A DNA stretch of 38,622 bases from Acidobacteriota bacterium. Its GTDB lineage: Bacteria; Acidobacteriota; Vicinamibacteria; Vicinamibacterales; 2-12-FULL-66-21. Each line of letters opens with the position of its first letter. Position 1 is the first letter of the stretch. Location: contig JANPJN010000808.1 of the NCBI GenBank assembly GCA_031425515.1, forward strand, positions 1 to 38,622, given 5' to 3'. The position numbers were made by a program, and so were the translations under genes. The notes beneath the pieces are model-generated. The model searched no databases and had not been told where the DNA came from. It saw only the letters and a program-made list of their open reading frames with translations. This document shows, one piece after another, positions 1-38,622 of this stretch.

Positions 1-109
1 CGCCTCGCTCCTCCCCCTCGAAGACCGGCACCGCGAGCACGTCGGTGTCGATCTCGGCAGCCGGCGCGCGGCGGATCTTCACAGGGGGGACGAGGGCAAA
101 GGGAAACAT
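1..109 (-). CDS. Partial CDS (N-terminus only, runs off the left edge); possibly M17 leucyl aminopeptidase
   Basis: A minus-strand ATG at 109..107 opens a frame that stays open to the window edge (MFPFALVPPVKIRRAPAAEIDTDVLAVPVFEGEERG). The D-x-L-A-V-P-V-F-E-G pattern resembles the N-terminal domain of cytosol aminopeptidases. Only 36 codons are visible. Confidence 0.35.
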   Translation of the reverse strand, partial: MFPFALVPPVKIRRAPAAEIDTDVLAVPVFEGEERG

Positions 110-115
110 CCGGAG

Positions 116-121
116 ATTATA
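116..121 (-). promoter_or_regulatory. -10-like hexamer TATAAT six nt upstream of the ATG at 109 (leaderless-type geometry)
   Basis: The minus strand reads TATAAT-CTCCGG-ATG. There is no Shine-Dalgarno sequence between them. Confidence 0.3.
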
Positions 122-186
122 CGCAGGGACGGGGCGGGAGGGCCATGACGGGGTGCGCGGTGCGGGAGATTGCGTTCCCGGGCGTC

Positions 187-195
187 TGCTAGAAT
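187..195 (+). promoter_or_regulatory. Extended -10 promoter element TGcTAGAAT
   Basis: tgctagaat lies at 187-195, about 30 nt upstream of the ATG at 225. That ATG has a strong AGGAGG SD at 214-219. Confidence 0.35.
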
Positions 196-224
196 GGCGG
201 TGTTCCTACCCCCAGGAGGTCCCC

Positions 225-683
225 ATGCGCCTTTCTCCTCGCCGCTGCGCCACTGCGGTGATTTTAACGGCTGTCGTTGTCACCGGCGGCGCCCTCGGGG
301 CTCGCGATGCCGGGCAGGCGGCGGCCAAAAAGACCAAACCCTCGGTGACGCTCAAGGCTACGCCGATCGTGGTCTTCTCTCCGGCGCGCGTCGTGCTGAC
401 GGCGGATGTCCGGGGCGGAGACGACGACTTCCAGGATCTGTACTGCGCCACCGAGGAGTGGGACTGGGGCGACGATACGGTGTCGAAGAACACCGGCGAC
501 TGCGACCCCTACGAGGCCGGCAAGAGCACGATCAAGCGGCGCTTCTCGGCGGACCACACCTTCCAGACGGCCGGCGAGTATCGCGTGCAGTTCCGGCTGA
601 AGCAGAAGAACAAGGTCATCCTCAGCGGGACGACGGAAGTGAAGGTCCGCCCGGGGATTCGCGACAACACAGACATGCGCTGA
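225..683 (+). CDS. Small secreted PKD/Ig-like domain protein (152 aa)
   Basis: The ATG at 225 is preceded by AGGAGG; the track ORF from 45 is an upstream extension. The N-terminus is signal-peptide-like (MRLSPRRCATAVILTAVVVTGGALGA). A single beta-sandwich-like domain follows, with a WDWGDD motif typical of PKD domains. Confidence 0.7.
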   Translation: MRLSPRRCATAVILTAVVVTGGALGARDAGQAAAKKTKPSVTLKATPIVVFSPARVVLTADVRGGDDDFQDLYCATEEWDWGDDTVSKNTGDCDPYEAGKSTIKRRFSADHTFQTAGEYRVQFRLKQKNKVILSGTTEVKVRPGIRDNTDMR

Positions 684-705
684 GCGCGGCGCGGACGGCG
701 CCGTC

Positions 706-1158
706 TCAGGCCATCGCGGTCATCGGCACGGGCCGGTACCGGCCATCCTCCAGCCGGTACGCCCGCACGTCAGGGTCATCAGGCGTGGCGAGCGACACGA
801 TCAGGTAGAGGAACGCCGGGTCCTGCGCTTCGCTGAGGTCGGTGGCAGACGGCACGGCCGGCGAGCGGGGGTGCGAGTGGTACGCGCCGACGACCGTGCG
901 CCCTTCCCTCCTGGCCCTGCGGATCGCCGCGAAGTGGTCGGCCGGATCGATTTGATAGGTCGTGTGCCCGTCGCGGACGTTGCGCGCCTGAACGGCCTCC
1001 TCGAGGACGCCATGGGCGCCAATCAGCAGTCCACAGCATTCGCGCGGCGCGGCCTCGACCGCGTGGGCAATGATCGCCGCCCGCACCGCGGCGCGGATCC
1101 CCACGCCTTCAGCATCGGACCCTGGTGCCGGGCAGTCGGCATCAGCCTCCGCATTCAT
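706..1158 (-). CDS. JAMM/MPN+ family metallopeptidase (Mov34/MPN/PAD-1), 150 aa
   Basis: PRECCGLLIG plus AYHSHPRSPAVPSATD gives the complete E...HxH-x7-S-x2-D JAMM zinc-isopeptidase signature. Its ATG overlaps the upstream stop as ATGA (1155-1158). Confidence 0.85.
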   Translation of the reverse strand: MNAEADADCPAPGSDAEGVGIRAAVRAAIIAHAVEAAPRECCGLLIGAHGVLEEAVQARNVRDGHTTYQIDPADHFAAIRRARREGRTVVGAYHSHPRSPAVPSATDLSEAQDPAFLYLIVSLATPDDPDVRAYRLEDGRYRPVPMTAMA

Positions 1159-3107
1159 TCACGTAACTCCGGACGGTCGCGAAACTCGTCGAGCGCCTCG
1201 GGGTTCGCGAGCGCTTCCAGGTTCCGGATCTCGCGGCCGTGCACGGCGTCCCGCACGGCGATCTCGACAATCTTTCCGCTCCGCGTCCGGGGGATGTCGG
1301 CGACCTGCACGATGCGCGCGGGCACGTGGCGTGGGGTCGCGTTCGTGCGGATGTGGTCGCGGATGGCCCGCTCCAGCTCCGGCGTCAGCGCAACGCCGTC
1401 GCGCAGCCGGACGAACAGCACGATCCGCTCGTCGTTCTCCCAGCGCTGGCCGACGACCAGGCTCTCGACGATCTCGCCCAACTGATCGACCTGGCGATAG
1501 ATCTCGGCCGTGCCGATCCGGACACCGCCCGGATTGAGGACCGCGTCGGACCGTCCGTGGATGATCACTCCGTCATGCACCGTGAGCTCGGCGTAGTCGC
1601 CGTGATGCCAGATGCCGGGGTACTTCTCGAAGTAGGCCGAGCGGTACTTCTCGCCGCCGGGGTCATTCCAGAATCCGACCGGCATCGACGGAAACGGCAT
1701 GGTGCAGACGAGCTCCCCCTTTCCGCGGGCCAGCGGCCGGCCCGCCTCGTCGAAGACATCCACCTTCATGCCCAGGCCCCGGGCCTGAATCTCGCCGCTC
1801 CAGACGGGTCCGATCGGGTTGCCGAGCACGAAGCAGCTGACGATGTCGGTGCCGCCGGAGATGGACGCGAGGTGCAGGTCGGGCTTGATGTGCTCGTACA
1901 CGAACGCGAAGCTCTCCGGCGCCAGCGGCGAGCCGGTGGACGTCATCGTGCGCAGCGCGTCGAGGCGATGCGTCCCGCGCGGCGAGAGGCCGGCCTTGGC
2001 GACGGCGTCGACGAATCGGGCGGAGGTCCCGAAGAACGTCATGCCGGTCTCGTCGGCGAAATCGAACAGCGTGTTGCCGTCGGGATGGAAGGGGGAACCG
2101 TCATACAGCAGAACCGTAGCCTCGGACGCGAGCGTCGTCAGCAGCCAGTTCCACATCATCCAGCCGCAGGTCGTGAAGTAGAACACGCGATCGCCCCGCT
2201 GGATGTCGCAGTGGAGCTGGTGCTCCTTCAGATGCTGCAGCAGCGTGCCGCCCGCGCCATGGACGATGCACTTCGGGACGCCGGTGGTGCCGGACGAGTA
2301 GAGGACGTAAAGGGGATGGTCGAACGGGAAGCGCGTGAACTCGAGCGGGGTCGGGCTGGCGGCGCCCAGGAAGTCGGCCCATGCCACGCCGTGCGGAATT
2401 GCCCGGATGTCGTGATCGGGGTCCACGTAGGGCACGACGACGGTGTGCTCGACGGAGGGCAGATGCGCGAGGATGTCGGCCAGGCGCGGCAGGAGCGGAT
2501 GCGTGCGGCCCGCGTAGAAGTAGCCGTCTGGCGCGACGAGGACGCGCGGTGCGGTCTGCCCGAACCGGTCCAGCACGCCCTGGACGCCGAAGTCCGGTGA
2601 GCATGATGTCCACACCGCGCCGATGGCCGCGGCACCGAGAGCGGCGACGATCGCTTCGGGCATGTTGGGCATGTACCCCGCGACCCTGTCCCCCGCTCGT
2701 ATGCCGGCGTGCTGCAGGGCCGACGCGAAGCGGCCGACGTCGGCGAAGAGCTCCGCGTGCGAGACGACGCGCCGCCGTACGCCTTCGCCGTTGAAGATGA
2801 GAGCGGCCTCTGCGTCGCGCCGCCGCAGCACGTTCTCGGTGAAGTTGAGCCGCGCCTCCGGGAAGAACCGCGCCCCGGGCATCGGTTCGAGGTTCACGAC
2901 CGCCGGCTCCCCCGGGTCGCCGATCACGCCGCAGAACGTCCACAGCGCCGACCAGAAGTCCGCTGGCCGCTCGATCGAAAATCGCCACAGGGCCGCGTAG
3001 TCGTTGCCCGTGAGCCCGTAGCGCTCCTGCAGCCCCTGGATAAACGTGGTGATGCGCGCGCGGGCGACGCGCGCCGCCGACGGAGTCCACAGCGGCGAGG
3101 ACGACAC
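1155..3107 (-). CDS. aacS: Acetoacetate-CoA ligase (acetoacetyl-CoA synthetase)
   Basis: Collinear with acetoacetyl-CoA synthetases along its whole length (PLWTPS, ARFFPEARLNF, SSGTTGVPKCIVH, FYFTTCGWMMWNW, HGRSDAVLNPGGVRIGTAEIY, IPRTRSGKIVE). I placed the start at GTG 3107 (VSSSPLWTP, 650 aa), because the track start at 3260 would overlap tyrA. Confidence 0.9.
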   Translation of the reverse strand: MSSSPLWTPSAARVARARITTFIQGLQERYGLTGNDYAALWRFSIERPADFWSALWTFCGVIGDPGEPAVVNLEPMPGARFFPEARLNFTENVLRRRDAEAALIFNGEGVRRRVVSHAELFADVGRFASALQHAGIRAGDRVAGYMPNMPEAIVAALGAAAIGAVWTSCSPDFGVQGVLDRFGQTAPRVLVAPDGYFYAGRTHPLLPRLADILAHLPSVEHTVVVPYVDPDHDIRAIPHGVAWADFLGAASPTPLEFTRFPFDHPLYVLYSSGTTGVPKCIVHGAGGTLLQHLKEHQLHCDIQRGDRVFYFTTCGWMMWNWLLTTLASEATVLLYDGSPFHPDGNTLFDFADETGMTFFGTSARFVDAVAKAGLSPRGTHRLDALRTMTSTGSPLAPESFAFVYEHIKPDLHLASISGGTDIVSCFVLGNPIGPVWSGEIQARGLGMKVDVFDEAGRPLARGKGELVCTMPFPSMPVGFWNDPGGEKYRSAYFEKYPGIWHHGDYAELTVHDGVIIHGRSDAVLNPGGVRIGTAEIYRQVDQLGEIVESLVVGQRWENDERIVLFVRLRDGVALTPELERAIRDHIRTNATPRHVPARIVQVADIPRTRSGKIVEIAVRDAVHGREIRNLEALANPEALDEFRDRPELRE

Positions 3108-3113
3108 GTCTGC

Positions 3114-3119
3114 AGTATA
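3114..3119 (-). promoter_or_regulatory. -10-like hexamer TATACT six nt upstream of the aacS GTG (leaderless-type geometry)
   Basis: The minus strand reads TATACT-GCAGAC-GTG, in the 34-nt gap after the tyrA stop. No SD is present. Confidence 0.3.
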
Positions 3120-3141
3120 CCGGGGGGTCCGGCGGGGATCG

Positions 3142-4047
3142 TCAGCCGCGGTCGGCGGCGCGCTCGAGCACGCGCTTCCATGCGGCGGCCGACTCGAACG
3201 TGGCGTCGAGCGCGTCCGCCTGACCGCCGCGGGACGGCTGCATGCGGCGCAGGACGGCAATCAGCTCGTCGATTGCCTCCGAAATGTTCTCCGGGTTCGA
3301 TGCCGCGATGTCGCGCCAGATATCGGCGGGGCTCGACGCGAGCCGCGTCGTGTCGCGCAGCCCTCGCCCGGCCAGCGCGAGCCCGTTCTCGCCGGCATGT
3401 TCACCGACGACGTGCATCAGCGCGCTTGCCGCCAGTTGCGGGAGGTGGCTCAGGTACGCGGCCAGCGTGTCGTGGGCCTCGGCCGTCATGGTCTGGACTG
3501 CGCCTCCGACGGCGTCGATCACCGTCCGCAGCCGCGCCGCCGCGGCGTCGGATGCGGGGCCGTCCGGCGTCAGCACCCAGGGGCGCCCCCTGAACAGGTC
3601 CGGCCTGGCGGACTCCACGCCGCCAACGGCGGCGCCCGCCAGCGGATGTCCGCCGACGAACGTCAGTCGCCCTGGCAGCGTCCGCGCGGCGGCGACGATG
3701 TCGCGCTTGGTGCTGCCGACATCCGTGACGATCGCGTCGCCGGGCACGTGGTCGGGCAGCTCGCGCAGGATGGCGATGTTGGCCAGCACCGGCGCCGCGA
3801 GCATGATCAGGTCCGCCTCGGCGGTCAGCACGAGATCGTCGCCCCCCACGTCCGCCGCGTGCATGCGCATCGCGGTTTCGACGACCGGGCGCCGGTCCAC
3901 GGCAATCACGAGCGACGTGGGCCAGAGCTCCCGCACGGCGAGCGCGAACGACGCCCCCATCAGCCCGAAGCCCACCACCGCCACCCGTGCAAACGGAGGC
4001 TCCGCGCCCCCGTCCACCTCCGCCATCGGCAGTCGCTTCGCCATCAC
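3142..4047 (-). CDS. tyrA: Prephenate (or arogenate) dehydrogenase
   Basis: Rossmann motif VAVVGFGLMGASFA, DVGSTK and GGHPLAG motifs, and a C-terminal helical dimerisation domain. The start could instead be the internal Met (MAEVDGG). Confidence 0.85.
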   Translation of the reverse strand: MMAKRLPMAEVDGGAEPPFARVAVVGFGLMGASFALAVRELWPTSLVIAVDRRPVVETAMRMHAADVGGDDLVLTAEADLIMLAAPVLANIAILRELPDHVPGDAIVTDVGSTKRDIVAAARTLPGRLTFVGGHPLAGAAVGGVESARPDLFRGRPWVLTPDGPASDAAAARLRTVIDAVGGAVQTMTAEAHDTLAAYLSHLPQLAASALMHVVGEHAGENGLALAGRGLRDTTRLASSPADIWRDIAASNPENISEAIDELIAVLRRMQPSRGGQADALDATFESAAAWKRVLERAADRG

Positions 4048-4084
4048 GCTTCGGCGTCCTGCGTCCGGTCCGACCGGACGCGTG

Positions 4085-5134
<1,050 letters not shown>

Positions 5135-5193
5135 GATGACCTTCTATCGCAAATCCGAATTACAAGGGGCAGCGAAGGGCTGCCGGCGTTCAG

Positions 5194-5532
5194 CTATTCC
5201 GCAGCCGGCTTCCCCGCCCGGCCCTCCGGTGACCCGACTCCCTCTGCGGCGTCCGCAATCCGTTCCAGCCGCCGCGCTTCGTCGATGATCCGCTCGAACA
5301 GCCGCTTCACGGCGCTGTCGTCGAGCGGGCCGGCATTGATCTGCTGGACGTGCCGCAGGACGTCCGCCTCGCGACCCGGCTGATAGACCTCGAGCCCGGC
5401 GAGCTTCTTCTCGTGCCCGATAGCCAGCGCACACCCGGCGCGGGCGTTCAGCAGGGCGACGAGTTGCTCGTCGATCTCGTCGATCTTCCGCCGCAGCGCA
5501 TCGAGCTGGGTCACAGCGCGCTCTTCAGCCAT
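5194..5532 (-). CDS. Chorismate mutase, AroQ class (112 aa)
   Basis: LDALRRKIDEIDEQLVALLNARAGCALAIGHEKK....READVLRHV...LFERIIDEARRLE is the AroQ helical pattern. I placed the start at ATG 5532 (MAEERAV). The track ORF start at 5637 lies inside trpA. Confidence 0.85.
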   Translation of the reverse strand: MAEERAVTQLDALRRKIDEIDEQLVALLNARAGCALAIGHEKKLAGLEVYQPGREADVLRHVQQINAGPLDDSAVKRLFERIIDEARRLERIADAAEGVGSPEGRAGKPAAE

Positions 5533-6302
5533 CGCACGTACTCGCCCGCCCTGTGCGGGAGGTCGGGCTCCCCCGCGTGGTCCGCGAGCATCTGCACGAG
5601 CGCACTGCCGACGACCGCCGCATCGGCGGACTCGCACGCGCGCGCCACGTGCGCCGGGGACGAGATGCCGAAGCCGACGGCGACGGGCAGGTCCGACTGG
5701 GCGCGGACCCGGCCGACGAGCGTGCTCACATCGGACGCCATGTCGTCTCGCACCCCGGTCACCCCCATGCGCGAGATCACATAGAGGAACCCCTGCCCCA
5801 GCTCCCCCGACCGGCGGATCCGTTCGTCGGTCGTCGTCGGGCTGATCAGAAAGACGGGATCGAGCCCCTCGGCGACCATCGGCGCCCGGAGCGGCTCGGC
5901 CTCTTCGACGGGATAGTCGAGAATCAGGACGCCGTCCACACCCGCCGCCCGCGCGCTTCGCGCGAAGACCGCCGCATCCATCCGGAGGACGGGGTTGGCG
6001 TAGGTGAAGAGCACGATCGGCGTGTCCACCTCCTGCCGCACCGCGGCGACGACGTCCAGCGTGCCACGCAGCGTCGTGCCGCCGGCAATCGCCCGCTCGG
6101 TCGCCCGCTGGATGACGGGCCCGTCGGCCAGCGGGTCCGAGAACGGGACGCCGACCTCGAGGATGTCCGCGCCCGCACGCGCGATCTCGATCAGGATGCG
6201 CACCGAGGCCTGCCGATTCGGATCGCCCGCCGTCACATACGTGACCAGCCCTCCGCGTCCGCGCGCGCGCATGTCGCGAAAGGTCGCGTCAAGGCGCGAC
6301 AT
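5511..6302 (-). CDS. trpA: Tryptophan synthase alpha chain
   Basis: Motifs [41 protein letters not shown] and VGFGIS. Confidence 0.95.
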
Positions 6303-7527
6303 GCGGCTCCCCGGCGGCCTGCCCGGCCGCGTCCAGCGCCTTGCGGATGCTCATCACGTCCTTGTCGCCGCGGCCGGAGAGATTCACGATCAGGATCGCT
6401 TCCCGACCCATCGTCGGCGCCAGCCGCAGCGCGTGCGCAATGGCGTGCGACGACTCCAGCGCGGCGAGAATGCCCTCCTCGCGGGCCAGGCGCTGAAACG
6501 CGCGCAGCGCGTCATCGTCGTCCACCCAGGTGTACTCCGCGCGCGCCGAGTCGTGGAGCCAGGCATGTTCGGGACCGACCGACGCGTAGTCGAGGCCGGC
6601 GGAGATGGAATGCGTCAGCTCGATGTTGCCGTCCTCGTCCTGCAGCACGTAGCTCCGGGTCCCCTGGAGCACGCCTGAACTGCCCCCGGCGAAGCGCGCG
6701 GCATGCTCTCCCGGCCGGATGCCGCGACCTCCCGCCTCGACGCCGATGAGCCGGACCGAGGCGTCCGCGATGAAGGCATCGAAGATGCCCATGGCGTTGC
6801 TGCCGCCGCCAACGCAGGCGACGATGGCGTCGGGGAGACGGCCGAGGGCCTCGAGACACTGGGCGCGGGTTTCCTGCCCGATGACGGACTGGAACTCGCG
6901 CACCATGAGGGGATAGGGATGCGGGCCGAGCACGGAGCCGAGCAGGTAGTAGCTGTGCTCGACGTTGGTGACCCAGTCGCGCATCGCTTCGTTGATCGCG
7001 TCCTTGAGCGTACGCGCGCCCGCGTCCACGCGCCGGACCGTCGCGCCCAGTAGTTGCATCCGGAACACGTTGAGCGACTGGCGCTCCATGTCTTCGGCGC
7101 CCATGTAGACGTCGCACTCGAGGCCGAGCAGCGCGCAGACAGTAGCGGTCGCGACGCCGTGCTGGCCCGCACCGGTTTCGGCAATCACGCGTCGCTTGCC
7201 CATGCGCTGGGCGAGCAGCGCCTGGCCGAGCGCGTTGTTGATCTTGTGTGCGCCCGTGTGGGCGAGATCCTCGCGCTTGAAGAAGATGCGCGCGCCGCCG
7301 AGCGTCTCGGAGAGCCGCCGGGCCTCGTAGAGCGGCGTCGCGCGGCCAACGTAGTCGCGGAGCAGCCGGGCGAGCGTCTCGCGAAACGCCGGGTCGGTGC
7401 GGGCCTCGAAGTAGGCGCGCTGAAGCTCCTCGACCGGCGCGACGAGCGTTTCCGGCACGAATCGCCCGCCGTAGGCGCCGTAGTAGCCCCGTGCATCGGG
7501 GTCGCGGTGTCCGAACGATGGTTGCAT
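6289..7527 (-). CDS. trpB: Tryptophan synthase beta chain
   Basis: Motifs [13 protein letters not shown], the [12 protein letters not shown]-lysine motif, [12 protein letters not shown] and GGGSNAMG. I placed the start at ATG 7527 (MQPSFG, 412 aa). The 574-aa track ORF is an upstream extension through trpF. Confidence 0.95.
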
Positions 7528-7538
7528 GGTCCTTTTGC

Positions 7539-8201
7539 CTATCCTGAATGGGCCGGCGCGTGGGCGGCGCGCGCGAGCGCGGCGAAGAAGGCGCGCAGGG
7601 CCGCAGCGTCCTTCTCCCCCGGCGCCGATTCGACGCCCGATGAGACGTCCAGCATGAACGGGCGGACAGTCGCGGCCGCTTCCGCGACGTTGCCTGGCGT
7701 CAGCCCTCCCGACAGAATCGTCCGGCGGCGGGCAGCGACGTCTGCGGCCGCGGTCCAGTCGATCGTGCGGCCCGTGCCGCCCCGCCGCACGGGATCGTGC
7801 GCGTCGAGCAGCACGGTCACGGCGTCCGGCACCCGATCCACGACCGAGGGGTCGAAGGCTGACGGCACGGGTACCGCCTTGATGAGGGTCAGCCCCAGCG
7901 GCTGATAGTCCGCGACCGCCTCGATTCCGTGGAGCTGCACGACGGTGATGCCGCTGCGCTTCGCGACCTCGGCGACGTGCGCCGCGGACTGATCGACGAA
8001 GACGCCCACGCACTGTACGCCGGGCGGCAGCGCCGCCGCGATCGCGCCCGCCGCCTCGGGTTCGATGAAGCGGGCGCTGCCCGGCCAGAAGACAAAGCCG
8101 ATGGCCGCCGCCCCCAGCTCCACGGCCAGCGTCGCATCGGCCAGCCTGCGAATGCCGCAGACCTTGACGCGCGGCGGCATGCCGGGCATCAGCGGCCGCA
8201 T
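7539..8201 (-). CDS. trpF: Phosphoribosylanthranilate isomerase
   Basis: Motifs [27 protein letters not shown] and [11 protein letters not shown]. The start is ambiguous among in-frame ATGs at 8201, 8189 (TGATG with the trpC stop) and 8180. Confidence 0.85.
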
Positions 8202-9013
8202 AGTTCCCTCAGGGCGCGACCGGGGTCGGGCTGGGCAATCAGGCGCTCCCCGACGAGAAAGGCGTGATAGCCCGCGCTGGAGAGCCGCGTCAGATCGGAG
8301 GCGGACCGGATCCCGCTCTCCGCGACGGCCGTGACGCCCTCGGGCAGACGGGCGGCGACGGCGTCGAGGACTGCCATGTCCACCTCCAGCGTCCGGAGGT
8401 TCCGGCTGTTGACGCCGATGATGCGGGCGCCCGCATCGACCGCGCGTTCCATCTCTTCCACGCTGTGCGCCTCGACTAGCACCGAAAGCCCCAGGCGCCC
8501 GGCGGCCTGCATCAACGCGGTGAGATCGGCCTGGTCGAGCGCGCTCACAATGAGCAGTGCCGCGTCCGCTCCGAGCACGGCGGCTTCGATCAGTTGATAC
8601 TCCGAGATGATGAAGTCCTTGCGCAGCAGCGGGAGATCCACCGCGGCGCGCACGTCCCGAAGGTGCTGCGGGTCGCCGTCGAAGAAGGTCGGCTCGGTCA
8701 GCACCGAAATCGCGACGGCGCCGGCGTCCGCATACGCTCGCGCATGGGCGGCAGGATGGTAGTCCTGACGCAGGATCCCTCTCGATGGGGACCGGCGCTT
8801 GCACTCGGCGATGATCCGCGCGCGCTGCGGCAGCCCGCGATTCGCGTCCTCCGTGCCACGAAGCGCCGACTCGAACGCCTCGCCCCTCGGCTCGCGCGTC
8901 TGGTGTCGGGCAAGGGCAGCGGCCGGGCGTGCGGCTTCGCGGACGTCTACGATGCGGCGGGTCGCGGCGACGATCGTCGCCAGCAGGTCCCCGTGCTGGA
9001 CCGCCGGCGTCAT
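8189..9013 (-). CDS. trpC: Indole-3-glycerol-phosphate synthase
   Basis: Motifs [46 protein letters not shown] and FLVGE. The ATG at 9013 overlaps the trpD stop (ATGA). Confidence 0.92.
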
Positions 9014-10044
9014 GACGCGGCCGCCGATCTCCCGCCCACCGAGGTCGCGACCAGCCGGGCGAGCACCTCGCGCGCGCGCCCGCTGTCGATCGCCTCGGCG
9101 GCCCGTGCAATCCCCAGCGGAATCGTGGCGGCCTCTCCGGCGATGAGCAGCGCCGCGGCCGCGTTCAGCAGGACGATGTCGCGCGCCGGACCCGTGCGGC
9201 CGTCGAGGATCGCCCTGGCGATCGCGGCGTTCTCGGCGGCGTCTCCGCCCTGCAGATCGGCGGGCATGGCCCGGGGCACCCCGAAGTCTGCGGGGTGCAC
9301 GTAGAAGGTGTTGACGGCGCCGCCGCGGCACTCCGAGACTTTCGTGTAGCCCGTGGTGGAGATCTCGTCGAGCCCATCGGCGCCGTGGACGACCCAGGCG
9401 CGATCGGATCCGAGCAGCGCGAGCGATCGCGCGACCAGCTCCGTGAACTCCGGCCGCGGAACGCCGACGAGCTGGCGGGTGGCCCCGGCCGGATTGGTGA
9501 GCGGCCCGAGCAGATTGAACGCCGTCCGCACGCCGAGGTCGCGGCGCGCCTGCGCGGCATGCTTCATCGACGGATGGAAAATGGGTGCGAAGAAGAATGC
9601 GATTCCCGCGGTGGTGAGGCACTCCTCCACCACCGGCGGAGGGGCGGCCACTTCGACGCCGAGCGCCTCGAACAGATCCGCGCTGCCGCACCGGCTCGAG
9701 ACCGATCGATTGCCGTGTTTCGCGACCTGCACCCCACAGGCTGCGAGCACCAGAGCCGAGACGGTCGAGACATTGAACGTGCCGGCCCGATCGCCACCCG
9801 TGCCGCACGTATCGAAGACCGGCCCGTGATCGCGTGACAGGCGCGCGGCCCGGCTCCGCATGGCCCGCGCCAGGCCGACGATCTCCGACGGACGCTCCCC
9901 CTTCATCGTCAGGCCCACGAGGAACCCGGCGATCTGCGCCGGCTGGGCGCGGCCGTCCATGATCTCGGCCATGGCCGACGCCGCCTCATCGGTCGTGAGG
10001 TCTTCGCGGCGCTGCAGCTTTTCGATCAGAGCGGCAAACATCAC
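9010..10044 (-). CDS. trpD: Anthranilate phosphoribosyltransferase
   Basis: Motifs [33 protein letters not shown] and NLLGPLTNP. The start is GTG 10044 or the adjacent ATG 10041; both overlap the trpG stop. Confidence 0.93.
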
Positions 10045-10601
10045 AGATCCAGGAAATTCCGGAGCAGGCGGCGCCCCTCGTCTGTAAGCACCGATTCGGG
10101 ATGGAACTGCACGCCGTGGACCGGGAAGGTCCGGTGCCGCAGGCCCATGATCGTTCCGTCTTCGCTGTGCGCGGCGGCCTCGAGCACGTCGGGCAGGGGC
10201 TCGGCGACGACCAGCGAATGGTAGCGGCCGGCCACGAACGGATGCGACACGCCCTGGAAGACGCCGCGTCCATCGTGCTCGATTGACGACACCTTGCCGT
10301 GCATCAGCTCTCCCGCGCGGACGACCTGCCCGCCGAAGGCGATGCCGATGCTCTGGTGCCCGAGGCAGACGCCGAGCAGCGGGATGGTCGGCCCGAACCG
10401 GCGGATGGTCTCCACCGAGATGCCGGCCTCTTCCGGTCGGCCGGGCCCCGGCGAGATCACGATCCGCTCGGGCGCGAGCGACGCGACCTCGTCCAGCGTG
10501 ATCTCGTCGTTGCGCCTGACGAGGATCTCCGCGCCGAGCTCGCCGAAGTACTGCGCGAGGTTGTAGGTGAACGAGTCGTAGTTATCGATCAGCAGCAGCA
10601 T
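10041..10601 (-). CDS. trpG: Anthranilate synthase component II (glutamine amidotransferase)
   Basis: Motifs [13 protein letters not shown], the [10 protein letters not shown] catalytic Cys, and GVQFHPES. Confidence 0.93.
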
Positions 10602-12130
10602 CAGAGCCCTGCCTCGGCCATGGCGAGCGCCGTCAGCACCGCTCGCGCCTTGTCGCGCGTCTCCTCGAACTCGGCCGCGGGGTTGGAGTCGGCGACGATG
10701 CCGGCGCCGGCCTGGATGCGGGCGCGGCCGTTACGAATGGTGATGGTGCGGATCGCGATGCAGAAGTCCAGATTGCCGGCGAAATCGATGTAACCGACCG
10801 CCCCCGCGTAGATGTCGCGCCGGGTCGGCTCGAGCTCCGACAGGATCTGCATCGCCCGGATTTTCGGAGCGCCCGAGACCGTGCCGGCCGGGAAACAGGC
10901 GACGAGCGCGTCGAGATAGTCCCGATCGGCGGCCAGCCGGCCGTCCACGGTGGAGACGAGGTGCATGACGTGGGAGTAGCGCTCGATCGACATGTACTGC
11001 GGCACCCGGACGGAGCCGAACTCGCAGACGCGTCCCAGGTCGTTGCGCCCGAGATCCACGAGCATGACATGTTCGGCACGCTCCTTCTCGTTGCGCTTCA
11101 GCTCCTCCCCGAGTCGCACGTCCTCGTCGTCTGTTGCGCCGCGCGGCCGGGTGCCCGCGATTGGATGGGTCTCGACGTGCCGGCCCTCCACGCGGACGAG
11201 CATCTCGGGCGAGGACCCGACGATCGAGAGGCCGCCCAGGCGTGTGAAGTACATGTAGGGGGACGGGTTCACGTGGCGGAGCGCCCGGTAGACCGTGAAC
11301 GGATCGGCGGTCACCTCCGCCTCGAAGCGCTGCGAGAGCACGGCCTGATAGATGTCGCCGGCGGCGATGCGCTCCTTGATCGTGCGGACGCCGGCCTCGT
11401 ACGCCTCGCGCGTCATGTTGGAGCGGACCTCGGGCGCCGGCTGCGTCTGGCGGTCCGGCTGCGAGAGCCCGCGCTCGAGCTCTCGCTCGAGGAACTCGAT
11501 GCGTGCGCAGGCGAACTGATAGAGCGCGCGCAGATCTTCGTCCGCGCCGACACGCGCGTTGGCGATGATCAGGATGCGGTGCTTCACGTGGTCGAACGCG
11601 AGCACTGTGTCGAAGAGCATGAAGCCGGCTTCGTCTTCCGCTTCGTCTTCCGCTTTGTCGGGGGCCGCTGCGTGGGCCGCCCCATCGCTCCTGCTCCACC
11701 GGGCCGAGGCCCAGGCGTCGAGCAGGGCCGGCTCGAAGACCGGCGAGGCGTCGTAGCCGATGAAGCCGACCGCGCCGCCCGTGAAGCGCGGAAGGCCGGG
11801 CACGAACGGCGCCTGGAACTCGGCCATGAGGCGGCGGAGCGCCGCGACGAACGGCTCCCCGCTCTCGGTGGTGACGCCCGAGCGGTCGATGATCGTGCGC
11901 CCCGCCCGCTGCCGGAGCACCAGGAAGGGATCCTTGCCAAGGAACGAGTAGCGCGCCACGCGTTCGCCGCCTTCCACGCTTTCAAACAGAAAGGCGTAGT
12001 CGGAATGCTCGGCGATTTTCAGGAACGCCGACACCGGCGTGAGCAGGTCGGCGATGATCTCCTTGATGACCGGCACGAACGTGCCGCGCCGCGAGAGATC
12101 CACGAACTCCTCGAACGTCGTCTGCTTCAC
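10601..12130 (-). CDS. trpE: Anthranilate synthase component I
   Basis: Motifs [51 protein letters not shown] and [20 protein letters not shown]. The GTG start at 12130 overlaps the aroDE stop (GTGA). The 999-aa track ORF is an out-of-context extension through aroDE. Confidence 0.92.
11629..11652. repeat. 12-bp tandem duplication (cttcgtcttccg x2, plus a partial third copy) inside trpE
   Basis: Identical 12-mers lie at 11629-11640 and 11641-11652. They encode the acidic AEDEAEDEA stretch in a TrpE surface insertion. Confidence 0.8.
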
Positions 12131-13617
12131 GGGATGTCCTCTGCCGCGCGCGGGCGGTGCCCGCCGTCGGCGTTGGCCGCGGCGGCGGCAAACAGGCCGG
12201 CCGGCGGGCGTTGCCCTGTCCACAATTCGAATTGCCGCTCGGCCTGGGCCACGAGCATCTCGAGGCCGCCGATCGTCAGGCACCCCGCGGCCCGGGCGCG
12301 CCGGAGGAGCGGCGTCTCGGCCGGCACGTAGACCAGATCGAACACGATTTCGCCGTCGAGCGCCACGCGGGCCGTCGGATCGTCCTGCGGGCCGCGGCTC
12401 CCCGCCGATGTGGCATTGACCAGCACGTCCCAGCTGCCGGGGGCCGGCGGCCACACGCCGGCGGTGGCGCCGGACAGGCGGGCAACCTCCGCCGCAGCCT
12501 CCGGCCGTCGCGCGCAGATGGTCACGGCCGTTCCCTGGCTCACGAGCGCGACCGCCACCGCCCGGGCGGCGCCGCCGGCGCCGACCACCGCCGCGCGCGT
12601 GCCCTTGAGCGCGATGCGGCCGGCCAGCGGGGCGAGAAAACCCTCCACGTCGGAATTCGCGCCGACCCAGCGCCCGTCCCGGACGATGAGCGTGTTGACC
12701 GCGCCGACGCGCCGGGTGAGCGCATCGACCTCGTCCAGGTGATCCAGCATCCCGACCTTGAAGGGGGCCGTGATGCTCGCGCCCCGCATCTTGGTGGCGC
12801 GGGCGAACGCGACGAAGTCCGCGACGTCGGCGGCCTGGAGCGGGACGTACACCGCGTTGAGCCCGAGGGCCGCGAAGCCGGCATTGTGCATGACCGGAGA
12901 GAGCGAGTGCGCGATCGGATTGCCGACGACGCCGAAGAGCGCGGCGTCGGGGCGGATCCGGCGGAAGCGGAACTCGTTCACCAGCCGATCGGCCGGCATC
13001 TGCCCGGGCGCGACGGCGTCTCCGGCATACGTCCAGCGATTGCGCAACCGCGCCGCCAGCAGTCGGGTCGGCACACCAGCCTGCCCCATCGCCAGCAGCA
13101 CATGCCCATCGACGTCGTCCGATGCCGAGAAGAGCGGTTCGTCTGCCAGCGCCATCAGGGACACCGCGTCGGTGAGCCGGGTGGCCGTGACGGCAATCTT
13201 GATCACCTCCGCCCCCGTCGCGCGCATCGTGCGCGCCCGGTCGGGCAGGTCGGCGGGCACGCCGTCGAAGTCGTGCATCGAGAGCACCACGCCCCGGCCA
13301 TGCCGGCGGCGCACCAGCGCGGGGGCGAAGGCGGCGCGCGCCTCGACATCCACGTACTCGGCGCCAGCGGCCTGGGCTTCGGTCAGGATCCGTTCGCGCT
13401 CCGCTTCGGAGCCCGCAAACGCCCCCCCCTCCCATGCCGCGCGGCACGTCACCACCACCGGACGGCGCCGCCCTTCGAGCGCGCCGGCGGCGTCCGGGCG
13501 GTCCACGGCGTCGAGGCGCACCTCGACGAGGTCGGCGTTGGCGGCGGCGTCGCGCGCACGGCGCACCTCCTCCATCGTCCGTCCCGTGACCGTGACACAC
13601 ACCAGGGGATCGCGCAT
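12127..13617 (-). CDS. aroDE: Bifunctional 3-dehydroquinate dehydratase (type I) / shikimate 5-dehydrogenase fusion
   Basis: The N-terminal half is AroD-like (VCVTVTGRT, LVEVRLD, GAEVIKIAVTA with the Schiff-base Lys). The C-terminal half is AroE-like (FGVVGNPIAHSLSPVMHNAGF, SITAPFK, GAVNT, VVGAGGAARAV). The ATG at 13617 is preceded by AGAGG. Confidence 0.9.
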   Translation of the reverse strand: MRDPLVCVTVTGRTMEEVRRARDAAANADLVEVRLDAVDRPDAAGALEGRRRPVVVTCRAAWEGGAFAGSEAERERILTEAQAAGAEYVDVEARAAFAPALVRRRHGRGVVLSMHDFDGVPADLPDRARTMRATGAEVIKIAVTATRLTDAVSLMALADEPLFSASDDVDGHVLLAMGQAGVPTRLLAARLRNRWTYAGDAVAPGQMPADRLVNEFRFRRIRPDAALFGVVGNPIAHSLSPVMHNAGFAALGLNAVYVPLQAADVADFVAFARATKMRGASITAPFKVGMLDHLDEVDALTRRVGAVNTLIVRDGRWVGANSDVEGFLAPLAGRIALKGTRAAVVGAGGAARAVAVALVSQGTAVTICARRPEAAAEVARLSGATAGVWPPAPGSWDVLVNATSAGSRGPQDDPTARVALDGEIVFDLVYVPAETPLLRRARAAGCLTIGGLEMLVAQAERQFELWTGQRPPAGLFAAAAANADGGHRPRAAEDIP

Positions 13618-13625
13618 GAGCCTCT

Positions 13626-13665
13626 AAAACGCAAAAAGCCTCCTCAGCCGGGGCTGAGGAGGCTT
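13626..13665 (-). terminator. Intrinsic terminator hairpin directly upstream of aroDE (attenuator terminator)
   Basis: The minus strand reads AAGCCUCCUCAGC-CCCG-GCUGAGGAGGCUU, a 13-bp perfect stem, followed by UUUGCGUUUU. It ends about 9 nt before the AGAGG SD and the ATG at 13617. Confidence 0.7.
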
Positions 13666-13694
13666 CGTGGAATCCTTATCCTGCCGTGTGCAGG

Positions 13695-13793
13695 TTAACG
13701 AACCGCCCCCCCAGCGCACGCGTACCACCACCAGAAAGAACCTGCGGTTCCGCGGCGGAATCGATACGGCTGGGTGAGGAGCGGAGACGTCAA
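13695..13793 (-). CDS. Candidate aromatic (Trp) leader peptide; minimal extent, start codon unresolved
   Basis: The frame contains TTC TGG TGG TGG TAC (F-W-W-W-Y, 13722-13736) and stops at TAA 13697-13695. There is no in-frame ATG. In-frame alternative starts are TTG 13793, TTG 13832, TTG 13838 (GAGGG lies 10 nt upstream) and GTG 13913. Confidence 0.4.
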   Translation of the reverse strand: MTSPLLTQPYRFRRGTAGSFWWWYACAGGAVR

Positions 13794-13802
13794 AACGTTG
13801 TG

Positions 13803-13832
13803 ACGATAACAGAGGGATCCGATGGCTGTCAA
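13803..13832 (-). promoter_or_regulatory. Sigma70-type promoter candidate for the leader and aro/trp operon
   Basis: The minus strand has TTGACA (13832-13827), an 18-nt spacer, then TATCGT (13808-13803) preceded by TGt (extended -10). Confidence 0.35.
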
Positions 13833-13872
13833 TTTCAAGCGCGGCGGACCCTCGCGGGACCGGGCTTTCTCC

Positions 13873-13901
13873 TTGACCGGCAAGCAGTTACTGCTTATAA
13901 C
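13873..13901 (+). promoter_or_regulatory. Sigma70-type promoter candidate for the S55 peptidase gene
   Basis: TTGACC (13873-13878), a 17-nt spacer, then TATAAC (13896-13901). GGAG (13933-13936) precedes the ATG at 13940. Confidence 0.45.
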
Positions 13902-13939
13902 TGGATCATCCACTTCCCCCAGGCCCTGACCCGGAGCTT

Positions 13940-15823
13940 ATGAAGATCCGCACTGCCGCCGCGGCGCTTGCGCTCATCGTTGTCTGTTGGAGATCGACGC
14001 CGGCCGTGTCCGTGCTGATGCCGATCGAAGAGGTTCGCCCTGGCATGACGGGCATCGGCCGCACTGTCTTCGAGGGGACGGATCTCGAGGAGTTCAAGGT
14101 GTCGATCCTTGGTGTGCTCCGCAACATCCAGGGGCCCAACCGCAACCTGATTCTCGCGCGTCTCGAAGGCGGCCCCCTCGCAAAGACGGGCGTGGCGGCC
14201 GGCATGAGCGGGAGTCCTGTCTACATCGACGGGCGGCTCGTCGGCGCCGTGTCGTATTCGATCGGGGCGTTTCCAACCGAGGCGATTGCCGGCATCACGC
14301 CCATTGGCGAGATGACGGACGCCACGCAGATGACGAAGCGCCCGGCCTCCGCCCAGGCGCGGATCGAACTGCCCCTCACGCGCGAGACGCTCGCGGCATC
14401 GCTCCGCTCGGCGTTCGCCCGCGTGGATCCATTCGCCCGTCGCCCGGGCGACGTACAGGTTTTCGGGCTGCCCGAGGCCGTGGGTGCGCAGATGGGCGCG
14501 ATGCTGCGGCCAATCTCCACGCCGCTCGTGATGAGCGGGTTCGAGCCGGCGACGATGGATATGCTCTCGGGCGCATTCGGGTCCGCTGGATTCACGCCGG
14601 TCGTCGGCGGCGCGGCCTTCGGATCGGGCGCGGCCCTCCCGGGCGCACGCGATCTCGAGCCGAAGGGGGCGCTGCGGGAGGGGGATGCGATTGGCGTGTC
14701 GCTCGTCGGCGGCGATCTGGAGATGGGCGCCACCGGCACCATCACGCATATCGACGGCGATCGGATCTACGCCTTCGGCCACCCGTTCTTCGGTCTCGGC
14801 CCGGCGCAGTTCCCGATGACGCGCGCCTACGTCTACACGATGCTTCCGAGCCTGATGTCCTCCTTCAAGATCTCCTCGATGGGCGAGGTGATCGGCACCA
14901 TGCAGCAGGACCGGGCCACCGCCATCGCCGGCACGCTCGGGCCCGGGCCCGCCACCATCCCGATGGCCGTCTCGCTCCAGTCCACGCGTGAGGACGGCAG
15001 CCGCTCGACCCGCACGTTCAACTACCGGGTCGCCCACGACCAGGCGTTCACCCCGCTGCTCGCCTACGTGGCGCTCGCCAACACGATCACCGCCTACGAG
15101 CGGCAGTTCGGCCCGTCGACGTTCGCCGTCAGCAGCCGCACGCGCATCAAGGGGCATGCCGACCTGCTGCTGGAGGACGTCTTCACAGGCGACAGCGCCA
15201 CGCTCGGGGCCGCCACCGCCGTCGCCGGCCCGGTGTCGATGCTGCTCGCCAACGACCTCGAGCCGATCACGGTCAACGGCATGGACGTTACCGTCGAAGC
15301 CAGCGAGACCTCACGCAGCGTGAAGATCGAACGCGTCTGGCTCGACGAGGTACGGCCGCGCGCCGGCCGCACGGTGCCGTTGAAAGTCCTCACGCGCAGC
15401 TATCGCGGCGAGGAGAAAATCTCCACCGTTCCAATCGCGATTCCGGCCCACGTGTCGGGCGCCCTGTCGATTCTCGTGACGGACGGGCGGCAACTGAATG
15501 CGATCGAACAGCGCGATCTCCGCCGCTCCCTCCAGCCGCAGAGCGTGGCCCAGATGATCCGCGTGCTGAACGACACGCGCCGCAACAACCGGATCTACGT
15601 CCGCCTCCTCAACGGCCGCCCCGGCGCCGTCGTCAACGGCGAGGCGCTCACGGCGCTTCCCCCCTCGGTCCTGTCCGTCATCGAAGGCGACAGCAACGGC
15701 GGCAGCTACACCCCCATCCGCAGCGCCCCGGTCGGCGAATGGGAGATCCCGATGGGGTCGGCCGTCACCGGCTCACGGCTGCTCGCCATCGACGTCGAGT
15801 CCCGCGGCGCGCCGGGCCGCTGA
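13940..15823 (+). CDS. Secreted peptidase S55 (SpoIVB-like) domain protein, 627 aa
   Basis: Signal-like N-terminus (MKIRTAAAALALIVV). The N-terminal domain carries AAGMSGSPVYIDGRLVGAVSY, matching the GMSGSP catalytic-serine motif of SpoIVB/S55 peptidases. The long C-terminal region has no motif I recognise. Confidence 0.75.
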   Translation: MKIRTAAAALALIVVCWRSTPAVSVLMPIEEVRPGMTGIGRTVFEGTDLEEFKVSILGVLRNIQGPNRNLILARLEGGPLAKTGVAAGMSGSPVYIDGRLVGAVSYSIGAFPTEAIAGITPIGEMTDATQMTKRPASAQARIELPLTRETLAASLRSAFARVDPFARRPGDVQVFGLPEAVGAQMGAMLRPISTPLVMSGFEPATMDMLSGAFGSAGFTPVVGGAAFGSGAALPGARDLEPKGALREGDAIGVSLVGGDLEMGATGTITHIDGDRIYAFGHPFFGLGPAQFPMTRAYVYTMLPSLMSSFKISSMGEVIGTMQQDRATAIAGTLGPGPATIPMAVSLQSTREDGSRSTRTFNYRVAHDQAFTPLLAYVALANTITAYERQFGPSTFAVSSRTRIKGHADLLLEDVFTGDSATLGAATAVAGPVSMLLANDLEPITVNGMDVTVEASETSRSVKIERVWLDEVRPRAGRTVPLKVLTRSYRGEEKISTVPIAIPAHVSGALSILVTDGRQLNAIEQRDLRRSLQPQSVAQMIRVLNDTRRNNRIYVRLLNGRPGAVVNGEALTALPPSVLSVIEGDSNGGSYTPIRSAPVGEWEIPMGSAVTGSRLLAIDVESRGAPGR

Positions 15824-15860
15824 GCCTTCGCCGCCCCGTCACTTCTGCTAACGTGCATCC

Positions 15861-18170
15861 ATGCTGAAGCTGTCCGGTGTTTTCCGGCGCGCCCGCCGGA
15901 CTCGTGCTCGAACCTCGCCGGCCGCACGATCCACGCGGTGGGGCCTCGCGCTGCTGCTGCTGGCGGCAGCCGCGGGGGCCGTGCGATTCGCCGTCCCGCT
16001 CCGAGCCGCAGCGGCCACCTTCTGGACCGTCTCCACGCAGGCGGATTTCCTCAAGGGGGATGCCGAAGACGTCTCCATCGACAGCGACGGACGGCTCTTC
16101 CTCGGGCCTTCGCCTTCGCTCGTGGCGGAAACCGCCGCGCCGTTCCTGTGGACGGCTTTGCTCGGGACGGACGGCACGTTGTGGGCCGGCAGCGGCAATG
16201 AGGGTCTCGTCCTGAAGGTCGGCAAGGACGGCAAGCTCACCACGTTCTTCGACGCCCCGGAGCTCGAGGTGCACGCGCTGGCGCACGCACCGGGCGGCGG
16301 CCTGTACGTCGGCACCTCGCCGGACGGCAAGGTCTATCACGTGGCGGCCAACGGCACGTCCCGTGTCTTCTTCGACCCGGGCGACAAATACATCTGGTCG
16401 CTCGCCGTGGACGCGTCGGGCCACGTCTTCGCCGCGACGGGCGACAAGGGCATCATCTACAAGATCCGCCCTGACGGCACAGGCGCCTCCTTCTACCGCA
16501 CCAACGCCGGCAACGTCGTCGCCCTGGCCTTCACGAAATCCGGCGACCTTATCGCCGGCACCGAATCGCCCGGACGCGTCTTCCGCATCGACCCGGCCGG
16601 CAAGGCCTTCGTCCTGCTCGACTCTCCGTACCGCGAAATCCACGCGGTTCGGCTCGCAGACGATGGGACGATTTATGCCGTGGCGGTCAACGGCACGCAG
16701 GGTGGGGACAGCCGCGCGACGGACCCGCTCCCTGCCGAGCCCGCGCGCCAGCCGGTCGCCTCGGTCTCCACGGAGATCACGGCCGTTACCGTTGTGGACA
16801 ACGCCGTCGGCGGGATCCCCTCCTCCGCCCAGGGCCGCTCCGCGCGGAAGCCAGGCCGCGGCGCCATCTACCGCATCCGCCCTGACGGCATGTGGGACGC
16901 GATGTGGGATTCGGGCGACGACGCCCCGTACGACATCGTCATCGAACCCTCGGGCAGTCTGCTCGTCGGCACGGGGACGGAGGGGAAAATCTTTCGCGTG
17001 AGCGGCGATCCCGCCCGCGCCACGTTACTCGCGAGGGCGTCGGCGCGGCAGGTCACGGCACTGCTGAGAGAGCCCTCCGGTCGCATCATCGGCGCGGCCA
17101 GCAACCCCGGCAAGCTCTTCGCGCTGTCGCCTGCCGCGGCGCGTCGCGGCACCTTCGAGTCGGAGGTCAAGGACGCCACGACCGTTGCGAGCTGGGGCGT
17201 GATCCGGTGGAGGGCGTCGGGCCCGGCCGGTGCCGTCAACGTCTTCACGCGGACGGGCAACACGGCGACTCCCGACGAGACGTGGAGCGCGTGGTCTTCG
17301 GCGTACGCCAACGCGGGCGGCGAGCAGATCGTCAGCCCCACGGCGCGCTATCTCCAGTGGCGCGCGGTGCTCACGGCGCCGGGAGGCGACGGGCCCGTCC
17401 TCACCTCGGTGACGGCCGCCTACCTTCCACGGAACCTCCGTCCAGAGATTGCCTCGATCACGGTCCATCCTCCGGGCTCGGTCTTCCAGCGCCCCTTCTC
17501 CACCGGCGAAACCGAGCTGGCGGGCTTCGACGATGCCGCGGCCGATGCGCGGTTCGCGGCGCAGGCGTCGGCCAGCAGCGGGCCCGGCCAGGCAGGCGCG
17601 GCCCCCGCCCTGGGGCGCCGCATCTATCAGAAGGGGCTGCAGACGTTCGTGTGGAAGGCGGACGACGAGAACGACGATCGCCTCCAGTTCGACGTGCTCT
17701 ACCGGCGTGAGGGGGAAACCGCCTGGCATCCGCTGCAGCGCGGGCTCTCCGACCCGATTTACGTGTGGGACACCACGTCGGTGCCGGACGGGACGTATTT
17801 CGTGAAAGTGGCCGGGTCGGACGCGCTGTCGAATTCGCCTGGCGCCGTGCTCGTGGGCGAGCTCGAAAGCGTGAGCTTCGACATCGACAACACCGCGCCG
17901 CACATCGAGCTGCAGCCGGCGGCGCGCGCCGGGTCGCGGACGACGCTCGTCTTCAGCGTGCGCGACGATCAGTCGCCGGTGCAGCGGGTCGAGTATTCGC
18001 TCGACGCCAGCCGGTGGCGCCTGGCGTACCCGAAGGACGGGATTGCGGATTCGCGGCGGGAGGAGTTCGAGGTCAGGCTGGACGACACCGAGAAGTCGAG
18101 GAGCGTGATCATCCGCGCCACCGACGCCATGAACAACGTGGCGACCGGCGTCGCCGGGATCCCGCGGTAG
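15861..18170 (+). CDS. Secreted beta-propeller repeat protein with C-terminal Ig/Fn3-like domains, 769 aa
   Basis: Signal-like N-terminus. It has repeated blades of about 40 aa (GTLWAGSGNEG.V.K, GGLYVGTSPDGKVYHV, GHVFAATGDKGIIYKI, GDLIAGTESPGRVFRI, GSLLVGTGTEGKIFRV). Its C-terminal beta-sandwich-like segments include YVWDTTSVPDGTYFVKV. Confidence 0.7.
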   Translation: MLKLSGVFRRARRTRARTSPAARSTRWGLALLLLAAAAGAVRFAVPLRAAAATFWTVSTQADFLKGDAEDVSIDSDGRLFLGPSPSLVAETAAPFLWTALLGTDGTLWAGSGNEGLVLKVGKDGKLTTFFDAPELEVHALAHAPGGGLYVGTSPDGKVYHVAANGTSRVFFDPGDKYIWSLAVDASGHVFAATGDKGIIYKIRPDGTGASFYRTNAGNVVALAFTKSGDLIAGTESPGRVFRIDPAGKAFVLLDSPYREIHAVRLADDGTIYAVAVNGTQGGDSRATDPLPAEPARQPVASVSTEITAVTVVDNAVGGIPSSAQGRSARKPGRGAIYRIRPDGMWDAMWDSGDDAPYDIVIEPSGSLLVGTGTEGKIFRVSGDPARATLLARASARQVTALLREPSGRIIGAASNPGKLFALSPAAARRGTFESEVKDATTVASWGVIRWRASGPAGAVNVFTRTGNTATPDETWSAWSSAYANAGGEQIVSPTARYLQWRAVLTAPGGDGPVLTSVTAAYLPRNLRPEIASITVHPPGSVFQRPFSTGETELAGFDDAAADARFAAQASASSGPGQAGAAPALGRRIYQKGLQTFVWKADDENDDRLQFDVLYRREGETAWHPLQRGLSDPIYVWDTTSVPDGTYFVKVAGSDALSNSPGAVLVGELESVSFDIDNTAPHIELQPAARAGSRTTLVFSVRDDQSPVQRVEYSLDASRWRLAYPKDGIADSRREEFEVRLDDTEKSRSVIIRATDAMNNVATGVAGIPR

Positions 18171-18173
18171 CGA

Positions 18174-18920
18174 TCAGGAGCTCGACTTCCCTCTGACCGT
18201 CGTGTGTGCGACGAGCCACACGAAGTTGACCGCCACCGGCCCGCCATCCGACTGCGCCGGTTCCAGCCGCCCGCGCGAGAGCGCGTCCACCAGGGCCGTC
18301 ACGTCCCGGCCCTCCTGGTTCGCCGTGAGCAGTTCCAGCCCCGACACGCGCCCCTCGCGCGTCACGATGGCCGACAGCGGCACCACGCGGTCCTCATCTT
18401 CAATCGATCGCTCGAGCGTGGCATAGACGACGCCGTGGCCTGGAACGCTGGGCGCCTGGATGCGCCCGCCCAGCCGGACGGGATTCAGATTGGATCCCGA
18501 CGGCGCGCCGAGGACGGTGATCGTCGCCGCCAGCGAGTCGGCCCGCTCCGGCGACGCGAAGTGCAGCATCGAGAGGACCGCCGCGGCGCAGAGGAACGTG
18601 CCGGCGGTGGACGCGAGGCCGATCCACACGAGGTGCATGTCGTCGAAGGCCCGGCGCGCGCACGCCAGCCAGGACTCGTGCGCCTCGGCCCGCAGCCGGC
18701 TGACAACACCGGAACGGACGCCGGTCCAGTCGTCGGAGGGTGCCGGCGCGGCGGCGAGGCGAAGCGAGTCACCGAGCGCCCGGAGATCGTCGAGCGATTC
18801 GCCGCACGCACGGCAGTCGCGGACGTGCCCTTCGACCGCGATCTGCTCACGCACCGGCAGCTCCCGGTCGTAGAAGGGCTGCAACCGGTCCTGCACGTCC
18901 GGGCACGTCCAGGGCGTCAT
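18174..18920 (-). CDS. Zinc-binding (ZAS-type) anti-sigma factor with a TonB-C-like periplasmic domain
   Basis: The N-terminal segment CPDVQDRL...HVRDCRAC contains H-x3-C-x2-C. One TM segment is present (LVWIGLASTAGTFLCAAAVLSML). The C-terminal roughly 100 aa resembles TonB C-terminal domains. Its ATG overlaps the ECF sigma stop (ATGA). Confidence 0.75.
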   Translation of the reverse strand: MTPWTCPDVQDRLQPFYDRELPVREQIAVEGHVRDCRACGESLDDLRALGDSLRLAAAPAPSDDWTGVRSGVVSRLRAEAHESWLACARRAFDDMHLVWIGLASTAGTFLCAAAVLSMLHFASPERADSLAATITVLGAPSGSNLNPVRLGGRIQAPSVPGHGVVYATLERSIEDEDRVVPLSAIVTREGRVSGLELLTANQEGRDVTALVDALSRGRLEPAQSDGGPVAVNFVWLVAHTTVRGKSSS

Positions 18921-19534
18921 GCGCTCCTCAACTCTGCGCGAAGCGCTTCGCGCGCCCGGGCCAGCCTGGATTTCACCGTGCCGACGGCGATGCCGAGCGA
19001 GAACCCTATCTCCTCGTAGCTCAGGCCGTCAATTTCCCGGAGGACGAGGGCGGTCTTGTGATCGAAGGGCAGACGGTCGAGTGCGCCGCGGACGCGTTCG
19101 GCGGCCTGCTTCTGGCTGAGCAGCACGTCGGGGGCGCCCGCGTGCCGCGGCGCCGGCAGATCGCCATGGCTCCGGATGTGATCGTCGAGCGACACCTGCT
19201 GCGCGCGGTGGCGCCGGCGCCAGAAGCGCTGCCGGTTGCGCGCCTGGTTGACGACGATGCGGTAGATCCAAGTGCGGAGGGTGGACTGGCCCCGGAAGCC
19301 CGGGAGGGTGCGAAAGACCCGGAAGAACACCTCCTGCGACAGGTCGAGGGCTTCGTTGTGATCCCCGAGCAGGTTGAGGGAGAGCTGGTAGACCATGCGC
19401 TGATGCTCGGTCACGAGCTCCGCGCAGGCGTCTTCGTCGCGGGCGGCACAGCGCTGGATGAGGGCGGCTTCCCGTCCACCGACGTCCGTCCATGTGAGGG
19501 AGGGAACGGGCTTCACAAACAGTCCTTCCGCCAT
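18917..19534 (-). CDS. ECF-family RNA polymerase sigma factor (sigma-70 group 4)
   Basis: A region 2 (LVTEHQRMVYQLSLNLLGDHNEALDLSQEVFFRVFR..FRG.S.LRTWIYRIVVN) and a region 4 HTH (LVLREIDGLSYEEIGFSLGIAVGTVKSRLARAREAL) are both present. Confidence 0.9.
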   Translation of the reverse strand: MAEGLFVKPVPSLTWTDVGGREAALIQRCAARDEDACAELVTEHQRMVYQLSLNLLGDHNEALDLSQEVFFRVFRTLPGFRGQSTLRTWIYRIVVNQARNRQRFWRRRHRAQQVSLDDHIRSHGDLPAPRHAGAPDVLLSQKQAAERVRGALDRLPFDHKTALVLREIDGLSYEEIGFSLGIAVGTVKSRLARAREALRAELRSA

Positions 19535-19576
19535 CTTAGCACCCCGGTCCGTGCGGGTCAGTCCGCGCCTGGATGA

Positions 19577-19604
19577 TTAGAACCCGGCCGCCTGTGGAAG
19601 TTCC
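19577..19604 (-). promoter_or_regulatory. ECF (sigmaE-type) autoregulatory promoter candidate
   Basis: The minus strand has GGAACTT (19604-19598), a 16-nt spacer, then TCTAA (19581-19577), about 43 nt upstream of the sigma factor ATG. This matches the GGAACTT-N16-TCTaA pattern of sigmaE-like ECF promoters. Confidence 0.45.
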
Positions 19605-19652
19605 CCTGGCCCTGCCCCGCTGCGTCTCCCGGTCCGATGTAGGATCGCGGCA

Positions 19653-20846
19653 GTGAAACGCTGGATCCTGGCGGCGGTGCTCGTCGGCGTGTGCCTCGGT
19701 GGCGCCTACGAATGGGCCGCCCTGCACCGGGAGCGCGAGTATCGCGACTTCATCGACCAGGGTGAGGCCATGCTGGCCCGCGACGACACCTTTGCCGCGG
19801 TCGAGGCGTTCAGCGGCGCCATCGCCCTCAAGCCGGACGCGATGCTGGGCTACCTCAAACGCGGGGAGGCCTACGGCCGGCGGCTGGCACTCGACGGCCC
19901 GTCGCGCGATCCGATGAGGGCCGGTGAGCTCGACCCGGCGGCTGACGCCGCCATGCGGGATCTCCGCCGGGCCGCGGAACTGGACCCCCTCGCCCCCCGT
20001 CCGCTGGAGCTCATTGGCGACATCAGCTACAGCCTCCATCGCTACGACCGGGCGGCCGAGCGCTACCAGGCCTACGTCGCGCTCGACGACCGGTCCCCAC
20101 GCGTGCTCTACAAGCTCGGGCTCGCGCAGTACAGCGCCGGGCGCGTGGCGTCCGCCATCGGGGTGATTCAGCAGGCCCTGGCGCTCGACGACCGTCTCGC
20201 TCCTGCTCACTACCTCCTGGGCCTGTGCTACCGCGACACGCAGAAACCCCGCCAGGCGATGCTCGCCTTCCAGGCCGCGGTTCGTCTCAGCCCGGCGCTG
20301 CTGGCCGCACGCGAGGAACTGGCCGACGTCTACACGCGACTCGGCCGGCTCGACGCCGCGATTGCGCAGCTCGACGAACTGGCGGACCTCGATCCTGGCC
20401 CCGCCCGGCACGTGGCGCTCGGGCTCGCCTGCGCGCGCGCCGGGCAGTTCGACCGGGCCGTGGCCACCCTCGCGGGCGCGTCGGAGCGGTATCCGGACGA
20501 CGCCTCGCCGTATGCGGCGCTCGGCCGTGTCTGGCTCGAGAAGGCGCAGCCCCCCGATCGCATGGACGTGCAGAAGGCGGTCGGCGCGTTGCAGACGGCG
20601 GTGCGAACCGAGGAGAGCAGCGAGGTGCTGACGTTGCTCGGCCGTGCCTTCCTGCTGGCGAACGAGCCCGCCCGGGCCGAGCGCGTGCTGCAGCAGGCGT
20701 CGGCCAGGCTGCCCGTCGACCCCGCGGCCTTCTACTACCTGGCTGCCGCGGCGGAGCGATCGGGACACCGGGCCGCCGCACGCCGTGCGCTCGCTGACTA
20801 CCGCGCGCTCCAGCGGGACGCCGGGCCGCCGCCTCGCCCACGCTGA
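19653..20846 (+). CDS. Membrane-anchored TPR repeat protein, 397 aa
   Basis: GTG start, N-terminal TM helix (WILAAVLVGVCLGGAY), then serial 34-aa TPR-like repeats (A...F..A..L.P......Y..LG..Y). The 410-aa ORF on the opposite strand is an antisense artefact. Confidence 0.75.
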   Translation: MKRWILAAVLVGVCLGGAYEWAALHREREYRDFIDQGEAMLARDDTFAAVEAFSGAIALKPDAMLGYLKRGEAYGRRLALDGPSRDPMRAGELDPAADAAMRDLRRAAELDPLAPRPLELIGDISYSLHRYDRAAERYQAYVALDDRSPRVLYKLGLAQYSAGRVASAIGVIQQALALDDRLAPAHYLLGLCYRDTQKPRQAMLAFQAAVRLSPALLAAREELADVYTRLGRLDAAIAQLDELADLDPGPARHVALGLACARAGQFDRAVATLAGASERYPDDASPYAALGRVWLEKAQPPDRMDVQKAVGALQTAVRTEESSEVLTLLGRAFLLANEPARAERVLQQASARLPVDPAAFYYLAAAAERSGHRAAARRALADYRALQRDAGPPPRPR

Positions 20847-20913
20847 CAGGGAGCGAGTGCTCCGGGGGTTCTCGCCCCGTCCCGCGGTTCCGCGGTATTC
20901 TCTGCGGGCGCCG

Positions 20914-21834
20914 ATGCTTCGCTACTTCCTCCGCCGACTGCTCCTCACCCTGCCCGTGCTGCTCGGCGTCGCCACGCTGGTATTCGCGCTGATCCACCTC
21001 GTGCCCGGCGACCCCGCGCAGGCGATGCTCGGCGACGGCGCCTCGCAGGAGGAAGTGCTGAAGCTCCAGCACACCCTGGGCCTCGATCGGCCGCTCCTCT
21101 CCCAGTACCGAAGCTTCCTGACCGGCATCTTCCGCGGCGACCTGGGGATGTCCTTCCGGTACAACACGCCGGTGACCGCGCAGATCAAAGAGAAGTTTCC
21201 CAACACGGCGGCGCTGGCGCTCGCGGCGATGTTCGTGGCCATGATTTTCGCCATCCCTCTCGGCATCGTCGCGGCGGTCTACCGCGGGACCGCGATCGAC
21301 CATACGGCCATGACGCTGGCGCTGGTCGGCATCTGCATGCCCAACTTCTGGCTGGGCCCGCTGCTCGCCATCCTGTTCGCCGTCCGCCTCGGATGGCTGC
21401 CCGTGTCGGGTATCGGCGGCCTCTCGCATCTGGTGCTGCCGGCCGTGACGCTCGGCGCGGCGCTGGCCGCGATCCTCGCCCGCATGACGCGGGCGAGCCT
21501 GCTCGAAGAGCTGCGCGAGCTGTACGTGCTCGCGGCCCGGGCGCGCGGGTTCTCCGGCACGCGCGCGGTGGTGCGGCACGCCTTCCGGAACAGCCTGATC
21601 CCGATCGTCACGATCATCGGGCTGCAGTTCGGCGCCGTCCTCACGGGGACGATCATCACGGAGACGATCTTCGCGTGGCCGGGGATCGGCCGCCTGCTCA
21701 TCCAGGCGATCAACTTCCGCGACTACCCGCTCATCCAGGGCTGCATCCTCTTCATCTCGGTGACCTACGTGGCGATGAACCTCCTGACGGACCTGAGCTA
21801 CGGACTGCTCGACCCCAGGATTCGGTACGACTGA
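20914..21834 (+). CDS. ABC transporter permease, DppB/OppB family
   Basis: [34 protein letters not shown] is the typical N-terminus. The EAA loop is [30 protein letters not shown], and the C-terminus is [14 protein letters not shown] placed the start at ATG 20914. Confidence 0.9.
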
Positions 21835-22628
21835 TGGTCCGCATCGGCCTCCTCATCGTCGCGCTCGCCATTGTCGCGGCCGTGGCCGGGCCGCTCCTCA
21901 CGCCGTACGACCCGTCGGCGCAGGAACTGGCGCGCCGGCTGGAAGCGCCCAGCCTGGCGCACCCGTTCGGGCTCGACGAGCTCGGGCGCGACATCCTCGC
22001 GCGGCTCATGCGGGGCGCGCGCATCTCGCTCCTCGTCGGCCTGGCGGTCGTCTCGGTGTCGTCGAGCGCGGGCATGTTCTTCGGCTCCATCGCCGGCTAC
22101 TTCGGCGGGCGAGTGGATGATGTGATCAGCCGGGTGATTGATGTGCTGATGGCGTTTCCGGGGATCCTGCTGGCGATCGCGCTCGTCGCCGTTCTCGGTC
22201 CCAGCCTGACGAATGTGGTCCTGGCGCTGTCGGTGATCGGCTGGGTCGGGTATGCGCGCCTGGTGCGCGGGCAGGCGCTGCGGGCGCGGGAGCTCGAGTT
22301 CGTGCAGGCGGCCCGGGCGTCTGGCGCCTCGGCGCCGCGCATCGTCTTTCGCCACATCCTGCCGACGGCGTTTCCGGCGGTCGTCGTGCAGGCGACGCTG
22401 GGGATGGCCGGAGCGATCATCGCGGAAGCGGCGTTGAGCTTTCTCGGCCTCGGCGTGCAGCCGCCCACACCGAGCTGGGGCACCATGCTCGACGCCGGCC
22501 GCTCCCATCTCTTCGACGCACCGCATCTGACCATCTTTCCGGGGCTGGCCATCGCGCTGCTCGTGCTCGGCTTCAACTTCCTGGGCGACGGCTTGCGCGA
22601 TCGCATCGATCCCAAAATGGTCCGCTGA
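21834..22628 (+). CDS. ABC transporter permease, DppC/OppC family
   Basis: Motifs [16 protein letters not shown], the EAA loop [23 protein letters not shown], and [13 protein letters not shown]. The ATG overlaps the upstream stop (TGATG). Confidence 0.9.
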
Positions 22629-22645
22629 ACCGGTTCCCGCCCCCT

Positions 22646-25600
22646 TCACCGGCAGTCCCCCTCCAGCGACAATCTGCGCAGCATCTTCGCCAGCCCCTGG
22701 CGGCTGATGCCCAGCGCCGCGGCCGCCCGCGCGCGGTGGCCTCCGGCAGTCGCCAGCGCCGCCTTCACGAACCGCCGCTCGAACTCCGCGCGTGCTTCTT
22801 CGAACGACCCGCCGCTCCGAACCGCGGCCTGCGCGACGTGCGCGGGCACGGCCGTCGCGCTGATGCGGCCGCGCGCCGGCGAGTGCACCGCCATCCACGC
22901 GATCACGTTCTGGAGCTCGCGTACGTTCCCCGGCCACTCGTAGCGCGACAGCGCGGTCAGCGTCTCCGGCGCCAGCGTGGCGCGCGATCCCATGCGCGCC
23001 GAGGCGTCGTTCCAGAACGACGCGGCGAGCATCGGCACGTCGGCGGCGCGGTCCCGCAGCGGCGGCACCTCGATCCGCACGACATCGAGACGGAATCGCA
23101 GGTCCGCGCGGAAGCGGCCGGCCGCGGCTTCTTCCGACAGCCGGCGATTGGTGGCGGCGACGATACGGACGTCGACGCGGCGGGAGGAGTTCTCCCCCAC
23201 GCGGCGGACCTGGCCGTCCTGGAGCACGCGCAGCAACTTGGCCTGCGCGCGCGCGGAGAGCTCGCCGATCTCGTCGAGGAACAACGTGCCGCCGTCTGCC
23301 TCTTCGAAGAGACCCGCGCGCTCGCTGACGGCGCCGGTGAACGCACCGCGGGCGTGGCCGAAGAGCTCCGCCTCGAGCAGGTCATCGGTGAGTGCCGCGC
23401 AGTTGATCGCGCAGAAGCGGCGGTCGCGCCGCGGGCCAAGTCGATGGATCGCGCGGGCGACGAGCTCTTTGCCGCTGCCGCTCTCCCCTTCGATGAGCAC
23501 GGGGAAGGGCGCGCGCGCGGCGCGCGCGATGGCATCGCGCATCGTGCGCGCGGGAGAACTGTCGCCGATGATCTCGGCGGCCGGGTGCGAGGCGGGGGCC
23601 GGGACCTCGCGGTCGAGCACGCCGCGCACGTGGGCGGACATCGCGAGCGCGCCGACCCTCAGGAGGGCCCCGGCGCGGGCCGGATCCGTGGTCGTCCCGG
23701 CCGACCAGCGCGCCGCGAGGCTGCCGATCGTGTCTCCGCTGTACCGAAGCGGCTCGGCCGCCTGGCACGGCTCCGTGCGGGGATCGAGCGCGACGCTGAG
23801 GCCGCTGGCGAGCACGCGCCAGGCCGCGAGCGGTTCGCCGCGCCAGGCGTCGCCGGAGATTGCGAGCGGGCGGCGATCCGGGTCGGGACCTGTCACGAGA
23901 AGCGTGGCGGCGCGGAGACGGGCGCGCAGATGGTCCGCCATCCGGTCGATTGCCGTCCCGTCGTCCGTGGCCGTCTGCCCGATGTGCAACAGGGCTTCGA
24001 GGTCGCCTACCGGGTTCGAGCCGCCCGCGCACGCCGCGTGGGCGATGGCGACGGCTCCGCTGGTCTCGACGAACGTGCGCGTCTGCGCGTCGAGCGCGAT
24101 GCTCTCCACGCGCGCCCTGACGGCCCGCGCGTAGAACCGGAGCAGCGGGGGGCACCGGTACGACGCGGCGGCGAGCCGCGCGGCGAGACGCAGGCTGTCT
24201 TTCGACGGCGCCCCGGCGGCTGCGATCTCGAGCCCGGCGAGCCTGAGCCGGAGCGCCTCCAATGGAAGATGCGCGGCGGTTGCCGCCTCGAGCCCCTCGC
24301 GCAGGTATTGCGCGGCGGACGCCGGATCGCCGCCGGCGGCGGCTGCCTGCGCCAGCACGCGGAGCGCCGAGGCGCGCGGCTGCGGATCGCCGCATTCGCC
24401 GGCACGGGTCAGCGCCCGCCTGGCGGCCGCCACGGCCGCCGCCACCGATTGCTCGGCCATCAGGATGCGCGCGAGCGTCCGCAGCCCCCAGCCCGATAGC
24501 CCGCCGGCCGCGTGTGCCTCCGCTTTTCGCAGCGTCGCGCCCGCTTCTCCGTATCGCCCCTGCCAGAACAGGCATCGTGCGAGCGCCGCCGCCGCCTGTT
24601 CCGCCAGCACCCCGTCGTCCAGACTCTCAGCCGCGGCGGCCGCCGCGCGCAGGATCGCTTCCGCCTCGACCAACCGGCCGTCGTCTGATCGCGCCACGCC
24701 GAGACCGATCCCGGCGCGTATGCCCCATACGCCCGAGGGGGCCACCTGACGCGCGACGTCGAAGCTCGCGGCCGCGGCCGCCACCTGGGCACGCTCGAGC
24801 CGAAGCCAGCCGATCTCCACGGCGCAGCGAGCCGCCTCCTCGTGATCGCGGCGTGCGGACAGCACACGCTGGGCGCGATCGAGCAGCCGCGCGGCGGCGG
24901 CGTGGCGGCCGGCGCGCGCGAGGCCCCGGGCGCGTTCGGGCGCGCGCCGCAGGATGCCGGACGGCGGCCGGGGAGCGGTGCCCGGCACGGGACGCGCGGG
25001 AGTGGCGGCGGACGGCGACACCTCGTAGGCCGGCGACATCTCGTGGACCACCATGGCGGTGGAGCCACCCGCGCGGCCGGCGCCACCCGGGCGGCCGGCG
25101 CGCCCCTCGAGGCGCGCGAGGAAGAGGCCCGGCCATCCGCCGGCGTGCCGTGCGGCGTCGGAGAGCTCTTCGAGCGTCGGGAGGTTGTCGTCCTCGAGGT
25201 AGACCATGCGAGTGAGCGCGGCGGCGTCCATGCGGTCGATGGCTACGGCCGGGCGAGGCGGTGCGCTCCGGTTGAAGGCGAACAGCACGTGCCGCCTCGA
25301 GCTGGCGGACCCGAGGTGCAGCAGCGTACGTGCGACGGGTTCGCGCCGGTCGGCACCCCGGTCCGCCAGAATGCAGACGTGCCGGCTCGCGAGCGCGGCG
25401 CCAAGAGGGCCGGCATCCGGAAGCAGGGCGGCCGACACCGGGATGTAGCCGGCGAGCCTCGCCGTGCGCGCGGCCGCGAGCCGAAGCGTGCGCAGGCCGG
25501 ACTGCGGCTCCCCCGTCACCTCGATCGCGCACGGGCCCGGAGGCGCATCCGCGTCGAGCGCTTCGCGGAGGATCTCGAGCACGGGCCGCGGCTGGAGACG

Positions 25601-25990
25601 GACACCCATCAGCCGCCCCATCGCTCCGCCGCCGCGGACGACCGGACGCAGCAGATAGTCCGCCAGCGGGCGCGGGAGATCCACGCCGTGCGCGCGCAGA
25701 AACGACGCCGCGTGCGCGAGCAGGCGGCCGCCGGTAACGCCGCCGGCCGCCAGCGGCGACGCGATTGCATAGGCCTCGAACGTGCGCTTCGCGTCCGCCA
25801 TGCCGTAGTCCACGAGCGGGGCGATGAGCGGATGCCGGAGATTGGCGACGATGGCGCACCAGTGGTTCCAGGCGAGCTGATCGGCGCGTGTGCCCGCAGG
25901 GGCCACCCGGATCCGGACGTGCGCCCCCGTCGCCAGATCCATCCAGCGGGGGCCTGTTCCCACGAAGCGATCGGCAAGCAGGTGCGGCAT
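22646..25990 (-). CDS. Sigma-54-dependent transcriptional activator with a long N-terminal sensory region (kinase-like, STAND-like, TPR-like, GAF-like), 1114 aa
   Basis: The C-terminal AAA+ module carries [44 protein letters not shown] and [10 protein letters not shown], followed by a Fis-type HTH ([19 protein letters not shown]). I placed the start at ATG 25990 (MPHLLADRF), because the track start at 26203 overlaps aroC. The exact start is uncertain. Confidence 0.85.
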
Positions 25991-26086
25991 GCGGAGGCGG
26001 GCTGCAAGACCGCCGCCCCGGAGGCGTGGCCCGCATTCCGGCCGGAAACCGCGCGGCGGGTCGCCCGGGAGTGCAGAAACTTCGTA

Positions 26087-26092
26087 TACAAT
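26087..26092 (+). promoter_or_regulatory. -10-like hexamer TACAAT ten nt upstream of the aroC ATG (near-leaderless geometry)
   Basis: gtaTACAATtgcccctcgaATG. No SD and no convincing -35 element. Confidence 0.25.
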
Positions 26093-26102
26093 TGCCCCTC
26101 GA

Positions 26103-27326
26103 ATGGTGCGTTTTCTCACCGCGGGCGAATCACACGGCCGCGCGCTCGTCGTTATCCTCGAAGGCATTCCTGCCGGTCTGTCGATCGATCCCGACGCGAT
26201 CACGGCCGATCTCCGCCGACGCCAGGGGGGCTACGGGCGCGGCCGGAGGATGGCGATCGAGTCGGATCGCGCCGAGATCCTGTCGGGTGTTCGCGCCGGC
26301 GAGACGATCGGCGGCCCAATCGCGATGTCGATCGAGAACCGCGACTGGGTCAACTGGCAGTACACGATGCGCACGGCCGTCGAGCCCCCGGCCGAAGGCG
26401 GGGGCGCCCGACGCGCGCCGGTGACGCGGCCGCGCCCGGGGCATGCCGACCTCGCCGGCGTCGCCAAGTACGGCCGCGCCGACGTGCGGGACATTCTCGA
26501 GCGCGCGAGCGCCCGCGAGACGGCAGCACGCGTGGCGGCCGGGGCCATCGCGCGGCAGTTCCTCGAGCAGGCCGGCATCCGCCTCACGAGCCACGTGTTT
26601 TCCGTCGGGGCCGCGGCCCTTCCGGGCGGCACCACCGTGACGTTTGCGCAGGCCGACGCGTTGGCGGCCGACGCCCCGCTGCGGTGCGTGGACACCGACG
26701 TCGAACGCCGGATGATCGAGGAGATCGATACCGCGCGAGAGGCCGGCGACACGAAGGGCGGGGCCTTCGAAGTGATCGTCACGGGGCTGCCGGTCGGGCT
26801 CGGCAGCTATGTGCAGTGGGACCGGAAGCTCGATGGGCGGCTGGCGCAGGCACTGATGTCGATCCCCGCCATCAAGGCCGTCGGCATCGGCCTCGGGCCC
26901 GAGGCGGCGGTGCGGCCCGGGTCGCGCGTCCACGACGAAATTCTTCCCGATCCGGGCGGCGAGCGGGCGACGGGTGTCTCACGGCCGACCAACAACGCCG
27001 GCGGGCTCGAGGGAGGCGTGACCAACGGCGAGGATCTGCGCGTCTCGGCGTGGATGAAGCCGATCTCCACCCTCATGAAACCCCTGCGCTCGGTGGACCT
27101 TTCGACCATGGACGAGGCGTCCGCGGCGATCGAACGCAGTGACGTCTGCGCCGTGCCGGCCGCGGCGGTCGTCGGCGAGGCGATGGTGGCGCTCGTGCTC
27201 GCCGACGCGCTCATCGAAAAATTCGGCGGCGACTCGATGGCCGAGATCCAGCGCGCGATCGGCGCCTGGTCCGACACCCTCCACGCGCAGTTCTCGAAGG
27301 AAGGGCTCGCCGACGCCAGACCCTGA
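26103..27326 (+). CDS. aroC: Chorismate synthase
   Basis: Motifs MVRFLTAGESHGRAL, RRQGGYGRGRRM, RPRPGHADL, ERASARETAARV and SDVCAVPAAAVVGE. I placed the start at ATG 26103. Confidence 0.93.
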   Translation: MVRFLTAGESHGRALVVILEGIPAGLSIDPDAITADLRRRQGGYGRGRRMAIESDRAEILSGVRAGETIGGPIAMSIENRDWVNWQYTMRTAVEPPAEGGGARRAPVTRPRPGHADLAGVAKYGRADVRDILERASARETAARVAAGAIARQFLEQAGIRLTSHVFSVGAAALPGGTTVTFAQADALAADAPLRCVDTDVERRMIEEIDTAREAGDTKGGAFEVIVTGLPVGLGSYVQWDRKLDGRLAQALMSIPAIKAVGIGLGPEAAVRPGSRVHDEILPDPGGERATGVSRPTNNAGGLEGGVTNGEDLRVSAWMKPISTLMKPLRSVDLSTMDEASAAIERSDVCAVPAAAVVGEAMVALVLADALIEKFGGDSMAEIQRAIGAWSDTLHAQFSKEGLADARP

Positions 27327-27338
27327 GCCGAAGCCCGC

Positions 27339-27848
27339 ATGATTCGGCCCATTCTCCGGCACGGCGAGTCGGTGCTCCATACCCCGGCCCTCCCCGTCGC
27401 GGTCGTGAACGATGAGGTGTGCGCGCTGGTGGACGACATGGTGCAGACCATGTACGCCGCCCCCGGTGTTGGCCTCGCCGCCCCGCAGATTGGTGTGCCG
27501 CTGCGCGTGTTCGTGGTGGACGTCTCGGTCGGCCGCGGCCCGGGGAACCTCCTCGTGATGATCAACCCGGTCTTTGTCGAGCGCGAGGGGCTCCAGCTCG
27601 AAGAGGAAGGCTGTCTGAGCGTCCCCGGCTTCAACGCCACCGTCGTCCGGCCCGCGCGCGCGGTGCTGCGGGGCCTGGACCTGAGCGGGGTGGAACGCCG
27701 CGTCGAGGGGCGCGATTTGCTGGCCCGGGCTTTTCAGCACGAGATGGATCACCTCGACGGCACCGTGTTCCTCGACAGGCTGCGTCGTGTGCAGCGGCAG
27801 ATCATGACGAACAAGATCCAGCGTCTCAGGCGGAGGGGCCGATGGTGA
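27339..27848 (+). CDS. def: Peptide deformylase
   Basis: The three metal and catalytic motifs are present: GVGLAAPQIG, EEGCLSVPG and HEMDHLDG. Confidence 0.95.
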   Translation: MIRPILRHGESVLHTPALPVAVVNDEVCALVDDMVQTMYAAPGVGLAAPQIGVPLRVFVVDVSVGRGPGNLLVMINPVFVEREGLQLEEEGCLSVPGFNATVVRPARAVLRGLDLSGVERRVEGRDLLARAFQHEMDHLDGTVFLDRLRRVQRQIMTNKIQRLRRRGRW

Positions 27849-28801
27849 GCGCCCCCCCCGGCGCCTTGCCGCTGCGCATCGTGTACTTCGGCACGCCCGC
27901 GTTTGCCGTGCCGACGCTCACGGCGCTTGTGAAATCGCGGCATGCCGTTGTCGCGCTCGTCTCGCAGCCGGATCGCCCGAGCGGGCGCGGCCATCGGGTG
28001 GCGGCCACACCAACCAAGACGCTGGCCGTGCTCTGCGGCGTGCCCGTGCTGCAGCCGACCAGGCTGCGCGACGAGGCGTTCCTCGCGGAAGTCGCGGCGT
28101 TTCGTCCGGACCTCGGAGTCGTCGCGGCCTACGGCCGCATCCTGCCCGATGCGCTGCTCGGCATTCCAAGGCTGGGGCTGATCAACGTGCACGCGTCGCT
28201 GCTCCCCGCGTATCGCGGCGCGGCGCCCATCCATCGGGCCGTGATCGCGGGAGACGCCGTCACCGGGGTGACGATCATGCGGGTCGTGTCGGAGCTCGAC
28301 GCCGGGCCGATGATGGCGAAGGTCGAACTGCCAATCGGGGCGGACGCCACCAGTGTCGAGATCGAGGCGCAGCTCGCCACGCGAGGGGCCGCGCTGCTGC
28401 TGGAGGTGGTGGAGCATCTGGCCGCCGGCACCGCCGTGGAGACGCCGCAGGACGATCGCGCGGCGACGTTCGCCCCGAAAATCGTGAAGACCGAGGGGCC
28501 GATCGACTGGTCGCTGTCGGCGGCGCGGCTGCACAATCTCGTGCGCGGGCTGCAGCCGTGGCCGCTCGCGTCCACGACGATTGGCGCGGTGCGATGCCTG
28601 ATCCACCGGACGCAGGTGGTCGAGGGTGCGGAGGCCGAGCCCGGCACCGTGCTCGAGGCTGGCGGCGATGCGCTCATCATCGCGACCGGGGCCGGCGCGC
28701 TGCGGGTCCTCCAGCTTCAGCCCGACGGACGACGGCCGATGACGCCGCGCGAGTTCCTGAGCGGACACCGCGTGGCGGCCGGCATGCGGCTCCCGTCATG
28801 A
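27842..28801 (+). CDS. fmt: Methionyl-tRNA formyltransferase
   Basis: Motifs RIVYFGTPAFAVP, SQPDRPSGRG, NVHASLLPAYRGAAPI and QPDGRRPM. The ATG at 27842 overlaps the end of def. Confidence 0.92.
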   Translation: MVSAPPGALPLRIVYFGTPAFAVPTLTALVKSRHAVVALVSQPDRPSGRGHRVAATPTKTLAVLCGVPVLQPTRLRDEAFLAEVAAFRPDLGVVAAYGRILPDALLGIPRLGLINVHASLLPAYRGAAPIHRAVIAGDAVTGVTIMRVVSELDAGPMMAKVELPIGADATSVEIEAQLATRGAALLLEVVEHLAAGTAVETPQDDRAATFAPKIVKTEGPIDWSLSAARLHNLVRGLQPWPLASTTIGAVRCLIHRTQVVEGAEAEPGTVLEAGGDALIIATGAGALRVLQLQPDGRRPMTPREFLSGHRVAAGMRLPS

Positions 28802-30156
28802 TTGCGCCGGCACGGCTGGCCGCGTACGACGTGCTTCGCGCCGTCAATAGCGGACGGATGGATCTGCCGGCCGCCCTGGCCCGAGCCCGGACGCCGCTCG
28901 GCGACGAGCGGGATCGGGCGCTCGCGGGAGAGATTGCGACCGGCACGCTGCGCTGGCAGGGGGCCTTCGATCTCGTGATCGCCGCGTTCGCCGGGCGGCC
29001 CGTGTCGAAACTGGACGCGGAGGTACTCGACGCCCTGCGCATGACCGCCTTCCAGTTGCTGCACCTCGACCGAATTCCGGCGTCAGCGGCGGTCAACGAC
29101 GCCGTGAACCTCGTCAGCAAGGCGGGCAAGCGGAGCGCCTCGGGCCTCGTGAATGCGATCCTCCGCCGCATCAGCCGCGAGCGGGGGGCGCTGCCGCTGC
29201 CCCGGCGCCCCACGGGTCCCGCCGACGAGGCCGGCACGATCGCCTACCTCGCGGGCGCACTGTCGCATCCCGAATGGCTCGTCCGTCGCTGGCTCACGCG
29301 CCACGGCTTCGCCGACGTCGAATCATGGGCCCTGTTCGACAACAGCCCCGCACCCCTGACGCTGCGCGCCAACACGCTCCGCCTCTCCCGCGACGCACTC
29401 GCCGCGCGGCTGGACGAAGCCGGGGTGGCGACCACGCCGGCACGCTTTGCCCCTGACGGCCTCGTGGTGACTGCCGGCAATCCGCTGCTGACCCCGCTCG
29501 CACGCGAGGGCCTCTTCATCGTGCAGGACGAATCGTCGCAGCTGGTCGCGGTCCTGGCGGGCGCCGCTGCCGGCGAACGGGTGCTCGACGCGTGCGCGTC
29601 GCCCGGAGGCAAGACGACCGCGATGGCCGCCGCGATGGGCGATCGGGGGCTGATTGTCGCGACCGATGTGCGGGGCCGCCGGGTGGATCTGCTGGCGCGG
29701 ACGGTGGCCGCGGCGGGGGCCGCGTCGGTACGAGTGGTCCGCGCCGACGCCTCCGGCGTGCTCCCCTTCCGCCCGGTCTTCGATTGCGTGCTGCTCGATG
29801 CGCCCTGCTCGGGGCTCGGGACGCTCCGACGGGATCCGGAGATCCGGTGGCGCCGCCTGGAGGGCACGCTGCCTGATCTGGCCCGGACGCAGGGCGCCAT
29901 GCTGAACCGGGCGGCGGACGTGCTGCGCCCCGGCGGACGACTCATCTACTCGACCTGCTCGAGCGAGCCCGAGGAGAACGAGGAGGTCATCGGCCGGTTT
30001 CTCGCGGAGCGCACGGATTTCGAAATCCGGCCGGCGGCCGATGGGACTCTGGCCAGATTCGCCACCCCGGAGGGCTACTTCCGCACCCTCCCGTTCCGCG
30101 ATCAGCTCGAGGCCTTCTTCGCCGCCATGCTGGTGAAAACTAAGGACTTGCAGTAA
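28798..30156 (+). CDS. rsmB: 16S rRNA (cytosine967-C5)-methyltransferase (RsmB/Sun)
   Basis: An N-terminal NusB-like domain is followed by the methyltransferase core with DACASPGGKT, DAPCSGLGTLRRDPE and LIYSTCS. The ATG overlaps the fmt stop (ATGA). Confidence 0.9.
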   Translation: MIAPARLAAYDVLRAVNSGRMDLPAALARARTPLGDERDRALAGEIATGTLRWQGAFDLVIAAFAGRPVSKLDAEVLDALRMTAFQLLHLDRIPASAAVNDAVNLVSKAGKRSASGLVNAILRRISRERGALPLPRRPTGPADEAGTIAYLAGALSHPEWLVRRWLTRHGFADVESWALFDNSPAPLTLRANTLRLSRDALAARLDEAGVATTPARFAPDGLVVTAGNPLLTPLAREGLFIVQDESSQLVAVLAGAAAGERVLDACASPGGKTTAMAAAMGDRGLIVATDVRGRRVDLLARTVAAAGAASVRVVRADASGVLPFRPVFDCVLLDAPCSGLGTLRRDPEIRWRRLEGTLPDLARTQGAMLNRAADVLRPGGRLIYSTCSSEPEENEEVIGRFLAERTDFEIRPAADGTLARFATPEGYFRTLPFRDQLEAFFAAMLVKTKDLQ

Positions 30157-30168
30157 ACTTTCTGGTTC

Positions 30169-30887
30169 ATGGCGCTGACAGGACGGGTGTGGGGGGCTGG
30201 CAAACTGCTGCTCGTGGGCGGCGCCCTGATCCTCACGTACGGGCTCTTTGCCGCGGCATCGATGCGTGTGGCCCTGAAAACGCGCGAGGTCGCCGTCCCC
30301 GCCCTCACCGGCCGTCCGTTGAACGAGGCCGCCGCGCTCGTCGAAGGGGCCGGATTGCACCTCAGAGTCGAAGAGACACGGCGCATCGACCCCAAAGTGC
30401 CCGCCGGGCAGATTCTGGCTCAGGAGCCGCAGGGTGGCGCCCGGACGCGGCGGGAGCGCAGCGTCAAGGTCTGGGTGAGCTCGGGGCCGCGCGCCACGGT
30501 GGTGCCCGACCTCATCGGCGAGTCCGAGCGCACGGCGCAGTTGCGGCTGCAGCAGGACGCGGTGGAGCTGGCCGGGATCGCCGAGATTCGATCCGGGGAT
30601 TATCAGGCCGACGTCATCGTCGCGGCGACTCCGCCGGCAAAGAGCACCGCGCCCCGCGTGGCGTTGCTGGTCAATCGCGGGGAGCGCGGAGAGACGTACG
30701 TGATGCCGGACCTCATCGGCGTCAACGGCGACCGCTCGGCCGATCTGCTGCGGGCGCGGGGGTTCCGGGTCGCGATGGTGGGCGATCATCCCTATCCGGG
30801 GGTGCCGGCCGGCGTGGTGTTGCGCCAGAACCCTCAGGCGGGCTTCCAGATCGCTCCCGGCGAGCCGATCTCGCTCGAGGTCAGCCG

Positions 30888-30891
<4 letters not shown>
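30169..30891 (+). CDS. Membrane-anchored protein made of three PASTA domains, with no kinase or PBP module (240 aa)
   Basis: A TM helix (LLLVGGALILTYGLFAAA) is followed by three repeats of about 65 aa. The repeats begin VPALTGRPLNEA, VPDLIGESERTA and MPDLIGVNGDRS, each ending in a beta-strand-rich segment. This is the PASTA pattern. Confidence 0.8.
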
Positions 30892-31549
<658 letters not shown>

Positions 31550-31553
<4 letters not shown>

Positions 31554-31972
31554 CCGCACCGTCTGCCGAAGGGGCCCGCCGGTCGTCGATCTCGGTCGTG
31601 CGCGTCCGCTACGCCGAGACGGACAAGATGGGGGTCGTGTACTACGCCAACTACTTCGTCTGGTTCGAGGTGGCGCGCGCGGATCTGCTGCGGTCGCTCG
31701 GATGGAGCTACCGGGAGATGGAACAGGCCGGTATTTCGCTGCCGGTGACCGAAGCGGCGTGCCAGTATCACCGCCCGGTGCGATACGACGATGAGCTCGA
31801 GGTGAGAGCGGAGGGTCGGCTGGTGTCGAAGGTGCGGATGGCGTTCGAGTATCAGGTGATCCGTCGCGAGGACCAGGTGCTCGCGGCGTCGGGTCGGACC
31901 GTGCACGCGTCGCTGGATGCCTCCGGCAGACCCTGCCGGCTGCCCGCCCGCGTGCAGGAGGCGTTCGCATGA
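31550..31972 (+). CDS. Acyl-CoA thioesterase, YbgC/4HBT hotdog family
   Basis: RVRYAETDKMGVVYYANYFVWFEVAR is the catalytic-Asp motif of the 4HBT/YbgC family. The protein is 140 aa. The ATG overlaps the rpe stop (ATGA). Confidence 0.85.
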
Positions 31973-32916
31973 AGGCGCTCGTGACCGGGGCGGCCGGGTT
32001 CATCGGCTCGCATCTGTCGGGAGCGCTGCTCGATCGTGGCGCGGAGGTCGTCGGGCTCGACTGCTTCACCGATTACTATCCTCGCCCGCTCAAGGAGGCG
32101 AATCTCGATCAGAATCGCGGGCAGCGGGGGTTCCGCTTCGTCGAGGGCCGCATTCAGGATGCGGATCTCTCGTCGCTGCTCGACGGTGTGACGCACGTGT
32201 TCCACCTGGCTGCGCAGGCTGGCGTTCGCAAGAGCTGGGGACGTGATTTCACCACCTATACCGGCAACAACGTCGAGGCCTCCCAGCAACTGCTGGAAGC
32301 GTGCGTCGGGCGCCCGCTGCACCGTTTCGTCTATGCATCGAGCTCGTCGCTGTACGGCGACAACGTGGCGATTCCGATGCGTGAGGATGCGCTGCCGCAG
32401 CCGGTCTCCCCCTACGGCGTCACGAAGCTGGCCGCCGAGCAGCTCTGCTATCTCTATCACGTGAATCATGGGGTGCCGACGACGTCGCTGCGGTACTTCA
32501 CGGTGTATGGTCCGCGGCAGCGGCCCGATATGGCGTTCAACCGGTTCCTGCGCGCCGCGATGGCGCGTCAGCCGATTACGCTCTACGGCGACGGCGAGCA
32601 GACGCGCGACTTCACGTACGTGTCCGACGCGGTGGCGGGCACCATGGCGGCGGGAGACCAGGGCGTTCCGGGCCGCGCCTACAATCTCGGCGGTGGATCG
32701 CGCGTGACCGTGAATCACGTGCTCGAGATCATCGGCCGCGTCACCGGCGAGCCTCTCACTGTCCGCCGTGAACCGGCGCAGAAGGGGGACATGCGCGACA
32801 CGTACGCAGACACGAGCCTCGCGCGCGCGGATCTGGGATTTGCGCCGCGGGTGTCGCTCGAAGAAGGGATTCAGTCGGAATATCAATGGCTTTCGACCAC
32901 TTCGGCAACGGCGTGA
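31969..32916 (+). CDS. NAD-dependent nucleotide-sugar epimerase/dehydratase (extended SDR)
   Basis: VTGAAGFIGSHL Rossmann motif, YASSSS, the YGVTKLAAE (YxxxK) catalytic motif, and RYFTVYGPRQRPDM. Confidence 0.85.
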   Translation: MKALVTGAAGFIGSHLSGALLDRGAEVVGLDCFTDYYPRPLKEANLDQNRGQRGFRFVEGRIQDADLSSLLDGVTHVFHLAAQAGVRKSWGRDFTTYTGNNVEASQQLLEACVGRPLHRFVYASSSSLYGDNVAIPMREDALPQPVSPYGVTKLAAEQLCYLYHVNHGVPTTSLRYFTVYGPRQRPDMAFNRFLRAAMARQPITLYGDGEQTRDFTYVSDAVAGTMAAGDQGVPGRAYNLGGGSRVTVNHVLEIIGRVTGEPLTVRREPAQKGDMRDTYADTSLARADLGFAPRVSLEEGIQSEYQWLSTTSATA

Positions 32917-33764
32917 TGGCACGCCCCGGTTTCTCCCGTTTGTTTCACCGGCACGGCCGTGCGGGCCGCCACCGGATCGTCGGCGCCGCGCTGCTGGCGG
33001 TTGCGCTCGCGGGCGCGATGGTATCGGGCGCGTGCTCGACGGCCTCGAAGCGTCCGCCGGTCGGCACGCTGGAGCCCGACAAGTTTCTGTGGGAGCGCGG
33101 ATCGAGCGAGCTCGATCGCAAGCACTGGCTGAACGCACGCGAGTTCTTCCGTCAGTTGATGGACAGCTATCCCCAGAGCCAATACCGCGCCGACGCGAAG
33201 CTCGGGCTCGCCGACGCCTACCTTGGCGAGAACTCGGTCGAGTCGAAGGTGCTCGCGATCAACGAGTACCGCGAGTTCCTCTCGTTCTATCCGACGCACG
33301 CGCGCGCCGACTACGCGCAGTACAAGCTCGGGATGGCCCACTTCTACCAGATGTCAGGCCCGGAGCGGGATCAGACCGAGACGCGCGATGCGATCACGGA
33401 GCTGAAGGCGATGGTGCAGCGCTACCCGAACAGCGCACTCATGCCAGAGGCGCTGAAGAGCCTGCGCGAAGCGCGCGATCGCCTCAGCGATGCCGAGTAC
33501 CGCGTGGCCTACTTCTACGTCCGCACGCAGAAATTTCCGCCCGCCGCCATCGACCGGTTCACGGCGCTGCTCAAGGAGGACCCGGAATACAGCCGGCGGG
33601 ACGGCGCGTACTTCTACCTGGCGCAGGCGCTCATCACCATGAATCGCCAGGCGGAGGCGCTCCCCTATCTCGATCGACTGGTGAAGGAGTTCGAGCAGAG
33701 CGAGTTCCTCGTGGAGGCGACCGCGCTGGCGGCGTCGCTCCGGGCGGAGCAGGCGTCCAAGTAA
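32916..33764 (+). CDS. bamD: Outer membrane protein assembly factor BamD (TPR lipoprotein)
   Basis: The lipobox is MVSGAC, followed by the BamD/YfiO-type TPR pattern (YPQSQYRADAKLGLADAY, FLSFYPTHARADYAQYKLGMAH, RYPNSALMPEA, AEYRVAYFY). I placed the start at ATG 32916 (TGATG with the upstream stop); an alternative ATG is at 32886. Confidence 0.85.
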   Translation: MARPGFSRLFHRHGRAGRHRIVGAALLAVALAGAMVSGACSTASKRPPVGTLEPDKFLWERGSSELDRKHWLNAREFFRQLMDSYPQSQYRADAKLGLADAYLGENSVESKVLAINEYREFLSFYPTHARADYAQYKLGMAHFYQMSGPERDQTETRDAITELKAMVQRYPNSALMPEALKSLREARDRLSDAEYRVAYFYVRTQKFPPAAIDRFTALLKEDPEYSRRDGAYFYLAQALITMNRQAEALPYLDRLVKEFEQSEFLVEATALAASLRAEQASK

Positions 33765-33781
33765 CGTCCGGGAGGGTGTGC

Positions 33782-34549
33782 ATGAATTGTCTGGTTCGTC
33801 CGCTGATGCGCATCGCGCTCGTCGTCCCTGCCCTGGCGCTTGGCCTCGCCGGCCCGGCGTCGGCGCAGACCTCCAACGCCCCAGCCGTTCGCGATGTGGC
33901 CGCCGAGCTCGCGTGCGGACCGCATGCGGCCGAGACGCTGCCCGCCGACCCCGTCCGGCTCGGGGGCGGCCCGACAGCCGGCAAAGTGCTCTTCGGTTTC
34001 GGCGACGCGGTCGTCGTCCGCGGCGGCGCCGCCCGGGGACTCCAGAGCGGCCAGCAGTATTTCGTCCGCCGCATCGTCGCCGACCGCTTCACCCCGTCGG
34101 TCAGCGACGGCATCACGCTCTACAGCGTCCACACGGCCGGCTGGGTCCGGATCGACGAGGTGACGCGCGAGACCGCGGCCGGCAAGGTCACGTACGCCTG
34201 CGATGCGCTGATGGAGGGGGATTACCTCGAGCCGTTCGCGCTGCCCGCCGTGCCCGCGGCGGCGGCGCAGGGAGCGGCGGACTTCGCGAATCCCGGCCGG
34301 CTCATTCTGGGTGACGAGCGCCGTCAGCTGGGTGCCGTCGGCTCGCTCATGGTGCTCGACCGCGGATCTGATCACGGGCTGCGCCCGGGCCAGCGGGTCA
34401 CGATCTTCAGACCGTGGCCGGCGGCGGGGCCCGTCGTCCGCGTCGGCGAGGCGACCGCGATGATCGTGCGCCCGGAGACGACGCTGCTGCGGATCGAACA
34501 GTCGAGCGACGCCATCTACGTCGGGGATCTTGGCGCCATCCATCGCTGA
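33782..34549 (+). CDS. Secreted hypothetical protein, internally duplicated beta-rich domains (255 aa)
   Basis: A GGAGGG SD lies 5 nt upstream of the ATG at 33782. A signal peptide ends ASA-Q. There are two similar halves (GDAVVVRGGAARGLQSGQQYFVRR and LMVLDRGSDHGLRPGQRVTIFRP, then VGEATAMIVRPETTLLRIEQSSDAIYVGD). I recognise no named family. Confidence 0.6.
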   Translation: MNCLVRPLMRIALVVPALALGLAGPASAQTSNAPAVRDVAAELACGPHAAETLPADPVRLGGGPTAGKVLFGFGDAVVVRGGAARGLQSGQQYFVRRIVADRFTPSVSDGITLYSVHTAGWVRIDEVTRETAAGKVTYACDALMEGDYLEPFALPAVPAAAAQGAADFANPGRLILGDERRQLGAVGSLMVLDRGSDHGLRPGQRVTIFRPWPAAGPVVRVGEATAMIVRPETTLLRIEQSSDAIYVGDLGAIHR

Positions 34550-34568
34550 GGTCGGGCGTGGAACGGCG

Positions 34569-35135
34569 TCAGTCCACCGGGCGGCCGCTGATCACGTGGC
34601 TGAAGCGGCGGTAGTAGTCCACTGCCGACACCACGGCCGTCAGGACCGCCACCCACAGGGCGATGCGGCCAAGGACGACGAAGTACCGGATGTGTTCGCC
34701 GCCGAGAATCAGCAGCAGGATGGCGATGACCTGCGAAGCCATCTTGAACTTCCCCATCGGCGACGCCGGGATGGCCACGCCGCGCGAATGCGCGATGCTG
34801 CGGAGCACGGTGACGGCGAACTCCCGGCCGAGGATCAGCACGACCATCCACGACTGCGCCAGATCCATCTGGACGAGCGAGACGAGCGCGGCCGTGATGA
34901 GGAGCTTGTCGGCGAGCGGGTCCATGAACTGGCCGAGCGGCGTGACCTGCTTGCGGCGGCGTGCGAGATACCCGTCCAGCCAGTCGGTCAGCGAGGCCAC
35001 GGCGAAGATCCCCGCCCCGACGAGCTCCTTGCTCACCCCGAACACGAGCCGCCCCTCGAACTTCGTCAGCAGGACGACGACCAGGAGCGGCACGAGGAAG
35101 ATGCGTCCGAGCGTCAGGGCGTTGGGCAGGTTCAT
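34569..35135 (-). CDS. pgsA: CDP-diacylglycerol--glycerol-3-phosphate 3-phosphatidyltransferase
   Basis: PNALTLGRI, then the CDP-alcohol phosphatidyltransferase motif DWLDGYLARRRKQVTPLGQFMDPLADK. I placed the start at ATG 35135 (MNLPNAL). Confidence 0.88.
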   Translation of the reverse strand: MNLPNALTLGRIFLVPLLVVVLLTKFEGRLVFGVSKELVGAGIFAVASLTDWLDGYLARRRKQVTPLGQFMDPLADKLLITAALVSLVQMDLAQSWMVVLILGREFAVTVLRSIAHSRGVAIPASPMGKFKMASQVIAILLLILGGEHIRYFVVLGRIALWVAVLTAVVSAVDYYRRFSHVISGRPVD

Positions 35136-35184
35136 TCGCGGCAGTGTGCAGAATCGACGATCAGCATTATCATCGTAAGTTGAT

Positions 35185-36243
35185 ATGAAGGCTATCCTGC
35201 TCGCCGGCGGCAAGGGCACGCGCCTGAGGCCCTTCACCGTGCACACCCCGAAACCGATCGTCCCGATCCTCAACCGGCCGTTCCTGCACTACCAGGTCGA
35301 TCGGCTGCGCCAGGTGCCCGAGATCGACGAAGTCATCCTCAGCCTGAACTACCAGCCGCGCCGGATCGAGGAGATTTTCGGCGACGGCGAGGGCCTCGGC
35401 CTCCGCGTCCGCTACGTCGTCGAGCCCATGCCGCTCGGTACCGGGGGGGCCATCCGGTATGCCGGGGACTCGCTGACCGACTCCGTCGTGGTGTTCAACG
35501 GCGATGTGCTGACGGAGGTGGACCTCGGCGCCGTGCTGCGGCTGCACCGCGAGCGCAAGGCGAAGGCGACCATCGTGCTGACGCCGGTCGAGAACCCGCG
35601 GGCCTACGGCCTGGTCGAGACCGACGCCGACGGCAACGTGGTCCGGTTCCTCGAGAAGCCCGGCGAAGACGAGATCACCTGCAACACGATCAATGCGGGC
35701 ATCTACGTGCTCGAGCCCGATACCTTCGACCGGATTCCGAAGGACACGGCGTGGTCCATCGAACGGAGCTTCTTCCCGTCGCTCATCGAGCGCGGCGAAA
35801 CGTTCGTTGCTTACATCTACGACGGCTACTGGATCGACATCGGCACGCCGCAGAAGTACATGCAGGTGCACCGCGACATCATGGACGGCCGGTACCAGGC
35901 GCCGCCCTTCACCGGGTCGGCCGCGTCGCTCGCCTGGGTGTCGTCCGATGCCAAGGTCGAGGCCGGCGTGGACCTGCACGGCCCCTGTTTCGTGGACCAG
36001 GGGGTGGTGATCAAGGCCGGCGCGAAGATCCTGCCCTACTCCGTGATCGGGCGGCAGACCCACGTAGACGAAGGGGCCACAGTGGACGGCTCCATTGTCT
36101 GGCCGAACGGATGGATCGGGAAGGACGCGGTCGTGCGCGGGTCCATTCTCGGGCGCAACTGCCACATCGGACGCAACGCCGTCATCGAATCCCCTGCCCT
36201 GCTGGGCGACAAGACCGTCATCACCGATTACAGCCACTTATGA
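35185..36243 (+). CDS. Sugar-1-phosphate nucleotidylyltransferase with a C-terminal left-handed beta-helix (likely mannose-1-phosphate guanylyltransferase)
   Basis: LLAGGKGTRLRPFT (the GxGTRxxP motif), EPMPLGTGGA, and C-terminal hexapeptide repeats. The sugar specificity is inferred only from the neighbouring phosphomannomutase. Confidence 0.8.
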   Translation: MKAILLAGGKGTRLRPFTVHTPKPIVPILNRPFLHYQVDRLRQVPEIDEVILSLNYQPRRIEEIFGDGEGLGLRVRYVVEPMPLGTGGAIRYAGDSLTDSVVVFNGDVLTEVDLGAVLRLHRERKAKATIVLTPVENPRAYGLVETDADGNVVRFLEKPGEDEITCNTINAGIYVLEPDTFDRIPKDTAWSIERSFFPSLIERGETFVAYIYDGYWIDIGTPQKYMQVHRDIMDGRYQAPPFTGSAASLAWVSSDAKVEAGVDLHGPCFVDQGVVIKAGAKILPYSVIGRQTHVDEGATVDGSIVWPNGWIGKDAVVRGSILGRNCHIGRNAVIESPALLGDKTVITDYSHL

Positions 36244-37595
36244 GCATCACGCCATCCATCTTCAAAGCGTACGACGTGCGCGGGCTCTACCCCGCCGAGG
36301 TGAACGAGGACGCGGCGCGGCAGATAGGCCGAGGCTTCGTCGCGTATCTGAACGCGAAGCGCATTGCCGTGTCGCGCGACATGCGCCTCTCGTCGCCGAC
36401 CGTCGCCGCCGCCTTCATCGAGGGGGCCCGCGAGCAGGGGGCCGACGTCGTTGACTACGGCATGCTGGCGACCGACATGATGTACTTTGCCGTCGCGCGG
36501 GACGGTCTCGATGGGGGCGCGCAGATCACGGCGTCGCACAATCCGAAGCAGTACAACGGCATCAAGCTGGTGCGGCAGGAAGCATTTCCGCTCAGCGGCG
36601 AGGCGGGACTCGTCGAGATTCGCGACATGATCGCGGCCGGCACGATCCCTCCGCCGGCCTCCGCGCCAGGGTCGCTCTCGACCAGCGAAGTCCTGGACGA
36701 CTACGTGAAGCACGTCATGGCGTTCATCGACCCGGCGATCATCAAGCCGTTCAACGTCGTGCTCGATGCCGGCAGCGGCATGGCCGGGCTCGTCGCGCCC
36801 CGGCTCTTCGAACTGCTCCCCTGCCGGACGACGAGGCTGTGCTTTGATATCGACGGGACGTTTCCGAACCACGAGGCCAATCCGCTCATCGAGGAGAACC
36901 GCGCCGACATCACCGCGCGCGTGATCCGGGATCGTGCCGACATCGGCATCGCGTGGGACGGTGATGCCGACCGTTGCTTCTTCATCGACGGCAGCGGCGA
37001 GTTCATCGCGGGGGATTTCGTGACCGCGCTGCTGGCCGAGGCGTTTCTCATCCGCTATCCCGGCGCGAAGGTGGTCTACGACGTGCGCGCCAGTTACGCC
37101 GTAAAGGACACTGTTGCGCGCTACGGCGGCACGGCGCTGATGAACCGGGTCGGCCATGCCTTCTTCAAGCGCCGGATGCGCGAGGAGGGAGCGATCTTCG
37201 GCGGCGAGGTTACCGGGCACTACTACTTTCGCGACAATTTCTTCGCCGACAACGGGTTCATCCCCGCGCTGCTGATGCTCGAGCTCATGTCGCGGAAGGG
37301 GCAGACCCTGCACGAGCTGCTCGCGCCGCTCCGGGAGAAGTATTTTATCTCGGGCGAGATCAACACCAAGATGCCCGACATGCGGGTCGTGGACGAGAAG
37401 ATCCACGCGCTCAACGCGCGCTATGTCAGCGGCAAGACGTACACGATGGACGGCGTCTCGGTCGAGTATCCCGACTGGCACTTCAACGTGCGCGCGTCGA
37501 ACACCGAGCCGCTCATTCGGCTGAACCTGGAGGCCACGTCGCAGGGGATGATGGAGGAGAAGCGCGACGAGGTGCTGGCCTTCATCCGGTCGTGA
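36240..37595 (+). CDS. Phosphomannomutase/phosphoglucomutase
   Basis: Motifs FKAYDVRG, the ITASHNPKQYNG phosphoserine loop, the GIAWDGDADR metal loop, GGEVTGHYYF and RASNTEPLIRL. The ATG overlaps the upstream stop (ATGA). Confidence 0.92.
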   Translation: MSITPSIFKAYDVRGLYPAEVNEDAARQIGRGFVAYLNAKRIAVSRDMRLSSPTVAAAFIEGAREQGADVVDYGMLATDMMYFAVARDGLDGGAQITASHNPKQYNGIKLVRQEAFPLSGEAGLVEIRDMIAAGTIPPPASAPGSLSTSEVLDDYVKHVMAFIDPAIIKPFNVVLDAGSGMAGLVAPRLFELLPCRTTRLCFDIDGTFPNHEANPLIEENRADITARVIRDRADIGIAWDGDADRCFFIDGSGEFIAGDFVTALLAEAFLIRYPGAKVVYDVRASYAVKDTVARYGGTALMNRVGHAFFKRRMREEGAIFGGEVTGHYYFRDNFFADNGFIPALLMLELMSRKGQTLHELLAPLREKYFISGEINTKMPDMRVVDEKIHALNARYVSGKTYTMDGVSVEYPDWHFNVRASNTEPLIRLNLEATSQGMMEEKRDEVLAFIRS

Positions 37596-37614
37596 TAAAA
37601 TCGTCCCCTTCTGT

Positions 37615-37688
37615 GCGGGCTTAGCATAGTGGTAATGTCCTGGCTTCCCAAGCCAGTCAGACGGGTTCGATTCCCGTAGCCCGCTCCA
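37615..37688 (+). tRNA. tRNA-Gly (anticodon CCC), CCA encoded
   Basis: I folded the cloverleaf by hand. Acceptor stem: GCGGGCT/AGCCCGC. D arm: GCAT-AGTGGTA-ATGT. Anticodon stem: CTGGC/GCCAG with loop TTCCCAA. T arm: ACGGG-TTCGATT-CCCGT. Discriminator T, then CCA. It closely resembles E. coli glyU. Confidence 0.93.
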
Positions 37689-38298
37689 CACCTCGTGTCC
37701 ACAAGCTACGCACCATGCTGGGTGAAGCGTGCCTTGTCCAGTGGAACGCCTGCCATCCGGCCCTCAGGGCAGCATCGATGTTCTGGCGGCTGTCATCGAT
37801 GAGCAGCATCTCTTGCCCTGGCGCCAGTGGCCGATTGAACCTTTGCGAAAAATTCCGTGTCAGGCTTCCTGGCTCCAAGGCGAGCGGAATAGAAGATGCC
37901 ATCCACATGCTCGGCCAAACCAAGTGTGTCCATGAGGTGGACAGCTCGTAGATGCTCCTGGTTGGTCGCCAGGTACACACCGACTCCGTTAGCGCGAGCC
38001 AATGAAAGTTCCGGGAGTAAAAGTGCGACGAGACGCGAATCGCGTTCGAACCAATAGGAGACAAGCGCCGCGGGACTCACATGTGGCGCGATCTTCTGAA
38101 GTGCAGTCGACAAACGCTCCAGCAGCCCAGCGCGACCGAGGACGATATCCTCCCAATGGGGAGCAAAGAACTGTTCGTGAACGTGTCGGGCGTGAATCCA
38201 AAATCCTGTTCAACGGATGTATGCCAGGGACGTCCGTCCTCTGGGCGCCCGTCGATCAGGACGCCGTCCACGTCCACCATCAGTCTCTTAATGGCCAA
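37657..38298 (-). pseudogene. HAD-superfamily hydrolase disrupted by two frameshifts
   Basis: Three consecutive minus-strand frames together give one HAD protein. Frame A (from TTG 38298, AAGGAG upstream) reads MAIKRLMVDVDGVLIDG...DTFT. Frame B reads EQFFAPHWEDIVLGRAGLLERLSTALQKI...GVGVYLATNQ...ARKPDTEFFAKVQSATG. Frame C reads PGQEMLLIDDSRQNIDAALRAGWQAFHWT. The shifts fall near 38178 and 37823. The last frame runs on into the tRNA. Confidence 0.7.
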
Positions 38299-38388
38299 GG
38301 CTCTCCTTCACCGGGGTGACCAGCCCGCGCGACGGCTTTTCCCCCATCCGGAGACTCCGTTCCGCGAGCCCGAGACCGAGCCCCAGTA

Positions 38389-38550
38389 TCACTTCGTCCC
38401 GGCGTTCCACGTACCGACGCGCGCATCCATCCATTGAAGGATGAGGTCGGCAATGTGCAGGTTGTTCCTGTCCTGCATGATCATGTGGCTGTTGCCACCG
38501 ATGCCGCGATCCGGCGTCACACCTGTCGCAGCGCCTCGGTAGGCGGTTTT
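38389..38550 (-). pseudogene. Possible C-terminal remnant of an alpha/beta-hydrolase-like gene
   Basis: A minus-strand frame reads ...YRGAATGVTPDRGIGGNSHMIMQDRNNLHIADLILQWMDARVGTWNAGTK*. This resembles the catalytic-His and C-terminal helix region of alpha/beta hydrolases. The frame is closed upstream by a stop at 38551-38553, where AT-rich DNA begins. Confidence 0.25.
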
Positions 38551-38622
38551 TTATTTTCATCGGATTTGTTTTCACGCTCATCTCTTTTTCTTCGTGTGAT
38601 GATGCGCGTTTGTATGATGAAA

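Follow-up and report, generated by a model that had tools for sequence, protein, structure and literature searches.

A predicted ribosome-mediated transcription attenuator with tandem Trp codons upstream of the aroDE-trp operon in Vicinamibacterales

Vicinamibacteria are abundant in soil and difficult to culture, and to our knowledge next to nothing is known of how their genes are regulated. The stretch of Acidobacteriota DNA analysed here (38,622 nt, hereafter the window) raises the question of what controls an 11-gene aromatic/Trp operon from the only intergenic region upstream of it. The operon runs on the minus strand to about position 3142 in the order aroDE-trpEGDCFBA-aroQ-aroG-tyrA, as assigned from Pfam matches (DHquinase_I with Shikimate_dh, Chorismate_bind, GATase, Glycos_transf_3, IGPS, PRAI, PALP, Trp_syntA, CM_2, DAHP_synth_1 and PDH). 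Chorismate mutase (CM_2, 5532-5194), DAHP synthase and tyrA are thus included together with aroDE and the trp genes, as had been stated in a first-pass annotation made from the sequence alone, while pheA is absent from the gene content assigned by Pfam. The gap measures 322 nt, from the aroDE ATG at 13617 to the ATG at 13940 of a divergent gene; because this neighbor is divergent, a terminator in the gap cannot serve a preceding gene. The elements that we distinguish are as follows, in the direction of transcription.

13803-13832, minus strand: predicted promoter of the leader and the operon (-35 TTGACA 13832-13827, 18-nt spacer, -10 TATCGT 13808-13803)
13695-13793, minus strand: predicted leader ORF of 32 codons plus stop (TTG 13793-13791, TAA 13697-13695)
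13769-13784, minus strand: segment 1, CCGCUCC-UCA-CCCAGC, ORF codons 4-9, predicted to pair with segment 2 in ribosome-free RNA
13737-13751, minus strand: pre-Trp hairpin GGAACC-GCA-GGUUCU, just 5' of the Trp codons
13725-13733, minus strand: UGG UGG UGG, flanked by UUC (13736-13734) and UAC (13724-13722)
13703-13715, minus strand: segment 2, the G-run GCUGGGGGGGCGG, with segment 1 or segment 3 (antiterminator) as its predicted partner
13680-13694, minus strand: post-stop hairpin CCUGC-ACACG-GCAGG, directly after the stop codon and nested in the antiterminator loop
13653-13666, minus strand: segment 3, GAAGCCUCCUCAGC, the 5' arm of the predicted terminator, common to antiterminator and terminator
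13648-13635, minus strand: segment 4, GCUGAGGAGGCUUU, the 3' arm of the predicted terminator, overlapping the U-tract
13635-13626, minus strand: U-tract UUUGCGUUUU, directly after the hairpin
12127-13625, minus strand: aroDE, the first structural gene of the operon, with its SD (AGAGG 13625-13621; ATG 13617)

The first-pass annotation had proposed that this gap holds a ribosome-mediated attenuator, and the elements on which it built the proposal were recovered in the window. The minus strand reads TTC TGG TGG TGG TAC at 13736-13722 with an in-frame TAA at 13697-13695, exactly as described. The TTGACA-N18-TATCGT promoter (13832-13803) was found again by a consensus scan, which added a TG extension of the -10 box (13811-13810); with 10/12 consensus matches plus TG, it is the sole sigma-70-like match in 14 kb. 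The pairing of the G-run GCUGGGGGGGC (13715-13705) with GCCUCCUCAGC (13663-13653) extends over 11 bp including two G-U pairs, and the duplex between segments 2 and 3 (2:3) amounts to -25.7 kcal/mol. The GC-rich hairpin that precedes the SD and ATG of aroDE, noted earlier with 13 pairs, has 14 in our terminator scan (13666-13635, loop CCCG, dG -27) and is followed by the U-tract, with an attenuated 3' end predicted near 13633-13627. A C-rich segment (13781-13768), considered at first only as a potential partner of the G-run, does pair with it, and the resulting 1:2 helix is present both in minimum free energy (MFE) folds and in the RNAalifold consensus of 15 close relatives.

The only TGGTGGTGG in the 38.6-kb window compares with an expectation of 0.21 and with at least one occurrence in 17/100 shuffles, and is not significant alone. 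We turned to relatives, an alignment of which had been suggested by the first-pass annotation, using 42 non-identical Vicinamibacterales loci (21 genome MAGs, 20 metagenome contigs and the window) with 47-80% AroDE identity among the recovered loci. The ORF, the UGG run, the stop codon and its position, the G-run with its 5'-arm helix and the terminator are shared by 42/42 loci upstream of aroDE-trpE, including a low-G+C relative (loci L094/L128), and aroDE is followed by trpE in every relative whose sequence reaches far enough. Segment 2 begins 17-21 nt past the first UGG nucleotide in 39/42 loci, and the stop codon lies between -14 and +13 nt (mostly +6) relative to the 3' end of segment 2. 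All 42 terminators (dG -20 to -31) have a U-tract, and the 2:3 duplexes range from -15 to -28 kcal/mol. On the other hand, the element was not found upstream of aroDE in Blastocatellia, Terriglobia, Pyrinomonadaceae, Planctomycetota, Nitrospinota and Desulfobacterota. We consider the conservation of the whole arrangement in 42/42 loci to be the decisive evidence.

The same alignment settles where the leader ORF probably starts. The first-pass annotation had listed TTG 13793 as a candidate and left the site open; this TTG is in frame, and relatives have ATG or GTG at the aligned site, so that the candidate stands and the ambiguity does not. An in-frame start occurs at the homologous site in 41/42 loci, 12-28 codons upstream (other frames, 4/42 and 17/42), and a stop before the terminator occurs in 42/42 loci in the leader frame (16/42 and 33/42 in the other two). 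The region before the UGG run diverges freely among relatives, yet its frame is maintained. The extended -10 element (TGnTAnnnT) is kept in 37/42 loci; in these 37, those with a recognizable -10 box, the start codons are TTG in 19, ATG in 12 and GTG in 6. The distance from the -10 box to the start is 9-12 nt in 34/42 loci (rarely 15-18 nt), with a UUG start only 9-10 nt away in 19/37.

In the window, the ORF (translated as (M)TSPLLTQPYRFRRGTAGSFWWWYACAGGAVR*) has no SD, and its mRNA is likely leaderless or nearly so because TTG 13793 sits only 9 nt 3' of the -10 box. Across the loci, this spacing without an SD would leave a 5' UTR of only some 0-6 nt, and the leader mRNA is probably leaderless or near-leaderless. 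Transcription would thus begin a few nt 5' of TTG 13793, and the ORF is presumably translated. UUG is an atypical start for a leaderless mRNA, and organisms in which leaderless translation from UUG has been tested carry it out inefficiently; initiation at the leader ORF may therefore be inefficient as well. The 47-aa extended leader frame had no homologue in a protein database search, so the ORF appears to be uncalled in public protein sets; NCBIfam likewise gave no match for the leader peptides at E ≤ 10.

Which amino acids could such a leader sense? Counted over an 8-codon window, 35 of the 42 leaders have three Trp codons, five have two and two have four, and all 42 include one or two Tyr codons, whereas Phe occurs in only 5/42. 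The first-pass annotation had described a Phe/Trp/Tyr run; its Trp and Tyr components are conserved, while its Phe is not, relatives having Tyr at that position. The main clade has the motif Y-WWW-Y and the deep clade has other orders (WWYW, WRWYW). Y-WWW-Y suits an operon that has tyrA and lacks pheA. The Tyr codons switch between TAT and TAC among relatives, and several loci have S, H, R or G where the Tyr after the W run would stand. At the peptide level, the core S-Y-W-W-W-Y-A is well conserved, and the C-terminal half and the context of the stop are variable (…GAVR*, …EAPC*, …YAR*, …WCAA*).

Compensatory changes, which the first-pass annotation had named as something to look for, occur in both competing helices. 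In anchored 11-nt blocks, which lean toward structure because they are anchored on pairing, 90.9% of the cells pair in the terminator helix (3:4) and 88.5% in 2:3, compared with only 33-58% in slid controls; double changes were seen at 5/11 pairs in each helix, reflecting few independent events with one main clade split. A whole-leader MAFFT alignment was rejected for these counts, as it placed segment 2 of the deep clade wrongly. One position of segment 3 (C/U) covaries both with segment 2 and with segment 4 (G/A). Cognate 2:3 duplexes were better than non-cognate ones, and cognate 1:2 duplexes were better by 1.4 kcal/mol (e.g. CUCAGC/GCUGAG, CCCAGC/GCUGGG, CUCAAC/GUUGAG), each difference being matched in 0/5000 permutations, a control that ignores phylogeny. 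The shuffle controls, which ignore it too, gave z = -4.4 for folding of the whole leader and a weak z of about -1 for 1:2 in a single sequence of this 70% G+C RNA. The case for 1:2 is made by the cognate-duplex comparison and the RNAalifold consensus.

Two further hairpins, individually not significant, are treated as clade-specific accessories. The one before the Trp codons, GGGAC...GUCC(U) in relatives, ends 2-3 nt before UAU-UGG and reaches dG ≤ -5 in 28/42 loci, mostly of the main clade; in the window its stem carries GGA/UCU in place of GGG/UCC, changed on both sides and at synonymous positions. It may act as an RNAP pause. The other, after the stop codon, also occurs in 28/42 loci (stems CCUGC/GCAGG, CCCGCAG/CUGCGG, CCGCG/CGCGG, CCGUC/GACGG) and might shorten the antiterminator loop or cause pausing.

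To relate these elements to the position of a ribosome, we folded the nascent leader RNAs with the ribosome footprint masked. Free RNA formed 3:4 without 2:3 in 42/42 loci, with 1:2 present in the free fold of the window. When the ribosome was placed on the UGG codons, 2:3 formed in 37/42 loci, and in 42/42 with a second ribosome queued behind it. A ribosome on the stop codon left zero 2:3 pairs in 41/42 loci and at most one in the other. The logic of the first-pass proposal, in which ribosome position decides between terminator and antiterminator, was thus reproduced in silico. The equilibrium MFE structure with the ribosome on the UGG codons is still the terminator plus 1:2; antitermination must therefore work kinetically or by steric hindrance. 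The loop that separates segments 1 and 2 holds the Trp codons, with the stop 3' of segment 2, and a stalled ribosome leaves segment 1 uncovered.

The sequence of events that we propose is as follows. A ribosome would enter the 32-codon ORF without an SD. With plentiful Trp-tRNA it would reach UAA 13697-13695, its footprint covering segment 2 (13715-13703), so that segment 3 (13666-13653) would pair with segment 4 (13648-13635) and transcription would terminate in the U-tract (13635-13626), before aroDE. With scarce Trp-tRNA it would stall with a UGG (13733-13725) in the A site and its leading edge 2-8 nt before segment 2; 2:3 would then pair upon synthesis, blocking the terminator and allowing read-through into aroDE-trpEGDCFBA-aroQ-aroG-tyrA. 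In ribosome-free RNA, segment 1 (13784-13769) would sequester segment 2, and the terminator would form. Overall, the comparative and in silico evidence supports the view that the leader is, very probably, a ribosome-mediated transcription attenuator of the classical type, with charged tRNA-Trp, and possibly also tRNA-Tyr, as the signal it senses; from this evidence we infer both the stalling of the ribosome and the response to Trp.

How far Tyr contributes is a separate matter. The same switch could be a dual sensor, in which the ribosome is slowed at Tyr codons in or beside the Trp run as well and the operon responds to both amino acids. The persistence of Tyr codons in 42/42 leaders, in the main as well as the deep clade, and the match between Tyr-not-Phe conservation and an operon with tyrA, chorismate mutase and DAHP synthase and without pheA speak for it. 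However, one or two isolated codons usually give little control by attenuation, the retention of UAU/UAC may reflect RNA structure or context, and the Tyr after the run is lost in several loci; on balance we regard a Tyr response as a serious possibility, though not the expected outcome. That estimate is conditional on the attenuator explanation and not additive with those of the alternatives below: it refines the attenuator rather than excluding it. A bolder version, which we put forward tentatively and think rather unlikely as a whole, would have a leaderless or near-leaderless, often UUG-started uORF load ribosomes at the 5' end, integrate the charging of tRNA-Trp and tRNA-Tyr to gate the 11-gene supraoperon, and block 1:2 sterically. 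In that version the regulatory codons sit inside the 1:2 loop, where a ribosome that stalls, or a disome that queues, would obstruct 1:2 without having to cover segment 1. If true, Acidobacteriota would have their first defined attenuator, and sensing through 5'-end-dependent initiation at a non-AUG codon would have a natural example.

Other explanations would dispense with the ribosome as the sensor, or with sensing altogether. A translation-independent riboregulator (a T-box-like tRNA sensor, a TRAP-like protein or a small-molecule riboswitch) might stabilize the antiterminator, the ORF being incidental; the RNA is indeed highly structured, ORFs readily stay open at 70% G+C, and UGGUGGUGGUACGCG has a superficial likeness to GGUGGUACCGCG, the T-box core. 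A non-coding model, however, does not explain why the start and stop codons are conserved in a frame-specific way or why the start switches among TTG, ATG and GTG. The frame also persists while the region before the UGG run drifts, and neither an Rfam family match at E ≤ 10 nor T-box motifs or a (G/U)AG array were found, making this explanation very unlikely in our judgment. Searching the whole window with Rfam models (T-box, Trp_leader and others) at the gathering score yielded no match, nor did a search of 13550-13960 at E ≤ 10. Two classes were considered individually and rejected: a T-box (RF00230), with no match at that threshold and no GGUGGNACC core, AGAGA or AGUA motifs, and TRAP control, the longest (G/U)AG chain in the 183-nt leader being 1, as against 9-11 triplets spaced 2-3 nt. 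Still less credible is TnaC-type arrest of the nascent chain by free Trp, or a main role in trans (cf. peTrpL/rnTrpL of Sinorhizobium). The conserved peptide core would suit either, and products of the S. meliloti trp attenuator do act in trans (PMC6614838, PMC7298713). But the C-terminal half, the stop position and its context vary, with no TnaC-type C-terminal arrest motif; a biosynthetic operon induced by free Trp would follow the wrong logic; the single codon for Trp plus RNA pairing accounts for the conservation of the core; and a role in trans would supplement attenuation in cis, not substitute for it. The least probable reading, to which we give hardly any credence, is a non-regulatory one, in which a partial terminator that is always active, or an insulator, separates the divergent genes and a G-rich sequence yields the W-run ORF as a by-product. 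It could draw on the insignificance of the lone Trp run in the window and on the many chance helices that GC-rich RNAs make. It does not accommodate an arrangement kept in 42/42 loci at this level of divergence, a low-G+C relative included, with fixed spacing and covariation, and not found upstream of aroDE in the other Acidobacteria classes and phyla examined.

Ribosome-mediated attenuation by tRNA-Trp charging thus remains the preferred explanation. Its mechanism is textbook, and the advance is one of distribution and detail, not of principle: our literature search found no description of this attenuator for Acidobacteria or Vicinamibacteria, and the leader matches no Rfam or NCBIfam model. 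It provides a clean, clade-wide and testable predicted case of such attenuation in Acidobacteriota. With Rfam, NCBIfam and the searched protein database all lacking a match, the 42 aligned leaders could serve to build a covariance model and allow annotation of a so-far unannotated ORF of 24-39 codons. Physiologically, they suggest one Trp (possibly Tyr) sensor over the common steps, the Trp branch, chorismate mutase and TyrA, and the conserved 9-12 nt spacing from -10 box to UUG/AUG/GUG offers a natural system for studying SD-less initiation in Acidobacteriota.

Among known systems, the aro/trp supraoperon of Bacillus subtilis resembles the present one in having trp genes inside an aromatic supraoperon and a terminator/antiterminator switch in its leader. 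There, TRAP binds 11 (G/U)AG repeats and leader translation is not needed; no such repeats were found in this leader. Another parallel is enterobacterial trpL (RF00513). Both have a short ORF with start and stop, tandem UGG codons, four segments pairing as 1:2, 2:3 and 3:4 plus a U-tract, an antiterminator exclusive with the terminator, and a fold chosen by ribosome position, with segment 2 about 17-20 nt past the first UGG; for our leader this geometry is an in silico result. There is no detectable homology of sequence or structure between them (no Rfam match at E ≤ 10), and the details differ. Three Trp codons lie here in the 1-2 loop, as opposed to two inside segment 1 in E. coli trpL, so that a stalled ribosome leaves segment 1 uncovered, unlike in E. 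coli; the stop is 6 nt past segment 2 instead of just before it; the leader has no SD and starts 9 nt from the -10 box; and the first gene is aroDE, in an operon that adds chorismate mutase, DAHP synthase and tyrA.

The trpL leader peptide of Sinorhizobium meliloti has three consecutive Trp codons. This leader (rnTrpL/peTrpL) likewise belongs to a soil bacterium and is a ribosome-dependent attenuator before trpE(G), with a peptide of 14 aa (PMC6614838, PMC7298713). In contrast, roles in trans are documented there for both RNA and peptide (PMC6614838, PMC7298713), while the leader described here is longer (32 codons) and would govern the whole pathway as a single operon. Leaders with WW or WWW are also precedented in E. 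coli, Corynebacterium and Streptomyces (PMC6614838, PMC1262725). The attenuators of the two actinobacterial genera, predicted by comparative genomics, are similarly high in G+C, with double or triple UGG leaders, GC-rich terminators with U-tracts and antiterminator/terminator alternatives (PMC1262725); they differ in phylum, in their unrelated sequences, in operon composition and in the conserved Tyr codons of our leaders. Finally, the leaderless poly-Cys short ORFs of mycobacteria (10.1101/834739) act on translation by unmasking an RBS, whereas a canonical intrinsic terminator is present here, and they start with a 5' AUG or GUG, whereas UUG is the commonest start in our leaders, close to a putative transcription start site. 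What the leader of Vicinamibacterales would probably share with them is an SD-less sensory uORF that lies at the transcript's 5' end or close to it, and on whose tandem codons ribosome stalling controls (or, in our case, is predicted to control) the downstream operon.

Reading of the minus strand over 13500-14100 bore out all the coordinates that the first-pass annotation had assigned to a putative Trp attenuator in the 322-nt non-coding gap between the ATG of aroDE (13617) and that of a divergent plus-strand gene (13940).

Features of the leader, the operon and the upstream neighbour
13940-15823, plus: secreted S55-like peptidase, divergent upstream neighbour
13832-13803, minus: promoter-like site TTGACA-N18-TATCGT with TG extension (consensus scan)
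13751-13737, minus: extra hairpin just 5' of the Trp codons
13736-13722, minus: aromatic codons TTC TGG TGG TGG TAC (sequence reading)
13715-13705, minus: G-run GCUGGGGGGGC (sequence reading)
13697-13695, minus: in-frame stop TAA (sequence reading)
13694-13680, minus: extra hairpin just 3' of the stop
13666-13635, minus: terminator hairpin, 14 pairs, loop CCCG (consensus scan)
13663-13653, minus: GCCUCCUCAGC, inside the terminator 5' arm (sequence reading)
13635-13626, minus: tract UUUGCGUUUU after the terminator hairpin (sequence reading)
13625-13621, minus: SD AGAGG of aroDE (sequence reading)
13617-12127, minus: aroDE fusion (Pfam)
ending 5511, minus: trpE, trpG, trpD, trpC, trpF, trpB, trpA, in that order (Pfam)
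5532-5194, minus: AroQ-type chorismate mutase, 112 aa (Pfam CM_2, E = 1e-23)
5134-4085, minus: DAHP synthase with ferredoxin-like domain (Pfam)
4047-3142, minus: tyrA (Pfam)

GCUGGGGGGGC and GCCUCCUCAGC are complementary over 11 bp, two of them G-U pairs. The consensus scan placed exactly one promoter-like site (13832-13803), plus the terminator, in the leader region, and these were the sole promoter match and the sole strong terminator of the 14-kb operon region. The upstream peptidase gene is transcribed divergently, which rules out that the terminator serves a gene before it. The leader RNA folds at -88 kcal/mol (z = -4.4 versus shuffles). Overall, the element is very probably a classical ribosome-mediated Trp attenuator. 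Below, segment 1 is 13784-13769 (codons 4-9 of the leader ORF), segment 2 the G-run (13715-13703), segment 3 13666-13653 and segment 4 13648-13635, with 1:2 the ribosome-free pairing, 2:3 the antiterminator and 3:4 the terminator.

Searches with AroDE yielded 21 genome loci and 20 metagenome loci (47-80% identity) with enough upstream DNA, giving a comparison set of 42 non-identical leaders, window included. These relatives place the window (G+C ~70%) in Acidobacteriota, order Vicinamibacterales, and keep the synteny peptidase - gap - aroDE - trpE. A non-regulatory reading, with which the lack of significance of one TGGTGGTGG per 38.6 kb taken alone (0.21 expected) is consistent, is unlikely for an architecture that is the same in 42/42 leaders. 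No homologue of the extended leader frame was found in the protein database and no model for the leader peptide in NCBIfam. A non-coding reading is improbable in view of the coding signature, with a start codon 12-28 codons upstream and no intervening stop in 41/42 loci for the Trp frame (4/42 and 17/42 for the other frames), and a stop ahead of the terminator arm in 42/42 (16/42 and 33/42). A TnaC-like leader is also unlikely, as the C-terminal half of the peptide and the surroundings of its stop differ between relatives and induction by free Trp would not suit a biosynthetic operon. Three Trp codons fall within an 8-codon window in 35/42 loci, two in 5/42 and four in 2/42, and segment 2 starts 17-21 nt past the first UGG nucleotide in 39/42. 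Measured from the 3' end of segment 2, the stop codon is at -14 to +13 nt (mostly +6) across the 42 loci. The motif is S-Y-W-W-W-Y-A in the main clade and W-W-Y-W or W-R-W-Y-W in a deep clade. Among known families, Rfam matched only a tRNA in the window and gave nothing meaningful in the leader region at E <= 10 (Trp_leader and T-box absent); neither T-box motifs nor TRAP-type (G/U)AG arrays were found in the leader.

The initiation site, left unsettled in the first-pass annotation, is assigned to TTG 13793 by the start codons at the homologous site (TTG in 19 loci, ATG in 12, GTG in 6); the next codon usually encodes Thr. In 34/42 loci this start lies 9-12 nt past the end of an extended -10 box (TGnTAnnnT), so that the 5' UTR would be ~0-6 nt, assuming a normal -10-to-TSS distance; no SD precedes the start in the loci examined for this box. 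The -10 spacing and the SD absence suggest that the leader ORF is probably leaderless or nearly so. The spacing tracks the start codon (TTG/GTG mostly 9-10 nt, ATG mostly 11-15 nt; 13791-13808 in the window and the corresponding sites in recovered loci L001-L128), GTTTTGACG being nearly invariant in the TTG-start group; this correlation may reflect constraints on 5'-end-dependent initiation.

In every leader the terminator 5' arm can pair with a purine run 3' of the Trp codons (-15 to -28 kcal/mol), the 2:3 energy being typically 2-5 SD better than that of shuffles. On anchored 11-nt blocks, which are anchored by the pairing itself, 90.9% of cells are paired in 3:4 (slid controls 33-58%) and 88.5% in 2:3 (38-52%), each with double changes at 5/11 pairs, counts that come from related sequences and represent few independent events. 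One position of segment 3 is C in 16 distinct rows and U in 13, and it covaries with a G or A in segment 4 as well as in segment 2, as would be expected of a strand with two alternative partners. In an alignment-free, double-centred comparison, cognate duplexes were better than non-cognate ones by 1.7 kcal/mol for 2:3 and 1.4 kcal/mol for 1:2 (0/5000 permutations reach either value). Segments 1 and 2 are also paired in MFE folds and in the consensus that RNAalifold gives for 15 close relatives, with matched variants including CUCAGC/GCUGAG, CCCAGC/GCUGGG and CUCAAC/GUUGAG. The leader ORF, UGG run, stop and both the 2:3 and 3:4 helices, with double changes, are thus kept across the 42 leaders, as the proposed attenuator predicted. 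Two extra hairpins with differing stems occur in 28/42 leaders; pausing or shortening of the antiterminator loop are conjectural roles.

The stalled state was modelled on nascent RNA without segment 4, with a 31-nt mask around an A-site UGG. The in-silico folds then contain 2:3 in 37/42 loci, and in 42/42 when a queued second ribosome is masked too; a mask centred on the stop codon leaves at most one 2:3 pair (zero in 41/42). Free RNA forms 3:4 without 2:3 in 42/42, and 1:2 forms in the window's free-RNA fold. In silico, these folds match the originally proposed switching logic. At equilibrium, folds of the full-length RNA favour the terminator despite a stalled ribosome in 39/42, which requires read-through to be kinetic, like that of the textbook attenuator. 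Since the Trp codons lie in the 1-2 loop and the stop 3' of segment 2, the lead ribosome leaves segment 1 uncovered; 1:2 would be excluded sterically or by a trailing ribosome.

Of the Phe-Trp-Tyr run originally described, Trp and Tyr hold (Tyr within the 8-codon window in 42/42 leaders), while Phe is found in only 5/42, the window among these. Pfam scans found no pheA among the operon genes, and conservation of Tyr but not Phe matches an operon with tyrA and without pheA. A Tyr input to the attenuator is plausible, if somewhat doubtful. Between trpA and the DAHP synthase gene, an apparent gap of 376 nt is occupied by the chorismate mutase gene, whose start codon (ATG 5532) overlaps the trpA end; no second attenuator was found there.

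On both strands at 13864-13903, a ~40-nt element (CCAGTTATAAGCAGTAACTGCTTGCCGGTCAAGGAGAAAG, minus strand) is nearly base-for-base identical in many relatives. Its plus-strand reading is a TTGACC-N17-TATAAC promoter for the peptidase gene; the spacer of this promoter holds AAGCAG-TAA-CTGCTT (13896-13882), an inverted repeat of 6 bp that may be an operator. In relatives' loci L004, L006, L007, L015 and L019 the element also gives the leader promoter's -35 (TTGCCG), and the two promoters therefore overlap back to back. Elsewhere on the minus strand, an ECF sigma factor gene (18917-19534) and a zf-HC2 anti-sigma factor gene (18174-18920), which overlap at the start of the latter, form an ordinary pair (18174-19534), and a very long ORF (22646-26203, ~1185 aa) is located where the G+C content of the window peaks (76% at 24-26 kb). 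The tRNA gene (37615-37685, plus; Rfam 61.5 bits) has the anticodon loop CUUCCCAAG, which suggests tRNA-Gly(CCC).

In E. coli trpL, the Trp codons lie within segment 1 and the stop just before segment 2, whereas here the Trp codons occupy the loop that joins segments 1 and 2, with the stop beyond segment 2. Both Proteobacteria and Actinobacteria have established WW and WWW leader peptides with terminator/antiterminator switches (PMC6614838, PMC1262725), and mycobacteria have leaderless sensory uORFs (10.1101/834739). Full-text literature searches returned no description for Acidobacteria or Vicinamibacteria, no curated model matched the element, and it was absent 5' of aroDE in the other Acidobacteria classes and other phyla sampled. 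An unrelated, classical-looking Trp leader was seen in L053 (1-270, minus; Desulfobacterales MAG CAMYLV010000017.1), with TTGACA-N17-TAGACA, then ATG…AAT AAT TGG TGG TGG CGC… (MYPLKPTRTDISSNNWWWRIFNRELCPPSAN*) and, 3' of the leader ORF, two terminators that each combine a hairpin with a U-tract, the SD AAGGAGG and a gene running off the locus; it points to WWW attenuators near aromatic-pathway genes in another phylum within the same data set. The details that are unusual here are the SD-less UUG start adjoining the promoter, the different placement of the regulatory codons, the conserved Tyr codons, and an aro/trp/tyr supraoperon as the predicted target.
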